Source: Candidatus Spongiisociaceae bacterium (lineage in GTDB: Bacteria > Actinomycetota > Acidimicrobiia > Spongiisociales > Spongiisociaceae). Taken from it: 64,000 bases of DNA. How positions within the stretch are numbered: the first letter of the stretch is position 1; every line of letters begins with the position of its first letter. The stretch spans positions 1-64,000 of the forward strand of contig OZ241841.1 of the NCBI GenBank assembly GCA_965202665.1, read 5' to 3'. The notes below the pieces were generated by a model. The model was not told the DNA's origin, made no database searches, and worked only from the letters and a program-made list of their open reading frames with translations. Made by a program: the position numbers and the translations under genes. This document shows, in pieces, positions 1 through 64,000 of the stretch.

Positions 1-3000
1 TTGGGGCAGTATCTGAGAGGCGGCGTGGTGGTGCATCCTCTGGTCACTTCGCTTTCGGCGATGCCTTCGATGGCCCTTACCATGGCTGCGTCCAGGTTGG
101 CGGTGTCGGCGAACAGGTTTTGGGATTCGGATACGGCTTGGATGTGGGGGAAAGCGGCGACCATCATGACGGCCATGTCGGCTCGGGTTACTATGCCCCT
201 GGGGTTGAAGTTGCCGTCGTCCAGTTGGAAGGCTCCGATGCTTACCAGCCAGTTGGCGTAGGGGCGGTAGCTGGCGTCGGCGGGGACGTCGTTGATTGTT
301 ACGCCGGTGGGGATTTGGATGGGCCAGCGGGGGTTGACTGCGCGGTAGATGAAGGTGGCCATTTGCCTGCGGGTGATTTGGGCGCTGGGGCAGTATTTGG
401 TGGGGTCGTTGGCGTCGCATCCGATGGTTATTCCCCATTCGGCCATTAGCGCGATGTTGGGTTCGTGGACGCTGCCGTCGTCGTCGCAGAACCGACCCTG
501 ACAGGCCACCGGCGCAGGGGGCGGTGCGACGGGTGCGGCGGGCCCAGCCGGGGGCGGGGCCCCTCCTCCTCCTGCGGGGGGCGGTGCTCCTCCTCCGCCT
601 CCTCCTCCTGCGGCGGGTGGCGGCGCGGCCGGCGGCGGCGCGCCTCCACCACCACCACCTCCACCACCCCCGCCTCCTCCCCCTCCTCCGGTGGGTGGGT
701 TTGGTGTGGTGGTTGGGGGCGGCGGGGGCGGGGGCGGGGGTGCGCTGTTGCGGATGGTGAGAACGGCGGGGGTGATGGTGAACCCGGCGAGGGTTCCGGT
801 TATTTGGAGGGTTTCGTTTGGTTCGGGGCCGTCGGTGTTGGGGATGGTTATGTTGAAGGTTCCGGTTCCGGTTTGCGTTGCGGGGCGGATGGTTATGGTG
901 GCGGGCTGGTTGGTGATTTGGTAGTCGGCGGGGGTGGTGGTGCTGTCGGGGCCGGGGATGGTTATAGCCACTTGGGTGGTTTCCGATCGGGTGGTGGAGC
1001 CGTCCAGCCGGGCGGTGATGGTGATCTGGCGGTTGGTTTGCCCTTCGGGCAGGCTGGCGGGGTTGACGGTGAGGGTGACGCCGCTGGGTGGATCGTCGTT
1101 GTCTTTGATAGTGAAGGTGGCGGGTTCGATGGTGATTCCAGCGGAGGTTCCAGTTATCTGTACGGTTTCATCCGGTTCATCGATGCTGTCATCGGTGATA
1201 GGCAGGCTGAGGGTTCGGGTGGCGCTGTTTTGGTTGGCGAGAATAGTCAGGGGGGTGAGGGCGGGGGCGGTGTAGTCGACGGCGGCGGCGGTTCCCCCGA
1301 AGGCCAGGGTTACGGTGTGGGGGTTGGGGAGGGTTTCCCCGGTCGGGTAAGCAGCTTGTAGGGTTACGGACGTGTTGGTGTCTCCTTCGGTCCCTTGGTT
1401 TGGGGTGAGGGTGAGGGTTACGGTCAGGTCGTCGTCGATGAGGGTTAGGGTGTCTTCCCCGATCGTGAAACCGGCGAGCGTTCCGCCGGCGACGGTTAGC
1501 GTTTCCGGCCCCTCAAAGTTGTTGTCGTTGTATGTTCCGTCGGTTTTGAGCAGGAAAGTGTCGGTTCCGCTGTTTTGATAGCCGGGGATTTCCACATTGA
1601 AGGCATCCACCGTTTCATAGTCGGTTCCCTCAGTTGCTTCCCCAGCGGCCGTTTTACCGACCACGATAGGCACGAAGGTGGCGGCGGAACGGGTGGCGGT
1701 ACCCTGGAAGGTAGCTACCACCCGCACCCGGGTTTCTTCGTTTTCGTGGGCTTCGGTGAGGTGTTCCCCACTGCTGTCGGCGCGGGTGCTGTGCAAGGTG
1801 AGAGTGATAGCAGTGGGAGGGCCGTCGTTATCGTTCAAAGCCAAAGAAGCGGCCACCGTGTGATAATCCACATTGTTGATGCTCACATGACTGCCGTCGA
1901 TGACTATCCTCCTCGCCGGTTCATCCACGTTGTCATCGTTCACCGTAAAATCTATATCCACATAGCCGGTAGTGGAACCGGCGGAGATGGCGATGCCAGC
2001 GGCGTAGCCGGAAGGCGTTCCACTCGGTTTAGAGGGCCAAACCACTCGGTAGTCTTCCCGGTTCGTCCAAACCCGGTTGGGGTCCGCGGTGGCGGTGCTG
2101 TCCTCGTCGATCTCCAGGCCCACTACCACACCCCCGGTAGGGGCGTTCACCGGCAGGGTAGCGGTAACCCGTATGGTGGTTGTTCCGCTGTTTTCATCCA
2201 ACGCGGACAGGGCGTTGTTGTTGGAGGGGTTGGTCAGGGCAAGCCGGATGCCGCTGTCCGCGATGTTGATAGTCGTAGAATCGGAGGCGGATGTTCCGGC
2301 GACGGTGGCCGAGCCGCTGATTTTCACCGTTTCCGCAGTAGTTTCCGCATCAGTATCCACCCGGGCGGTCAGCTGAAACGACCCCGTATGATGATGCTGC
2401 CCAGCCGGGATACGGATAGTGAACGAGTTGCCCGTCTGGTCGGTGCACACATCTTCAGTCATCGACTGAGAGCATACTGTCGCCACCGTAGCTCCGTTGG
2501 TATCCCCGGCCGCTATTGTTACCGTCACATCGGTGTTGGTTGTCAGCGCGGAGGAGGTGGCTCCGGCGAACCCGGCGGTGACCGTTACGTTGTGGGCGTC
2601 GGTGCTTTCCGTTACCCTCCCCGGCGAGGCGGTTACTTCCAAAGTGGTGTCGCTGGCCCCGATAGTCAACGTGTCCGGGGTAATCCCCACGCCGCTGTTC
2701 ACCGACGTCCCCGCGATTCTGAACGTTTCCGCCAACTCGGTTATCGCATCGTCTATTACCGCTAACCCGGTCAAGTTGGTCCAGGCGCTTTGCGTTTGCC
2801 CGGCGGGGATGGACACCGTAACCGGGGTGGCGGGAGGAGTGAAATCGATTCCCCCCGCCTCCGCCGACGCCGGCGACAAAGCCTCCGCAGTCACCCGCAC
2901 CTGCAAAGCAGACCCTATATCGTTGCTGGTAGCAGTAGCGAACGCGGCCCGTACCCGCACCGCAACCGTTGAGCCCTCCGACAGGGTTTTCTGAATCCCG

Positions 3001-6000
3001 TTTTCCACGCTGTCAGTATCCGCTGTCAGGGTCACGTCTAGATCATCGTCGGTGATTACCAGCGTCGTTCCGCTAACCGCAAACCCCCCGGCGGTACCGT
3101 CGATGTCGATAGTTTCCGCGTCCTCCGCAATCGTGTCCCCCGTAATCAGCAAACCGCTCAACGCAACCGCCGAACTAGAAGTAGAAGAGGCTGGGATGGT
3201 CACCGTTACCGCAGTACCCGGGGCGGTGAAATCCGCCGCCTCCGCGTTCTCACCCACTCCAAACGACAAAGTCACATCCGTAGCCTGAGTAAGCGAAGAA
3301 CTAGACGCCCCCGCGAAGGAGGCGGTAACAGTCACGGCTCCGGCGTTGGCGTCTCTTTCATCCACCGTGGACTGACTGAGAGCCAAAGTGATCGTCTCCA
3401 AAATGGACAAATCAGCTACCGCGGGCAGATACCCGCCGGTAGCGGAAGCGGTGAAACGGATAGTTTCCACCCCCTCAATCGTTCCGTCGTCGCGGGGAGT
3501 GAGCACAACATCCGCCGTCCCACTGGTTTGGCCGCTAGCGATGGTGATAGTCGCCGTGGCGCTCCCGCGGGTGTAATCCCCAGTCGCTCCCAAAGCGGCG
3601 GTCCCGCCCGCGGCCCCTACGTTTACAGTCACCGTAGCGGACGACGAAGCGGCTGCGCCGAGGGTGGCTTTCACCCGCACCGTCTGCGCCCCCCCATCCT
3701 CAGTAATCCCCGACAAGGCCGGAGCGGCGCTGGTCGGCTCATGGAAGGACAAAGTAACCGCCCGACCCGGATCGAAAACGCCCATCTGAGCGGACGCCAC
3801 CTGACCTATAGAAGTAGAACCAGTCAGTTTCAAATACTCGATACCCTCAGTGTCATCCCCATCGGCGCGGGCCCGCAGCTGAAAAGAACCCGAACCGCTA
3901 ACATCCCCGGCGGGGATACTGACCGTGAACTGATTGCCCGTCTGGTTGGTGCACACATCCGCTGTCATCGTCATCGTAGAACATACCGCGGTATGCACCG
4001 TCGCGCCGCTGGTATCCGCCGACCCGACCGTTACCGTCACCGGAGTAGCCGCCGACAACACCGAAGTAGCACCCTGAAAACGGGCCGTTACCACTATCTG
4101 ATGATCCGCCGCTTGCTCCACCACCTCCGCCGGAGACGCGGACAGTGTTACGTCAACGTCGTCGTCGACGATAGTCACCGTCTCCGCAACCACCGTCCCG
4201 CCTGCCGCGGTACCGGTGATGAGAAAAGTCTCCGCTCCCTCCGCTATCGTATCATCCGCCACCGACAGGCCGGTCAGATTCACCCAACCGCTCTGCAAGG
4301 CGGTACCGACGGGCATAGTCACCGTCGCAGTCGTACCCGGAGCGGTGAAATCAACACCCCCACCGGTCGCCGACACCGGAGAACCCTCCCCCGCAGTCAC
4401 CTGAACCGTATACGCAGCGGTCAAGTCGTTGGTAGTAGCCGATGTAAACCGGGCCCGCACCCGCACCGCCGCCTCCTCACCCTCCGGCAAAGTCTGCTGC
4501 ACCCCAGACGCGCTATCGGTATCCGCCGTTAAAGTAACCCCCAGATCATCATCGGTTATCGCCAACTCCGTTCCGCTCACCACAAACCCATCCGCCGACC
4601 CCCCAACATCAATCTTCTCCTCCCCCTCCGCAATCGAATCAGACGTAATCAGCAAACCAGTCAAAGCAGTAGCGGAACTGGAGGTGGAAGAAACCGGAAT
4701 GCTCACCGTGATCGCCGTACCCGGAGCAGTGAAATCCACCGCCTCCCCATTCTCCCCCGCCCCGAACGACAACGTCACAACCGTCGCCCCCGTCAACTCC
4801 GAAGTAGACGCCCCCGCGAACGCCGCCGTCACCGACGCCGCCCCCGCGTTCGTCGCGCCCTCGCCTATTGACGACTGGCTGAGCGTCAACGTAATCTCTT
4901 CCGTGATTTTCAAATCCGCGGGGAACACGGCAAACCCGGCGGCGGAACCGGTGAACTGAACCGTTTCCTCCCCCTCCGCCACCGTATCCGACAAAGGAGT
5001 AATCGTCACATCCGCCGTCCCAGAAGTCTCACCCGACGCAATCGTCACATCCACCGTCGCCGCCCCCCGATCGTAGTCGCCGCTCGAACACGACCGGGAC
5101 TGTCCGCTCCCCGTGCACGTCCCCAAAGTCGCCGTACCCCCCGCCGCCCCCACATTCACGCTAATCGTCGTATCCGAGGTCACCATCGCCCCCGCCGTAG
5201 CCTTCACCCGCACCGTCCGCTCCCCCCCGTCCTCCGCAATCCCCCCCAAAACCGCCTCCCCGCTCGTCGCCTCATGCAACGACAAATCCACCCGCGTCCC
5301 CACATCCACAATCGGCAAATCCACCGACTCCACCGCCACCGCCGTCCCGCCCACCGACGCCGAACCCGACACCGACAGCCTCTCCCCCGACTCGCTCGTA
5401 CTATCATCAGGAACCGTCACCATAAACGTTCCGGTCCCCGACGTCGCACCCGCCGGAATAGACACCGTCATCTGATTATTAGTCAAACTCGTACAAGCAT
5501 CCTGCCCGCTAGTAGTCGGACACGACGAACCCAAAGAAGCCCCACCCGACCCCGCCACCGACACCGCCACATCAGTCGCCGACGTCAAAACCGACGACGA
5601 ACCCTTAAACCGGGCGGTCACCGTAACCTGCTGCGACCCCGCCTGCTCATCCACCGACGACGGAGACACCTCCAACTCAATATCAGCATCGTTATCATAA
5701 ATCGTCAACGTGTCCGCCGTAGCGGATCCCAGCACCGACGACCCACCCACCAAAAAGGTTTCCGGCCCCTCCACAATCGCATCATCGGTGATCGTCAACC
5801 CCGCCAACGTCCCCGTACCCGAAGCAGTGATGCTCCGAGCCGGGAAAGAAATCATATTCGCCGTGGACGGAGCATACGTGAAATCGGCCGCCGTCGCCTT
5901 CCCCGCCCCCGCCGGAGTCTCCGCTGCCGCCGACAACGTCACCGTCGTCGCTGAAGGAAGCACCGACGATGTCGCGTTCGGAAAACTAGCCGAAACCGAC

Positions 6001-7088
6001 ACCCCCGAACCGGAATCCCCCTCCGTCAACACATCCTGATCCCCCATAGCCTCACTATCGGTATCCACCGTCAAACCCACCCGACTATTAGCATCCTTAA
6101 TCGTAACCGGAGTCTTGAACACCGTCCAACCCGACGGGACGGATTGCAACCCAATATAAAAAACCTCATCCGGCTCCACCGCCTCATCCCTCATAACTAG
6201 TGTCAAAAAAGTAAGGTGACCATGATATATGGCGTTCAAACTCCCGGAAACCGAATTGGCGGCTATCCTCACACCCATAGGATCATCACCGTCATTATTA
6301 TGGGATGAAGCGACATCCGTAGTATACTTATCATCTGAACCGGTCGCATTAATAACGGTAGCGGTTCCCGCCTCTGTCAGTATTCGCATAAGCCTCGTAT
6401 CGCTAGTATTGTACTCTAAAGTTCCGCCGTACGTTGAAGAAGTAGAAGCAGTGAACACACCACCCTTCACCCCACCCACCACAACCGATGGCCAAAGTTT
6501 ATGTAGATAACCATGAGCACGGTTACCACTGGATGGTGTAACCTGATCCTCCCGCACCACATCCTGCTGTAAGTTCACCTTAATCGCCCGGTCCTGATCG
6601 GTAATCGTCAAAGTAGCCGGAGTCACCGTATACCCAGAAGCGGAACCGGAGAAAATGATAGTCTCATGCTCCTCCGTAATCCTATCCGACCGCAGATCAA
6701 TCTTAATATTAGTAGACGTAGCACTCGTTTGATTCCTCTCAATAGTTAAAATCCAAGGCGCCCTAGTACAGTAATCACCAGAATTGCAAACAAGCCTCGG
6801 AGGACGGAACCGATCAAACGGATTCAAATTTATAGTAGCTCCTTGAGTGGCGGTACCGGATAACGAACTGACAGTAATATACAAATTGGAGGACGGCGCC
6901 GAAGCCACCGACGCCCTCAACCGCACAACCTTAGAACCGCTGTCCTCCCCCACCGAGGTCACCGCGTTGCCCGAGGTATCAACCACACTGAACGTAATCG
7001 CCGTCGCCGCCCCCACCACCGCAGGCACGGCCGGCAACACCGACAGGACCATCCCCGCCGCCAACGCCAACAGACCCAGCCGTCGCAT
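1..7088 (-). CDS. Giant secreted surface protein (>2360 aa, 3' end beyond window): signal peptide, multiple Calx-beta-like repeats, Pro/Gly linker, C-terminal SLH domains
   Basis: Absent from ORF track because there is no stop in the window. ATG at 7088 after GGAGG gives MRRLGLLALAAGMVLSVLPAVPAVVGAA (signal peptide), then Calx-beta-like units (DRITEEHETIIFSGSASGYTVTPATLTITDQD). The same frame near 480..3 reads FCDDDGSVHEPNIALMAEWGITIGCDANDPTKYCPSAQITRRQMATFIYRA (SLH). The ORF track lists no stop-terminated ORF in this frame. Confidence 0.85.
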   Translation of the reverse strand, partial: MRRLGLLALAAGMVLSVLPAVPAVVGAATAITFSVVDTSGNAVTSVGEDSGSKVVRLRASVASAPSSNLYITVSSLSGTATQGATINLNPFDRFRPPRLVCNSGDYCTRAPWILTIERNQTSATSTNIKIDLRSDRITEEHETIIFSGSASGYTVTPATLTITDQDRAIKVNLQQDVVREDQVTPSSGNRAHGYLHKLWPSVVVGGVKGGVFTASTSSTYGGTLEYNTSDTRLMRILTEAGTATVINATGSDDKYTTDVASSHNNDGDDPMGVRIAANSVSGSLNAIYHGHLTFLTLVMRDEAVEPDEVFYIGLQSVPSGWTVFKTPVTIKDANSRVGLTVDTDSEAMGDQDVLTEGDSGSGVSVSASFPNATSSVLPSATTVTLSAAAETPAGAGKATAADFTYAPSTANMISFPARSITASGTGTLAGLTITDDAIVEGPETFLVGGSSVLGSATADTLTIYDNDADIELEVSPSSVDEQAGSQQVTVTARFKGSSSVLTSATDVAVSVAGSGGASLGSSCPTTSGQDACTSLTNNQMTVSIPAGATSGTGTFMVTVPDDSTSESGERLSVSGSASVGGTAVAVESVDLPIVDVGTRVDLSLHEATSGEAVLGGIAEDGGERTVRVKATAGAMVTSDTTISVNVGAAGGTATLGTCTGSGQSRSCSSGDYDRGAATVDVTIASGETSGTADVTITPLSDTVAEGEETVQFTGSAAGFAVFPADLKITEEITLTLSQSSIGEGATNAGAASVTAAFAGASTSELTGATVVTLSFGAGENGEAVDFTAPGTAITVSIPVSSTSSSATALTGLLITSDSIAEGEEKIDVGGSADGFVVSGTELAITDDDLGVTLTADTDSASGVQQTLPEGEEAAVRVRARFTSATTNDLTAAYTVQVTAGEGSPVSATGGGVDFTAPGTTATVTMPVGTALQSGWVNLTGLSVADDTIAEGAETFLITGTAAGGTVVAETVTIVDDDVDVTLSASPAEVVEQAADHQIVVTARFQGATSVLSAATPVTVTVGSADTSGATVHTAVCSTMTMTADVCTNQTGNQFTVSIPAGDVSGSGSFQLRARADGDDTEGIEYLKLTGSTSIGQVASAQMGVFDPGRAVTLSFHEPTSAAPALSGITEDGGAQTVRVKATLGAAASSSATVTVNVGAAGGTAALGATGDYTRGSATATITIASGQTSGTADVVLTPRDDGTIEGVETIRFTASATGGYLPAVADLSILETITLALSQSTVDERDANAGAVTVTASFAGASSSSLTQATDVTLSFGVGENAEAADFTAPGTAVTVTIPASSTSSSAVALSGLLITGDTIAEDAETIDIDGTAGGFAVSGTTLVITDDDLDVTLTADTDSVENGIQKTLSEGSTVAVRVRAAFATATSNDIGSALQVRVTAEALSPASAEAGGIDFTPPATPVTVSIPAGQTQSAWTNLTGLAVIDDAITELAETFRIAGTSVNSGVGITPDTLTIGASDTTLEVTASPGRVTESTDAHNVTVTAGFAGATSSALTTNTDVTVTIAAGDTNGATVATVCSQSMTEDVCTDQTGNSFTIRIPAGQHHHTGSFQLTARVDTDAETTAETVKISGSATVAGTSASDSTTINIADSGIRLALTNPSNNNALSALDENSGTTTIRVTATLPVNAPTGGVVVGLEIDEDSTATADPNRVWTNREDYRVVWPSKPSGTPSGYAAGIAISAGSTTGYVDIDFTVNDDNVDEPARRIVIDGSHVSINNVDYHTVAASLALNDNDGPPTAITLTLHSTRADSSGEHLTEAHENEETRVRVVATFQGTATRSAATFVPIVVGKTAAGEATEGTDYETVDAFNVEIPGYQNSGTDTFLLKTDGTYNDNNFEGPETLTVAGGTLAGFTIGEDTLTLIDDDLTVTLTLTPNQGTEGDTNTSVTLQAAYPTGETLPNPHTVTLAFGGTAAAVDYTAPALTPLTILANQNSATRTLSLPITDDSIDEPDETVQITGTSAGITIEPATFTIKDNDDPPSGVTLTVNPASLPEGQTNRQITITARLDGSTTRSETTQVAITIPGPDSTTTPADYQITNQPATITIRPATQTGTGTFNITIPNTDGPEPNETLQITGTLAGFTITPAVLTIRNSAPPPPPPPPPTTTPNPPTGGGGGGGGGGGGGGGGAPPPAAPPPAAGGGGGGGAPPPAGGGGAPPPAGPAAPVAPPPAPVACQGRFCDDDGSVHEPNIALMAEWGITIGCDANDPTKYCPSAQITRRQMATFIYRAVNPRWPIQIPTGVTINDVPADASYRPYANWLVSIGAFQLDDGNFNPRGIVTRADMAVMMVAAFPHIQAVSESQNLFADTANLDAAMVRAIEGIAESEVTRGCTTTPPLRYCP
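2380..5440 (-). repeat. Two diverged ~1.5 kb tandem super-repeats inside the giant surface gene (a partial third follows)
   Basis: Anchor ttgcccgtctggt(c/t)ggtgcacacatc at 2428 and 3934; gtgaaatcc(g/a)ccgcctcc...aacgacaa near 3226 and 4730. Confidence 0.75.
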
Positions 7089-7145
7089 CACCCAACCTCC
7101 ATCCTTCGCTTCCGGCCCAACCCGTATCAGGGCCAATTACGAAAC

Positions 7146-7174
7146 ACGCTACCCCCCCCCCCCCAATTTGTCAA
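7146..7174 (-). promoter_or_regulatory. Sigma70-type promoter of the giant surface gene with a poly-G spacer
   Basis: Minus strand reads TTGACA-aatt-G13-TAGCGT, a 17-nt spacer, about 60 nt upstream of the ATG. Confidence 0.75.
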
Positions 7175-7189
7175 ATCAAACCTCGATGA

Positions 7190-7698
7190 AGGCGTCTTCG
7201 ACGCGGCCGCGTTGCTCCCCCATGCGCACCTGCCCAGCATGTGGAAGAGCAGGTGCTACAAGAGCGGCGGGCGTTGCGGGCGGGCCCGGCTCGGTTGTCG
7301 GCGTTTACGGGGGTGCCGGAGCGGACCATCAGCCGCCTCCGCCGCCGCCACGGAGTATTGCGTCTGTAGGAATGCGACCCGCTGACCGGCGAGCCGCTCA
7401 AAACCCCTCCCAGGCAGGTGGTTCCTTATGAACGGGGCAGGCTTGGGGAGTTGCTGCATATGGATGTTAAGAAGCTTCCGTCCATACCCCCCGGCGGGGA
7501 TGGAAGATACACGGCCGCGGCAACGCCCCCGCCGGAGGGCGGGATGGACCCGTTCACCGCCCGCGCCCTGCATGCCTTCCAGCAAAAAGGCATCACCCAC
7601 ATTACGGAGAACATGACCGACAACCACCGGCCCCGCTACAGCCTCGGGGAGGCAAACCACCAACCTCCAAACTGTAACCAACCTATCGGCCATGTACA
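7190..7698 (+). pseudogene. Degraded IS481-family transposase remnant with its right end
   Basis: Reads ...GVPERTISRLRRRHGVLRL*ECDPLTGEP...YERGRLGELLHMDVKKLPSIPPGGDG...GITHITENMTDN, then an out-of-frame C-terminus VTNLSAMYS*. In-frame TAG, internal deletions, terminal ACA at 7696-7698. Confidence 0.8.
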
Positions 7699-7699
7699 G

Positions 7700-8824
7700 T
7701 TAGAAGCTGGTGACCCGTAGAAACTCGTCCTGGTAGAGCCGTTCCAGTTCCTCGTCCAACTCCAGCCGGGCCAGCGTGTTCATGGTCTCCGGCGGGGGGT
7801 AGATGACCGGGTTGCGGGTGAGAATGGGGTTGATGTAGTCCAGGGCCTCCCGGTTGGGGGAGGCCAGCCGGGAATTGTTGGACATGCCCGCCGAGATGCG
7901 AGGTTCCAAAATGAAATCGATGAAAGAATGGGCGGTGCACGGGCTGCGGGCGGTGATCGGCGCTCCCATTACGTCCATCCAAATGACCGCCCCCTCCCGT
8001 GGTATGACGTAGTCGAAGTCGGTCGAGTCTTCCGGAATGGCCTCGAAGAAAAGATCGGAGCGTCCGTGGGCCACGTCCACGCTGCCGTCCACCAGCTGCG
8101 CGGCGTAGCCGATGGAATCAAAACGGGCCAGCAGCGAGCGGGCGCCGCCGATCAAATCGGCCGCTTCGGCCACCTGGGCCGGGTTGGAGGTGTTGGGCGA
8201 ATAACCGAGGTAAAGGAGGGCGGCGGCCATCGTCTGCCGGGGGTCGTCCATCATGGAAATCCGGCCGGCGTACACCCAGGCCCGGTCCAGGTTGAAAATC
8301 AGCTCCCAGCTGGGTTCGATCTCCGGGACGGCCAAGTTGACGTTGATGCCGATGCCGACCGTCCCCCACAAATAGGGCACCCATAGGAACCCCTCCCCCA
8401 CTTCCGCCGGGTACCGCCAGCGGGCGGGGTCGAAGCGCGGGCCGAGGTTGGAACGCCCCGGTATGGCCAGCGGGTCCAGCGGCAGCAACAGGCGGTCCCG
8501 GCCCATGACATAGGCCAGGTTTTCGGTCATCAGGACAAGATCCACCGGGTCGGCCCCGGCGCTGATCCGGGAAAGCAGCTCCTCTTCGGTTTCATAGGCC
8601 TGCTCCTCCACCACCACCCCGTATCGGCGTTCGAACTGATCCACGGCGTTGAACACCGGCGAACCGGTCTGGTTGACCACTAGCAGATCCCCGTCTATCT
8701 GCCCGGCCGCGCACACCACCGGCTCCGGATCGGAGGAGCCTTCATCGGTGGAGCAGGCCCCGGCCGCCATGCCGAAGCCGAGGAGGAGGACGGCGAGGCG
8801 GGCAACGAGGCGGCGGGAGGGCAT
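7700..8824 (-). CDS. Polyamine (spermidine/putrescine) ABC transporter substrate-binding lipoprotein, PotD/PotF family
   Basis: Lipobox AGAC; VPYLWGTVGIGIN, MMDDPRQTM, IPREGAVIWMD, FIDFILEP motifs. Confidence 0.85.
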   Translation of the reverse strand: MPSRRLVARLAVLLLGFGMAAGACSTDEGSSDPEPVVCAAGQIDGDLLVVNQTGSPVFNAVDQFERRYGVVVEEQAYETEEELLSRISAGADPVDLVLMTENLAYVMGRDRLLLPLDPLAIPGRSNLGPRFDPARWRYPAEVGEGFLWVPYLWGTVGIGINVNLAVPEIEPSWELIFNLDRAWVYAGRISMMDDPRQTMAAALLYLGYSPNTSNPAQVAEAADLIGGARSLLARFDSIGYAAQLVDGSVDVAHGRSDLFFEAIPEDSTDFDYVIPREGAVIWMDVMGAPITARSPCTAHSFIDFILEPRISAGMSNNSRLASPNREALDYINPILTRNPVIYPPPETMNTLARLELDEELERLYQDEFLRVTSF

Positions 8825-8839
8825 TGGGGGTCCGTCCCG

Positions 8840-10702
8840 CTAATCGAACCTGACCGGAGGGCGTTGCGCGGCGCAGGACAGGTCGGGGTCCGGTTGCGGG
8901 CCGTCCAAGAAACTTAGGGAGATGGACCGGGCGCAACCATGGGCGGCCGCCGTCCCGTGCGCCAAGTCGGGGAACTCCGCGAAGCGGCTGTTGAACAGGT
9001 TTTGCGCCGCCAGCCGCCCCCATTTGGGAGGGGTGATGGGGTCGAAGGAACCCGCCAAAACCAGGGCGGGGATGCCGCTGGAAACCGGCTGGTTCTCCAG
9101 CGGGTCCGCCTCCCCCAGGCCCAGCTCGCGGCAGAAGCCCATGGCGTCGGCGGACTGGTAAACCGCCTCCGTGTAGAAGCCCCGCAGCCGGGGGTGGCGG
9201 CCGGCGGCCGCGTCGAGGGCGCCGGGGTCTTCGAACGGTATCTCCTCGTTGCACAGCACCGCCATGCCCTGGCCGTGGGAAATCATCCGGTTGGCGAACA
9301 GCAACCCGGTTATCACCAGGGCGGCGTCGAAGACTTCTTCGTTGCTGATGGAGCGGAGCAGGGAAGGAATCCGCCTGGCCACCCCCATGTTGTACATTCC
9401 CAGGAAAACCATGTCCAGCAGGCGGTCTCCGGTTAGAAACCCTTCCTGTATCCACAGGCGGTCGGCGTTGAACAGGATGACCGGGGCGGGACGGGCGTTG
9501 AGCCGGTTGCGCTGTCCGTAGAACAGGGATTCCACATCGCCGTAGCGGGACGAGCAGTCCGCATCGGCGGCGCAGGACGCGGACAGATGCTCCACCGCCC
9601 GGTTGAGGTTGTCCCGTATCTGCGGCCGTCCGTTCACCTCCAGCGGGAAGGCGGAGTCCAATATCACCCGCCGCACCCCCGCCGGGTAATCCCGCATGAT
9701 GGTCAGGGCCAGGCGGGAGCCGTAGGACAGCCCGAACAGGTCCCACTCCTCGTATCCCAGGGCCCGGCGGAGAAAGTCGACGTCGGCGGCGGAGGCGGCG
9801 CTGTTGATGTGGCGCAACACCGAACCGTCCGCCTCCCAGCGGGCGGAACATTCCCGCAGGACGTTCAGGAAAAAGCCGGTGTCCTCGTCCGTCCCGCCCA
9901 TTACCTCGAAGGTGCGCTCCACCACCTCCGGGCAGGACAGGTCGGGCTGGGAGTAGCCCACCCCCCGCTGATCGAAGACCACCACCGTGCGATCGGCGTC
10001 AAAAGGCTTGATCAAGCCGTCGTAGGTGAACAGGAGGGAGGCCAGGGTTTTGGTGCCCGGCCCGCCGTCCAGAAATACCAGCGGAGCGGCGGTTTCCCCG
10101 TTGCGGGCGGGGAAGACGGCCACCGCCAGTTGGAGAAGCGGGCTGTCCGGGTCGGTGCGGTCCAAGGGGACCGTCAGCCGCCCGCACTCCGGGTCGGCCC
10201 CCAGCGGAACCAGAAACGGGCATCCCCCAGCCGGAGCGAAAGTCCCCCACTCCGGCGGTTGCTCCTCCTCCGCGACGGCGGCCGCGGAAGAGGAGGCGGC
10301 AGCGGGCGCCGTCGTCGTTGCCGCGGTAATGGGAACGGTGGTGGTCGTGGTAGTCGTAGAAGTGGTGGTGGTAGTGGGAGCGATGGTGGTCGTGGTGGAT
10401 GTTGTAGTAGTGGGAGCGGTAGTGGTCGTGGTGGTGGGAACCGTAGTAGTGGTAGTAGTGGTAGTGGTGGTGGTCGTGGTAGTAGCGGGAAGGGTGGTGG
10501 TCGTGGTGGAGGTGACGGTGGGAGCCGCGGTGGTTGCGGTAGTGGGTATAGAGGAGGAGGACGTGGTGGATGGGATTGCCGGGCCGGCAGCGGAAGAGGA
10601 GGGGGGCGGTTGCGACGGGGGGGCGGATTCGTCGCCGGCGCAAGCGGAGGCCGCCAAGGCGACGGCGACGACGAGCGCAACGGCGCCGAGCGGACGGTTC
10701 AT
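8840..10702 (-). CDS. Alpha/beta hydrolase (TAP-like peptidase) lipoprotein with Thr-rich linker
   Basis: Lipobox ASAC; GGPG, DQRGVG, GLSYG nucleophile elbow, DPITP, AHG. ATG overlaps the HIT stop codon. Confidence 0.85.
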   Translation of the reverse strand: MNRPLGAVALVVAVALAASACAGDESAPPSQPPPSSSAAGPAIPSTTSSSSIPTTATTAAPTVTSTTTTTLPATTTTTTTTTTTTTTVPTTTTTTAPTTTTSTTTTIAPTTTTTSTTTTTTTVPITAATTTAPAAASSSAAAVAEEEQPPEWGTFAPAGGCPFLVPLGADPECGRLTVPLDRTDPDSPLLQLAVAVFPARNGETAAPLVFLDGGPGTKTLASLLFTYDGLIKPFDADRTVVVFDQRGVGYSQPDLSCPEVVERTFEVMGGTDEDTGFFLNVLRECSARWEADGSVLRHINSAASAADVDFLRRALGYEEWDLFGLSYGSRLALTIMRDYPAGVRRVILDSAFPLEVNGRPQIRDNLNRAVEHLSASCAADADCSSRYGDVESLFYGQRNRLNARPAPVILFNADRLWIQEGFLTGDRLLDMVFLGMYNMGVARRIPSLLRSISNEEVFDAALVITGLLFANRMISHGQGMAVLCNEEIPFEDPGALDAAAGRHPRLRGFYTEAVYQSADAMGFCRELGLGEADPLENQPVSSGIPALVLAGSFDPITPPKWGRLAAQNLFNSRFAEFPDLAHGTAAAHGCARSISLSFLDGPQPDPDLSCAAQRPPVRFD

Positions 10703-11061
10703 CAACCGGGCGGCCAACCCAGACTACGGCCTCCCAGAATATGGAAATGCAGATGCTCCACCGTCTGGCCGCCGTCCCGTCCCACGTTGGTAACCACCCG
10801 GTACCCGGATTCGGCCACCCCTTCCTGCGCGGCCACCTTGGCGCAAACCGACAGCAGATGGCCGATCAGGGACCGATCGCCTTTGGTGATGTGCGACAAG
10901 GAGACGATGGGCCTGCGGGGTATCACCAGCACATGCACCTCCGCCTGCGGGTTGATGTCGCGGAAGGCCAGGCAGGCCTCGTCCTGATAAATGATGTCAG
11001 CCGGAATCTCCCCGCGGATGATCTGGCTGAAAATAGTGTCCGGGGGTTCTCCGTCAGTCAT
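10702..11061 (-). CDS. Histidine triad nucleotide-binding protein (HIT/HinT)
   Basis: [17 protein letters not shown] and [10 protein letters not shown] motifs. Confidence 0.93.
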
Positions 11062-11257
11062 TTGCCATCGCGTCTTTCCATTCGTCTTCGGTCATCATTT
11101 CCGCATCCTCCACCAGCATCACCGGAATGCCCTCGTCTATCCGGTAGCGAAGCCGGGTTTCGGGATCGGCGGATATCAGGTATCCGTCCACTTCCCGCAG
11201 GGAGGCCTTGCTGACCGGGCAGACCAGTATTTCCAGCAACTTCGGGTCCAACGTCAT
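11054..11257 (-). CDS. Trm112/YcaR family protein
   Basis: [15 protein letters not shown]...[11 protein letters not shown]. Confidence 0.9.
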
Positions 11258-11337
11258 AGTCCAAGTATCGCACCTTTCCCGCCTTTAGGGCGGCTAGTAT
11301 GGGAAAAGTCCGGTATACGCTCCCCCGCCGAGGAAAA

Positions 11338-11847
11338 ATGTCCGACATCGCCCGCCGGGTGCGGGAGGCCCTAACCGCTCTGCGAGCCGAATTCGAAGTG
11401 CTGGAAATCGACCCGGCGCTGTCCGACACCGTGCCTTTCTGCGAACATTACGGCTACCCGCTGGAGACGGCGGCCAACGCCATCTTGGTGTCCTCCAAAC
11501 GGCCCCCCGGCCGCCACGCGGTGTGCGTAGCCCTGGGCGCGACCCGTCTGGACGTGAACCGCAAAGTGCGGGAGTTGCTGGAGGTGAAACGGCTCTCCTT
11601 CGCCTCGGCGGAGGCCACCGTGCGCATCACCGGTATGGAAATAGGCGGGGTGGCCCCCTTCGCCCTCCCCGATGGGCTGGACTTGTACGTGGACTCGGCA
11701 GTGGTCAAACACCGGCGGGTGATCACGGGAGCCGGGGACCGGTCCGGCAAAATCTTGGTCAACCCCGAAGTCTTCACCCGGATGCCCGCCGCCCGGGTGG
11801 TGGAGGGCTTGGCGAACCCTTCTCCCCCGCCCGGCGGAAACGTCTGA
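11338..11847 (+). CDS. YbaK/EbsC-family aminoacyl-tRNA deacylase
   Basis: TRLDVN, LSFAS, TGMEIGGVAPF, GAGDRSGK. Start chosen after AGGA. Confidence 0.85.
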   Translation: MSDIARRVREALTALRAEFEVLEIDPALSDTVPFCEHYGYPLETAANAILVSSKRPPGRHAVCVALGATRLDVNRKVRELLEVKRLSFASAEATVRITGMEIGGVAPFALPDGLDLYVDSAVVKHRRVITGAGDRSGKILVNPEVFTRMPAARVVEGLANPSPPPGGNV

Positions 11848-12589
11848 TATCCCGGCGCAGCAAAGCGGCGTATCCGCCCAGCAGCACCGCCCCGAAGGAG
11901 AACCACTGGATGGCGTAGGACAGGTGCGGGCCCTCCCCCAGGTCGGGAAGCGGGAGCGGCTCCGGCAGGGCCTGCGGATCGTCGGGGGCGGTCAGCTGGA
12001 TCCAGAAAGGAAGCAGCGGCGTCGGCACCTGTTGTCCGATGCGCGGCACATCGATGCGCGACACCCGTCGCAACGGCCCCTCCGGTTCAGTGCGTCCCAA
12101 AGGGGGCCGCGGTTGGCTGGGGCGCACCAGCCCGGTAATTTCCACCCGTCCCGGCCCGTACGGGCCGGAGAGCGCGGGGCGGGCCGCGCCGGAGGGAAAC
12201 CAGCCTATGTTGACCAGCACCGCCCGGCCGTCCTCCATCAGGAAAGGGTGGACGGCATGCACCCCGTCCACCCCCTCGGTCACCTGCGAGCGGACATCCA
12301 CCGCCCCCTCCTCCAAAAAACGGCCAGCGGCGGACACCGCCGTGTACTCGTAATGACCCGGGTCGTCCATCGCCCCGGGCTGGGCCAGAAGCTCCTCCAT
12401 GGGCAGAGGGGGCCTTTGCAAACGGGCGGCGGTGATCCGGTTGTCGAAGCGGCGCTCCTCCAAGCGGCGCAACTGCCACATTCCCAGGGAGGCGAAGACC
12501 GCCAGCAACAGGACGGCGACCGTCGAGAAAATCAGCCATCCCGGCCGCCGGAGCGGATGGGAGGGGCGGGGGCGGGCGGGTTGGTTCAC
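11774..12589 (-). CDS. SURF1 family protein
   Basis: LGMWQLRRL after the N-terminal TM helix, VLVNIGW, GPHLSYAIQWF. Confidence 0.9.
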   Translation of the reverse strand: MNQPARPRPSHPLRRPGWLIFSTVAVLLLAVFASLGMWQLRRLEERRFDNRITAARLQRPPLPMEELLAQPGAMDDPGHYEYTAVSAAGRFLEEGAVDVRSQVTEGVDGVHAVHPFLMEDGRAVLVNIGWFPSGAARPALSGPYGPGRVEITGLVRPSQPRPPLGRTEPEGPLRRVSRIDVPRIGQQVPTPLLPFWIQLTAPDDPQALPEPLPLPDLGEGPHLSYAIQWFSFGAVLLGGYAALLRRDIRRFRRAGEKGSPSPPPPGRRASG

Positions 12590-12644
12590 GGCGGAATCCC
12601 GCTCATCTTAGAACCTTCCCGCCCGGGACCCCGCCGGATCCCTA

Positions 12645-12992
12645 TCACTGCGGAGGTGTATTGTCCCCTACATCCACGGTGACGGCCACCAGCTCCACCC
12701 GGCTGTGACGGCCTTCGGCGTCGGTCCAGAAACGCCGATGCACCTGGCCGACCACGTCCACCCTGGTTCCCCGCACCGAATCCAGCACCGCCTGGGCCGG
12801 TTCCCAGACGGTCACCGGAATCACATCCGTGCGGGGCCGGGGCTCCTCGATGCGAACGGTCACCAGCAACCGGGCCATGCTGGCCCCCGATCCGAACAAA
12901 CGATGTTCGGGAACGGCGGCCAGCACGCCGGAGATCGCCACCTGGTTCCGGCCAAGCCCTCCCCGCCGCACAGTCGTATCGTTATCTTTCAT
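12645..12992 (-). CDS. Short single-stranded DNA-binding (OB-fold) protein
   Basis: NQVAISG...IPVTVW...VDVVGQVHRRFW...SRVELVA; strong RBS AAAGGAG. Confidence 0.8.
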   Translation of the reverse strand: MKDNDTTVRRGGLGRNQVAISGVLAAVPEHRLFGSGASMARLLVTVRIEEPRPRTDVIPVTVWEPAQAVLDSVRGTRVDVVGQVHRRFWTDAEGRHSRVELVAVTVDVGDNTPPQ

Positions 12993-13264
12993 TGTATGCT
13001 CCTTTCATAAGAGGAAGTGCGATAACGATTGCCAAGATAGGAGACGCCTGTGACACAAACCGGAACAACCCCAACTTCACGTACATATCCGGAGCGCTGG
13101 AGCAGGCGGCGTAGGCGGTTCCACACCCGGTGTGCCTGGACGGTCAGAAGGCGCGGCGCTCCGACGGGGCGCGGGTTGGGAGCAATCGCTACCAGGCGCG
13201 CCTGTCCAGTACCGGGGGGCCGCCCCTGTAAAGTGATACCTCCCAATCAACCGATAGTAGGAAA

Positions 13265-14074
13265 ATGAACCCTCGTTACGCGCTTAATTTGTCCGTCATC
13301 GGCGCCTGCCTAGAGGCCGATATTCCGGTATTTTTGTGGGGTCCCCCGGGTTCCGGCAAGTCATCGGCGGTGCGCAGATTGGCTGCGGACCGGGGTTATC
13401 GGCTGACTGAGATAACCCCCTCCATACTGGATCCCACCGATCTGCTGGGGCTTCCCTACCTGGTGGGCGAGGCCACCCGTTACGCCCTCCCGGATTGGCT
13501 GGCCGACATCGCCGGATCCGGGGAGGAGCGGCATCTGATTTTTCTGGATGATCTGAACCTGGCGCCGGTGGCGGTGATGAACGCCTGCCTCCGGCTGGTG
13601 CTGGAGCGGGCGGCGCACACCACGCAGCTCCCCCCGGGGGTGCGGTTTGCAGCCGCCGGCACCGATCCCTCCCAGGTTCCCGCCGCCCGGTTTCTGTCAC
13701 CGGCCATGGCCAACCGGTTCGCCCATGTGGAATGGACGGGGTTGGGCGGCTCCGAATGGCTCACCGCAAAACTCCAGGACTGGCCGACGCCCGCTCCGGT
13801 GGCGGTCTCCGACAAAGACTGGAGGATGGCCATCGCCGCCTTCCATACGGTGCGCCCCCAGATAGCCGACGCGTTCGCCGACGGCAAAGCGGCCGGGGAG
13901 GGGCGCGGTTATGCCAGCGCGCGGAGCTGGGACGCCCTGTGCCGGGTGCTCCCTTACGCCGGGAGGAATCCTGACATGGAACGGGCCCTGGCCGACGCCA
14001 TTATCGGCAAAGCGGCGTCGCGCGAGTTCATCGCACACGTTCGCACCGACCTCACAGACGGCAACATCCCGTAA
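13265..14074 (+). CDS. MoxR-like AAA+ ATPase
   Basis: Walker A GPPGSGKS, Walker B IFLDD, DPTDLLGLP, LSPAMANRF. Confidence 0.8.
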   Translation: MNPRYALNLSVIGACLEADIPVFLWGPPGSGKSSAVRRLAADRGYRLTEITPSILDPTDLLGLPYLVGEATRYALPDWLADIAGSGEERHLIFLDDLNLAPVAVMNACLRLVLERAAHTTQLPPGVRFAAAGTDPSQVPAARFLSPAMANRFAHVEWTGLGGSEWLTAKLQDWPTPAPVAVSDKDWRMAIAAFHTVRPQIADAFADGKAAGEGRGYASARSWDALCRVLPYAGRNPDMERALADAIIGKAASREFIAHVRTDLTDGNIP

Positions 14075-14242
14075 AACTAGGCAACGGGTTGTTCGGGTTG
14101 TATGGCCGTCGAGGCGGGCAAACCCCCGCGCGGCGAGGAGTCGTTTTGGAGGCGGCGCTCCGGCGGATAGAGGAAGTTGCGGCTAGAAGAGCGGCCAACG
14201 TATGGGACGCCGCCCGGGACGATGTTGGGGGACGCGGCGACC

Positions 14243-14488
14243 CTACACCGCGATGATGATATGTGTCACCGCCAAAGCCACGGAGACGGCCGTCATCACC
14301 GCTACCTCGGGGCGACGGATGCGGATACCCGCCCAGTAGATCACCACAAAGGCGGGGAACACCAGCAATAGGGCCGCACCCAGCCATTTCGTCCATACAT
14401 AGTTGGGGAAATAAAGGACCACCGCTAACAGGATGAGAATCCGGCCCATCCAGATCAGAGTGCCTACCGCCCTATCAGCGTCGCTCAT
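14243..14488 (-). CDS. Small hypothetical membrane protein (about 3 TM helices)
   Basis: Hydrophobic segments; RBS GAGGAGGA before ATG. Confidence 0.55.
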   Translation of the reverse strand: MSDADRAVGTLIWMGRILILLAVVLYFPNYVWTKWLGAALLLVFPAFVVIYWAGIRIRRPEVAVMTAVSVALAVTHIIIAV

Positions 14489-14687
14489 ATTTTTTATCCT
14501 CCTCGGAATCGGGATCACCGTCAGCTTAGCCGCCCCAAGAGGTAAATCAGCGTTATCCGAGTTGGCCGAGGACTCCTAAAAGAGCGTAACCCTCTAATCC
14601 ACCGCTCCCCTCTCCGAGGCGAAGAGCCGTTTATAAGGATTGCGTAAGATGCGACATATGATCATCGCGTCTAAAAGCAACGGGCCA

Positions 14688-14933
14688 ATGATACGGCCGG
14701 TGGAGGTGCGTTCCGCCGGGCCTTGGCGATTGTGGCTCAAATTCGAGGACGGGACTGAGGGCGAGGTCGATATCAGCGACTTGCGCGACCAGCCCCAATT
14801 CGCGTCGTTGCAAGATCCGGATATATTTCAGTACGTATACATCCATCCACTTCGGCGCACCATCTGTTGGGACAACGAACGGATAGAGCTGGCCCACTGC
14901 GGCTTCCGCGAAGCGGTCATCAGCGGGCGCTAG
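14688..14933 (+). CDS. DUF2442-family protein (putative antitoxin-like)
   Basis: RLWLKFEDGTEGEVDIS...FASLQDPDIF...TICWDN pattern; start uncertain. Confidence 0.7.
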   Translation: MIRPVEVRSAGPWRLWLKFEDGTEGEVDISDLRDQPQFASLQDPDIFQYVYIHPLRRTICWDNERIELAHCGFREAVISGR

Positions 14934-14946
14934 TTGGCGCTGGCGT

Positions 14947-16014
14947 TTAGGAATTTTGCGAAAGGGCAATGGGGCGGTCGGCGGCGGCTGATTCTTGGAG
15001 GGCCAGGCCCGCTTCTAGCAAGTGGCGGCCCTGCTCGCCGGTCAGGGACAAGGGTTCCTCGCCCCGCAGGGCGGCCGCCGTGTTGCGGGTGGAGGCCGTG
15101 AAACTGGCCTCCCAGCCGGAGGGCATGTCGTCGTATTCGAAGGTTGCGCCCCCCCGGTAGACGATGAGCGGGGCCCGGGGGACGGTGCGGCCATGCCCCC
15201 GGGTTACCCACAGCACGCCTTCGGAGCCGGTTACCTCCACATGGTCGTCCTGCGCGTAATGGTCGCTGTGAATCCGCAGTCCCGGGGAATGCACCACGTC
15301 GAACACCCCCATCCGCCCTCCGCTGAACCCGAAGGTGATCACCGCCGGGGCGTCCAGTATCATCCCGTCCGGCAACTCGGTTCGGCCGATGCGGGCGTGC
15401 ACCCACTCCATGCGCCCCATCAGGAACCAGGCCGCGGCCAGTTTGTGATGCCCGTCGTCGAAGGTGAGGGGCCCTCCCCCGCCCCGCGCCGGGTCGTGCC
15501 GCCACTCCCGGGCCGCCCGGGGCACCTCCCATCCGAAATACGGATTCCCCGAATTGGATTTGATGCGGATGCCGAGCGGCTCCCCGATTTCCCCCCGGTC
15601 GATGACGCGCCGGGCGCGGGCGATGGGCGGGTAATGGACGAAGTTCTCATACACTTTGAAAAACAAGCCCCGCCGGTCGGCTTCGGTGATCATTTCGTCC
15701 GCTTCGGCCAAGCTGACCGCCATCGGCTTCTGCAGGGAAACCGACAATCCGGCCCGCAAAGCGTACATCGCCACCTGGTGGTGCAAATGGTGGGGGACGA
15801 GCACTTCCACCAAATCCGCCCGGCCCGAATCGCACAAAGCCCGATAGTCGTCGAACACCGCCTCCGGGGGCAGCCCCCAGGCCCGGGCTTTGGCGGCCGC
15901 CGCTTCCCGGTCGACATCGCAGGCCGCCGCCAAGCGGAAGCCGTCGCAACCCCGGTAGCCGAGGGCGTGCAGATCGGAAATCCGCCCGCAGCCGATGATT
16001 CCAACTCGGAACAC
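14947..16014 (-). CDS. Gfo/Idh/MocA family oxidoreductase
   Basis: GIIGCGRIS Rossmann motif, QKPM, DDGHH. Confidence 0.9.
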   Translation of the reverse strand: MFRVGIIGCGRISDLHALGYRGCDGFRLAAACDVDREAAAAKARAWGLPPEAVFDDYRALCDSGRADLVEVLVPHHLHHQVAMYALRAGLSVSLQKPMAVSLAEADEMITEADRRGLFFKVYENFVHYPPIARARRVIDRGEIGEPLGIRIKSNSGNPYFGWEVPRAAREWRHDPARGGGGPLTFDDGHHKLAAAWFLMGRMEWVHARIGRTELPDGMILDAPAVITFGFSGGRMGVFDVVHSPGLRIHSDHYAQDDHVEVTGSEGVLWVTRGHGRTVPRAPLIVYRGGATFEYDDMPSGWEASFTASTRNTAAALRGEEPLSLTGEQGRHLLEAGLALQESAAADRPIALSQNS

Positions 16015-16018
16015 CGGC

Positions 16019-16882
16019 CTACCCTTTGACGGAACCGGCCAGCAGGCCGCGCACGAAGAACTTTTGGAAAATCAGGAACACCAGCACGGTGGGGGCGCTG
16101 GCCAAAACCGCCAAAGCCCCCTGCGTGCCGTAGGCCACCGTGAACTGCCCCTGCACCGCCAGCAGTCCCAGCATCACCGTCCGCACCCCGTCGCTTTGGG
16201 TGAAAACCAGCGGATACAGGAAGTCGTTCCAAATGAACACGAACTGCAAGGTGGCCAGGGCGGCCAAGGCGGGGCGGGCCAAAGGCAGCATCACCCGCAG
16301 GAAAATGAACCCGTCGTTGGCCCCGTCCACCGCGGCCGCGTCCCGCAGCGAATCGGGTATCTGGTCGAAGAAGTTGCGCATCACCAGGGTGCATATGGAC
16401 AGGCCCACCGCCGAATGAACCAGGATGATGGGCCACAGGGTGTCGATCATTCCCAGGTCGCGAAACAAGGTGAACAGGGGCACCAGCAGCACCTGCGGGG
16501 GGACGAACAGGCCGGCGATGACCGTTATAAAGATGAGCGTCCCGCCCCGGGGGCGCAGTTTGGACAGGGCGTATCCGATGAAAGATCCGCCGGTGATGGA
16601 GATGGCCACCGCCGGCACCGTGGACAGAAGGGAGTTGAGCAGGTAGCGGGGGGTGTTGGTCTCCCGCCAGACGGAAAGATAGTTGTCCACCGTCAAAGCG
16701 CCGGTGGGGGCCCATATGCCGCGGGCGGCGATCTCGGCGTTGGTTTTGAAAGAGGTGAGCGCCACCCCCAGAATGGGGATCAGGTAGATGATCACGAAGA
16801 CGAGCAGGGCAACCCGGCCCAGGCGGCGGCGGACGCGCTTCCCCGGCGGGCGCCGGACGGGGGCGGCGGTTTTAGAGGGCAC
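16019..16882 (-). CDS. Carbohydrate ABC transporter permease (MalG-like)
   Basis: EAA-type loop DAAAVDGA, WNDFLYP. Confidence 0.92.
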   Translation of the reverse strand: MPSKTAAPVRRPPGKRVRRRLGRVALLVFVIIYLIPILGVALTSFKTNAEIAARGIWAPTGALTVDNYLSVWRETNTPRYLLNSLLSTVPAVAISITGGSFIGYALSKLRPRGGTLIFITVIAGLFVPPQVLLVPLFTLFRDLGMIDTLWPIILVHSAVGLSICTLVMRNFFDQIPDSLRDAAAVDGANDGFIFLRVMLPLARPALAALATLQFVFIWNDFLYPLVFTQSDGVRTVMLGLLAVQGQFTVAYGTQGALAVLASAPTVLVFLIFQKFFVRGLLAGSVKG

Positions 16883-17744
16883 TGGACTTCCGCCGCCCCC
16901 ACCAAGTGAACATCCCGATCACCAGCAACGTAATCAAAAACAGGATCAGGGCGATGGCGCTGGCCTCCCCCTGTTGCAGTTCGCGCAAGAGCACCCGGAA
17001 CACCAGCAGGGGCAGGGTTTCCGTTTCCCGCACCGGGCCGCCCTCGGTCATGGCGAACACCAGGTCGAAGTTGCGCAGCGAGTTGATGGACACCAACGAC
17101 AGCACCACCGTGGTGACCGGGGCCAACATGGGGAAAGTCACTTTGCGGAACACCTGCCACCGGTTGCCGCCGTCCACCCGCGCCGCCTCCGCCAGTTCGT
17201 CCGGGATGGCGCTCAGGCCGGCCAGGTACAGGATCATGGCCAGCACGATCTGCTGCCAGGACCAGGCGGCGAACACCGCCCACAGGGCGGTGGAGCGGTT
17301 GGCCAGCCACGCCTGTTGCAAACCTTCCAGCCCGATCCCGCCCAGCACCGCGTTGGCCAAACCCCCCGGCTGGTAGATCCAAATCCATACCTGCCCCACC
17401 ACCACCAGGCTGACCGCGATCGGCGCGAACAGGGCCGATTTCATCACCGTCGAGAAACGGGAGGCGCCCCGCAGGAAGTTGGCCAAGGCCAAGCCGATGG
17501 CGGGGGGGATGATCGCCCCCGCCACCGTCCAAATCAGGGTTATGCGAATGGAATGGCGGACGTTTTTGTCGCCGAAGGCGTCGATGAAGTTGTCCCATCC
17601 CACCCAGTTGGCGGCCCCGCCCAACAGGTTGGCGTCGGTGAAGCTGAGGCGGAGGGCGGCCGCCGTCGGATAGGCCACCACCAGCGCGAACAGAACCAAG
17701 GGAGGAGCGAGGAAAATCCCCATCCACAGCCTGGATTGCCTCAA
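16872..17744 (-). CDS. Carbohydrate ABC transporter permease (MalF-like)
   Basis: EAARVDGGN, FDLVFAMTEGGP. Confidence 0.92.
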   Translation of the reverse strand: MRQSRLWMGIFLAPPLVLFALVVAYPTAAALRLSFTDANLLGGAANWVGWDNFIDAFGDKNVRHSIRITLIWTVAGAIIPPAIGLALANFLRGASRFSTVMKSALFAPIAVSLVVVGQVWIWIYQPGGLANAVLGGIGLEGLQQAWLANRSTALWAVFAAWSWQQIVLAMILYLAGLSAIPDELAEAARVDGGNRWQVFRKVTFPMLAPVTTVVLSLVSINSLRNFDLVFAMTEGGPVRETETLPLLVFRVLLRELQQGEASAIALILFLITLLVIGMFTWWGRRKSSAL

Positions 17745-17864
17745 ATCTCCTCCCGGTGCGCCGACCCGGAACTTTACCCCGCCGGTCTCGCCGTGAGCCG
17801 AGAAGGCCGCCGGGCCCCAACCTGGAATAGGGCCCGGCGCCTCTCGGGAACGCCGGGGCGGGAG

Positions 17865-19268
17865 TTATCCCAGCCCGGCGAAGGCCTCGGCTGCTCCTGC
17901 CTGCGTATCGGCTTGTATTGCGGAGTAGCCGGCGGGGTCGTCCATGAACGCCTGGAACATGTCCAACCCGTATTCCGCCACCTCCGGCGGGGTGGCCAGG
18001 TCGTAGTTGAACGAATAGGAGGCCGCCTGCTGCACCTCGCCCAGCGCCTTCTGCAGAATCGGGTTCAACTGACTGGTGTCCGCTTTGGCGTTGGGAGGCA
18101 GCGCCCCCTGCCCGATCGCCCACGACAACTGGTTCTCCGGCTTGGCGTAATGCTCCAATAAGGCGAACGCCCCCTCCGGGTTGGCCGCATCAGCCGCCAC
18201 CACCCAGCCGTCGATCGGACCCAGGGCCGCGTTTTCCACCCCCGCGTTGATCACCGGAAAGTTGAAAAAGTCGTAGTCATCGCCCGGAGCCAGGCCGTTC
18301 CCGTCCCAGTAACCGGTGATCCACGTCCCCATCAACGTCATCGCCGCCTCCCCCCGCGCCACCTGATCGGCGGCGTCCGTCCAAGTGTAGGCATTGGCGT
18401 CGTCCACGAAATAGCCGGCGTCGACCAAACCCTTCCACATTTCCAAAACCGAGGTCACCTCCGCGTCCTGGTAGGACCCCTCCCCCGACATCAACCGGGC
18501 CCGGTATTCGGGACCCGCCGTCCGCAACATCAAAAAATCAAACCAAAACTGCGCCGGCCAGCGATTCATCGAACCGAGCGCGAACGGCTTGACCCCCGAT
18601 GCGGCGATGCTGTCGGCGGCCGCGATCATCTCCTCCCACGACGACGGCGCCTCCGACACCCCCGCCGACTCCATCACGGACGGATTGTAGAAAAAGGCCA
18701 CGTAGTGATACCCGAACGGCAACAGATAGGGCTCCCCGTCGTAAACGCCCGCGTTGGCCAGCGCCGCCGGGAAATCCTCCCACACGTTGGCGTTCTCAAA
18801 CACTTCCCCCATCGGCTGCAACTGGCCGCGTCCCTGAACGGAGGCCGTCCGCGCCCCCGCCCAGTAGGAAAACACGTCCGGGGGCTGCCCGCCGGCCAGG
18901 GCCACCAAAATCTGAGTCTTAAACGCCTCGTGCTCGATCGGGTTTATCACCGCATCGCCCCCGTCCCACGAAGCGTTCAAATCAATGATCGCCTGCTGGC
19001 CCAGATCGGAACCGAAATAGTGTCCCACCGACACGTCGCCCAGTCCCATCATGGCGCCGTCCCCGTCGTCCTCCGTCGTCGCGGCCGGGGCTTGCGTGGT
19101 CTGCTCCCCGGCCGGGGCGGCGGTGGTAGTAGCGGCGGCGGTAGGGGTGGTGGTGGTGGTGGGGGCGGCGGTGGTGGTGGTCTCCTCCCCGCCGCCGCAG
19201 GCGGCCGCCGCCAAGGCCAGCGCCGAAAGCGCCGCCGCCCACCGGCGTCCTTTACCTTTCTGCAACAT
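17865..19268 (-). CDS. Carbohydrate ABC transporter substrate-binding lipoprotein
   Basis: Lipobox AAAC, Thr-rich linker, PPDVFSYWAG, GEAAMTLMGTW. Confidence 0.9.
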   Translation of the reverse strand: MLQKGKGRRWAAALSALALAAAACGGGEETTTTAAPTTTTTPTAAATTTAAPAGEQTTQAPAATTEDDGDGAMMGLGDVSVGHYFGSDLGQQAIIDLNASWDGGDAVINPIEHEAFKTQILVALAGGQPPDVFSYWAGARTASVQGRGQLQPMGEVFENANVWEDFPAALANAGVYDGEPYLLPFGYHYVAFFYNPSVMESAGVSEAPSSWEEMIAAADSIAASGVKPFALGSMNRWPAQFWFDFLMLRTAGPEYRARLMSGEGSYQDAEVTSVLEMWKGLVDAGYFVDDANAYTWTDAADQVARGEAAMTLMGTWITGYWDGNGLAPGDDYDFFNFPVINAGVENAALGPIDGWVVAADAANPEGAFALLEHYAKPENQLSWAIGQGALPPNAKADTSQLNPILQKALGEVQQAASYSFNYDLATPPEVAEYGLDMFQAFMDDPAGYSAIQADTQAGAAEAFAGLG

Positions 19269-19319
19269 TGTCTTGCTCCTCCCTCGCCCTCTTCGGGCTT
19301 CCTTTCCGAATGTCGGTCG

Positions 19320-20138
19320 TCATTCCGGTTGTTTGCTTGGTTCCTTTTGGTCGTGATCGGGGGTTGTTTGAATCTTCTGTTCGGATCCGCCCAGTCCGTA
19401 CGTGGTCCGGTCGGCGGCGCCGCGCACCTCCGCCCCCAGTTCGGCGAGCCGTTCCAGCGTGATGCGGTGGGCCGGGCCGGACAGTCCCAGCGAGGCGATG
19501 GCGGACCCGTGGATGTCGAACACCGGGGCGGCCAAGCACCGAATTCCTACGTTGAGTTCCTCGTCGTCGACCGCGTAGCCCCGGCGTCCGGTTTCCTCCA
19601 AGTCGGCCAGCAAAGCCTCCACCGTCTGATGGGTGCGGTAGGTGTGGCGCTCCAGAGGCAGGGTCAGCAACGGCTCCACCTCGTCCCGGGAGCATCCCGC
19701 GTAGAGGGCCTTGCCGGTGGAGGTGCAGTGGATGGGCACCGGGGAGCCCAGTTCGGTTTCCACGCTCAAACGGCTGAAAGGCCTCTCTTGGGCGATGTAC
19801 ACCCCGCCCCGGGGGGTGCGCCGGGCCAAGTGGATGGTCTCCCCGGTGGACTCGCACAGCTCCCGCATGACGGGGCGGGCGATCTCCACCAGGTCCAGGC
19901 TGCGCAGCATGCTCCCCGCCAAGCTCACAATCTGAACCGTGGCCTTGTAACGCTTGGAGGCTTCCTCCTGCTCCACGTAGCCGGCCTCCCGCAACACGGA
20001 AAGCAACCGGTGCAGGTTGCCTTTGTCGGCGTCTATTTCCTTGGCCAGTTCGGTGACGCCCAGCCCGGCCGGGCTGGCGCACAGGGTTTCCAGTACCAGC
20101 AGTCCGGTCTGCAACAGGCCCGAAGTTGATCGACTCAT
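19320..20138 (-). CDS. IclR family transcriptional regulator
   Basis: N-terminal HTH, TGETIHL, HCTSTGKAL, GYAVDDEE. Start reassigned to the ATG 6 nt after the -10 box. Confidence 0.92.
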   Translation of the reverse strand: MSRSTSGLLQTGLLVLETLCASPAGLGVTELAKEIDADKGNLHRLLSVLREAGYVEQEEASKRYKATVQIVSLAGSMLRSLDLVEIARPVMRELCESTGETIHLARRTPRGGVYIAQERPFSRLSVETELGSPVPIHCTSTGKALYAGCSRDEVEPLLTLPLERHTYRTHQTVEALLADLEETGRRGYAVDDEELNVGIRCLAAPVFDIHGSAIASLGLSGPAHRITLERLAELGAEVRGAADRTTYGLGGSEQKIQTTPDHDQKEPSKQPE

Positions 20139-20144
20139 GCCCCC

Positions 20145-20173
20145 ACTATACAACCCTGTTGTAAATATGTCAA
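20145..20173 (-). promoter_or_regulatory. Promoter TTGACA-N17-TATAGT with palindromic operator TACAAC-N3-GTTGTA
   Basis: Read directly; operator at 20149-20163; leaderless ATG follows. Confidence 0.8.
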
Positions 20174-21891
20174 CTCGGTTGTTGAGCTAAGAAGTCCAAG
20201 TCGGCCCCCAGGTCAGCACCCAGCGCCGAGCGGGCGTACAAACGGCGCCAACCGCGTTGTGGGAGCGGGTAGCGGGAAGGGTCCCAAATCCCCCGGCGGC
20301 GGGCCAGTTCCGCCTCGTCCACCAGCAGTTCCAAACGGCCCTCCGGGACGTCCAACTCGATCATGTCGCCGTCCTCCACCAAGGCCAGGGGGCCGCCCGC
20401 GGCCGCTTCCGGAGCGGCGTGCAGGACGACCGTTCCGTAGGCGGTGCCGCTCATCCGCCCGTCGGTGACCCGCACCATGTCGGTCACCCCCCGCGCCGCC
20501 AGGAGGCGGGGAATGGGAACCGAACCGGCCTCGGGCATGCCCGCGCCCCGCGGCCCGATCCCCCGCAACACGATGACATGCGATTCGGTCAGGGCCTCCC
20601 CCATGGCGTCCAGCCGGGCCGCGGCCCCCTCCTCCCCGTCCACCACTACCGCCGGGCCCGCGTGGCGGAGCAGATGCGGGGAGGCGGCCGCCCGCTTCAG
20701 CACCGCCCCGTCCGGGGCCAGCGACCCCCGGAGCACCGTCAAAGTTTCCGTCCCCCCCACCGGTTGCGACAGCGGCGCGATCGTCGTCTGCCATTCCTGC
20801 GGGCCCGGCGTCCGCTCCAAAATCCGCCCCACCGTCTCCCCGGCGACGGTCATCGCCGACGTATCCAACTTTTCCTCCAGGGACTTCATCAGCGTGGGAA
20901 CCCCGCCCGCGGCGTGAAAATCCTCCATATAGCCCCGCCCGGCCGGTTTGCAGTCCACCAGCAGCGGGACCTCCCCGGAGATGCGGCGCAGGTCGTCCAA
21001 GCCGAAGGCGAACCCGGCGCGGCGGGCGGCCGCGATCAGGTGGATGACGGCGTTGGTGGAACCGCCCGCCGCGCACAGCACCAGGGCCGCGTTGCGGAAC
21101 GACTCCTCGGAGAGAACCTGCGAGGGGCGGCGTCCGGCGCGGGCCGCCTCCACCGCCGCCCGCCCCGCGGCGACCGCCGCCCGCAGCCGGTCCCCGGTGC
21201 CGGAGGGAGGGGAGGCGGAGCCGGGGAGGGCCATTCCCAGGGCCTCCAGCAGGCAGGCCATGGTGGAGGCGGTGCCCATCACCATGCACGTTCCCCCGTC
21301 CGGGCACAGCCGGGAACGGATTTCCCCCAGTTCGTCGTCGGACAGCTCCCCGGCCCGATGGCGGCCCCACGACTCCCGGCAGTCGGTGCACGCCCCCAGC
21401 CGCCTCCCCCGCCAGCGGCCGGTGGTCATCGGCCCCGCCACCAGGGAAACCGCCGGCACGTCGGCGCTGATCGCCCCCAGCAGATGGCCGGGGACGGTTT
21501 TGTCGCACCCTCCGGCCAGGATCACGCCGTCCATCGGCTGGCAGGAGATCAGCTCCTCGGTTTCCATGGCCAGCAAGTTGCGCAGCAGCATGGAGGTGGG
21601 GGAGGTGAAAATTTCCCCGATGGCCAGGGAGGGGAACACCATGGGCAGGCCGCCCGCCTCCAGCACCCCCCGGGAGGCGGCGTCCACGATGGCGGGCATG
21701 TGCCGGTGGCAGGTCACGAAGTCGGAGGCGGTGGAGGCGATTCCCACCACCGGCCGGTCGGCGTCCGCATCGTCGTAGCCGGCCGAGGCCAGAAAGGCCC
21801 GGCGGAGAAACCGGCTGAAGCCGGGATCCCCGTAGGAGGTCAGGTTGCGGTCGAAACCGGCGGGGGCCTCGGGCGTCAATGACCGTCCCAT
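20170..21891 (-). CDS. IlvD/Edd-family dehydratase (sugar-acid dehydratase type)
   Basis: GGCDKTVPG, GTCMVMGTASTM, GGSTNA, TDGRMSGT. Confidence 0.9.
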   Translation of the reverse strand: MGRSLTPEAPAGFDRNLTSYGDPGFSRFLRRAFLASAGYDDADADRPVVGIASTASDFVTCHRHMPAIVDAASRGVLEAGGLPMVFPSLAIGEIFTSPTSMLLRNLLAMETEELISCQPMDGVILAGGCDKTVPGHLLGAISADVPAVSLVAGPMTTGRWRGRRLGACTDCRESWGRHRAGELSDDELGEIRSRLCPDGGTCMVMGTASTMACLLEALGMALPGSASPPSGTGDRLRAAVAAGRAAVEAARAGRRPSQVLSEESFRNAALVLCAAGGSTNAVIHLIAAARRAGFAFGLDDLRRISGEVPLLVDCKPAGRGYMEDFHAAGGVPTLMKSLEEKLDTSAMTVAGETVGRILERTPGPQEWQTTIAPLSQPVGGTETLTVLRGSLAPDGAVLKRAAASPHLLRHAGPAVVVDGEEGAAARLDAMGEALTESHVIVLRGIGPRGAGMPEAGSVPIPRLLAARGVTDMVRVTDGRMSGTAYGTVVLHAAPEAAAGGPLALVEDGDMIELDVPEGRLELLVDEAELARRRGIWDPSRYPLPQRGWRRLYARSALGADLGADLDFLAQQPS

Positions 21892-21894
21892 GTT

Positions 21895-23370
21895 TCAGAG
21901 GGGCGGCAGGGCCATGTTGATGTGCTTGGAAACGGTGTATGCGTCCAAGCCCTCGGCGCCGCCTTCCCGTCCGAATCCGGACATTTTCACGCCCCCGAAC
22001 GGAGCTTCGGCGGTTGCCACCGCCAGGTTGTTGACCCCCACCATCCCCGTCTCCAAAGCTTCGGCGGCTCGCCAGGCGGTGGACAAGTCGCGGGTGAAAA
22101 CATAGGCGGCGAGCCCGTACCGGTTGTTGTTGGCCCGGGTTACCGCCTCCTCCAAAGTGTTGAAGGAAGTGATGGGGGCGATGGGGCCGAAGGGCTCTTC
22201 GCTCATCACGGCCATGTCCTCCTCTACATCGGACAGGACGGTGGGGGCGAAGAAAAACCCCCGCGGGCGGTCGGCCAGGCGGGCGCCGCCGGACAGGAGG
22301 CGGGCCCCCCGTTGCACGGCGTCGGCCACCAAGGCTTCGGTGGCCTCCACCCGCCGCAGGTTGGACAGGGGCCCCATGTCCACCCCCGGTTGGCGCCCGT
22401 CCCCCACCCGCAACCGGTTGGCCGCTTCCGTGAAATGTTCGGCGAAGGGGGCGGCGAGCGACTCGTGCACGAAGAAGCGGCTGGCGGCCACGCATACCTG
22501 ACCGGCGTTGCGGAACTTGCCGGCCGCCGCCTGCCGGGCCGCCAGTTCGACTTCGGCGTCGTCGAAGATCAGCACCGGGGAATGGCCGCCCAGTTCCAGC
22601 GAGACGGGCTTGGGATGTTCCGCGCACAAAGCCATCAGCAACCGCCCCACCCGCACCGAGCCGGTCAGCGTCGCCTTGCGGATGACCGGGGAGCGGATCA
22701 GGCGCCGGCTGATCATCTCCGGGTCGCCGGTCACCACGTTCACCGCCCCCGGCGGAACTCCGGCGTCCCGGCAGGCTTGGGCGATGAGAAATGCGGAACG
22801 GGGTGCCTCCTCGGCCGGCTTCAGCACCACCGAGCAACCGGCGGCCAGGGCGGGGGCCAGTTTGCGGGCCGGGAGCAGGCTCGGAAAGTTCCAGGGGGTG
22901 AACGCGGCCACCGGGCCGATCGGCTCCCGGCGGATGATCATCCGCTTCTCCGGCTGCTGGCCGTCGATTAACCGGCCGTAGATGCGGCGGGCCTCGTCGG
23001 CGTACCAGTCGAACTGGTCGGCGGCCGCCCCCACCTCCCCCCGGGACTGGTCCAAAGGTTTGCCCTGCTCGTCGGTGAGAACGGCGGCCAGCCACTCGGC
23101 GCGCTCCCGGATCAGGTCGGCGCACCGGCGCAGAACGCGGCTGCGGGTCCACGGGTCCGCCGCGCGCCACGCTTCGAACCCTCGTTGGGCGGCGGCGAGG
23201 GCGTCGTCCAGGTCGGAGGGGGCGGCCACCGGTATGCGGTCTATTTCCCGTTCGGTGGCCGGGTCGATCACCGGCCTCTCCGACCCATCCGCCGCCGGGC
23301 GCCACTCCCCGTCGATGAACAGCCGGTTCGGCGTCCGCGTCGTGTCTTCCGTTGCGCTGGCCGCTTTCAT
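21895..23370 (-). CDS. NAD(P)-dependent aldehyde dehydrogenase (SSADH/KGSA dehydrogenase-like)
   Basis: TPWNFP, LTGS, LELGG, NAGQVC, EEPFGP. Confidence 0.92.
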   Translation of the reverse strand: MKAASATEDTTRTPNRLFIDGEWRPAADGSERPVIDPATEREIDRIPVAAPSDLDDALAAAQRGFEAWRAADPWTRSRVLRRCADLIRERAEWLAAVLTDEQGKPLDQSRGEVGAAADQFDWYADEARRIYGRLIDGQQPEKRMIIRREPIGPVAAFTPWNFPSLLPARKLAPALAAGCSVVLKPAEEAPRSAFLIAQACRDAGVPPGAVNVVTGDPEMISRRLIRSPVIRKATLTGSVRVGRLLMALCAEHPKPVSLELGGHSPVLIFDDAEVELAARQAAAGKFRNAGQVCVAASRFFVHESLAAPFAEHFTEAANRLRVGDGRQPGVDMGPLSNLRRVEATEALVADAVQRGARLLSGGARLADRPRGFFFAPTVLSDVEEDMAVMSEEPFGPIAPITSFNTLEEAVTRANNNRYGLAAYVFTRDLSTAWRAAEALETGMVGVNNLAVATAEAPFGGVKMSGFGREGGAEGLDAYTVSKHINMALPPL

Positions 23371-23425
23371 TTTTCCTCGCTTCCGATAGCCGTCTTCGTT
23401 TGGTTTGCGGCGCCGTTCGGTCCGC

Positions 23426-25324
23426 CTACAAGCCGATCCGGTGCCGGAGGGCCTGGGTTTCGGCCGCGTGCGGCCCCACGTTCCACAGCCCGTATTCCCC
23501 CAGCCAGCCCAGCGGGTCGGGGCCGTAATAAACCGGCAGGTGGATTAAGGACAGGCCGGGATGGGCGTAGGCCCCGTCCAGGCTTTCCAGCAGCCGGCCG
23601 GGAGAGTATCCGCCGTGGAAGGCGGCCACGCCCGCCACCGACTCCGCCCACTGTACGTAATCCACCTCCACTCCGTCCCCGGTGGCGAATTCGCGGCCGT
23701 ACTGGCGCTGTTGCAGGCCGGAGATGGCCCCCATCCGCCGGTTGTCCAGCACCGCTATCACCCCCCGCGCCCCGGCCGCCGCCCCGTCTATCAGAATCTG
23801 CGGGTTCATGGTGAACGACCCGTCCCCGACCACCGCCACCCCGTAGAAAGGCTCCTCGGACAGGGCGGTGGACAGCAGGGCCGAGGTGGCGAACCCCATG
23901 TAGGAGGCCCCGGAGTCGGTGATGGTGCGGCCCGGCCGGTCGTCCTCCGCCACCTGCAGGCCGTTGGCTTGGACGTCGCCCGCGTCGAAGAAGACCACCG
24001 CCTCCCGGGCCCGTGCCCAGTCGGTGATCAATTTCACCGCCGCCGGCTGGGTCAGCGCCTCCCGTCCCCACATCGGGTCGCGCAAGACGGGGTGGTCGTA
24101 GCGGAGCCGTTTGTGCTCCTCCCATTTCCGCCGTTGCTCCCGGCAGGCGGCCAGCCAAGGGGAAGGATTCGTTTCCGGAACGGGCGGGACTTCCCGACGC
24201 AGATGCTCCATCAAAACCCCCAAGGTGGCCCCCGCCTCCCCCACCAGGGCGATGGTGTCCGAATAGTGGGCGGCGGCGTCGGGGTCGGCGTTGATGTTGA
24301 CCACCTGTTGGACGTTCGGGTAACCGGTGCGGGAGCAGTCCGACTGGCACACCGCGCGGGCGCCGATCGCCACCAGGGCGTCCGCCTCCCGCATGGCGTA
24401 GTTGCCGCAGATGGAGCCTTTGGATCCGCCCAGCGTCATGTTCCGCCGGTTTTCATAGGGAAGCACGCCGGAGGCGGCCGGGGAAACCACCGCCACCCCG
24501 TCGGCCAGTTCCAGAAATTCGGGCAACCGGTCCCGGGCGCTCAGGGAGCCGCCGCCCAGACGCACCGCCGTTTTGCGGGAGCGGGCCAGAACCTGCGCCG
24601 CTCTTCGGTATGCCCCGCCGTCGGCGGCGGGGCCCAGCGGGGGCGGGGCGCCCCGGGGCAACTCCCGCAGGTTGAAGTCGGCGATGACGGCGGGCTGGGT
24701 GTTGATGGGCAGCAACAGGAAGAAGGGGCCCGCCCGATGCGGGTGTTCCACCGTGTTCAAACCGCGGCGCAGGGCGGCGGGGAGGGCGGCCGGGGTGTGC
24801 AGGGAGTAGGCCCGCCCCATCACCGACAGCAGTTTCAGGTACAGCCCCTGCTCCGGTTTGGGGATCTGCTGCATGTTGGGGCCTTCGTCCTCGGTGGTTT
24901 CATCCCCGTAGATATGCCATACGCCGATCCCGTCGCTGGCAGAAGTGAGCGATCCGGCCATGGCGTGCATCGCCCCCGGGCCGATGGAGGTGACCACCGC
25001 CGCTTTCTGGCCGGTCGCCCAGCGCAGGGCGGTGGCGGCGTGGGCGGCTTCCGTCTCGTGCCGGACCCCCCGGACCCGGATCAGCCCGGCCTCCTCGTAG
25101 GTTCGCAAAACATCGGCTAAGTCGGTGGAGCCGTGCCCGAAGACGGCCAGGTAGGTGCGCACCCCCTGCAACAGCAAGCCCAGCGCCACGCCTTCGGAGA
25201 CGGTGATGTCCAAGCGCCGGGGGATAACGCCGGCTTCGATGGCCTCCTCCAGCCCTCCGCAGGCGGCGATGGAACGCGCCCGGCTCAGGCGAGCGTTTTG
25301 GAGGGGGCTCTGGGAACCTGTCAC
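23426..25324 (-). CDS. Thiamine-diphosphate-dependent enzyme, IolD-like
   Basis: VFGHG, TSIGPG, DAGDVQAN, GASYMGF, GDGSF...DN TPP motif. GTG start 7 nt after the -10 box. Confidence 0.8.
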   Translation of the reverse strand: MTGSQSPLQNARLSRARSIAACGGLEEAIEAGVIPRRLDITVSEGVALGLLLQGVRTYLAVFGHGSTDLADVLRTYEEAGLIRVRGVRHETEAAHAATALRWATGQKAAVVTSIGPGAMHAMAGSLTSASDGIGVWHIYGDETTEDEGPNMQQIPKPEQGLYLKLLSVMGRAYSLHTPAALPAALRRGLNTVEHPHRAGPFFLLLPINTQPAVIADFNLRELPRGAPPPLGPAADGGAYRRAAQVLARSRKTAVRLGGGSLSARDRLPEFLELADGVAVVSPAASGVLPYENRRNMTLGGSKGSICGNYAMREADALVAIGARAVCQSDCSRTGYPNVQQVVNINADPDAAAHYSDTIALVGEAGATLGVLMEHLRREVPPVPETNPSPWLAACREQRRKWEEHKRLRYDHPVLRDPMWGREALTQPAAVKLITDWARAREAVVFFDAGDVQANGLQVAEDDRPGRTITDSGASYMGFATSALLSTALSEEPFYGVAVVGDGSFTMNPQILIDGAAAGARGVIAVLDNRRMGAISGLQQRQYGREFATGDGVEVDYVQWAESVAGVAAFHGGYSPGRLLESLDGAYAHPGLSLIHLPVYYGPDPLGWLGEYGLWNVGPHAAETQALRHRIGL

Positions 25325-25331
25325 GGGAACT

Positions 25332-25360
25332 AGATTACAACCAAGTTGTGAAATAAGCAA
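25332..25360 (-). promoter_or_regulatory. Promoter TTGCTT-N17-TAATCT with operator TACAAC-N3-GTTGTG
   Basis: Same palindrome and same position in the spacer as in the iclR promoter (25336-25350). Confidence 0.75.
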
Positions 25361-25382
25361 TATAAAGGGCGCAAAGGCGCTT

Positions 25383-26366
25383 TCAATCCCGCTCCGCCTG
25401 TTTTATTTCTTCGGCTAGTTCCTCCAAACCCGGCAGGTCCGGCTGTCGTTCCCGAATGGCCGACGCCAGGCGGAGGGCGGTTTCGCCGTCGCCCAGGGCG
25501 GCCGCCGCCCGGGCTGCCACGTACCAGCGGCGCAACAGATGCGGGGGCGGATCGGGTTGCAGTTGAACGGGCCCGGTCGCCGACCAGGCTTCCCGGGGGC
25601 GGCCTTCGTCCAACAGGAAAGATCCGTACACCACCCGGGCCTCGGAGTCGGTAGAGGGGGGTCCGCCCGCTTCCCGAATCCGAAGCCAGGTTTTTTCCAC
25701 CCCTTCCCGGTCGCCCTGGGCGCGCAAAGCGTCCATTTCGGCGGGCATGTAGATGACATCGCCGGTCATTCTCCGATATGCCCGCAACTCCGCCACCGCC
25801 TCCCGCCAGTTTCCGGTGTGATAGGCGGCCAGTCCCAGCAACTCGCGCACGCAGGAGGCCCGGCTGCTGGCCGATTTGGCTTTGCGCAACTCCCGGCGGG
25901 CGGTTTCGTATTCTTCATCGGCGAACGCCTCCACCGCCCGGGTCACGGCGGCGGTAGCCGCGTTGAGCCGTTCCTTGCCGGTGACCCGGCGCAGTTCGTC
26001 CCGCATCCACTTGGGCAACTCGGCGTCCCCCGAACCGGGCGTGACCCGGGCCGCCCGCCGCGGCGCCCCTCCCCGATGGCCATCCCCACTGCGAGGTTTT
26101 CCCCTCCGTCCCCTGGTATCGCCGCCCCGCCTCGGGGAACCTACCCTCTTCCGTTGGCCCCCGGACGCTCCTCCTCGCCGCCGGCCCCCCTCCCCGTTTC
26201 CGCCGCCCCGCCCCGGGGGCTTGCCTCCCCCCGGTTTTGCCCCGCCTCTGCTCCGGCCGGAACCAGCGGAACGGGAAGCGCCCGCCCGGCCGCGATTGCG
26301 CCCGCCGCCGCTGCGGGGCGGCCGGGAGGAAGACGAGGAGCGTTTGGGTTGGTTGGGTTTGGGCAT
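25383..26366 (-). CDS. TPR-containing protein with Arg/Gly-rich disordered N-terminus
   Basis: RELLGLAAYHTGNWREAVAELRAYRRMTG; similar genes commonly follow actinobacterial rrn operons. Confidence 0.75.
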   Translation of the reverse strand: MPKPNQPKRSSSSSRPPRSGGGRNRGRAGASRSAGSGRSRGGAKPGGGKPPGRGGGNGEGGRRRGGASGGQRKRVGSPRRGGDTRGRRGKPRSGDGHRGGAPRRAARVTPGSGDAELPKWMRDELRRVTGKERLNAATAAVTRAVEAFADEEYETARRELRKAKSASSRASCVRELLGLAAYHTGNWREAVAELRAYRRMTGDVIYMPAEMDALRAQGDREGVEKTWLRIREAGGPPSTDSEARVVYGSFLLDEGRPREAWSATGPVQLQPDPPPHLLRRWYVAARAAAALGDGETALRLASAIRERQPDLPGLEELAEEIKQAERD

Positions 26367-26407
26367 GCGGCTGTCTCCGGATAGCGGATTTGTCCCAGAA
26401 TAATAAA

Positions 26408-26439
26408 GAGCCGCCCGTACCGGGCGGTGCGGGCGGCTC
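26408..26439 (-). terminator. Intrinsic terminator of the rRNA operon
   Basis: 14-bp stem GAGCCGCCCG..CGGGCGGCTC with one mismatch, followed by TTTATTA on the minus strand. Confidence 0.75.
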
Positions 26440-26448
26440 CAACGAGTG

Positions 26449-26568
<120 letters not shown>

Positions 26569-26631
26569 GCATCTTGAAATGTGGGAGGCTCTTTGAGCGC
26601 TCCATAGCGAGCATGAAAGCCTGAATTCATA

Positions 26632-29699
<3,068 letters not shown>

Positions 29700-30096
29700 A
29701 TAGTAAAGAATTCAAGACAAATTCATGCTCGCTATGCAGTTCTCAAAGAGCCGGGCCCCCCGGTCGTCGCCGACCCGGAAGCCCTTGAAGCAGTCTCCGC
29801 ATCCGGTTCCGTCCGTTGCCGGGCGGTCCGGGGGCGACTCCCTCACTACTAAACAGCGTGTCCGACCCGTCCGCCGCCCGCCGGGAGCGGGCCGCTCCCC
29901 GAAGATTCGGGGGGCCGCGCGCCCGGATGGCGCGGTGCGGGTCGAGTAACCGAAAGATCAACTAAGAGCGGACCGGCGGCAACCCGTCGGTTGCGCGGTC
30001 CTCCCGGAGGCGTCGCTTCCTCCGGGCTTTGGGCGATGACCGGGCCGGTTTCCCCCGGATGGGGTTCCCCGGTTCCGGCGGCCCTCTGCGCTCCTT

Positions 30097-31626
<1,530 letters not shown>

Positions 31627-31842
31627 TCAGTCTGTTCATCCCGCGCCCGGCCGCAGGCCCGGCGGGGGACTGAATCCTGTCTTGGTCTTCTCGGCTTCGT
31701 CCGCCCGCAGGGGGCGGCCGGGCCGGAAAGGTTTGATCCGGCCTGCCGGTGGGAAAACACCGGCAAGCGGGAGTACATCCCAAACCGCCCTGCCCTCCCC
31801 TGGCGGGGACGGGGGCGGCGGAATGACTTTCATTCGGCTTTT

Positions 31843-31868
31843 GACACGCTGTTTAGTTGTCAAGGAGC
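31843..31868 (-). promoter_or_regulatory. rrn leader boxA and 16S processing-stem arm
   Basis: Minus strand GCTCCTTGACAACTAAACAGCGTGTC; the complementary 15-nt arm lies in the ITS near 29848-29862. Confidence 0.65.
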
Positions 31869-31951
31869 CCCGGGAGCGGATCCCGGTTCCAAGACCCGGC
31901 GGAGGCGACGGGAGGCCTTGCGGGCTCCGGTTCCTCCACCAGGGCTAGCCA

Positions 31952-31981
31952 ACTATAGCAGGGCGCCCGCAAACATGTCAA
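31952..31981 (-). promoter_or_regulatory. rRNA operon promoter
   Basis: TTGACA-N18-TATAGT with extended -10 TGn. Confidence 0.75.
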
Positions 31982-32123
31982 ATCAATCCCCGACCCCGCC
32001 CCGGAGAAGCCCGTTTCGGCCCCTGACCAGGCATTTTAGCATCACCCAGGTGCCGGGCCGGGAGGCAGCGGCCGCCCGCCCCTGCGTTGGATGGGTGGCT
32101 TCTCTTCGCCGAAAACGACCCTC

Positions 32124-32151
32124 TTGAAAACGTCGCGGGAATTCGTATCTT
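32124..32151 (+). promoter_or_regulatory. Putative promoter of the darT-ARH operon (leaderless)
   Basis: TTGAAA-N16-TATCTT, 7 nt before ATG 32159; no SD seen. Confidence 0.5.
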
Positions 32152-32158
32152 GTACCGT

Positions 32159-32797
32159 ATGAGCAACTCATGCCCCGCCCATTCCATCGCGGACAGCCTG
32201 CGCAGGCGGCGGATCCTCTACGTCTGCCATATGACCCCCTGCCATCGCCTGCCCTCCATATTCGCCTCCGGGGGGCTGCTCTCGCTGGCCGCCCGCCGGG
32301 TGAGCGGCATCGCCGAACCGGAACAGCCGCACGACTGGGGCGGGGAAGGCAAACGGGAGGCCTTGGCCGGATACGTAGTGTGCGGTTTCGAAACCCCCAA
32401 GTGGATGTGCCGCAAACACCCCGAAGAGCTGGCCCTCGTCCTCCTAGACGCCCACGCGGTGTGCTGCGGGGAAAGCGTCCTCTTCTGCCCCGGCAACTCC
32501 GCCGACGACCGCTACCCCGCCTCCGATATCGCAAAGATGACCGGCGCAGAACATTTTGACGACTGCTTCAAAAATCGCCATGACCGAGAATCAAAGTTCG
32601 GCGAGATATTGGTTCCGGGCCAGGTTCCGGTCGACCTTTTCCGCGGCCTGCTCTTCTGCGACCGGGAGGCGATGGACTACTGGATTCCCAAAATAGAAGG
32701 CCTGTTTCCGCACCCGCCGCTTACTGCGGACGTCCGGTACCTTTGGGGATACGCGTTTCCGGTAGACTGGAGCCCCAGCGAAAGGATCCGCCCATGA
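32159..32797 (+). CDS. darT: DarT-family (DUF4433) ssDNA ADP-ribosyltransferase toxin, DarT1-like
   Basis: VCHMT..RLPSIFASGGLLS (HxT..LxSIL..GLLS), YVVCGF, LFCPGNSA, and catalytic-Glu motif GEILV..VP. Confidence 0.75.
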   Translation: MSNSCPAHSIADSLRRRRILYVCHMTPCHRLPSIFASGGLLSLAARRVSGIAEPEQPHDWGGEGKREALAGYVVCGFETPKWMCRKHPEELALVLLDAHAVCCGESVLFCPGNSADDRYPASDIAKMTGAEHFDDCFKNRHDRESKFGEILVPGQVPVDLFRGLLFCDREAMDYWIPKIEGLFPHPPLTADVRYLWGYAFPVDWSPSERIRP

Positions 32798-34209
32798 CCT
32801 CACAATACGATCTTTCCTCCTTGCCCGTCGACGGTCCGGACAGTTACGTGTTGCGTATGGACCGCGTGCTGATCGCGGCGGCGGCGGGGGACGCTTTGGG
32901 ATGGATGACCGAATCCATCCGCGACGTTGAACAGTTGCGGAACCGGTTCAACACCGACTGGCTGACCTACTACCGAGACTGGAGCAAACCGGAAGGAGGC
33001 GCCCGGAGCTACATTGACCGAATCCGCCGGGGCGACTACTCCGATGACACGCAGCTGACTTTGGCCACCGCCCGGTCGCTACGGGGAGACGGCTCGCTGG
33101 ACGCCGGCTATTTCGCCCATTGGGAACTGCCCGCCTGGCTGGACTATGCACGGGGAGCGGGCTCGGCCACCCTGGCCGCCGCCCGGAACTTCCAACGTAA
33201 TTCGGTTCGCTGGAACCAAAACTTCTACACCTACACTCGCCGTCATCAGACTTTTGACTACCGGGACGCGGGGGGCAACGGTGCGGCGATGCGGGTTGCG
33301 CCCATCGCCTTGGCCAACCTGGCCGACCCGGATCTGATAACCGAGGGGGTGTGGCGCTCGGCGATCACCACCCACGGCCATCCGCGGGCGGTGTTGGGGG
33401 CTTTGCTCTACGCACACGCCTTGCAACTCTGCTTCATCGGCCAAAAGTCGCTTTCCAAATCGGATCTGGTCGAAGAGCTGGCCGGACGGTTGGAGCGAAC
33501 CGACCCGCCCCCGACTCCGGAGTTCGATGAATGGGTGGCCGTATGGAACCGGGGCGCAGACACATCTTTCGCCAACCTGATGGAAAAAGTCGCCCAGGAG
33601 ACGGCAGCCGACCTCATTCACTTGGCGGAGCTTTCCTCGGACGCAACGACCACCCGCCGTTTCATGGAAGCGCTGGGATGCTTCCGACCGGAGACGAAAG
33701 GCTCGGGAACGGGCACCGTTCTAGCCGCGTTGGCCATAGCGTTGCAGGAGCGGGACGACGTCCACCAGGCCATCCCTTGGACGATCAATCAGCTGGGTTC
33801 CGACACCGACACCATCGGTTCCTTCGTAGGAGGGTTGTGCGGAGCCATCTACGGAACGGATTTCGCCCAATCCGTCTGGTTCTACGAACTGCAGGATCAC
33901 GACGGGTTGTCAATGGCCGCCAACCGGATGGGGCGCATCGTCCGCCGGGAGGAGGCAGCGGAGCCTTGTCCCGCTTCAAACCAAACTCATTGGAAAGAAA
34001 ACCTCCCCAAAGCGCCGGACAGCATCCGTTCCGGTGTTCTGTCCGAAGGAGACTGGGTGTTTCATCACCTTTTCGGCCATGGCAAGATCGACGAAATTGA
34101 AACCCAACCTTTCAGAAACGACTCCGACGGCCAAGTTCGCTTAGTGCGCGCCGACTTCAACAACGGCCAAAGTTGCAAGTTCCGCAGTTTACAATCTCTT
34201 CAGATTTAA
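32794..34209 (+). CDS. ADP-ribosylglycohydrolase (ARH/DraG family) copy 1 with C-terminal Tudor/SH3-like domain
   Basis: GDALG, YSDDTQL, GNGAAMRVAP, THGHP, GSDTDTIG; ATGA overlap with the darT stop. Confidence 0.9.
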   Translation: MTSQYDLSSLPVDGPDSYVLRMDRVLIAAAAGDALGWMTESIRDVEQLRNRFNTDWLTYYRDWSKPEGGARSYIDRIRRGDYSDDTQLTLATARSLRGDGSLDAGYFAHWELPAWLDYARGAGSATLAAARNFQRNSVRWNQNFYTYTRRHQTFDYRDAGGNGAAMRVAPIALANLADPDLITEGVWRSAITTHGHPRAVLGALLYAHALQLCFIGQKSLSKSDLVEELAGRLERTDPPPTPEFDEWVAVWNRGADTSFANLMEKVAQETAADLIHLAELSSDATTTRRFMEALGCFRPETKGSGTGTVLAALAIALQERDDVHQAIPWTINQLGSDTDTIGSFVGGLCGAIYGTDFAQSVWFYELQDHDGLSMAANRMGRIVRREEAAEPCPASNQTHWKENLPKAPDSIRSGVLSEGDWVFHHLFGHGKIDEIETQPFRNDSDGQVRLVRADFNNGQSCKFRSLQSLQI

Positions 34210-34289
34210 TGGAGGAGTAGGGGGTTAGGACCGCGGCACTGGACCGGAGTGGCGGCCCGCCCCGTCGCCGAGGCTGGCACCGCGTCGAA

Positions 34290-34409
34290 TGGATGATGTC
34301 TTTTTTGCCGAAAACAGCCCTCGGCCAGCCGATCACGGTCACAACCCGGGGACTGTGGGATTTCGGATTTCCGCTAAACTGGCTTCCCAATGAAAGGGCA
34401 CGGCTATGA
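34290..34409 (+). pseudogene. 3' remnant of a second darT-like gene
   Basis: MMSFLPKTALGQPITVTTRGLWDFGFPLNWLPNERARL* aligns with the DarT tail MDYWIPKIEGLFPHPPLTADVRYLWGYAFPVDWSPSERIRP*; same ATGA overlap with the next ARH. Confidence 0.7.
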
Positions 34410-35833
34410 CCTCGCAATTTGATATCTCCTCGTTGCCCGACGGGGGTCCGGACGGCTTTTACTATCGTTTGGACTGCGTACTGATGGCGGCCGCGGCGGG
34501 TGATGCGCTGGGGTGGATGACCGAATCGGTCCGCGACGTTGAACAGTTGCGTAACCGGTTCGGCACCGACTGGCTGACCTACTACAGGGACTGGAGCAAG
34601 CCGGAGGGAGGCCGACGCGGATACATGGACCGCATCCGCCGGGGCGACTATTCGGACGATACGCAACTGACGTTGGCCACCGCACGGTCGTTGCGCGGGG
34701 ACGGATCGCTGGACGCCGAACATTTCGCCTACCGGGAGTTGCCCGCTTGGTTGGACTACGCGAGAGGAGCCGGGGCGGCCACGCGAGCCGCCGCCCGGGC
34801 CTTTCGGAAACAGTCGGTACGCTGGAACAAAAACTTCTACACCTATACCCGCCGTCACCAAACCTGCGATTACCGGGATGCGGGGGGCAATGGGGTAGCG
34901 ATGCGGGTTGCGCCCATCGCTTTGGCCAACTTGGCCGACCCGGATCTGATAACCGAGGGGGTGTGGCGTTCTGCCATCACCACCCACGGCCACCCGCGGG
35001 CGGTAGCGGGGGCACTGCTCTACGCCCACGCCCTGCGCCTGTGTTTCATGCGCCGCCGTTCTTTGACCAGATCCTATTTGGCCGGGAACCTGACGGAGCT
35101 GTTGGAGGGCGCCGCCCCTCCCGCCGTCCCGGAGTTCGATGAATGGCTGGCCATATGGAACCGGCGAGCCGACACGACCTTCGGCAACCTGCTGGAAAAA
35201 GTAGCGGGAGAAGCGGCCGCCGACCTCGCCCACTTAGCGGAACTGCCCGCTGATGACGAGCGGTCCACCCGCCGTTACATGGAGGTTCTGGGATGTTTCC
35301 GCCCCGAAACGAAAGGTTCGGGAACCGGCACCGTCCTCGCCGCCCTCGCCATAGCAACCGAAGAAAGGGACGACATCCAGCAGGCACTCCCTTGGACCAT
35401 CAACCAACTGGGTTCCGACACCGACACCATCGGCTCCTTCGTAGGAGGACTATGCGGAGCCGTCCATGGGGTGGACTTTGCGCAAAGCATTTGGTTCTAC
35501 GAACTGCAGGACCATGATGGGATATCGCATGCGTCGCGATGCATAGGACATATAGCCAACCGCCTCCATCCATTCCAAACCGTTTCCGTTCCCCCGCGCA
35601 ACGGAGCCAAAGGCCAACCCCCCTTGTTGACGGAGCGCATAAAAGCGGAGGACCTTGCCGAAGGCCAATGGGTTTTTCACTCCATCTTCCGCGAAGGAAA
35701 AATAGAAAAAATAGAAACCCGCCCCCTGCGCAACCAACCGGACCGCCAAGTCCGACTAGTCCGCGTGTGCTTCGAAAACGGCCAAAGTTGCAAGTTCCGC
35801 AGTTTCGTTCCATCCGGCATTAGCTCGCGCTGA
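34406..35833 (+). CDS. ADP-ribosylglycohydrolase copy 2 with C-terminal Tudor/SH3-like domain
   Basis: Same catalytic motifs; long identical peptide stretches with copy 1. Confidence 0.9.
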   Translation: MTSQFDISSLPDGGPDGFYYRLDCVLMAAAAGDALGWMTESVRDVEQLRNRFGTDWLTYYRDWSKPEGGRRGYMDRIRRGDYSDDTQLTLATARSLRGDGSLDAEHFAYRELPAWLDYARGAGAATRAAARAFRKQSVRWNKNFYTYTRRHQTCDYRDAGGNGVAMRVAPIALANLADPDLITEGVWRSAITTHGHPRAVAGALLYAHALRLCFMRRRSLTRSYLAGNLTELLEGAAPPAVPEFDEWLAIWNRRADTTFGNLLEKVAGEAAADLAHLAELPADDERSTRRYMEVLGCFRPETKGSGTGTVLAALAIATEERDDIQQALPWTINQLGSDTDTIGSFVGGLCGAVHGVDFAQSIWFYELQDHDGISHASRCIGHIANRLHPFQTVSVPPRNGAKGQPPLLTERIKAEDLAEGQWVFHSIFREGKIEKIETRPLRNQPDRQVRLVRVCFENGQSCKFRSFVPSGISSR

Positions 35834-37206
35834 TGACATCGGAGCGGATTTCCGAGCACTTGGAAAGCGCGCTGTTCGCCAACGCCTGCGGGGACGCGCT
35901 GGGGTGGATTACGGAAATGAATCAAGACCCCTCCAGGTTGTGGCGGATCATTGGCTCCAGCTGGCTAACCGACTTTGCGGACTGGTCGAAATCCGCTGGC
36001 GCGGGCGGCGGGATCAGGTACGTGGACATGGTGCGCGCAGGTGAATATTCCGACGACACGCAGTTGACTTTGGCCATCTTCCGTTCTTTGCGGGGCGACG
36101 GCTCCTTCGATGGCGACCATTTCACCGGCCGGGAGCTGGCGAAGTATCTGGATTACGCACGCGGGGCCGGGGCGGCCACGGTAGGGGCTTGCCTGGCCTG
36201 CCGGAGACGGCCGACTAGGTGGAATGACAACTTTTTCACCTACGGATACCGCGGCCGGCGGGATTACCGGAGCGGAGGCGGCAACGGGGCGGCGATGAGA
36301 GTGTCGCCGGTCGCTTTGGCGAACTTGCGCAACCCGGAGCAACTGGAGGACGGCGTGTGGCGGTCGTCGGTGGCGACGCACGGCCATCCCACCGCCGTCT
36401 TGGGTTCCCTGCTCTTCGCCCACGCCCTGCGCCTGTGCCTGGAAAGACGAGAGCCCGTGCCGCGCTCCGAACTGGTCGGAGAGTTGATTCCGGTTATCGC
36501 CGGGGCCGCTCCTCCGCCGACCCCGGAGTTTGAACATTGGGTGGACGTTTGGAACCGGTCTTACGATCTGGTCTGGGACGAACTCCCTTTTGAGGAACTG
36601 TTGGATAAGCGAGCCGGTGAAGTGGTCGGTCAACTGGAACAGCTGGCGGAGATTCCTTCTGAACCGGAGGCCACCCGCGCCTTTATGGAGGACGTGGGCT
36701 GTTTCAGCGGGGGAACCTTCGGCTCCGGAACCGGCACCACTTTGGCGGCCCTGGCTATCTACCTGCAAGACCGGAACGATCCCCGGTCGGCCATCCCATG
36801 GGCAGTCAACCAGCTGGGTTCCGACACGGACAGCATCGCCGGGTTCGTGGGAGGAATGTGCGGAGCGTCTTACGGCCGGGAGGCCATCCCGTCTCACTGG
36901 TTCCACCAGGTGCAGGACTCCCAGTACCTGGCCTATGCGGCCCGTTGCCTGGAGGGGGTAATCAACGGCCGTACCAACGCCGGCGACAATTTCCTTCCCG
37001 AACCAACGGATGAGGACGCCCTCCTGCCGCAACTGCCCGAATGTTTGGAATCACACGATCTCGGCGCGGGAGACCGGGTTTTCCACCCCATTTTGGGAAC
37101 CGGGGAAATAGAAGATGTAGAAACCCAATACGACAATCGCGTCCGTCTTACCAGAGTAACCTTCGATCAAGGCCAAAGCTGCAAATTCAAATACGTGCTT
37201 CCCTAA
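35833..37206 (+). CDS. ADP-ribosylglycohydrolase copy 3 (more divergent) with C-terminal Tudor/SH3-like domain
   Basis: GDALG, YSDDTQL, GNGAAMRVSP, GSDTDSIAG; TGATG overlap with copy 2. Confidence 0.9.
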   Translation: MTSERISEHLESALFANACGDALGWITEMNQDPSRLWRIIGSSWLTDFADWSKSAGAGGGIRYVDMVRAGEYSDDTQLTLAIFRSLRGDGSFDGDHFTGRELAKYLDYARGAGAATVGACLACRRRPTRWNDNFFTYGYRGRRDYRSGGGNGAAMRVSPVALANLRNPEQLEDGVWRSSVATHGHPTAVLGSLLFAHALRLCLERREPVPRSELVGELIPVIAGAAPPPTPEFEHWVDVWNRSYDLVWDELPFEELLDKRAGEVVGQLEQLAEIPSEPEATRAFMEDVGCFSGGTFGSGTGTTLAALAIYLQDRNDPRSAIPWAVNQLGSDTDSIAGFVGGMCGASYGREAIPSHWFHQVQDSQYLAYAARCLEGVINGRTNAGDNFLPEPTDEDALLPQLPECLESHDLGAGDRVFHPILGTGEIEDVETQYDNRVRLTRVTFDQGQSCKFKYVLP

Positions 37207-37210
37207 AGGT

Positions 37211-40051
37211 TCAGGCTCCAGCATCCAGGCGGGCAATCAGTCGGGGAACGTCCTGCTCAAATACCAGTCCGAAGTTTTCCCATTTGCCCCAGCGACCGTC
37301 CTTGTTGACCGCTTTTAGCCACAAATTCAGATACTGCTGCTTCGCGCTCGCCTCCGCCTCGGTCGCTCCTTTCGTCTCCACAATCAAATTCGTTTCGTCT
37401 TCCCTTAGGCAAGACCTTTCTCCCGCCGGACGCAGGCGAACTACGAAATCCGGATAGTAAGGCACTGACCGCCCTTCGAACACATAATCCACCTTGAAAC
37501 CGATGTGCTCGCGGTCATTTTTAACCCAACCCGCAACGTTTCTATGGCCGGAGAAAATCCTTCCCGCATGCTTTTCCAAACCGGAGTCGTATACGCCGAC
37601 ATTCAGGTGAGTGCGTCCCACGTTGCCGTCTATCAATTCAGGACGGCGACGGGTCACCCATGGACGCATTTCCCTGGTAGATAAAACAGGGCGGTGGGGG
37701 TTTTCGTAGACCCCTTCCATCATATGATATTCTTCCTGAAATAGATGGGGGCGAAGGTGTCGCACTATCTGTCCCAGCCCGGCCTTGATAACCATCTTTT
37801 CAGAAACGCCGTTGCCCACTATTTGCAACATCTCAGGGTTTTTCACAAACTCCAGCATCACCATGGCCAGCTGGCCCCACATGGCGGCACCGCCGTCCGG
37901 CCATCCCTCCCGGCTCCGGTAAAACACCCGGGCCGCATCGAAGGCCAAAGTTTGCAACCGTATCTCCTCCAGTTTGTCGCGTAGCACCGTCTCATCGGGT
38001 TCGGCGGTAACGTACTCCAATGTTTTAGCCATTCCCGCTTCGGTAAAAACCTCATCCGCCCGCAACAGAAGGGGCTCTACATCTTCCCAGTCTATTTTGA
38101 GTGTCTGACGAGGCATGGTTTCCACTCGCAACAGAGCGGGCCAGGCGACCTCGAACTTGCGGTTTTTCTCCACGGTGTATACGTCCACCGGTGGATGCGT
38201 AATCCTCTCACGGGCGGTGGACGTCTCCTTTTCGGCTAGCAACAAGGTGAATGGAACTCCGAAAATGCGCACATATTCGGGTTCAAAGGATCCGTCTGCG
38301 TTCAACTCGTAGGAAGTGCGGCGCAAACCGCGTCCGATTACCTGCTCGCATAAGAGTTGGCTTGTGAAAGCCCTCAACCCCATAATGTGCGTGACCGTTT
38401 TGGCATCCCACCCTTCGGAAATCATATTCACGGCGATGACATGCCTGATTTGCCCGCCGGGGGAACCTTCCACCCCCACGGTTTTGGCAATTTCCCGTAG
38501 CCGCTCCGCCTGTTCCCCCGCTTTACCGGCAACCCGCTCCCCGGCCTCTAATTTTTTCACCGCCTTGATGGTCGTACTGTCATAGTGGAGCGTGGTTTCC
38601 TTATCGATCAATTCGTCATTAACCAGCTTCAAATCAACAAATAGCCTTTTCACACGCTCCGCCGTCTCCGTTCTGTTGCAGATGCTGACCATAACCGGCG
38701 GAACCGATGAACTCTGCTCTCCCCATTCCTTGAGCGTGTCCGACCATGATCCGGCCAGCAGTTGGTATGCCGACACCACGAGCGGTGGCAAGGGCTCTCC
38801 TATCATATTTTTCCCGCCGCGTAAGTTTTCTTTGACGCCTTCTTCTTCATATAGATGAAACAGTTTGCTGCGCCTCTCCTCCCCTCCTGCTTCCAATCCA
38901 GGGAGCGGTTCGTCGTCCGGCGTGGTCAGGTTATCCTCGGCGGCGATACGCGGCGTCTTTACCAGCCCTGATTCGATTGCGTCGGATAAGCCGAAGTCGG
39001 ACACCACCCATGGGAACAGCCGCTCCTCCCGTTGCGTTTTCTTCCCAGGAGGAGGAAACGGGGTGGCGGTGAAATCGTAGCAACGAACAAGTTTTCCCAT
39101 CTTGTGGAGCCTGTCCAAACCCTGAATCCACACCGTGGCCGTTTCTCGATCCTCTTTTTTGTACTCGGTGAGTTTGGCATTCGACGGCACCCGCCAGGCG
39201 TGATGAGCCTCGTCGTTGAACACCAGAAACGGCTCCGTCAAATCCAGCATGCGGTTGAAAACCCGAGTTGCGAAGGCGCGATCCGTTTCCGGATCCAGTT
39301 TTACGACGCCCCGGCCCGACTCGGTTTGCGGGGCCAGTTTATGCCAGTTGGTTATCAGCAACTTCACCCGATTGAGTTTCTGCCGGAAACCGCCGCCGGG
39401 CGGCACCAGGGCAAAAAGGTCGTAATAATTGTCAGTATGGGAGGGTAGCAAAACCTGTAACCGATCCCGTACCGTAAGATTGGGCGCCAGAATCAGAAAA
39501 TTCTTCACCCAGCCGCGCTCTCTACGTCGCGCTTTATCGGCCCCGGCATAGTTCAAAGATTGCCAGGCAATCAACATTGCCATCAGCACCGTTTTGCCGG
39601 TTCCGGTGGCCATCTTGGCGCACCATCTTTCCAGCGAACCCCCATCTCCGGTAATCCGTTGCGCAACACTCCGGCCGGTGGCGTCTTCTGTGAGAAAAAT
39701 GATAGTCTCGGCCGCTTCCAGTTGCGCGTAAAACAACTTGTGTTCCCGCTCAGGATTTTCCCAATGTTCCAACAGCCGTCTAGTAATAGAGGTAAGACCG
39801 GGACGGCCTCGGCTTCGCCAGCGGATAAGGGCCTCCCTAATGTCATTAACCAACTGCAGAGGCTCTTCTATAAAATCGCCACTTCGAGGTTCGCGCAACT
39901 GGTAGGTGGCGTATCGCCGATGATGCACCAGTTCGAACTCTTTGGTCTCCCGGTTGAGTTTCCAATGCTTATCCGGACAGCTGAACGGCCTGTTGATAAT
40001 CAAATCTCCATCCACCCCCAACACCGTTCTGTCCATGGTATCAGTACCCAT
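37211..40051 (-). CDS. res: Type III restriction endonuclease (Res subunit, SF2 helicase plus PD-(D/E)xK nuclease)
   Basis: KMATGTGKT, NDEAHH, TATP, EGWD, EQVIGRGLRR, YYPDF...VETKG. Confidence 0.88.
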   Translation of the reverse strand: MGTDTMDRTVLGVDGDLIINRPFSCPDKHWKLNRETKEFELVHHRRYATYQLREPRSGDFIEEPLQLVNDIREALIRWRSRGRPGLTSITRRLLEHWENPEREHKLFYAQLEAAETIIFLTEDATGRSVAQRITGDGGSLERWCAKMATGTGKTVLMAMLIAWQSLNYAGADKARRRERGWVKNFLILAPNLTVRDRLQVLLPSHTDNYYDLFALVPPGGGFRQKLNRVKLLITNWHKLAPQTESGRGVVKLDPETDRAFATRVFNRMLDLTEPFLVFNDEAHHAWRVPSNAKLTEYKKEDRETATVWIQGLDRLHKMGKLVRCYDFTATPFPPPGKKTQREERLFPWVVSDFGLSDAIESGLVKTPRIAAEDNLTTPDDEPLPGLEAGGEERRSKLFHLYEEEGVKENLRGGKNMIGEPLPPLVVSAYQLLAGSWSDTLKEWGEQSSSVPPVMVSICNRTETAERVKRLFVDLKLVNDELIDKETTLHYDSTTIKAVKKLEAGERVAGKAGEQAERLREIAKTVGVEGSPGGQIRHVIAVNMISEGWDAKTVTHIMGLRAFTSQLLCEQVIGRGLRRTSYELNADGSFEPEYVRIFGVPFTLLLAEKETSTARERITHPPVDVYTVEKNRKFEVAWPALLRVETMPRQTLKIDWEDVEPLLLRADEVFTEAGMAKTLEYVTAEPDETVLRDKLEEIRLQTLAFDAARVFYRSREGWPDGGAAMWGQLAMVMLEFVKNPEMLQIVGNGVSEKMVIKAGLGQIVRHLRPHLFQEEYHMMEGVYENPHRPVLSTREMRPWVTRRRPELIDGNVGRTHLNVGVYDSGLEKHAGRIFSGHRNVAGWVKNDREHIGFKVDYVFEGRSVPYYPDFVVRLRPAGERSCLREDETNLIVETKGATEAEASAKQQYLNLWLKAVNKDGRWGKWENFGLVFEQDVPRLIARLDAGA

Positions 40052-42603
40052 CACTCCTCCTGCCCCACTTGTTTGGACTCTGGCAGAGGTATAACCACCA
40101 TCGATTCCACCCCGCGCCGATCAACGATTTTAACCGCCACCCGCCGATACTGACCCGCCTCAAAGGGAAGGCTTATATCCCCGTGGTACCATTCCAGAAG
40201 ATCCTCATCTATCGTCGCGCCTAGTGTCTTAGCTAGACTTCCCCAACCGTCCTTAGGACTTTGTGCGTTCGGGAAAAATATCTGGGAGGGGAACAGACTC
40301 TTTCCGTCGTAGTTGGAATCCAAAGACCACAAGGCGACCTCTTCCGCTCCGCTTGGTATAACCTTATTTGATTGATGATCATAGTAATCGAAACCAATAA
40401 TCTTTACTTGCCAAATGTCTTCACCTGTCTCCTCAATGTCAATATCAGGCTGGCCTACCAACCAAAAGACATCATCGCCAGGTTGGGCACCCTTCAAATC
40501 TGTAACAAGCAAATCAGCGTCGATAACAGCACGAACTAGATCCACCCCAGGCCAACTTTTTCGGCCTAGCAACTCGGATGCCGCCGTATCGAACCCGAAG
40601 GCTGCGAACAGCACCATCTCCGGACGTGGAACAAGTGATTGGGCTTCTTCTATAGCCTGCTCCACCTGAAAGCCCGATAAAGGCGCATAGGGCGATCCAA
40701 ACACTACAACGCACACCTTTCCTTCTTCCAATACCCCGGTGGCATGTATCCATCGGCCGCCAGCGTGTTCTGCTAGTTCATCAAAACGGATTTTGCCGTT
40801 ACGGACGGTGCGCACCCCGGAACGACGCATCTGCTCCAACCAATCTCGCCAATCATCCATTCCTTCCACATCGGCCACTACCTCCCCCCGGCTAGATGGA
40901 CCATTTTCGGACAACGGCAACACCGGATGCGGAGCATACGGAGCTGGCAACGCCTCTATAGTAAACCACCCCGTAACCCGTCGCTTACGGGATATCCTTC
41001 GTGGACGGTCTACCAAGTCGATGGTTTCCGAATCTAAATCGTATGCTAAGGTTTTAGCAGTAACCTTCGGGCAGGTCTTATATATGAACCCACTAGCCGG
41101 GCTACTCCCATCCCTCAGCTCATAATATGGGTAAACCGCGGTAAGTAACCGCTTTCTTGCTATAGTTAAAGCCACTCTGCTAGTGTCAATGGTAATCCAA
41201 CGGCGACCCCACTGCTCGGCTACATACGCGGTGGTTCCGCTCCCGCAGGTCGGATCAAGCACCAAATCACCTGGATCCGATGTCATAAGCATGCAGCGCT
41301 CTACAGCAGTAGTTGCAGTTTGGACAACATATATCTTACCAAAAGGACGTATCTGTTTCCACCATATATTATGTAGCCTGCTTCCTGGCCAATCCTCCTC
41401 GTATTTCTTATACATTAGTTGTTTTGATTTACCCGCCTTGTCACACAGCCTATTTAACTCTGCAAGATTATCCATACCTTCTTTTGATACACTCCAATGC
41501 ATATTAGGGGGACAATAAAATATTTTACCGCTCCATTTATAAGGTTCGGAACGGTTCTGGACATAGCCTTGAGATGTTAATAGGCGACGTGCATAAAGAC
41601 GTATCTTTTCCATATTATCAGGATTCTCTCTTTCTCTTTTAGATAATTCGCGTGTTGTTCCATCCAACTCTTCACCCATAACCCAAGATCCGAAATGTTT
41701 AACAACGTCTTCTCTAGTTCGCTCACCAAACAATTGGCGAAATTTAATTTTGGTTTTATCTTTAGCATACCAAAGCAGATAGTTGGCGGCATTGGGCAAC
41801 AGAGTAGAAGATCCCCCTCCCGAAGTAGCATATGTAATCAGCTCCACTCGGTTCTCAGCTCCAAATATTTCATCCAACAGCAAGCCCATCCGCATAACAT
41901 TTTCCGAACCGATCTGGACAAAAACAGACCCGCTATCCTTTAGCAGTTCCCGACATAGTAGTAATCTATCTCGCATATAAGACAAGTATGAATGAATTTC
42001 TTTTCGCCAAGTGTCCCGGAACGCCTGTACCATCTCCGGTTCCCTTGACACTCCAGTCTTGGTCTCACCTACATTCAAATTGTCCGTTACAATCTGCCAA
42101 TTCCCTCCATATTTTATACCGTAAGGTGGGTCAAAGTAAATAGTTTGAACTTGTCCGCCCATGCCCTCTTTCTCTAATAGCGATGCCATTACCAGCAGGC
42201 TGTCGCCTGCGATCATCCGATTTCGCCAACCTACCTCGTGCTGGTAAAACTCTACCGATTCCCGACCAGTCAGTTGGCCAGGATCAAATAGCGGGGGTTG
42301 CCCCCCCCCCCCCCGCGCCTCTTCCGCCCTTATGGCATCCAGAACGCTCAACGGCTCTATGCGCTCATGGACATGCAAATCCCGGACGTCCACTTCCAAA
42401 ATTCGGTTCTCGCGCTTCCCGTGCCATGACAGGAAGGGGTCGGTGCGGTCATCGTGTTCCCAAACCCGCGTCTCCGCCTCGCCCGGATGATCTAGATGCG
42501 CTTCGGCCTGACCGGCCTGCGGGTTGTTTAGCCTGCTCGCCTTGGAGTGGTCATAGGAGGACGGTCGCCCCCCCCCCCCCGTAGATCTACGTTGATTGGA
42601 CAT
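40051..42603 (-). CDS. mod: Type III R-M DNA methyltransferase (Mod subunit)
   Basis: Catalytic DPPY, SAM-binding DPTCGSGTT, AT-rich TRD between them; TGATG coupling to res. Confidence 0.9.
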   Translation of the reverse strand: MSNQRRSTGGGGRPSSYDHSKASRLNNPQAGQAEAHLDHPGEAETRVWEHDDRTDPFLSWHGKRENRILEVDVRDLHVHERIEPLSVLDAIRAEEARGGGGQPPLFDPGQLTGRESVEFYQHEVGWRNRMIAGDSLLVMASLLEKEGMGGQVQTIYFDPPYGIKYGGNWQIVTDNLNVGETKTGVSREPEMVQAFRDTWRKEIHSYLSYMRDRLLLCRELLKDSGSVFVQIGSENVMRMGLLLDEIFGAENRVELITYATSGGGSSTLLPNAANYLLWYAKDKTKIKFRQLFGERTREDVVKHFGSWVMGEELDGTTRELSKRERENPDNMEKIRLYARRLLTSQGYVQNRSEPYKWSGKIFYCPPNMHWSVSKEGMDNLAELNRLCDKAGKSKQLMYKKYEEDWPGSRLHNIWWKQIRPFGKIYVVQTATTAVERCMLMTSDPGDLVLDPTCGSGTTAYVAEQWGRRWITIDTSRVALTIARKRLLTAVYPYYELRDGSSPASGFIYKTCPKVTAKTLAYDLDSETIDLVDRPRRISRKRRVTGWFTIEALPAPYAPHPVLPLSENGPSSRGEVVADVEGMDDWRDWLEQMRRSGVRTVRNGKIRFDELAEHAGGRWIHATGVLEEGKVCVVVFGSPYAPLSGFQVEQAIEEAQSLVPRPEMVLFAAFGFDTAASELLGRKSWPGVDLVRAVIDADLLVTDLKGAQPGDDVFWLVGQPDIDIEETGEDIWQVKIIGFDYYDHQSNKVIPSGAEEVALWSLDSNYDGKSLFPSQIFFPNAQSPKDGWGSLAKTLGATIDEDLLEWYHGDISLPFEAGQYRRVAVKIVDRRGVESMVVIPLPESKQVGQEE
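42301..42314 (-). repeat. G14 homopolymer in the mod coding strand
   Basis: C14 on the + strand. Confidence 0.9.
42568..42580 (-). repeat. G13 homopolymer near the mod 5' end
   Basis: C13 on the + strand. Confidence 0.9.
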
Positions 42604-42608
42604 CTCTG

Positions 42609-42935
42609 CTACTTACCCTGAGTAGTGTTGTAGTTTTCGTTATATAACAATACTTTGGTTACGTTTACTGATTTTGTTAGGAAGGGGTTGTCTAGCGTTT
42701 CGGTGTCTAGCAGGTCTATCTTGCGGTCGAACATTTTTTGCAGTTCTAGCAGAACGTCGATGTAGAACCATGTTGACTGGTAGGCTTCCGGTTTGAACTC
42801 CACTAGGAAATCGAGGTCGCTTTGGTCGGTGAAATCACCTGTCGCGGCGGAGCCGAACAGGTGGAGGCGGCGGATGTTGTGCTCCGCGCACAACCGCCGC
42901 AGGTCAGCCAAGCGGTCCTCTATCAAAGCTATCAC
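42609..42935 (-). CDS. Minimal nucleotidyltransferase (MNT, MntA-like)
   Basis: LHLFGSAATGDFTDQSDLDFLVEF (GS-x10-DxD), KIDLL; GTG after GGAG. Confidence 0.85.
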   Translation of the reverse strand: MIALIEDRLADLRRLCAEHNIRRLHLFGSAATGDFTDQSDLDFLVEFKPEAYQSTWFYIDVLLELQKMFDRKIDLLDTETLDNPFLTKSVNVTKVLLYNENYNTTQGK

Positions 42936-42949
42936 GGGTTGACCTTCTC

Positions 42950-44146
42950 CTATTCTTTGGTTAGGTGGGTGAAGCGGCGGCGGCCTACTGATAGGGTTTT
43001 GCCTGCTACTTCTTCCCTGGGGTGGGTTTCTTCTTTTGTCGGTTGGCCGTCTATGCGGACTGCTCCTTGGGAGAGCATCCGGCGGCCTTCGCTTTTGGAC
43101 TTTACCAGGCCCGTTGCCGCTAGCAAAGCGGGCAGGTATACCGGGTCGTCCTCCGGCAGGACGTAGCGGGGGGCGTCTTCGGGGGGTTGGTGGGCGCGGA
43201 ACTGGCGGTTGAAGGCTTCCTCGGCCCGCTCCCCCGCTCCCGGGCCGTGGTAGAAGTCGGCGATGGAGCGGGCCAGCGTCCGCTTCGCCTCCCCCGGATG
43301 GGCCGTCCCCGCGGCCAGTCCGGCCGCCTGCTCTTCGGCCCGTTCCCAGTCCAAGCCGGATGCCAGGCGCAGCCACTGCGGCATGGCCTGGTCGGGGATG
43401 CTCATCGTCTTGCCGAACATTTCCTCCGGCGGCTCGTCGATCCCGATGTAGTTACCCAGGGACTGCGACATTTTCATCCGCCCGTCGGTGCCCACCAGCA
43501 ACGGCATCGTCAAAACCATCTGCGGGCGTTGGCCGAACCGCTGCTGCACCTGGCGGCCCATAATCAGGTTGAACAACTGGTCGGTCCCCCCCAGCTCCAC
43601 GTCCGCTTTGATCGCTACCGAATCGTAGGCCTGCAACAGCGGATACATGAACTCCATCATGGAAATGGGACGTTCGGCCGCAAACCGTTGGGAGAAATCG
43701 TCCCGTTCCAGCATCTGCGCCAAAGTGGTCATCGCCGTCAGACGCAGCACGTCGGCCATGTCCAAACCGGACAGCCACTCCGAATTGCGGCGAATCTCCA
43801 GGTTGTCCTCCGACAGAATCTTGCGGAACCCGCCCAGCACCGCCTCCGCGTGCTCCGCCACCTCCTCGGCGGTGAGCCGTTTGCGGGTCTCCGAACGGCC
43901 GCTCGGATCCCCCACTTGGGCGGTGAAATCCCCCACTATCAGCACCGCGGTGTGCCCCAGATCCTGGAACTGGCGCAGTTTGCGCAGAACCACCGCCCAC
44001 CCCAAAGTCACCGCCGGGGCGGTCGGGTCCAAACCTAGTTTCACCCGCAACGGGCGCCCCTCCCCCAGCCGCGCCTCCAACTCGTCCTCCGGGAGGAACG
44101 TTTCGGCGCCGCGCAACAGCCTCTCCGCCTGATGTTGGGGGTTCAT
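42950..44146 (-). CDS. tyrS: Tyrosine--tRNA ligase
   Basis: GLDPTA, GDFTAQVGDPSGR, YPLLQAYD, ELGGTDQ, C-terminal S4 domain. HIGH and KMSKS motifs are atypical. Confidence 0.95.
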   Translation of the reverse strand: MNPQHQAERLLRGAETFLPEDELEARLGEGRPLRVKLGLDPTAPAVTLGWAVVLRKLRQFQDLGHTAVLIVGDFTAQVGDPSGRSETRKRLTAEEVAEHAEAVLGGFRKILSEDNLEIRRNSEWLSGLDMADVLRLTAMTTLAQMLERDDFSQRFAAERPISMMEFMYPLLQAYDSVAIKADVELGGTDQLFNLIMGRQVQQRFGQRPQMVLTMPLLVGTDGRMKMSQSLGNYIGIDEPPEEMFGKTMSIPDQAMPQWLRLASGLDWERAEEQAAGLAAGTAHPGEAKRTLARSIADFYHGPGAGERAEEAFNRQFRAHQPPEDAPRYVLPEDDPVYLPALLAATGLVKSKSEGRRMLSQGAVRIDGQPTKEETHPREEVAGKTLSVGRRRFTHLTKE

Positions 44147-44184
44147 GACCGCCAAGAATAACGCCCCCGGCCCCCGCCCGCCTC

Positions 44185-45411
44185 TTAGGCGGCGCTGGCC
44201 CGCAGGGACTCCACCGGTTCCAAGCGGGAAGCCCGCACCGCCGGATACAGGCCGGCTAACAGCCCCACCACCGCCCCCAGCAGGGGGGCGGCCAGCGGAA
44301 TCACCGGGTTCAACACCGGCGTCCAAGTGCGGGCGGCCGACACCGCCACCACCGTCAGAATGCCCAACGAAGCCCCCACCACCCCGCCGAACAGGCCCAC
44401 CCCGGTCGACTCCAGCAGAAACTGGTAGGCGATGTGCCGCCGCCCCGCCCCCAGCGCCCGGCGCAGGCCGATTTCCCCCACCCGCTCCAGCACCGACACC
44501 AGGGTGACGTTGGCGATACCGATTCCGCCCACCAGCAGCGACACGCCCCCCAAAATCAGGAACAGGGCGTTCACGTTCTCCTGCACCTCCTCCCGCAACT
44601 CGTCCGGTTCGGGCGGGGCCTGCACCCGCACAATGGACGGGTCGTCGGGCGACACCGCTATCGGCCCCTGGGCGGCGATGAGCGGGGCCGCCCCCACCTC
44701 GGTGCGGATCTGGATGGTGGTGGGCGACTCCAACTTGTAGAGGCGGCGGGCGGTGCCCTCCGGTATGATGAGGGCGTTCAGCAACTCCGGTTGCCGTTCC
44801 ACGTCGGCCAAGATGCCCATCACCGCGAAGCTGACGTCCCCCACGAACACCACCGGTTGCTGATCCACCCGGTTCACGTTCAACCGTTGCGCCGCCCCCG
44901 AACCGAGCACCGTCACCCGGTCGGCCCGCTCCGAATGGCCGAAGTCGTACCAGCGGCCGGTGGCCAGCCGCCCCCGCGAGGCCGGGTAGATGCCCGGGGA
45001 GGCGGCGATCATCGGAATCTGAAATTCGGTTTGGCCCAGCGGGTCTTTGATGGGAACCGACCGCGCCAGGTCCCCCCCTATCGACACCTCCGCCATGGAA
45101 CCGGCCGCCACCACCCCGTTCAGGCGGGCCAGCCGCCGCTCCGAATCCCAGGGCAGGGACAAGCGCCGGTTGGCCGCCGAAAAACCCCCTTCGGTGGTCA
45201 GCACCACCGAGGTGGCCGACAGCTCGTCGAAAGTGGCCACTATTTGGTTGCCGGCCGTGTCCGCCACCCCCAAAGTGGCCACCAGGGCCGCTATCCCCAG
45301 CACCGCCCCCAAGGCGGTGAGAAGCGACCGGCCGGGGCGGGTGAACAATCCGGCCAGCGCCTCCGAAAACAGGTCCCGGAGGCGAAACCGGGAGCGGGGA
45401 ATGCCGCTCAC
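44185..45411 (-). CDS. MacB/FtsX-family ABC transporter permease
   Basis: GGIGIANV, ERVGEIGLRRALGA, GLYPA. Confidence 0.9.
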   Translation of the reverse strand: MSGIPRSRFRLRDLFSEALAGLFTRPGRSLLTALGAVLGIAALVATLGVADTAGNQIVATFDELSATSVVLTTEGGFSAANRRLSLPWDSERRLARLNGVVAAGSMAEVSIGGDLARSVPIKDPLGQTEFQIPMIAASPGIYPASRGRLATGRWYDFGHSERADRVTVLGSGAAQRLNVNRVDQQPVVFVGDVSFAVMGILADVERQPELLNALIIPEGTARRLYKLESPTTIQIRTEVGAAPLIAAQGPIAVSPDDPSIVRVQAPPEPDELREEVQENVNALFLILGGVSLLVGGIGIANVTLVSVLERVGEIGLRRALGAGRRHIAYQFLLESTGVGLFGGVVGASLGILTVVAVSAARTWTPVLNPVIPLAAPLLGAVVGLLAGLYPAVRASRLEPVESLRASAA

Positions 45412-46094
45412 GCCGCCGTCTCCTCCGCGGCCCGCCCGTCGTGCATGCCGATTATCCGCTCCGCCCGCCCGCTGACCAGCGGGTCGTGGGTGACGATGAC
45501 GATGGTCAACCCGTCGGCCCGCAACTCCTCGAACAGTTCCAAGATGGACTCGCTGGTGGCGCTGTCCAAACTGCCGGTGGGTTCATCGCACAGCAAAATG
45601 GGGGGCCGGGTGACGATCGCCCGGGCGATGGCCACCCTTTGCCGCTCCCCGCCGGACAGGCGGGAAGGAAGAAACCCGGCCCGCTCGGTCAACCCCACCC
45701 GGGCCAGCGCCTCCCGGGCCCGGGGTTTGCGCTCCGCCGGGGGGACGCTCCCGTACAGCATGGACAGGATCACGTTCTCCAGCACGGTGCGGTGGGCGAG
45801 CAGGTGAAAAGACTGGAAGACGAATCCGATGCGGTGCGCCCGCAGGCCGGTGCGCTCCCCCTCCGACAGGCCGGAAACGTCGTGCCCTTCAAACCAGTAG
45901 CGGCCGTTGCTTTGGCGGTCCAGCAGGGCGATGATGTTGAGCAAAGTGGATTTGCCGCTCCCCGACGGCCCCACAATGGACATGTAGTCCCCCCGGTTGA
46001 CGGCCAGGTCGGCCTCCCGCAGGGCGTTGATCTCCACCTCTCCGGAGCGGAAGGTGCGCCCCACCCCCTCCATCCGCACCAAAATCTCACGCAC
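45408..46094 (-). CDS. ABC transporter ATP-binding protein (LolD/MacB type)
   Basis: GPSGSGKST, LSGGERQR, CDEPTG. Confidence 0.95.
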   Translation of the reverse strand: MREILVRMEGVGRTFRSGEVEINALREADLAVNRGDYMSIVGPSGSGKSTLLNIIALLDRQSNGRYWFEGHDVSGLSEGERTGLRAHRIGFVFQSFHLLAHRTVLENVILSMLYGSVPPAERKPRAREALARVGLTERAGFLPSRLSGGERQRVAIARAIVTRPPILLCDEPTGSLDSATSESILELFEELRADGLTIVIVTHDPLVSGRAERIIGMHDGRAAEETAA

Positions 46095-48114
46095 CGGAGG
46101 CGACCCCCACCACCACCTGATCCCCCTCTATGATCTCGCCGTTCAACGGGGTGATTTCCACCAAACCCTGGGCCGCCAACCCGGGAACCACTTCCACGAA
46201 CCGGCTGGACCCGTCCTCCCCGGCGATCTCGATGCGGACCGCTCCGTCGGCGGTGGCCGACAGGGCGGCGGCCGGGACGGCCCACACCTCCCCTTCGGTG
46301 CCCCCCACCGGGATCACTATCCGCACGTTTTTTCCCACCAGGTCGTCCGGTATTTCCTCGGTGGAGGTGATTTCCATGTAATGCCGGTCGCTGGCCACGT
46401 TGCGGGTGCCGGGCCGGTTCTCCAGCAGGCGGATCACGCCCGGAATGGGGTCGGTCAGCGAAGGATCCTCGATCCGGGCCTCCCCCCCCTCCCGCACCAG
46501 CGACACGTCCCGCACCAGCACCGAGCCCCGCACCGCCAAATCGGACCCGGTGACGGTCATAAACCCGCCGCTCACCTGGCTGCCCAACTCGGAGGTGAGG
46601 GCGTCCACCCGCACCGGCATCCGCTTCAGGAAAATTACCTCCCCGGCCGGAATCCAAGTCCCGTAATCGGCCTCCAATTTGGCCAGGTCGTTGCGGGCGG
46701 CCTCCAGTTCCGTTTCCGCGTCGTCCGCCCCGCTTTGCAGTGCGGCCAAATCTGGCGGTTTCAACAGCTCGTTCAACGCGTCTTGCGCGTCCAGCAAGCG
46801 GTTGCGGGCCGTGCGGCGCTCGGTGGCGGCCAAAGCGGGGCGCCTGGCCAGCGCCGCCCGGGCGTCGGCCTCCGTCTGCCGGGCCCTCGTCAGGCGATCC
46901 TCCAGGTTGGGCGGGTTGAGCAGCTCGTTCAACGACTCCTGGGCGTCCAACAGCCGGTTGCGGGCGGCCCGCATGTCGGATTCGGCCTGTCTGGGCCGCG
47001 CCGCCACCGCCTCCCGGGCGTCGGTTATCGCCTTCTCCGCTTCCTCCAGGCTCATGCGGGCCGCGTTCACCGCCAACCGCAACGACTCCAACTGGGCGGA
47101 GGTGGGGATGTTGCCGCCCTCCGGGTGCACCCCCATCTGGGCGCTTCGCCAGCCGCTCTCCGCCTCCGCGTAAGAGCGGGCGGCCGTTTCCCGGGCCCGT
47201 TCCGCGTCCAGCACCGCCCGGGCGGCGGCCGCGTCCTCCTCGGCCACCCGCAACTCGGTTTTGCGCAGGTTCTCCCCGGCGTCGGCCGCCTCCGCCCGCG
47301 CCTGGCGCAGTTGCTTGTCGGTGGGGCCCGCCTCCAACTCCTCCAAAGACTGCTCGGCTTCGGCCAAAGCGGTGCGGGCCGCCGCGTCGGCGGCCGCCAC
47401 GCTGGTTTCGATGTTGTTCCAATTTTCCTGGGCGTCGGCCACGGCGCTGCGCGCCTGGCGGAGCTGGGCGTCGGTGGGGCCCCTTTCCGCATCCGTCAAA
47501 CTTTTGCGGGCGGCGCGCAGGGAGTCGTCGGCGGATTTCACCCGGTTGCGGGCCGTTTTCAGGGAAGTCTGCTCCTGTTCGCTGATCCCGTTGGCCTGGT
47601 AGCCCCGGGCCTGGTACCAGGTTTCCACCGCCGTCTCGGTGTTTTCGTCCCAAACCTGGTCGGCTTCCCCGTCGAAAAACCCGAGGCGGATCAAAGACCG
47701 TTCCAACTGCATCACATCCGGGCCGACCGCCCCCGGCCGCATATCCCGGAACACCGGAATGGGGCCTTCCAGCAGGAACACCGGCCGGCCCGCTATTTCA
47801 ATGGCCGTCTCCCCCTCCGCCAGGTCATCCCCCCGGCTGGGGGCGGCGGTCACCACCAGATTCCCGGACACCCCGCCCAGGGACCCGCCCAAGGAAAGAA
47901 TGGCCGGATCGTCGTATCCGACATCGGCCCGGGTGATCACGTTGGCCGACAGTTCGGTGCGTTCCACCGTCACCGTGATCAACGAAGGATCCGGCGGCTC
48001 CGCTTCGGCGGCTATCTGTGCGGGGGAACGTATGCTCCGCCCGAACCACCATCCCGTCCCGGCGGACGCCGCCACCAGCAAGACGACTACGCCGACCGAC
48101 AGCCCGCGTTTCAT
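46087..48114 (-). CDS. Efflux adaptor (MacA-like) with peptidoglycan-binding domain and extended coiled coil
   Basis: N-terminal TM, GPDVMQLERSL PG-binding motif, long helical hairpin, VPAAAL..GL. Confidence 0.75.
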   Translation of the reverse strand: MKRGLSVGVVVLLVAASAGTGWWFGRSIRSPAQIAAEAEPPDPSLITVTVERTELSANVITRADVGYDDPAILSLGGSLGGVSGNLVVTAAPSRGDDLAEGETAIEIAGRPVFLLEGPIPVFRDMRPGAVGPDVMQLERSLIRLGFFDGEADQVWDENTETAVETWYQARGYQANGISEQEQTSLKTARNRVKSADDSLRAARKSLTDAERGPTDAQLRQARSAVADAQENWNNIETSVAAADAAARTALAEAEQSLEELEAGPTDKQLRQARAEAADAGENLRKTELRVAEEDAAAARAVLDAERARETAARSYAEAESGWRSAQMGVHPEGGNIPTSAQLESLRLAVNAARMSLEEAEKAITDAREAVAARPRQAESDMRAARNRLLDAQESLNELLNPPNLEDRLTRARQTEADARAALARRPALAATERRTARNRLLDAQDALNELLKPPDLAALQSGADDAETELEAARNDLAKLEADYGTWIPAGEVIFLKRMPVRVDALTSELGSQVSGGFMTVTGSDLAVRGSVLVRDVSLVREGGEARIEDPSLTDPIPGVIRLLENRPGTRNVASDRHYMEITSTEEIPDDLVGKNVRIVIPVGGTEGEVWAVPAAALSATADGAVRIEIAGEDGSSRFVEVVPGLAAQGLVEITPLNGEIIEGDQVVVGVASGA

Positions 48115-48135
48115 CGCCCGCCGCCGGCGGTCAAA

Positions 48136-49212
48136 TCAACCCACGCCCAAAGAGTCGCGGGCCCGGAGCAAGGCGTCCCGATTTTGTTGGATGAACTCCT
48201 TCTCATATTCGGATCGCACCTCCTGCTCCAGTTGCCGCCGCGCCTCCCCGCATTCGTAGTTGGCCACCGCCAAGGCGATCTCCTCCTCCTGCAGGGCGGT
48301 CAGCGCCTCCTGGTCCACATCCTGGCGGGACTGCTGCTCGAACTGGGCGTAGAAATCATCCAACTCCTGCGGGCTGCTGTTGGCCACAAACTCCTGTATC
48401 TCCTCGTCCGACCATCCGGCGAAAGGATCGGAGCCTCCGGCAATGGCCTGGTATCTCTGCTGCAGGTCGTCAAGGGCCGTGTTCCAAATATCGTCGGCGC
48501 TCTCGTACTGGTAGCCCCGATCGGACATGCAGGCGGTCCAACCCTGGTCGGCGTCCGCCATCCGGGGATCGGCGTCCACCCGCTCTTGCAGATCGGTTAG
48601 CAACGGTTCCAACTCTGAAAAAATGGCTTCGGCTTGGCCGAACACTTCTTGCGCCGCCTCCCCTTGGCATCCTCCGCCCCAAAAAGTGGCGTCCGACTCT
48701 TCCGCCCCGGCCTCCAGTCCGGTTTCCGCGCCGTACAATCCTTCGTAGTAGGCGTTTCTCTCCGACTCCGACATAGCGGCCACAATGGCTTCGTTGGGGT
48801 CCGTCCACTGCCCGGACGGGTCATTTTCATCAATCGCGTCGTATCTGGTGCTGATGCCGAAACCCTGCTCGCGGGCGAACTGCTCCTCGTCGAAGGCGAC
48901 CCCGATAATGGAGGACGGGGTCGCCGCGGGCACGTATTCAAACCCCTGGTTGGCCATGCAGGTTGCTATCAACTCCTGCTGGCGCATCTCCCATCGGCGG
49001 AACTGTTCCTGGGAGGCGTCCGGGTCGTTGGGGTCGAAGCCGAAGAAGGAATCCAAGGTAGCGGGTTCTTCGCCGGGATCCGGCGCGGCGGTAGTGGAGG
49101 TTTCCCCCTCCGTCCCGGCGGAAAGTTCCCCGTCCGCCCCGGACGAGGAGCCGCAGGCGGCCGCCGTCAAAAGCAACGCCGCACCTAGCATCGAAAGCAA
49201 ACGCCTGGGCAT
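48136..49212 (-). CDS. Hypothetical acidic lipoprotein upstream of the ABC exporter
   Basis: Lipobox AAAC; CM..GFEY and W..CM..GY motifs; RBS AAAGGGG. Confidence 0.7.
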   Translation of the reverse strand: MPRRLLSMLGAALLLTAAACGSSSGADGELSAGTEGETSTTAAPDPGEEPATLDSFFGFDPNDPDASQEQFRRWEMRQQELIATCMANQGFEYVPAATPSSIIGVAFDEEQFAREQGFGISTRYDAIDENDPSGQWTDPNEAIVAAMSESERNAYYEGLYGAETGLEAGAEESDATFWGGGCQGEAAQEVFGQAEAIFSELEPLLTDLQERVDADPRMADADQGWTACMSDRGYQYESADDIWNTALDDLQQRYQAIAGGSDPFAGWSDEEIQEFVANSSPQELDDFYAQFEQQSRQDVDQEALTALQEEEIALAVANYECGEARRQLEQEVRSEYEKEFIQQNRDALLRARDSLGVG

Positions 49213-49311
49213 CGCATACCCCTTTCGTTCCGGGGGCTCCGGGAAGCGGAGACGCGTCCGGCGGGCGGAACCCTCCCTCATATTATGCCACATGCCCGTT
49301 GGCAATCGTCT

Positions 49312-50706
49312 TTACGACCAGACCAGGGGGCGTTCTTGGAGCAACTCGGCCGGGCCGTCGCGCAGGCCGTTGCCGTTCCGGTCCCAAAAAACGCGGATGG
49401 TGTCGGTAACGGTGCGGGTATGGTGCTTGGGTTTGACGGGCCCCGTGTATTGGAAAGAAGCGGTTTGGGAGCCTGAAACGGTGGCTTCCCGGGTGTGCAC
49501 CGCCAGATCATCCCGGATAACCTGTATGACGATCCGTTGCCGGGACAGGGTGGAATCTCTCAGCAAAGCGGTGATGGTCACTTTTGCCTCGTATTTGGCC
49601 CCGGCGGGCGATGTGACTTGCAGTTCGGTGGGGGCCGAACGCCACACCACCGGGGCGGAAGTTTCGTTTCCCACCAAATCGGCGTCGAACACTTGCCCCT
49701 CCGCCCCCGCCCAGGCGTAGACGATGTTGACGGCGGCGACGGGGGAATGGGACAGGCCTACCACCACTTTGCCCATGGAATCGGTGCGGGGGTCGGCGCG
49801 GTCGATGCGGCAGTCCGCGGAAGTGCCGGCGTCCACCCCGTTGATGCGGGCCCCCGCGTCCAGCCAGCACAGCCCGTTGGAATAAAGGCGCCCTACCGCG
49901 AAAACGTCTATCAGCAATCCGGGGTAGGGGTCGCCGTTGGGTTTTAGGGCGGTGATTTCCGCGGTGGTGGAACCCGCCGTGGACAGGCGGTCCGGTTCGA
50001 CGACGATGCTCAACCGCACCGGTTGCGCCTCCCCCGTCTCCAGCGAACGCGCCAGTTGCAGGGCCATGTCCGACCGGGTCACCGCCGCGTCGGGCCGGAA
50101 CAATGCGGGGGAGGCCCCGGGCATTATTTCGGCGGCGGCCAGCTGCCCGGCGGCCCGGGTCAGTTCCGCCTCCGAATCGGGCAAATCCTCGAATGTCCGT
50201 ATGACTTCGGGGAGGCCGATCCCGGCTTGCAGCAACAGGCGGTGGATGAACCGCGCCATCTGGCCGCGGGGCACCTCGCGGCCCGGGTCGAAAGTTCCGT
50301 CGGAGGCCCCCCGGGTGACGCCCAGCTGGAGCAGGCGGGCGATGTCGAGTCGGGTTTCTTCGTCGAGGTGGGCGATGTCGGTGAACGGGGAGGTTGGGTT
50401 GTCGGGCAAGTCCAGGCCGAGGGCGCGGGCGGTGCGGATGAGGAAGCGGGCCATTTGGGAGCGGGTGACCCGGCCGTCGGGATCGTAGACGGCGGCGGAA
50501 ACCCCTCGCGTCACCCCGTAGTGGAGGATGCAGGCGATGGCCCGTTGCCTCTCCTCGCTGAGTTGGCCGATGTCGGCGAAGGCGGAGGCCGTCGGGGATT
50601 GGGGGCAAGTCGGGAAACCCCCCTCGGCGCCGTCTTCTTGCGCTCCGGCCGCTCCGGTTGCGGCCAGCGCCGCAAGAACCAACGCGCACACTGCGATTCG
50701 GCGCAT
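49312..50706 (-). CDS. Secreted S-layer homology (SLH) domain protein
   Basis: Signal peptide; three SLH repeats (YDPDGRVTRSQMA, FDPGREVPRGQMA, FRPDAAVTRSDMA). Confidence 0.85.
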   Translation of the reverse strand: MRRIAVCALVLAALAATGAAGAQEDGAEGGFPTCPQSPTASAFADIGQLSEERQRAIACILHYGVTRGVSAAVYDPDGRVTRSQMARFLIRTARALGLDLPDNPTSPFTDIAHLDEETRLDIARLLQLGVTRGASDGTFDPGREVPRGQMARFIHRLLLQAGIGLPEVIRTFEDLPDSEAELTRAAGQLAAAEIMPGASPALFRPDAAVTRSDMALQLARSLETGEAQPVRLSIVVEPDRLSTAGSTTAEITALKPNGDPYPGLLIDVFAVGRLYSNGLCWLDAGARINGVDAGTSADCRIDRADPRTDSMGKVVVGLSHSPVAAVNIVYAWAGAEGQVFDADLVGNETSAPVVWRSAPTELQVTSPAGAKYEAKVTITALLRDSTLSRQRIVIQVIRDDLAVHTREATVSGSQTASFQYTGPVKPKHHTRTVTDTIRVFWDRNGNGLRDGPAELLQERPLVWS

Positions 50707-50745
50707 ATCGTATTTTACCACGCCCCGTCGCCTTCCGTTTACGTA

Positions 50746-51270
50746 TTATGTTTCCAGGAGAAACCTCCATGGGCGGTCGGTTGCCTTGGTGATGCCGATG
50801 CGGGGGGTGGCCCGGATGCGGGACGGGTGGGGCGGGGGGCCGGGTTCCAGGCGCAACGGGCCGGTAAAAGCGGAGGAGCCGTCCTGCGCGCCGGTTACGC
50901 CCAGGGCCTGGGTTAGTTTGCCGGGGCCGTCCGCCAAATGATCGCTCCGCCCCCGCCGCCGCGCCGCGACCTCTTCCCCCTCCGCCGCTTGGCCGCCTCT
51001 CAGCAGCACCGCCTGCCCTTCCCCGGCCGGGCCGGTCACCAGGTTCAGGCACCAGTGGACGCCATAGGAGCGGTATACGTACCAGAACCCGGACGGGCCG
51101 AACATGGACCCGTTGCGGGCGGTCGGCCCCCGGAAGGCGTGGGAGGCCGGGTCGTCGGAGCCGCCGTAGGCTTCCGTTTCGTTGATTGTCAGCGAGACGC
51201 GGGGCCCCAGTTCGCTGACCAGCCGGCTCCCTAAAAGAGCCTTGGCGGCTTGGGCCGGGCCGGATGACAA
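50746..51270 (-). CDS. mpg: DNA-3-methyladenine glycosylase (AAG/Mpg)
   Basis: ETEAYGG.DDPASH, YVYRSYGVHWCLN, GPGKL, RIGI..A...PWRF. Start approximate. Confidence 0.9.
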   Translation of the reverse strand: MSSGPAQAAKALLGSRLVSELGPRVSLTINETEAYGGSDDPASHAFRGPTARNGSMFGPSGFWYVYRSYGVHWCLNLVTGPAGEGQAVLLRGGQAAEGEEVAARRRGRSDHLADGPGKLTQALGVTGAQDGSSAFTGPLRLEPGPPPHPSRIRATPRIGITKATDRPWRFLLET

Positions 51271-51311
51271 ATCAATCCACCCTCCCCCGGTCGGCGCCCG
51301 GTCGGCGCCGG

Positions 51312-52205
51312 TCAACCGGCCAACTCCGTCAGCACCGACTTCATGGCATGCAGGCGGTTTTCGGCCTGGTCGAAGACGCGGGAGCGGGGATGGTCCATCA
51401 CCCCGTCGGTAACCTCTTCGCCCCGGTGGGCGGGGAGGCAGTGCATGAAAATGGCGTCCGGGCGGGCGCGGGCGAACAAGGCTTCGTCCACCCGGTAGGG
51501 GGCGAACAGTTCCCGCCGTTCCGCCGCCTCCGACTCCTGTCCCATCGACGCCCAGACGTCGGTGTACACCGCGTCCGCCCCCTCCACCGCCGCTAAATCG
51601 TGGGTGATTACGGCCCGTCCCCCGCACAGTTCGATGTAGGAATCTTCGGGGGCGAACCCGGGCGGGCCCACCACCCGCACCTCGGCCCCCAGCAGGGCGG
51701 CCCCGGCCATGAGGCTGTGGCACACGTTGTTGCCGTCCCCCACGAAGGCCACCACCGCCCCCGCCGGCTCCCGGTGTTCGGCCAAAGTCTGCAGGTCGGC
51801 CACCGCTTGGCAGGGGTGCTCCAACTCCGACAACAGGTTGACGACCGGAACGGAGGCCGCCCGAGCCGTCTCCGCCAAGGTCTGATGGCGGAACACGCGC
51901 AAGGCCAGAACATCCAGATAACGTTCCAGCACCCGGGACAGGTCCTCCGCCGACTCCCGGCTTCCCAGCCCCACCTCCGACTGCCCCAGCGCCACCGGAT
52001 GGGCCCCCAGTTCCACCGCCGCTATCTCCGCCGACACCCGGGTGCGGGCGGACGGCTTCTCGAAGAAAAGCCCGATTTTCTTCCCCGCCAAGGCCCCCCG
52101 GCCCCGGGCGCGGTCTTTTTTCATCCGGGCCGCCTCCTCCACCATCCGCTCCAACTGACGGGCCTCCAAATCGGCGATGCACAACAGGTTCGCGATTTCC
52201 CTCAT
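51312..52205 (-). CDS. argF: Ornithine carbamoyltransferase
   Basis: FEKPSARTR, HPCQ, DVWASMG, HCLP, QAENR. Confidence 0.92.
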   Translation of the reverse strand: MREIANLLCIADLEARQLERMVEEAARMKKDRARGRGALAGKKIGLFFEKPSARTRVSAEIAAVELGAHPVALGQSEVGLGSRESAEDLSRVLERYLDVLALRVFRHQTLAETARAASVPVVNLLSELEHPCQAVADLQTLAEHREPAGAVVAFVGDGNNVCHSLMAGAALLGAEVRVVGPPGFAPEDSYIELCGGRAVITHDLAAVEGADAVYTDVWASMGQESEAAERRELFAPYRVDEALFARARPDAIFMHCLPAHRGEEVTDGVMDHPRSRVFDQAENRLHAMKSVLTELAG

Positions 52206-54607
52206 TCCACCGACCCCCGCAGTTGTCCGTCCAGCCGCTCCGCCACCGCCCCGGCGATTTCTTTAAGGACGGGGGCCGCTTCCTCGTCGGTCAAAGTGCG
52301 ATCCATGCCCCGCAACGTGACCCGCACCGCCAGGCTGCGGCGGCCGTCCGGAATGGAGGAACCCCGAAACTCGTCGAACAAGTCCAGCGTTTCCAGGGTG
52401 GGCCCGGCGACGGTGCGCATCACCGACAGCAACCGGGCGGCCGGGACGTCCTCGGGGAGGATGAACGACATGTCGAAAACCAGGGGGGGGAACATGGACA
52501 CCGGGCGGAAAATCCAGTCGTCCGCCGGGGCTATCAGCGGTTCCAAATCCAACTCGGCGATCACCACCCGCCCCTCCAGCCCCGCCTCCCGGGCCAGGGA
52601 CGGGTGCAACTCCCCCATGAACCCGATCGTCTTCCCCTCGCAGAAAACGTTGGCGCCCCGCCCCGGGTGCAACTCCTCCAGCCGGGTTTGGGGCAGGCTC
52701 AGATTGCGGCCCCCCGTTTCCGACAACAGTTCGATCAGGCTGGCCCCGGAGAACACATCCACGTCCTCCCCGGCGATTATCACCCCCAGTTGCATCGGCT
52801 GGTGGGGGATGCGGGGATCGTCGGGGTCGTCCCTCCGCCAGAAAACCCGCCCGATTTCAAAAAAAGCCTCCCGGTCGGCGCCCCGGGCCGCGTTGCGGGC
52901 GGCGGCGTCCATCAAGCCGGGGATGAGGGTGGTGCGCAGGACGGACTCTTCCTCGCGGAGGGGGTTCTTCACCCTGATTCCGGTGCGGCGGGGGCTGTCT
53001 TCGGGAATGCGCAACGAATCCAGCAGCCCCGGCCCCAGGAAACTCAAAGTATGCACTTCGCTCAAACCGGCCCCCACCAGCACCTCCCGCAGGCGGCGGA
53101 GGGCCGACTGGGCCGGGGAAAGGGACCCGTCCGTCCCGTGCCGCACCCGGTCCGCGAAACGGTCGAAGCCGTAGAGGCGGGCGATTTCCTCCACCAGGTC
53201 GGCCGGGCGGGCGGCGTCCGGCCGGTGGGTGGGGACCGTCACCGCCGCCGCCTCCCCGGAGTCGGCGGGTTCGGTTTGGAAACCGAGCCGGTTCAGCAGG
53301 CCCAGGGATTCGGCGAAGCCCGGTTGCGGCCCCAGCAGGCGGGAGACGTCTCCGGCCCGCAGCCGCACCGTCCAGGGCCGGCGGGGGGAGGGATAGCGGT
53401 CCACCGCCTCCGCCCGCGGCGTTCCGCCTCCGAGGGAAACGATCAGTTCCACCGCCCGGGCGACGGCCAGCCCGGACAGGTTGGGGTCCACTCCCCGTTC
53501 AAAGCGGGCGGAGGCTTCACTGCGCAATCCCAGCCGATGGGAGGTGGACAATATGGAGGGGGGGTGCCAGTTGGCGGCCTCCACCAGAATTTCGCCGGTG
53601 TCGGCGCCCACCTCGGTGGACTCCCCGCCCATCACCCCCGCCAAGGCGATGGGCCCGGACGGGTCGGCCACCACGATGTCCGTTTCGTCCAATTCCCGTT
53701 GGGAGCCGTCCAAGGTGCGCAGGCCCTCCCCCGCCCCGGCCCGGCGGATGATAAGGCGGCGTCCTGCCACTTTGGCGGCGTCGAACATGTGAATGGGGTG
53801 GCCCAGCTCCCACATCACGTAGTTGGAAACGTCCACCACGTTGGAAATGGGGCGTTGCCCGATGGAAAGCAACCGCCGTTGCATCCACCAGGGTGAAGGC
53901 CCCACCCGCACTCCGTCTATCTCATGCCCGACGAAGCGGGGGCAGGCGACGGGGTCTTCGATGGCTATGTCGACGCCGGCCGGGGCGGGACCGCAGGCGG
54001 GTCGGGGGTCGACGTCCCGCAACGGTATTTCCCAGTAGGCGGCCAACTCCCGGGCCAACCCCCGGATGCTCATGCAGTCCCCCCGGTTGGGGGTGATGGA
54101 AACGTCCAGCACCGCGTCGCCTAAGCCAGCGGCCTCGGCGAAGTCCCGTCCCACGTCCGACGGGCCGGCCGCGCCCATCAGGTCCAGTACCATGATGCCC
54201 TCATGGTCGTCGCCCAGCCCCAGCTCGCGGGCGGAGGCGATCATCCCATGGGAGGCAGCCCCCCGAATTTCCCGCACCCCCACCTCCAGGGGCCGTTTGG
54301 AGCCGAGGCCCAGTCGGGAACCGGCCCGGGCATAGGCCACGATCGCCCCCGCCTCGAAGTTCCACGCCCCGCACACCACATCCAAAGTCTGGGATCCGTC
54401 ATTCACCCGGCAGAAGCGGAGGCGGTCGGCGTTGGGATGGGGGCCCGCCTCCTCCACCCGGGCCACCACCACCCCCTCAAAACCGGGGGAGATATGCTCC
54501 ACGTTCTCCACCTCGTGTCCCAGCGAGGCCAGGATTTCCTCCAGCTCCTGCGGGTCGGAAGTAGGCAGATCCAGAAAGTCGGCCAGCCAGCTGATGGGGA
54601 CTTTCAT
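52202..54607 (-). CDS. pheT: Phenylalanine--tRNA ligase beta subunit
   Basis: MKVPISWL start overlapping the pheS stop; TPNRGD, RFERGVD, FDX-ACB C-terminus. Confidence 0.96.
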   Translation of the reverse strand: MKVPISWLADFLDLPTSDPQELEEILASLGHEVENVEHISPGFEGVVVARVEEAGPHPNADRLRFCRVNDGSQTLDVVCGAWNFEAGAIVAYARAGSRLGLGSKRPLEVGVREIRGAASHGMIASARELGLGDDHEGIMVLDLMGAAGPSDVGRDFAEAAGLGDAVLDVSITPNRGDCMSIRGLARELAAYWEIPLRDVDPRPACGPAPAGVDIAIEDPVACPRFVGHEIDGVRVGPSPWWMQRRLLSIGQRPISNVVDVSNYVMWELGHPIHMFDAAKVAGRRLIIRRAGAGEGLRTLDGSQRELDETDIVVADPSGPIALAGVMGGESTEVGADTGEILVEAANWHPPSILSTSHRLGLRSEASARFERGVDPNLSGLAVARAVELIVSLGGGTPRAEAVDRYPSPRRPWTVRLRAGDVSRLLGPQPGFAESLGLLNRLGFQTEPADSGEAAAVTVPTHRPDAARPADLVEEIARLYGFDRFADRVRHGTDGSLSPAQSALRRLREVLVGAGLSEVHTLSFLGPGLLDSLRIPEDSPRRTGIRVKNPLREEESVLRTTLIPGLMDAAARNAARGADREAFFEIGRVFWRRDDPDDPRIPHQPMQLGVIIAGEDVDVFSGASLIELLSETGGRNLSLPQTRLEELHPGRGANVFCEGKTIGFMGELHPSLAREAGLEGRVVIAELDLEPLIAPADDWIFRPVSMFPPLVFDMSFILPEDVPAARLLSVMRTVAGPTLETLDLFDEFRGSSIPDGRRSLAVRVTLRGMDRTLTDEEAAPVLKEIAGAVAERLDGQLRGSVE

Positions 54608-55623
54608 CGGAACTGCCTCAGAATCCGCAAGTCGTTTTCGTAGAAGTGGCGGATGTCGTCTATGCCGTGTTTGACCATGGCCAGGCGCTCCACGCCCATG
54701 CCGAAGGCGAAGCCGGTCACCCGCTCCGGGTCGTATCCCACCGCTTCGAACACGTTGGGGTCCACCATTCCGCATCCCAGCATTTCCAGCCACTGGCCGC
54801 CCCATCGCACCAGCATTTCCGCCGATGGTTCGGTGAACGGGAAAAAATGGGGGACGAAGCGGGTTTCGGCCTCCGGGCCGAAAAACTCCCGGGCGAAGTG
54901 GGCCAGGGTCCCTTTCAGGTCGCCGAAGGTGATGTCCTCGTCCACCGCCAAGCCTTCTATCTGATGGAAAACCGGGGAATGGGTGGCGTCCCACGTGTCG
55001 GTGCGGAACACCCTCCCCGGAACCACCACGTAGGCCGGGGGGCGGCGGTTTTCCATGTACCGGATCTGCATGGGGGAGGTCTGGGTTCGCAACAGCAACT
55101 CGTCGGGCCCGGTTCGTTCCCGGTCGTCGTAGGACTCCACGTACATGGTGTCCGACTCGAAACGGGACGGATGGGTGGGGGGCGTGTTCAGGGCGTCGAA
55201 GTTGTACCAGGCCAGCTCCACTTCCGGGCCTTCCGCCACCTGATATCCCAAAGCCCGGAAAATGTCGCAGACTTCATCCATGGTGAGGGTCAGCAAGTGA
55301 TGGTTTCCCCGCCGGAAACGCCGGTAAGGGAGGGTGACGTCCACCCGGTCTTCCTCCAGCAGGCGGTCTTCGGCCTCCGCCTGCAGGGCCGCCCGCCGTT
55401 CATCCACCGCCTTGGCCAGCTTCTGCATGGTTTCCCCGATGACGCGGCCCACCGCTTTCCGCTGTTGCAGGTTCAGCTGGCCTATCCCCCGCCGGGCTTG
55501 CGCGATCTCCGAACGGCGGCCCAGCAACTCGGATTCCAGCTCTTCCAGATCCTCCAGGCTGGAGGTTTCGGTGATCCGCCCCGGGGCGGTTTCCGCCAGC
55601 TGTTTTATCCGGTCAAGGTCCAT
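54604..55623 (-). CDS. pheS: Phenylalanine--tRNA ligase alpha subunit
   Basis: LLRTQTS, FPFTEPS, GFAFGMGVER. Confidence 0.97.
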   Translation of the reverse strand: MDLDRIKQLAETAPGRITETSSLEDLEELESELLGRRSEIAQARRGIGQLNLQQRKAVGRVIGETMQKLAKAVDERRAALQAEAEDRLLEEDRVDVTLPYRRFRRGNHHLLTLTMDEVCDIFRALGYQVAEGPEVELAWYNFDALNTPPTHPSRFESDTMYVESYDDRERTGPDELLLRTQTSPMQIRYMENRRPPAYVVVPGRVFRTDTWDATHSPVFHQIEGLAVDEDITFGDLKGTLAHFAREFFGPEAETRFVPHFFPFTEPSAEMLVRWGGQWLEMLGCGMVDPNVFEAVGYDPERVTGFAFGMGVERLAMVKHGIDDIRHFYENDLRILRQFR

Positions 55624-55664
55624 GCCGCCGCCTGGTTATCGCCGAGCCCGCGGTTCCGCCGCAA

Positions 55665-56021
55665 CTAGGGACGTTGCGCGTCCGCCAGTTCCACAATTTG
55701 GCGGAAGGCGTCGGGATCGTTGACCGCCAAGTCGGCCAGCATTTTCCGATCCACCTCCAACTCGGCCGCTTTCAACCCGGCGATCAGCTGGGAGTAGGTC
55801 ATGCCGTTTTCCCGGGCGGCGGCGTTGATGCGGCTGATCCACAACCGGCGGAACTGGCCTTTGCGGGTGCGCCGGTCGCGGTAGGCGTACTGCATGGACT
55901 TCATCACCTGCTCGTTGGCGGCCCGGTGCCGACGGCTTTTGGCTCCGCCGTAGCCTTTGGCCTGGGCGAGGACCCGGCGGCGACGGCGCCGGGAGTTGGG
56001 GGAACGGGTTACGCGCGCCAT
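55665..56021 (-). CDS. rplT: 50S ribosomal protein L20
   Basis: [27 protein letters not shown]. Confidence 0.98.
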
Positions 56022-56035
56022 TTCACGCCTCCTCT

Positions 56036-56230
56036 TTACATTCCCAGCAGGCGCTTGGCCCGCTTCTCGTCGCCTTTGGCCAAACCGGTCTCGCCTTTCA
56101 GACGGCGGTAGGAGTCCTTCCCTTTGGCCATGCGAAGATGGCCGCGGTGCGACTGACGGCGGCGCAGTTTGCCGGTTCCGGTCACCTTGTAGCGCTTGGC
56201 GGCGCCTTTGTGCGTTTTCATCTTGGGCAT
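56036..56230 (-). CDS. rpmI: 50S ribosomal protein L35
   Basis: [21 protein letters not shown]. Confidence 0.98.
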
Positions 56231-56289
56231 AGTTTGTTCCTTGTTAGACGGCGGATGGTTGAATGACGCAACGGTCCAGCGGCCGGAAT

Positions 56290-56838
56290 TCAGTCGCGGG
56301 CCGGGGCCGGTTCTCCGGCGCGGAGGCCCCCTTTGCGGATGGGGCCGAAGGTCATTGTCATATTGCGGCCTTCAATCTTGGGCTCCTGCTCGATTTTAGA
56401 TACTTCTTCCAAGTCGACGGTGAGCCGATCCAGTATGGCGTGTCCCAGCTGGGGGCGGCTGGCCTCCCGGCCCCGCAGCCAAACCCGGATCCGCACCCGG
56501 TCGCCGTTTTCCAAAAAGCGACGGGCCCGGTTGCGCTTCACCTCGTAATCGTGGTTGCCGATTTTCACCCGGAAGGAAAGTTCCTTGATGTTGCTGCGGG
56601 TGGTTCGTTTGCGGGCTTCCCGCTCTTTGACGGACTGCTCGTACTTGAACTTGCCGTAGTCCATCAACCGAGTGACCGGGGGCGTGGCGGAGGGGGCCAC
56701 CTCTACCAGGTCCAACCCCAGCTGGTCGGCCAGCCACAGCGCCTCCCGCAGGGTTTTGACCCCTACCTGCGCCCCGTCGGGCGCCACCACCCGCACCTGT
56801 TCGGCCTGGATATCCTTGTTGACGCGCAGATCTGCGAT
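56290..56838 (-). CDS. infC: Translation initiation factor IF-3, probable ATC start
   Basis: [15 protein letters not shown]; GAGGAGG lies 8 nt before ATC-GCA-GAT-CTG-CGC-GTC-AAC. Confidence 0.93.
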
Positions 56839-56899
56839 ACTGTCATCCTCCTCGTGTTCATAGGGCTTTCGGAAATCGCATCCGATTGTTCCGGGAAAC

Positions 56900-57020
56900 C
56901 AAGAGAACCCACCCCGACGGGGACCAGCCCGCCGGCGCACCGCAACCCACTGCCGGGCCGGGAACCGCGGCGCGCCCTGAACAGGCGGCCGGGTGGGAAG
57001 CCGCTGGGCTCCCTCTTAGT
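56900..57020 (-). promoter_or_regulatory. Structured leader of infC-rpmI-rplT (L20-leader-like)
   Basis: Closing stem AAGAGGGAGCCCA / TGGGTTCTCTT; TATAGT -10 at 57032-57037. Confidence 0.4.
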
Positions 57021-57208
57021 TTCGCCCGCCCACTATACACCTTCCCTGAACGCGGTGCAACCACCCTGGCCGAGGATTCGGTTTTGGACCGGAGCGAAAT
57101 CCGCGTCGCCCGCCACGGCGTCGTCAGGAAAGGCGGGCCCAGGTCAGGTCGCGGCCGATCAGCAACTCCGTCATCTCCGCCAAGTGGGTGTTGCGCATGC
57201 GGATCTTG

Positions 57209-57664
57209 TCAGAGGGAGCGGAGGGCGTTGGCTGCTACTAGGGCGGCGGCGGCGGCTTCTCGGCCCCGGTTGTCGGGGCCGGGGCGGCTGCGGGCGATGG
57301 CGGCGGCGGCGTTTCGTACGGTCAGCACCCCGTTGGCTACCGGGGTTCCCGTGTCCAAGGCCACTCGGGCCAAGCCGGCCGCGCTTTGGGCGGCCACATG
57401 GGTGTAATGGTCGGTCTCCCCCTCGATCACCGCCCCCAGGGCCACCACCGCGTCCATGGTCTTCGCCAAAGCGGCCGCTATCACCGGCATCTCCAGCGCC
57501 CCGGCTGCCTCCACCACCACCACTCTCTCCACCCCCGCCTCCTCCAAAAACTGCAGGGCTCCGTCCAGCAAAGGCTGCGTGTCGAACTTGGCGAAGCGGG
57601 ACACCACCACTCCCACTGACAGGCCGGAACCGTCCCGGTTGGCGGCGACTTCACGACGGATCAT
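57209..57664 (-). CDS. ribH: 6,7-dimethyl-8-ribityllumazine synthase
   Basis: GALEMP, LGAVIEGETDHY, PVANGVLT. Confidence 0.93.
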   Translation of the reverse strand: MIRREVAANRDGSGLSVGVVVSRFAKFDTQPLLDGALQFLEEAGVERVVVVEAAGALEMPVIAAALAKTMDAVVALGAVIEGETDHYTHVAAQSAAGLARVALDTGTPVANGVLTVRNAAAAIARSRPGPDNRGREAAAAALVAANALRSL

Positions 57665-58871
57665 CGTCTTCCAACTCCATCATGTGCCCCATTTTCTCCA
57701 CTTTGGTGCGCAGATATCTCCGGTTGTGGTCGTTTTCGCCGGTAACCAGCGGCACCCTTTCCACGATGCTCAACCCGTATCCTTCGATCCCGGCCCGTTT
57801 GGTGGGATTGTTGGTGAGCAAGCGCATGGTTGTCACGCCCAGGTCGGACAGTATCTGGGCCCCTACTCCGTAGTCGCGGGCGTCTTTGGGCAAACCCAGT
57901 TCTACGTTGGCCTCCACCGTGTCCCGACCCGCGTCCTGCAGGGCGTAGGCGGCTAGTTTGTGCATTAGGCCGATGCCCCGTCCCTCATGGCCCCGAATGT
58001 ACAGGATCACCCCCCGGCCTTCGTCGCCTATCCGATGCAGCGCTTCATCCAGCTGGGCCCCGCAGTCGCATCGCAGACTGGAAAAAACATCCCCCGTCAA
58101 GCATTCGGAATGAACCCGCACCAGCACCTCCCCGGCGCCGGCCACCGTGCCCCGCACCAAGGCCACGTGTTGGCGGCCGTCCACCAGCGACTCGTAGCCG
58201 ATGGCCCGGAAGTCCCCGTAGGGGGTGGGAATGACGGTTTCCGAACCGCGCCGCACCAGCCGCTCGTCCCGACGGCGGTAGGCCACCAAGTCGGCGATGG
58301 TGCACATCAACAGTCCCTGTTCTTTGGCGAAGGTCTCCAACTCCGCGCCCCGTTTCATGTCCCCGTCGTCGTTGACTATTTCGCACAGCACGGCCACCGG
58401 TTGCAAGTCCGCCATTCGGGCCAGGTCGATGGCCGCCTCGGTATGCCCCGCCCTCCGCAACACTCCCCCTTCCTTGTAGCGCAAGGGAAAAATGTGGCCG
58501 GGACGGTGAAAGTCCTCCGCCCGGCTGTCCGGGTCGGCCAGGGCGCGGATTGTTTTAGAGCGGTCGGCGGCTGAAATGCCGGTGGTGGTGCCCTGCGCCA
58601 GATCCACCGAGATGGTGAATCCGGTGCGGAAGCTGTCGGTGTTTTCGGTAACCATCAACGGGAGGCGCAACTCGTCCAGCCGTTTGGAGATCATCGGAAC
58701 GCATATCAAACCGCTGGTGTAACGGACCATGAACCCGATTTTTTCTTCGGTGGCCAGCTGGGCGGCCATCATCAGGTCGCCTTCGTTCTCCCGGTCGGCG
58801 TCGTCCACCACCACCACCATCTCCCCCCGCCGAAAAGCCTCCACCACTTCCGGAATGGGAGCGAAGCTCAC
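57651..58871 (-). CDS. ribBA: Bifunctional DHBP synthase / GTP cyclohydrolase II
   Basis: DRENEGD, RAGHTEA, RVHSECLTGD, CDCG, EGRGIGL. Confidence 0.97.
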   Translation of the reverse strand: MSFAPIPEVVEAFRRGEMVVVVDDADRENEGDLMMAAQLATEEKIGFMVRYTSGLICVPMISKRLDELRLPLMVTENTDSFRTGFTISVDLAQGTTTGISAADRSKTIRALADPDSRAEDFHRPGHIFPLRYKEGGVLRRAGHTEAAIDLARMADLQPVAVLCEIVNDDGDMKRGAELETFAKEQGLLMCTIADLVAYRRRDERLVRRGSETVIPTPYGDFRAIGYESLVDGRQHVALVRGTVAGAGEVLVRVHSECLTGDVFSSLRCDCGAQLDEALHRIGDEGRGVILYIRGHEGRGIGLMHKLAAYALQDAGRDTVEANVELGLPKDARDYGVGAQILSDLGVTTMRLLTNNPTKRAGIEGYGLSIVERVPLVTGENDHNRRYLRTKVEKMGHMMELEDDDPS

Positions 58872-59503
58872 GGCCCCGCCCCGCCCCGCCCCGCCCCGGC
58901 GCCGCTCCGCTCCAGATAGCGGGCTACGTATTTGGCCAAAATGTCAACCTCCACGTTTACGGAATCGTCGATTAGGCGGTCGCCGAGGACGGTGGTGCGC
59001 AAAGTATGGGGCACCAAGGCTACCTCCACCAGAACATTCTCCCCTTCGTCGGTTGCCGAGACCGCGGTGAGGCTCACCCCGTCCAAGGCTATGGAGCCTT
59101 TTTCCACCAGGTAGGGGGCGAGGAGGCCGGAGATGAGAACTTTCATCCGCCGTCCTTCCTCATCTTGTTTTATGGAAACCACCGGGGCGGTAGCGTCCAC
59201 ATGGCCTTGCACGATGTGCCCCTCCCAGCGGGAGTCGGCCCGCATGGGCCGTTCCAGATTCACGTATTGGCCGATGGCCAGCTCACCCAGGTTGGTGCGG
59301 GAGATGGTTTCGGGCACCACCTCGGCCGTAAACGACTCCGGGGAAACCTTTTCCGCCGTTAGGCAAACCCCGTTCACCGCGATGGAATCCCCCACCTGCA
59401 GGCCGGGCAGTGTTTTCACCGCCGCCACCTCCAAAACCAACCCCGGGTCCGACTCTCGGCGGGCGGCCACCCGGGCCCGCTCCTCTACGATGCCGGTGAA
59501 CAT
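58868..59503 (-). CDS. ribE: Riboflavin synthase
   Basis: MFTGIVE N-terminus, GVCLT, VNLER, GHVD. Confidence 0.96.
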   Translation of the reverse strand: MFTGIVEERARVAARRESDPGLVLEVAAVKTLPGLQVGDSIAVNGVCLTAEKVSPESFTAEVVPETISRTNLGELAIGQYVNLERPMRADSRWEGHIVQGHVDATAPVVSIKQDEEGRRMKVLISGLLAPYLVEKGSIALDGVSLTAVSATDEGENVLVEVALVPHTLRTTVLGDRLIDDSVNVEVDILAKYVARYLERSGAGAGRGGAGP

Positions 59504-59519
59504 TCTCGCCCTCGCTTCC

Positions 59520-60023
59520 TCATTCGGCGGCCCGAACCCGATGATAGGCGGGGTCCAGCTGCAACGCCGCCGCCCGGCGCAGGCCCACCCAGGCGGGGAT
59601 CCCGGCTGCCTCCAGCGCCGCCAGGCCCCTCCCCCGCACCCGATGGTCGGGATCGACCGCCGCCGCGGTGACGCTGCCCACCCCGGCCGCCGTCAGGGCT
59701 TCGGCGCAGGGCGGGGTGGCTCCGTAATGGGAGCACGGCTCCAAAGTGACGAAGACGTCCGCTCCCCGGGCCGCCGGCCCCGCCATGCGGAGGGCGAGCA
59801 CTTCGGCGTGCTCCCGCCCGTATGCCTGATGCGCCCCCTCTCCCAGGATGTCTCCCGTTCGGGAGGCGATCACGCATCCCACCCGCGGGTTGGGGGCGGG
59901 ATGGTGGGCGCGGGCCAACTCCAGCGCCCGGTCCATCATTCGCTCCGCCCAGGGGAGCGGGACGGCGGGCAACCGCACGTGGTTCAGGGGCAAACCGCCG
60001 CTCATCTGATGCATGGTATCCAA
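59520..60023 (-). CDS. ribD: RibD deaminase domain only (no reductase domain)
   Basis: PNPRVGC, HAE, TLEPCSHYGATPPC; stop 16 bp before ribE. Confidence 0.85.
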   Translation of the reverse strand: MDTMHQMSGGLPLNHVRLPAVPLPWAERMMDRALELARAHHPAPNPRVGCVIASRTGDILGEGAHQAYGREHAEVLALRMAGPAARGADVFVTLEPCSHYGATPPCAEALTAAGVGSVTAAAVDPDHRVRGRGLAALEAAGIPAWVGLRRAAALQLDPAYHRVRAAE

Positions 60024-60033
60024 ACCGGCCCCC

Positions 60034-60708
60034 TTACCCGGAGGCGGCCGCCGCCGCCCGCAACTTTCTTACCGCGGCGGGCGGATCGGGGGTTCGGAAG
60101 ATGGCGGTTCCGGCCACGAACACATCGGCCCCGGCGGAGCGGGCCAACCGGATGGTGCGCGAGTCGATCCCCCCGTCTACCTGCAGGCCGGCGCCCAGCC
60201 CGCCCGCCTCTATGGCCCGCCGGGCCTCTTCCACTTTTCCCAGCACCCCGGATATGAACTCCTGTCCGCCGAAGCCGGGTTGCACCGACATCACCACCGC
60301 CAAGTCGCACAACTCCAGGCAGGGTTCCAGCACGGCGAAGGGGGTGTCCGGGCTGATCGCCGCCCCGAAATGCAATCCCTCCTCCCGGGCGCGGCGGGCG
60401 GCCGCCGCCGGGTCGGACACCGCCTCTACATGCACGCTCACCCCGTCCGCCCCCGCCTCCCGCAGCGGGCCGAAGAAAGGAACCGGGTCGACGGTCATCA
60501 GATGGCAGTCGAAGTGAAGTTTGGTTACCGCCCGCAGGGAGCGAATCACCGGAATGCCCAGCGAGATGTTGGGGACGAACCGGCCGTCCATCACGTCGAT
60601 GTGCAACATGTCCGCCTCCTCCGCCACCGCTCCCACCTCTTCGCCTAAGCGGGCGAAGTCGGCGGCGAGGATGGAGGCGGCGATGCGAACCGGGGCGGAT
60701 GTTTTCAC
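60034..60708 (-). CDS. rpe: Ribulose-phosphate 3-epimerase
   Basis: SILAADF, HIDVMDG, DCHLM, MSVQPGFGGQ, VDGG. Confidence 0.96.
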   Translation of the reverse strand: MKTSAPVRIAASILAADFARLGEEVGAVAEEADMLHIDVMDGRFVPNISLGIPVIRSLRAVTKLHFDCHLMTVDPVPFFGPLREAGADGVSVHVEAVSDPAAAARRAREEGLHFGAAISPDTPFAVLEPCLELCDLAVVMSVQPGFGGQEFISGVLGKVEEARRAIEAGGLGAGLQVDGGIDSRTIRLARSAGADVFVAGTAIFRTPDPPAAVRKLRAAAAASG

Positions 60709-60740
60709 CTCCCCATCGTACCCTCCCCGCCCTCCTCCGC

Positions 60741-61982
60741 TCATCGTTGCAGCACCGCGATGAACATTCCGTCCGTGTCGGTGAGATGGGGGGCCATTAA
60801 TAACCCCTCCTCCATCCGCCGGCCCGGCAATCCTTCCGGCGGACGGGCCCCCAGGCCGGCCACCGCCCCCGTGGTTTCGGCGCTGGTGACGGTGCACACC
60901 GAATACACCAGCCGCCCGCCGGGGCGCAGCATCTCCAAGCCGGCTTCCAGCAGGCCCCGTTGCCGGGAAGCCAGCCGCCGGTAATCGTCTTCGGTGACCC
61001 GGTAGCGAATTTCCGGGCGGCGGCGCAAGGTCCCCAAGCCGGTGCAGGGGGCGTCTAGCAGCACCCGGTCAAAGGTTCCGGGGGGGAAAGGCGGGCGGCG
61101 GCCGTCGGCCAGCACCCACCATCCTCCGAATTCCGGGCCCGCCCAGCGCCGGGCCGCCCGCCGGATGCGGCGGGGATGGACATCCACCGCCGCCAGCGCC
61201 TGCGGAGCGCCCGCCCACAGGATGGCCGATTTTCCACCCGGGGCGGCCCCGATGTCCAACACCCGGTGGCCGGGGGAGGCCATCACCGCCTGCGCCGCCG
61301 CCGCCGAAGCCGGATCGATGATCAGCGCCCCGGATGGCGCGGGGGCGGTTCCCCGGGCGTAAACCCCGGCCACCGCGGTGGGAACCGCCCCGGCGGGGGG
61401 GCGGGCGCCCGCCTCCATCCAAAAAGTCATCGGAGCTTGGCGGTGGCTGGCTTCTAGAAAAGCGGCGGTTGATTCCAACCCCCACGTTTCCCGCAGGTCC
61501 GCCGTCAGCCACTGGGGGATCCCGTAGGTTGCGGACAGGGAGCGGGGCGGGGACGGTTCCCCCTGGCGTTGCAGGCGGCGCACCAGGGCGTTGACGAAGC
61601 CGACCGCCGGGCCGTGTCCGGCGGCGCGGGCCGACTCCGCCGCCGTGTCGGCCGCGGCGTGATCGGGGGTGCGGTCGAACAGCACCTCGTGGAACGCCAC
61701 CCGCAGGCAGTCCAGCAACGGCCCTTGGATGGAACCGAAAGGACGTTTGGACATGGCGGCGATGGCCCGGTCGATGCGGGCCAGGTTGCGCAACGTTCCG
61801 TACGTCAGATGACGGACCAAGCGGGCGTCGTTCTCCGGCATATCCAGTTTCCGGAGCAACGCGTTGGACCAAGCCCCCTCCCGATCCACCCTGCCCACCA
61901 AACCTGCCGCCGTCGCCCGGGCCGCCACCCCCGCTTTCAAAACGGCCTTATCGGGCATCAATTGCCAGGGGGCGGATATCAC
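60741..61982 (-). CDS. rsmB: 16S rRNA m5C967 methyltransferase RsmB/Sun
   Basis: NusB-like N-terminus (GFVNALVR), AAPGGK, DAPCTGLG, YSVCT. Confidence 0.88.
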   Translation of the reverse strand: MISAPWQLMPDKAVLKAGVAARATAAGLVGRVDREGAWSNALLRKLDMPENDARLVRHLTYGTLRNLARIDRAIAAMSKRPFGSIQGPLLDCLRVAFHEVLFDRTPDHAAADTAAESARAAGHGPAVGFVNALVRRLQRQGEPSPPRSLSATYGIPQWLTADLRETWGLESTAAFLEASHRQAPMTFWMEAGARPPAGAVPTAVAGVYARGTAPAPSGALIIDPASAAAAQAVMASPGHRVLDIGAAPGGKSAILWAGAPQALAAVDVHPRRIRRAARRWAGPEFGGWWVLADGRRPPFPPGTFDRVLLDAPCTGLGTLRRRPEIRYRVTEDDYRRLASRQRGLLEAGLEMLRPGGRLVYSVCTVTSAETTGAVAGLGARPPEGLPGRRMEEGLLMAPHLTDTDGMFIAVLQR

Positions 61983-62623
61983 ACCTCGGACATAACATTC
62001 GACTGCGGAACGGTCTCCATGTCATCCGGGAGGGGCGGGGCCGGCCCGGGGTTGGTTGAGGCCGGAGGACGCGGATCGGGGACGGGCGGGCGGGCGTCGG
62101 AGGGGACTCCCATTCGCCCCTTGATTTCGCTCACTTCCCTTTCCACCACCCGCACCCGGTCATCCACTACCTGCACCCGGTTATCCACCCGGCGGATTTC
62201 CTTCGTCAACGCGGACCTGGTCTTTCGGATTTGCTTCTCCAAATGGGCCCTCGTTTCTTTAATCTCGGCTTTGGTTTCCTCAAGGCCGTCCGCAATCCGC
62301 CCGATATCGTTGGCCATTCCCTGCATCTGCATCTGCAACAGGTTGAACCGGTTCTCCGCCGCCTCCCGATCAGCTGCGCGCGCTTCCTCCAACGCCGCCC
62401 GATCGGCCGCACGCACCTCCTCAGCCGCCGCCCGATCGGCCGCACGCACCTCCTCAGCCGCCGCCCGGTCAGCCGCACGCACCTCCTCAGCCGCTACCCG
62501 GTCAGCCGTACGCACCTCTTCAGCCGCCGCCCGGTCAGCGGCGCGGAAGCGCAACATCATCACCGTTAGGCCGACGAACAGACCGGCGGCCAAGGACAAG
62601 TTGTAGAGAAACTCGCCGTTCAT
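61979..62623 (-). CDS. Hypothetical membrane-anchored coiled-coil protein with 11-aa repeats and Pro-rich tail
   Basis: N-terminal TM helix, about six RAADRAAAEEV units; RBS GGAAAGGGG. Confidence 0.7.
   Translation of the reverse strand: MNGEFLYNLSLAAGLFVGLTVMMLRFRAADRAAAEEVRTADRVAAEEVRAADRAAAEEVRAADRAAAEEVRAADRAALEEARAADREAAENRFNLLQMQMQGMANDIGRIADGLEETKAEIKETRAHLEKQIRKTRSALTKEIRRVDNRVQVVDDRVRVVEREVSEIKGRMGVPSDARPPVPDPRPPASTNPGPAPPLPDDMETVPQSNVMSEV
62350..62546 (-). repeat. 33-bp coding tandem repeat (about 6 units)
   Basis: gccgcacgcacctcctcagccgccgcccg(a/g)tc(g/a) recurring without spacers. Confidence 0.85.
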
Positions 62624-62799
62624 GGCTATCCCCTTTCCTGGTAAGAGTATACACGGAAATATGAGCCCGCGTCTTGCTATATTCTTAATATATGTAAAAC
62701 GCGGACAAATTCAATACCCTTGTTTCAACAATCGGTTAGAAAACGCCAGCGGGCTTGGGCGGCGGGACGGACACTTACCGGAGGGCGGCGCTCCAGCGG

Positions 62800-63723
62800 C
62801 TATTCGAATCGGCCCGGATCGCCTTTCACGCCTCTCCACCATGCGGCGGCCGGCATGGGACGTTTGCCGGGGGGTTGCACCGTCCCCAACTGCAACGGGC
62901 GGTCGCCGGAGCCGACCATTATCCGCTCCCCCGCCGCTGCCGGGCGGCCCGGGGGAAGGGCGGGGAACTCAGAATCGGCTACGCGGGCGGTGAGGATTTT
63001 GAAGCCGGGGACGCCCCGCCAGACGGCTGCCGCCCCCGGACGGGGGTTGAAAGCCCGCACCATCCGCGCCGTCTCCGCCGCCGGGCGATGAAAGTCCAAG
63101 CGGGCCTCCCCGGATTTGATGCGGGGGGCGTAGGTGACCAGCCTCTCGTCCTGCGCGACCGCCATCGCCTCCCCGGACAATATTTTCCCCAAGTTGTCCT
63201 CCAGCAGGCGGGCGGCGCCCTCCGCCAAACGTTCGGTCAGGCCGCCGCCGGTTTCCTCCGATCCAATGGGGGTCTCCCAGGAGCAAAACACGGGCCCGGC
63301 GTCCAAGTCCTCCGTCATCGCCATCAGCGACGCCCCGGTGGTCTCATCCCCGGCCAAGATGGCCCGCTCCACGGGGGCCGCCCCCCGCCAGCGGGGCAAC
63401 AACGAAAAATGAACGTTGACCATCCCCGCCTCCGGCGTCTCCAAGATGGTTCGGGGAAGCAACAAGCCGAAGCCCGCCGTCACCGCCAGCCGCACCGGTT
63501 GCGACCGCAACGCCGCCGCGGTTGCCGCTGCGTCCTCCGCCTCCGCCACCGGCAGTCCCAGCTCCTCCGCCGCCTCCCCGACCGGGGTGGGCGAGGTTTT
63601 CCGCCCCCGTCCCCGGGCTTTGGCGGAGCGAGTAACCACCAGCCTCACCTCCCCCGTCCGATGCAGGGCCCGCAGGCAGGGCACGGCCGAGGCGGGGGTG
63701 CCCAAAAAAGCAAGGGGCGTCAC
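62800..63723 (-). CDS. fmt: Methionyl-tRNA formyltransferase
   Basis: FLGTP, NVHFSLLPRWRGAAPV, LDAGP. Confidence 0.96.
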   Translation of the reverse strand: MTPLAFLGTPASAVPCLRALHRTGEVRLVVTRSAKARGRGRKTSPTPVGEAAEELGLPVAEAEDAAATAAALRSQPVRLAVTAGFGLLLPRTILETPEAGMVNVHFSLLPRWRGAAPVERAILAGDETTGASLMAMTEDLDAGPVFCSWETPIGSEETGGGLTERLAEGAARLLEDNLGKILSGEAMAVAQDERLVTYAPRIKSGEARLDFHRPAAETARMVRAFNPRPGAAAVWRGVPGFKILTARVADSEFPALPPGRPAAAGERIMVGSGDRPLQLGTVQPPGKRPMPAAAWWRGVKGDPGRFE

Positions 63724-64000
63724 TGGTGCGGCCCTATCACCGCTCCGCGCAACTCCCGCAGAACCGCCTTCCGGAGGCGCCTGTCCAGCCGTTCCACCAA
63801 CAACGTCCCGTTCAGGTGATCCAGTTCATGTTGCAGCACCCGTCCCAGCAATTCGTCTCCGGCGAACTCCAGGGGCTTCCCCTCCAGGTCGCATCCGGCC
63901 ATTTTCACCCATCCCGGCCGGACGATCGGCCACGAGCGATCCGGCACCGACAGGCACCCTTCCTCGAACTCCCAGGAATCGGAGGTTTCCATCAACCGCG
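63720..64000 (-). CDS. def: Peptide deformylase (5' part outside window)
   Basis: EGCLS and QHELDHLNG. Confidence 0.95.
   Translation of the reverse strand, partial: RLMETSDSWEFEEGCLSVPDRSWPIVRPGWVKMAGCDLEGKPLEFAGDELLGRVLQHELDHLNGTLLVERLDRRLRKAVLRELRGAVIGPHQ

Follow-up and report, generated by a model that had tools for sequence, protein, structure and literature searches.

Our results show that the window, as we call the whole stretch of 64,000 nucleotides that we analysed from a Candidatus Spongiisociaceae bacterium, carries a variant of the published DarT–DarG3 system, which differs from it by the absence of the helicase and by a number of ARH genes that depends on the strain. We consider it probable that this variant is a helicase-free toxin–antitoxin pair, in which DarT marks single-stranded DNA and an ARH of the DarG3 lineage erases the mark, accompanied by two duplicated ARHs. 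The initial annotation proposed a new class of DarT antitoxin. This claim has been overtaken: the accessible text of a recent article (PMC13069673, Nucleic Acids Res, April 2026) already describes an ARH-type DarT antitoxin with anti-phage activity, DarG3, and the window ARHs fall in its lineage.

The module lies on the plus strand. The darT gene (32159..32797, 212 residues) is assigned to a DarT1-like ADP-ribosyltransferase by PF14487, a profile and the predicted fold, and its end overlaps by ATGA (32794–32797) with ARH1 (32794..34209, 471 residues), assigned to the DarG3 family by PF03747, motifs and a model. A spacer of 196 nucleotides follows, which holds a 3′ remnant of darT (34329..34409) that retains an ATGA overlap with the start of ARH2 (34406..35833, 475 residues). 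ARH2 is 72% identical to ARH1 and is a duplicated copy of the darT-proximal type. ARH3 (35833..37206, 457 residues) overlaps ARH2 by TGATG, is only 50% identical to ARH1 and is the older paralog, with a counterpart in a second genome, G001. All three ARH genes 3′ of darT have intact metal-binding motifs, SDDT and DTD(T/S), and the reading frames are as the initial annotation had described them.

Upstream of darT is an rRNA operon promoter region. A promoter-like site (TTGAAA-16-TATCTT, 32124..32151, plus strand) has a −10 element that ends 7 nucleotides 5′ of the darT ATG, a spacing that makes a leaderless darT transcript likely. Such sites are weak evidence on their own, with 2 found and 1.1 expected by chance; in G001, TATCTT stands at equal distance 5′ of both darT genes. 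Convergent to the array, on the minus strand, is a type III-like restriction–modification pair (37211..42603) made up of a BPTD_3080-family res (37211–40054) and a mod gene (40051–42603). It shares the island with the array but is outside the module. In G001, a type III-like pair likewise adjoins the ARH array. The triple array is no assembly artefact because contigs of runs X5, X6, X8 and X9, from two studies, cover it, and those from X5, X6 and X9 bridge the junction between ARH1 and ARH2.

The toxin scores 28.9 bits against Pfam DarT (PF14487, cut-off 22.5) and 19.2 bits against the NCBIfam DarT equivalog, far under its cut-off of 150. Its motifs, HMT at 24–26 and GEILV with E149, are the HxT and catalytic glutamate noticed earlier. 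A single-sequence PDB search with darT returned nothing useful; a profile search gave a match to DarT1 (8baq, E 1e-21). The predicted structure (pLDDT 94.9) has an ART fold that is closest to DarT1 (Foldseek TM 0.72; Z 19.0, rmsd 2.4 over 178 residues at 15–16% identity) and more distant from DarT2 (TM 0.52–0.56; Z 13.9–14.6 against 7omw, 7yk3 and 7omu). Hence both the DarT family and the resemblance to DarT1 suggested in the initial annotation are recovered for 32159..32797.

Toxin residues H24, K65, E67, M83, N113 and E149 correspond to DarT1 H17, R52, D54, M71, N104 and E152, so that the H, M, N and E of the DarT1 active site are kept, while R52 and D54 become lysine and glutamate; the F18 position is a methionine. 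Cys75 takes the place of DarT2 Tyr71, as Ser63 does in DarT1, and K86/H87 align with the guanine-contacting DarT1 K74/Y75, where the mapping of M83, C75, K86 and H87 rests on the 8baq profile alignment, the columns of the cross-group alignment being gap-shifted. The closeness of the model to DarT1, which modifies guanine N2 in DarTG1 (PMC11543638), makes guanine the likely target. N113, at the position of DarT2 His119, is not diagnostic for guanine because asparagine also occurs in macrodomain-linked DarTs of Thermosipho and of the window's own genome, and 4 of 10 toxins in the window clade have tryptophan in this column.

Window-type darT is rare, given that only 2 of 401 genomes in a sample of the phylum carry it (the window's own genome and one truncated contig). 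It is under purifying selection (dN/dS 0.41–0.42 against G001). The deletion of darT in strain X18 and the loss of one mapped catalytic residue in 3 of 14 same-cluster DarT proteins are as expected of a costly toxin. A single clade of ARH-linked DarTs is compatible with the tree data but not demanded by them (p-AU 0.53).

With DarTG1 (DarT1–NADAR; PMC11543638; PDB 8baq) the window pair shares the toxin fold, the two-gene operon and mapped counterparts of DarT1 H17, M71, K74, N104 and E152; the difference is that the downstream antitoxin gene is an ARH, not a NADAR. DarTG2 (DarT2–macrodomain) is similar in its ART family and its toxin–eraser operon logic, but the window toxin has no equivalents of Tyr71 or His119 and the island has no macrodomain. 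None of the island ORFs scanned matched a macrodomain or NADAR, in agreement with the initial annotation.

The three ARHs score 154–161 bits against PF03747. The core of ARH1 (about 15–385) contains D33, E40, SDDT (83–86) and DTDT (337–340); the columns of D33, E40 and S83-D84-D85-T86 are invariant in 106 of 107 aligned segments (one gap), and those of D337 and D339 in 103 of 107 (four gaps). The known hydrolases ARH3, ARH1, DraG and Tri1 share the fold (Z about 31–37) and the two-metal motifs, and E40 corresponds to their Glu-flap glutamate. The best alignments are with MJ1187 (Z 37.6) and known ARH3 (Z 37.2). Scores against the DraG and Tri1 equivalogs are about 64 bits (cut-off 337) and at most 47 bits (cut-off 490), and in place of the DraG Asp97 motif the window ARHs have an RG-x-G loop, as in known ARH3. 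We rejected the idea that Asp97 is common to DraG and known ARH1; it is DraG-specific and absent from known ARH1. What the window ARHs add to all these hydrolases is a C-terminal barrel and the linkage to a DNA-targeting ART family.

These comparisons weaken one chemical argument of the initial annotation, namely that an eraser related to arginine-cleaving ARH and DraG enzymes could act on the guanidino-like group of guanine. The Asp97 motif is absent, the best alignments are with known ARH3 and MJ1187, and the ARHs that have been tested, the ARH3-like Streptomyces protein SCO5809 and human ARHs, do not remove guanosine ADP-ribose on RNA (PMC11833690). In those parts of the literature that we surveyed, hydrolysis of N2-guanine ADP-ribose on DNA has so far been credited only to NADARs.

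Each window ARH ends in a beta-barrel of 65–75 residues, overlooked in the initial annotation, which in ARH1 (about 412–468) is SH3/Tudor-like according to the model. The tail was compared with the C-terminal Tudor domain of UvrD/PcrA and the RID domain of CarD. The top three matches of the tail in a PDB sequence search are UvrD C-terminal domains, all weak (E 0.014–0.12), and a CarD model stays under its cut-off. By fold, 7egs (Z 5.2) ties with the barrels of EF-P and eIF5A (5.1–5.6), and an ESM Atlas search with the tail gave no usable match. The E. coli-type ARH has weak tail similarity (hhalign E 0.002, probability 12%). We rejected the barrel as a substitute for the missing helicase, since helicase-linked Bacteroidota ARHs also have it.

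The pairing of darT with an ARH of this family recurs, as a neighbourhood survey makes plain. We kept the best 80 of 396 matches; of the 78 genome loci among them, darT is present at 73, compared to 0 of 14 generic ARH loci; the five without it include two (L022 and L067) with less than 200 nucleotides of upstream sequence each. Over genome and metagenome loci together (n = 87), the two genes are adjacent in 78 and overlap by ATGA in 39, and in one locus, L078, they are fused. Seen from the toxin, an ARH is directly 3′ of darT at all nine metagenome loci. The pair is also present at five of five loci on viral contigs; no orphan ARH was found among these five, and annotated phages gave one weak generic match. 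In a tree with 10 generic ARHs for comparison, the 53 darT-linked rows, with the E. coli-type ARH among them, group together as a single clade (SH-aLRT 100). The ARH is a conserved operon partner of darT across phyla. Neighbouring genes often belong to defence systems (type III restriction–modification, BREX, GmrSD, Schlafen).

The accessible text on DarHTG (Liu-DS3; PMC13069673) describes a UvrD-like helicase, a DarT and the ARH-like antitoxin DarG3, which together block phages. The ATPase of the helicase DarH is essential for defence in E. coli and an ARH mutant could not be built; the main text, as far as accessible, gives neither a target base for DarG3 nor a hydrolase assay. The window ARHs are 31% identical over 442 residues (E 2e-52) to the ARH of an E. 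coli helicase–darT–ARH operon, which by sequence places them in the DarG3 lineage. This operon, L099, is found at 99.8–100% identity in 21 of 5426 E. coli genomes, which agrees with the frequency of “<0.5%” reported for DarHTG. Judging from architecture and frequency, and not from the accession in the paper, L099 appears to be Liu-DS3 itself. A DNA search of the E. coli genomes with another locus, L054, found no match. Text matches to “DarG3/DarT3” in bioRxiv 2023.12.14.571748 were citation superscripts and were discarded. Further likenesses to the published system, as its text describes it, are the gene order, with DarT first and an ARH-fold antitoxin second, the resemblance of this antitoxin to ARHs of archaea and eukaryotes, and an abundance in Bacteroidota. 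The differences are that DarH is absent from the window locus and its clade and that the window's genus has two to four ARH copies.

The helicase is present at 48 of the 73 darT loci (again among the best 80 of 396 matches) and absent from all 10 members of the window clade (SH-aLRT 99). None of nine metagenome loci has it, although only three of these include 7 kb of upstream sequence. Within the window's genome all helicase-profile matches are more than 500 kb away and reach at most 94 bits, where E. coli-type DarH scores 140–170. At one locus, L005, an unrelated-looking UvrD gene lies 5 kb upstream. Helicase-free loci with intact genes occur in Actinomycetota, Chloroflexota, Cyanobacteriota and soil or sediment metagenomes. 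In a pairwise comparison the window toxin shows no significant similarity to E. coli-type DarT (E 0.11), hence results on DarHTG may not transfer to the window pair. Since the helicase ATPase is essential in DarHTG, the helicase-free form may not defend.

The additional ARHs are likely to have arisen by tandem duplication. The darT remnant before ARH2, another feature that the initial annotation missed, scores 34.7 bits in tblastn (best of 200 shuffles, 20.4), is 48% identical to darT 187–211 and 74–78% identical in DNA to the 3′ ends of both G001 darT genes. It therefore points to an earlier loss of a toxin gene. ARH2 has a dN/dS of 0.24, ARH3 one of 0.36 against its G001 counterpart, and the paralogs overall 0.24–0.40, indicating purifying selection. 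Copy number varies: a contig from X12 skips 34188–35826, so that ARH2 is deleted, and G001 has four ARHs of three types with two darT genes, the first of these ARHs being frameshifted near its C-terminus. All other family-level matches and all other surveyed loci have a single ARH, hence the triple ARH set does not belong to the system's design.

If our preferred reading is correct, the toxin would attach ADP-ribose to single-stranded DNA, with N2 of guanine the probable acceptor, and the ARH would strip this mark off again; ARH1 is the likely cognate antitoxin. During normal growth this two-metal hydrolase would keep DNA clear of ADP-ribose. Phage infection would shift the balance toward DarT, and the toxin would stall phage and host replication, aborting the infection. 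The C-terminal barrel probably serves to recruit the hydrolase, whether to DNA, to the transcription machinery or to the toxin. As for the additional ARHs, they would probably be functional reserve erasers that remained after darT–ARH units had been duplicated and the toxin gene lost. A more specific proposal, that of a helicase-independent DarT–DarG3 lineage whose ARH erases N2-guanine ADP-ribose, whose barrel targets DNA or RNA polymerase and whose array gives orphan immunity with diverged specificities, seems doubtful to us.

One could also argue that the pair is as we describe but that the mark is not on guanine N2; it could be on a different base, on a phosphate end of DNA or on a protein, in a linkage that ARH3-like enzymes cleave. 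We regard this as possible, though rather unlikely. On RNA, ARH3-like enzymes remove ADP-ribose from phosphate ends and not from guanosine (PMC11833690), known ARH3 is weakly active on T-ADPr, and the window core is closest to precisely these proteins, MJ1187 and known ARH3. The tryptophan in the base-recognition column of four clade members fits as well, as does the comparison of DarTG1 with DarTG2, in which a change of base goes with a change of eraser family. The toxin argues the other way: its fold is clearly nearer DarT1, Cys75 is like DarT1 Ser63 at the DarT2 Tyr71 position, K86 and H87 align with the guanine-contacting residues of DarT1, and all 52 helicase-linked DarTs compared retain N, R and E. 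It is very improbable that a macrodomain from another part of the genome is the real antitoxin and the ARHs are bystanders. The initial annotation had allowed for a cognate macrodomain or NADAR outside the island, and two macrodomain genes (732197–733795) do exist in the genome, but both follow their own darT (731463–732200) with an ATGA-type overlap, in a separate locus at G000 731463–733795 that had gone unnoticed. For NADAR there was no match in the 94%-complete genome, either to PF22397 or to our own NADAR–DarT1 profile, which matched its control protein at 9e-90. A bystander role would also leave the conserved pairing across phyla, the fusion in L078 and the reported failure to build a DarHTG ARH mutant unaccounted for.

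Two further explanations concern the array. It could be a set of orphan antitoxins kept against incoming DarT modules of mobile elements or phages, an anti-addiction function for which the resident toxin is dispensable. X18 keeps three ARHs without darT, the remnant before ARH2 attests an earlier toxin loss, the paralog types (50–72% identical, three among the four ARHs of G001) are under purifying selection, and phages are known to carry orphan antitoxins against DarT1. Yet arrays were seen in a single genus only (2 of 29 family genomes), catalytic erasers usually cross-protect so that little is gained by diversity, and all three types fall into one local clade, which fits duplication and not collection from outside. 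We think this function unlikely; it is compatible with the toxin–antitoxin reading. Alternatively, the locus could be what is left of a decaying DarHTG system: having lost its helicase, it would have ceased to defend and be maintained as an addiction module amid the debris of duplications. The essential role reported for the helicase in E. coli DarHTG, the deleted or altered darT of some strains, the frameshifted ARH of G001 and the broken E. coli-type loci in G008 and G015 would agree with decay. Loci without the helicase are, however, of long standing and widespread, with intact genes; darT is under purifying selection, and defence genes are frequent neighbours, so we hold decay to be quite improbable.

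Our preferred reading, a toxin–antitoxin pair, makes the two-gene version with a DarT1-like toxin a minimal form of the DarG3-type pairing. It addresses the question of whether an ARH can erase guanine ADP-ribose from DNA, or whether the toxin writes a new mark. The helicase-free pair also bears on whether the helicase belongs to the core of DarHTG-type defence or is an accessory, and the natural antitoxin arrays of this genus on whether extra ARHs broaden protection.

The darT-ARH array is a real feature of the window. The four-gene layout described by the initial annotation was recovered in full: a darT-like ORF (32159-32797), ARH1 (32794-34209), joined to it by an ATGA overlap, ARH2 (34406-35833) and ARH3 (35833-37206), which overlaps ARH2 through TGATG. 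One flank is formed by a complete minus-strand 16S-23S-5S rRNA operon (26450-31627), and darT reads divergently from its promoter. The operon spacer contains no tRNA, and ARAGORN predicts 0 tRNAs across the window. Leaderless transcripts are common in Actinomycetota. On the other flank a type III-like restriction-modification pair is convergent to the array, and between mod and a tyrS-like gene lies a stand-alone minimal nucleotidyltransferase (42609-42944, minus strand; Pfam Polbeta E 1e-12), beside which no HEPN partner was seen. Contigs of other samples (X5, X6, X8 and X9) also carry the triple ARH array, and marine and sponge metagenomes are among the holders. In run X9, 925 nt are inserted at 32041-32087. 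Among the matches listed, Actinomycetota MAGs are the closest titled homologues.

The pairing of darT with this type of ARH recurs. In the neighbourhood survey proposed by the initial annotation, darT is present at 73 of 78 genome loci of the DarG3-type ARH family (from the best 80 of 396 matches; L001 and L002 share one contig), compared to 0/14 within 1.5-kb flanks of generic ARH genes, a control set that includes L088 from the unpublished genome G039. With nine metagenome loci added to these 78, darT adjoins ARH at 78 of 87 loci (39 with an ATGA overlap), lies 2-3 kb away at three and gives no match above 25 bits at six. ARH is next to darT at 9/9 loci in a toxin-first search and at 5/5 viral-contig loci. 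The survey also contains a DarT-ARH gene fusion (L078), an LRR-DarT fusion (L041) and three DarG3-family ARHs with no darT in the upstream DNA at hand (L021, L026, L046), possible orphan antitoxins. A distinct layout occurs in Bacteroidota (L011:3298-9377, L025:4266-9371, L065:4384-9353), where a DarT fusion of 450-500 aa is followed by two or three unannotated genes, one of them ~520 aa and coiled-coil-like, and then, 2-3 kb past the fusion, by ARH. Three relatives of the window toxin (P0024, P0025 and P0040; 380-414 aa) have an N-terminal part that by eye resembles a NADAR domain.

The initial annotation proposed a third class of DarT antitoxin. Most of its family logic holds, but what it put forward as new was already in print: the class was published in April 2026 as DarG3 (PMC13069673). 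In that paper, DarHTG consists of a UvrD-like helicase without 2B, DarT and the ARH-like antitoxin DarG3; it is anti-phage, the active sites of helicase and DarT are essential, DarG3 mutants were not constructible, and its frequency among E. coli is '<0.5%'. Of 5426 E. coli genomes, 21 hold near-identical copies of L099, a plasmid-borne helicase-darT-ARH operon, which fits this published frequency; we tentatively take L099 as DarHTG. ARH1 is 31% identical to the L099 ARH (E 2e-52), and all DarG3-type family rows in our tree (53/53) fall into one clade, apart from generic ARHs. The window and L099 toxins show no significant pairwise similarity; a family profile finds both. Judged by sequence relationships, the array belongs to the DarG3 lineage.

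The three ARHs score 154-161 bits on PF03747, and their translated ORFs all keep the predicted metal-binding motifs SDDT and DTD(T/S); the metal ligands are invariant throughout the DarG3-type family. The best structural matches of the core are archaeal MJ1187 (Z 37.6) and the ARH3 hydrolase (Z 37.2), followed by the known enzyme ARH1 (Z 35-36) and DraG (Z 31-32). Unlike DraG, the window ARHs do not have the specific Asp97, and they score far under the family cut-offs of both DraG and Tri1. The crucial Glu-flap glutamate of the ARH3 hydrolase has a counterpart, E40, invariant throughout the DarG3-type family. Each window ARH ends in a small C-terminal beta-barrel whose top sequence matches are, weakly, UvrD C-terminal Tudor domains (E 0.014-0.12); in structure comparisons UvrD-type Tudor domains tie with EF-P/eIF5A barrels. 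RNA polymerase is the usual binding partner of UvrD/PcrA Tudor domains (in keeping with the title of 7egs). We suggest that the barrel may target the hydrolase. Elsewhere in the genome, a minus-strand ORF (G000:C1:648017-648730) contains three repeats similar to the Tudor domain at the C-terminus of PcrA/UvrD, whose gene lies directly upstream (648765-651083).

The HMM and structure searches uphold the claimed resemblance of the toxin to DarT1. It exceeds the Pfam DarT cut-off (28.9 bits against 22.5), and a profile from 69 toxin relatives matches E. coli DarT1 (8baq) at E 1e-21, compared to 3e-8 to 0.012 for DarT2-type chains. The toxin model (pLDDT 94.9) also fits 8baq best (TM 0.72, others 0.52-0.56; Z 19.0, others <=14.6). 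In the profile alignment H24, K65, E67, C75, M83, K86, H87, N113 and E149 align to DarT1 H17, R52, D54, S63, M71, K74, Y75, N104 and E152 (functional residues as in PMC11543638, with an inferred one-residue numbering offset). At the R, D, N and E columns, 8/8 NADAR-linked DarT1 references keep these residues, as do 52/52, 49/52, 52/52 and 52/52 helicase-linked DarTs. Guanine is the likely target, by a modest preference and not with certainty, since the N of the N113 column is also found in macrodomain-linked DarTs, W replaces it in 4/10 window-clade toxins, and the active-site R/D of DarT1 is K/E in the window toxin.

We consider it probable that darT-ARH is an enzymatic toxin-antitoxin pair serving anti-phage defence. 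DarT would put ADP-ribose on single-stranded DNA, ARH would take it off again, and infection would tip the balance between them. Not all of the rival explanations are mutually exclusive. The toxin might make a different linkage, a less likely alternative to be set beside its DarT1-like fold; guanosine-ADPr RNA is not cleared by an ARH3-like bacterial enzyme or human ARHs (PMC11833690). A February 2026 table lists NADARs as the sole erasers of DNA G-ADPr. A NADAR search of the genome gave no match. An array of orphan antitoxins seems unlikely to us, and a decaying remnant quite unlikely. It is highly improbable that the true antitoxin is a macrodomain encoded elsewhere; the macrodomains of this genome belong to a separate darT locus and not to the array. 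At that second locus (L112, G000:C1:731463-733795) darT (117 bits on Pfam) overlaps a macrodomain gene of 372 aa, and a free-standing macrodomain gene of 154 aa comes next; here again a spare antitoxin-like copy accompanies the toxin.

Multiple ARH copies occur in one genus alone among the surveyed genomes and loci (three here, four in G001). The ARH1-ARH2 spacer carries the last ~25 codons of a darT gene and retains the ATGA overlap with ARH2, which suggests that a darT-ARH unit was duplicated, bringing in ARH2, and that the toxin gene of this unit was then deleted. Deletions in other strains are the same kind of event: an X18 contig is missing 32141-32725, so that darT is gone and its 3' end is left, and an X12 contig is missing 34188-35826, and with it ARH2. 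An ARH2-type C-terminus is found on 5/14 ARH1-cluster proteins, and ARH1/2 and ARH3 are sister types inside one local clade. The ARH copies are probably functional given their dN/dS of 0.24-0.40. A mapped catalytic residue is lost in 3/14 darT proteins of the window-toxin cluster. At the equivalent site of G001 (G001:C1:1626400-1639300, L104-L105) an island between rRNA promoter and tyrS begins with darT-ARH-ARH-ARH, continues with res and mod, and then holds another darT-ARH, the remnant of an ARH tail and GmrSD-like gene(s); its first ARH has a frameshift near the C-terminus. Another type III-like res/mod pair, related to that of the window, lies at G000:C1:2439499-2444604, its mod apparently split into two ORFs.

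The window locus differs from DarHTG in that the helicase component is missing. A UvrD-like helicase lies directly upstream at 48 of 73 darT loci (best 80 of 396 ARH matches), is absent at 20 and cannot be scored at five with short upstream DNA. The clade that holds the window toxin (SH-aLRT 99 in a quick tree) comprises 10 loci of Actinomycetota and Chloroflexota, all of them helicase-free, and none of nine close metagenome loci has a helicase (7 kb upstream available for three). A second helicase-free group occurs in Cyanobacteria (L014, L028, L029, L033, L051, L056, L058, L103), with long N-terminal extensions on its DarTs (cold-shock repeats in L056) and several loci within BREX loci. A single clade of ARH-linked toxins is neither shown nor rejected (p-AU 0.53). 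In our literature search no paper dealt with DarG3 biochemistry or with DarG3 systems that lack the helicase. What is left as new is the helicase-free variant, its DarT1-like toxin, the C-terminal barrel domain and an antitoxin array that varies between strains.

Follow-up and report, generated by a model that had tools for sequence, protein, structure and literature searches.

The locus described here raises the question of why a single toxin gene of the DarT family should be followed by three genes encoding ADP-ribosylhydrolases (ARHs), and what the short spacer in front of the second of these represents. It lies within a 64,000-nucleotide stretch of contig OZ241841.1 of a Candidatus Spongiisociaceae bacterium (assembly GCA_965202665.1, positions 1 to 64,000 of the forward strand), hereafter the window, whose genome is referred to as G000; feature coordinates are collected in Table 1. 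The toxin, DarT-A, is a single-domain protein with no delivery part, matches PF14487 with 28.9 bits against a cut-off of 22.5 and the PADLOC DarT model with an E-value of 1e-5, and carries an H-x-T motif near its N-terminus plus a conserved glutamate, E149, which following the DarT literature we take to be catalytic. H24, T26 and E149 were nearly invariant across 72 aligned rows. All three proteins encoded 3' of darT-A are PF03747 ARHs in which five catalytic motifs are kept; ARH1 and ARH2 are 72% identical and each shares approximately 48% identity with ARH3, and no further close ARH copy was found elsewhere in the window's genome. The array is bounded upstream by an rRNA operon and downstream by a type III restriction-modification pair, and no Rfam family was detected within it. 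It is likely driven as a whole by the promoter match in front of darT-A, one of two consensus matches in the region where 1.1 would be expected by chance. The rRNA operon has its own strong promoter match at 31981-31952 on the minus strand, divergent from darT, and a second type III res/mod-like locus at G000:C1:2440481-2444469 is 64-82% similar in patches to window 38244-42210. Sequencing runs containing the locus include several sponge or marine metagenomes, with no RNA run among those listed.

Table 1. Features of the darT-ARH array and its surroundings (positions within the window)
Feature	Position	Strand	Evidence
Sigma70-like promoter match TTGAAA-16-TATCTT, 5' of darT-A	32124..32151	+	Consensus match only
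darT allele A, intact, 212 aa, DNA ADP-ribosyltransferase family	32159..32797	+	Pfam PF14487, E 1.1e-6
ARH1, DarG3-type ADP-ribosylhydrolase, 471 aa, C-terminal SH3/Tudor-like barrel, DarT-A partner	32794..34209	+	PF03747; ARH3/DraG fold
29-bp direct repeat copy 1, ARH1 end	34162..34190	+	
ISL3 left-end relic, containing the ARH1 stop and TAG 34218	34196..34229	+	30/34 identical to one ISL3 copy
Probable homologue of darT upstream DNA (window 32050-32123), stopping just 5' of the -35 box	34249..34322	+	Sequence similarity
Candidate 38-codon mini-ORF, in-frame ATG 34293 into darT-B tail	34293..34409	+	Sequence; frame kept by all four spacer indels
darT allele B 3' stub, 26 codons and stop	34329..34409	+	Identical to P0003 C-terminus
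Shine-Dalgarno-like GAAAGGG for ARH2, in the Glu-Arg codons of the stub	34392..34398	+	Similar purine stretch 5' of ARH1 and G001 ARHs
ARH2, 475 aa, intact, orphaned DarT-B partner	34406..35833	+	Catalytic motifs intact
29-bp direct repeat copy 2, ARH2 end	35777..35805	+	
ARH3, 457 aa, older paralogue, coupled to ARH2 via TGATG	35833..37206	+	
Type III restriction-modification res and mod genes	37211..42603	-	Context

The frame at 34209-34409, between ARH1 and ARH2, reads MEE and a stop and continues to end in PITVTTRGLWDFGFPLNWLPNERARL and a second stop. A preliminary description had reported that this peptide matches the DarT tail without gaps and ends in an ATGA stop/start overlap as at the darT/ARH1 boundary; both observations were borne out, with 12 of 25 residues identical to the resident tail. 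ARH3 and the in-frame ATG at 34293 had been overlooked in that description. Against shuffled controls the match is significant, the local score of the stub versus resident DarT being 78, whereas the best score among 2000 DNA shuffles (six frames) and 5000 residue shuffles was 55 and none of the 5000 residue shuffles reached 78. When the genome was scanned without gaps using the DarT tail, darT itself scored 149, the stub was second at 75 and the next match scored 51. The stub and the resident tail are identical at 50/81 nt, and 10 of their 27 codons are unchanged, 3 differ synonymously and 14 are changed (10 of these at two or more bases), a pattern that looks like divergence as protein. Going upstream, darT homology ends at approximately 34321-34329, being weak back to 34321, such that the stub covers DarT residues 187-212 only, begins some 35 codons past the conserved E149 and holds no catalytic residues. 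Pfam and PADLOC gave no match in the stub, and a broad DarT profile reached only iE 0.36 there and did not list a comparable stub found in G001, a genome of the same genus described below, so both stubs were identified by direct comparison of tails. Judged by its sequence, the window stub is a real remnant of a second darT gene. No darT stub was seen 5' of ARH3.

A second, diverged darT-ARH cassette had been proposed to have lost its toxin while keeping its eraser, and an intact gene of that allele does exist in relatives. Protein P0003 is a 212-aa DarT that ends in the exact 26 residues of the stub (26/26), alone among 209 DarT relatives, the next best of which matches at 20/26. Compared with DarT-A it is identical at 129/134 positions in front, whereas only 40/78 agree in the remainder, where the loop preceding E149 is among the altered segments; P0003 is therefore a mosaic with a switch near residue 134, which indicates exchange of the C-terminal third between DarTs. 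Between alleles this short loop is highly variable.

To place these proteins in context they were assigned to common contigs by matching contig sizes, not by DNA. A 427243-nt contig carries P0003, an ARH2 (P0189) that is 96.2% identical to that of the window, and an ARH3, with no ARH1 listed; a protein present on two contigs is shown with the longer one only, so an ARH1 could be hidden on this contig, and short contigs are cut. ARH1 occurs among relatives in two lengths, a 474-aa form ending like ARH2 and a 471-aa form ending like that of the window. The 474-aa form is found on five contigs, with ARH2 listed on none, and the 471-aa form on nine, seven of them also listing ARH2 and the window's genome among them. 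From this distribution of ARH1, ARH2 and DarT-B three layouts can be drawn: A (darT-A/ARH1/ARH3), B (darT-B/ARH2/ARH3) and the merged form of the window. The merged layout is commonest, on seven contigs versus the one on which layout B rests, and three of these seven list no full-length DarT-A. That the merged contigs have the 471-aa junction in common suggests that this form arose once. Eight of 21 listed sequencing runs, from six studies, were also compared, and the spacer was at least partly present in seven. In run X12 a single contig links 34188 with the start motif of ARH3 through 89 letters, which corresponds to the exact absence of the 1615-bp unit delimited by the 29-bp repeats. This one contig is layout A, arising either by deletion of the unit or as the state before its insertion, and cassette A thus exists without the unit.

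The geometry alone would permit another account, namely that the darT-A tail and ARH1 were duplicated in place and the copies then diverged, in which case a second toxin never existed, and ARH1 and ARH2 do share short identical blocks. That account is however contradicted, unless P0003 is an assembly chimera, by an intact gene ending in the identical peptide, residues 135-186 of which are also of B type and are absent from the window. ARH2 is moreover closer to the ARHs of G001 (77-80%) than to ARH1 (72%), the stub is closer to G001 DarT tails (62-69%) than to its own resident tail (48%), and in a quick tree built from 49 selected rows ARH1 groups with the ARH of a sister lineage rather than with ARH2. 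Duplication in place is consequently regarded as extremely improbable. What stands of the original proposal is loss of the toxin and retention of the ARH, P0003 being intact and co-occurring with ARH2, whilst the second cassette appears as a merged allele rather than a duplicate. The stub is thus very probably the leftover of a second darT allele, two allelic darT-ARH cassettes having merged in tandem and the second toxin having been removed by an internal deletion.

The spacer retains features consistent with such a history. Cassette B would have entered 3' of ARH1, where an ISL3 end and the 29-bp repeat mark the junction, and the last five ARH1 codons fall within this junction and the insertion sequence relic. 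A full ISL3 copy encodes a DDE_Tnp_ISL3 transposase; at least four copies of the element are present (G000:C1:388015-389431, 1687440-1688857, 606112 and 1786344), one with a frameshifted transposase. The in-frame TAG that had been taken to truncate darT is indeed present at 34218-34220, but it belongs to the ISL3 relic and is not the cut-off of the gene, homology to which ends further downstream as given above. TAG read-through, or a 66-codon gene from ATG 34209, was also considered and rejected, that frame being broken by +1 and -5 indels in X6 and by +1 in X8. Downstream of the relic, the similarity of 34249-34322 to DNA preceding darT had a score reached by 3 of 2000 shuffles and by 0.7% of 6000 random genome pieces; an end-anchored match was reached by 0 of 300, the anchor having been chosen after the match was seen. 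This modest match makes it likely that the segment derives from DNA upstream of darT. Comparison of the spacer with two G001 upstream regions was not significant (760 and 582 of 2000 shuffles). We infer from this arrangement a deletion of approximately 585 nt that would have joined the darT-like upstream DNA of cassette B to the last 27 or so codons of darT-B, taking with it the promoter and some 185 codons including the catalytic core. The deletion would have spared the ARH2 ribosome-binding site, which the GAAAGGG purine stretch in the final codons of the toxin likely represents, and ARH2 would since have been transcribed from the darT-A promoter. None of the four spacer indels disrupts the mini-ORF, two of them compensating each other in run X17, and this hints weakly at translational coupling through these 38 codons.

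The preliminary description had further likened the locus to the toxin-tip and orphan-immunity arrays of polymorphic toxin loci. Orphan CdiA-CT/Rhs-CT pieces contain a whole toxin domain, so the toxin-tip half of the comparison fails for a stub that begins after E149. As in such orphan tips (a subject of PMC7043789), a 3' piece of a toxin gene is left 5' of an immunity gene, the window piece differing in consisting of 26 non-catalytic residues. A further reading would make the stub a silent tip of the CDI/Rhs orphan kind, with which darT-A could recombine to give a switched toxin lying beside ARH2; both the exchanged C-terminal third of P0003 and the 50/81 nucleotide identity would allow this. 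The switch in P0003, however, lies approximately 50 codons before the start of the stub, the stub lacks both E149 and the variable loop that precedes it, a darT-A-to-stub joint was seen in none of the eight runs compared (contigs drop rare variants), and a DarT-A core with a B tail occurs in none of the 209 relatives, making a silent tip very unlikely. The orphan-immunity half of the comparison fared better as regards layout, which fits: the window array contains tandem immunity homologues without their own toxin and is variable between strains.

Arrays of three to four ARHs recur across the genus. In G001 darT is followed by ARHa, an ARH3-type gene and ARH4; beyond res/mod lies a second darT-ARH cassette, whose ARH3-type gene has an internal deletion. 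The short gap in front of ARH4 reads RFRFPPNWAPTDRIR and runs on into the start of that gene; directly 5' of ARH4 (G001:C1:1629821-1629870; L031:122-170) it holds another darT stub, which belongs to a distant DarT type. With a matrix derived from 10 distant DarT tails selected by pattern, this stub scored 44.3, above all 5,536,994 six-frame windows of G000 and above the DarT tails of G001 itself. ARH4 falls outside the ARH1/2/3 clade in the quick tree. The first ARH of G001 is frameshifted before its barrel, and 3' of mod a stretch resembling DNA near the tyrS 3' end (window 42932-43106) precedes the second cassette (L005/L004). In run X17 a contig over 32725-33822 continues upstream into letters matching 32115-32141, which points to loss of 583 nt of the resident darT (32142-32724) with 72 nt spared, as read from 30 loose letters on a single contig whose depth is 15; coverage is absent over 32400-32707, which alone is not proof of deletion. 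This length nearly equals that of the deletion proposed for darT-B (approximately 585 nt), shifted by some 17 nt, and no homology explains the equality. Eight of the 12 ARH3-type proteins of the sister-lineage P0086 cluster are 495 aa long and start with the first 12 residues of an ARH1-like gene, a deletion fusion, and none of these shares a contig, as matched by size, with the 15 DarTs listed out of 19 for that lineage. In L022 and L023, from the same family, longer-type DarT-ARH operons have a darT that looks broken and a whole ARH.

The suggestion that darT and ARH form an evolutionary unit is supported by their distribution. A darT gene lies directly 5' of this ARH family in 8/8 plasmid loci fetched (of 11 matches) and in the JGI loci; among close viral loci it is upstream in 6/7, the seventh being cut, with no orphan of this ARH family among them. 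A DarH-like helicase precedes the pair in 7/8 plasmid loci, and window ARH1 matches the plasmid helicase-DarT-ARH operons at 30-36% identity. Genome searches found DarT in 2 of 61 relatives and a close ARH in 1 of 401 genomes of the phylum. Of 29 genomes from the family, 5 matched the ARH profile, and the three of these outside the genus are of the longer type with a DarH-like match in two. A JGI scan returned three distant loci only, a viral scan with DarT gave no match, and phage records gave none to ARH1 at 1e-10. Barrel-tailed DarT-ARH pairs were also observed inside a BREX locus on a Nostoc plasmid (L012) and beside a type I restriction system on a JGI contig (L006).

The window ARHs fold like ARH3/DraG and end in a small beta-barrel. 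This SH3/Tudor-like barrel ends all ARHs of the clade (33985-34206, 35597-35830 and 36991-37203 in the window). Within ARH2 and ARH3, variability is highest in the linker and the barrel. Foldseek placed first for the barrel, at a non-significant E-value of 0.086, the C-terminal domain of UvrD in complex with RNA polymerase. Structural comparison gave Z 5.5 with VIA for the UvrD/PcrA Tudor domain (rmsd 2.8, 48 aligned), tied with Z 5.8-6.1 for EF-P/eIF5A domain I; a weak Pfam match to the CarD/TRCF RID family (E 0.016) fell below cut-off, and the ESM Atlas gave nothing for the C-terminal domain. Such a tail would suit a scheme in which spare ARHs are selected against phage ADP-ribosyltransferases (T4 Alt/Mod-like, modifying RNA polymerase) and are docked on RNA polymerase by the barrel, and toxin-free ARH systems countering viral ADP-ribosylation have been predicted in PMC9503650. 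Given a fold match that is not significant and is tied with another domain, an ARH family coupled to darT wherever examined, and the absence from the window locus of the regulators and phosphatases that accompany the systems described in that source, this scheme is improbable.

There remains the question of why ARH2 persists. Its frame and catalytic motifs are kept: four distinct indels were found in 34210-34328 and none in the stub, and in four runs that cover ARH2 fully there was no well-supported indel, one low-depth deletion being seen in X4. Nine of 11 ARH2 cluster members are full-length and all eight besides the window's own keep the five catalytic motifs, although clusters favour full-length proteins and broken copies may be undercounted. 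Confinement of indels to the non-coding part of the spacer, alleles diverging by up to 7% with motifs intact, the predominance of the merged layout (seven contigs to one) and the recurrence of arrays of three to four ARHs in the genus all suggest that intact ARH2 has probably been retained by selection. The same history may also have run without selection, a costly second toxin being lost and ARH2 being the leftover of a two-step decay, its frame kept by youth or by recombination with darT-B strains. Toxin-first decay is the norm in the toxin-antitoxin pairs surveyed in PMC13617665, with 185 toxin-only pseudogenes versus 8 antitoxin-only, and the promoter of cassette B would itself have been deleted. 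Changes between X5 and X6 in ARH2 codons 325-428 comprise 13 replacement and 5 silent among 18 listed, which is near-neutral, the list being partial and probably one recombined tract. ARH3 is frameshifted in X5 at depth 135, contig 304567 has a 471-aa ARH1, no ARH2 and a 201-aa ARH3, the sister lineage fuses the first 12 codons of an ARH1-like gene to ARH3, and the X17 deletion, which would remove the -10 box of the resident promoter, could silence the array. Weighed against the evidence for retention, decay without selection is a possible explanation but not the favoured one.

A DarT with an ARH antitoxin is already known in DarG3 of the DarHTG operons (PMC13069673), where anti-phage activity needs DarT and DarH and attempts to obtain a mutant of DarG3 failed, as would be expected of an antitoxin; the DarHTG section of that paper gives no biochemistry on which DNA mark the ARH removes. 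A bacterial ARH described in PMC11833690 was active on ADP-ribosylated phosphate ends and not on guanosine marks. As in DarHTG (Liu-DS3; PMC13069673), an ARH-fold protein directly follows darT in the window, and kinship of the window ARHs to DarG3 is by this operon layout. Unlike DarHTG, the window locus lacks DarH, which that study found essential for defence: no DarH lies 5' of darT, where the rRNA operon is situated, three DarH queries were unmatched at the locus, and elsewhere in G000 they gave distant or partial matches only (26% over 256 aa; 39-40% over 60-80 aa). The barrel tails also differ from the other tails of helicase-linked ARHs, and three to four tandem ARHs occur with toxin stubs. 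DarTG1 (NADAR) and DarTG2 (macrodomain) share with the window a PF14487 toxin, a toxin gene directly 5' of the eraser and restriction-modification neighbours, and differ in that the window eraser is an ARH. No description of a DarG3 array was found in the literature searched, which did not extend to subscription papers. The locus is a helicase-free, barrel-tailed variant of DarT/DarG3, its arrays probably assembled through capture of cassettes followed by deletion of their toxins.

AID systems offer a comparison for orphan- and poly-immunity arrays. T6SS/Rhs arrays similarly have immunity-like genes of differing origin behind one toxin, variable between strains (10.64898/2026.07.13.738213), whereas the window toxin has no delivery part and its immunity genes are enzymes whose protection against non-self toxins is hypothetical. 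In eroding chromosomal toxin-antitoxin systems (PMC13617665) the toxin likewise goes first and the antitoxin stays in a high-turnover spot; the arrays described here, by contrast, gather left-over antitoxins into a single operon downstream of a toxin that looks active, and do so in more than one species. A toxin-less eraser also counters DarT in the case of the orphan antitoxin of PMC11257639, which differs in being phage-borne and directed against DarTG1.

Taken together, we lean slightly towards a history of merger and toxin deletion in which ARH2 has been retained because it can serve as a spare antitoxin when other DarT alleles are met. DarT would likely ADP-ribosylate DNA as an anti-phage toxin, with each ARH removing the mark or binding the toxin, and a cell equipped with all three ARHs would withstand an incoming DarT with a different C-terminal third acquired by recombination within the population. 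Delivery of DarT between cells is not known, and allele-specificity is not a necessary property of an enzyme that removes a mark from DNA. More speculatively, the locus may be a poly-antitoxin array for an intracellular, non-secreted toxin, collecting erasers from near (ARH2) and distant (ARH4 of G001) cassettes with each toxin cut to a stub bearing the ribosome-binding site, and giving immunity to DarT variants that swap C-terminal thirds; the erasers would then be allele-specific and steered to RNA polymerase by the Tudor-like tail. If the spare ARHs are merely decaying leftovers, the locus is an ordinary though well-documented case. It nevertheless provides a natural matched set, comprising two DarT alleles that differ mainly in the last third, each with an ARH partner, and strains with either or both erasers, which makes testable both the allele-specificity of an enzymatic antitoxin and stockpiling against the defence toxins of an organism's own population. 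The two-gene, helicase-free DarT/DarG3 pair likewise gives a handle on the DNA mark removed by the ARH antitoxin.
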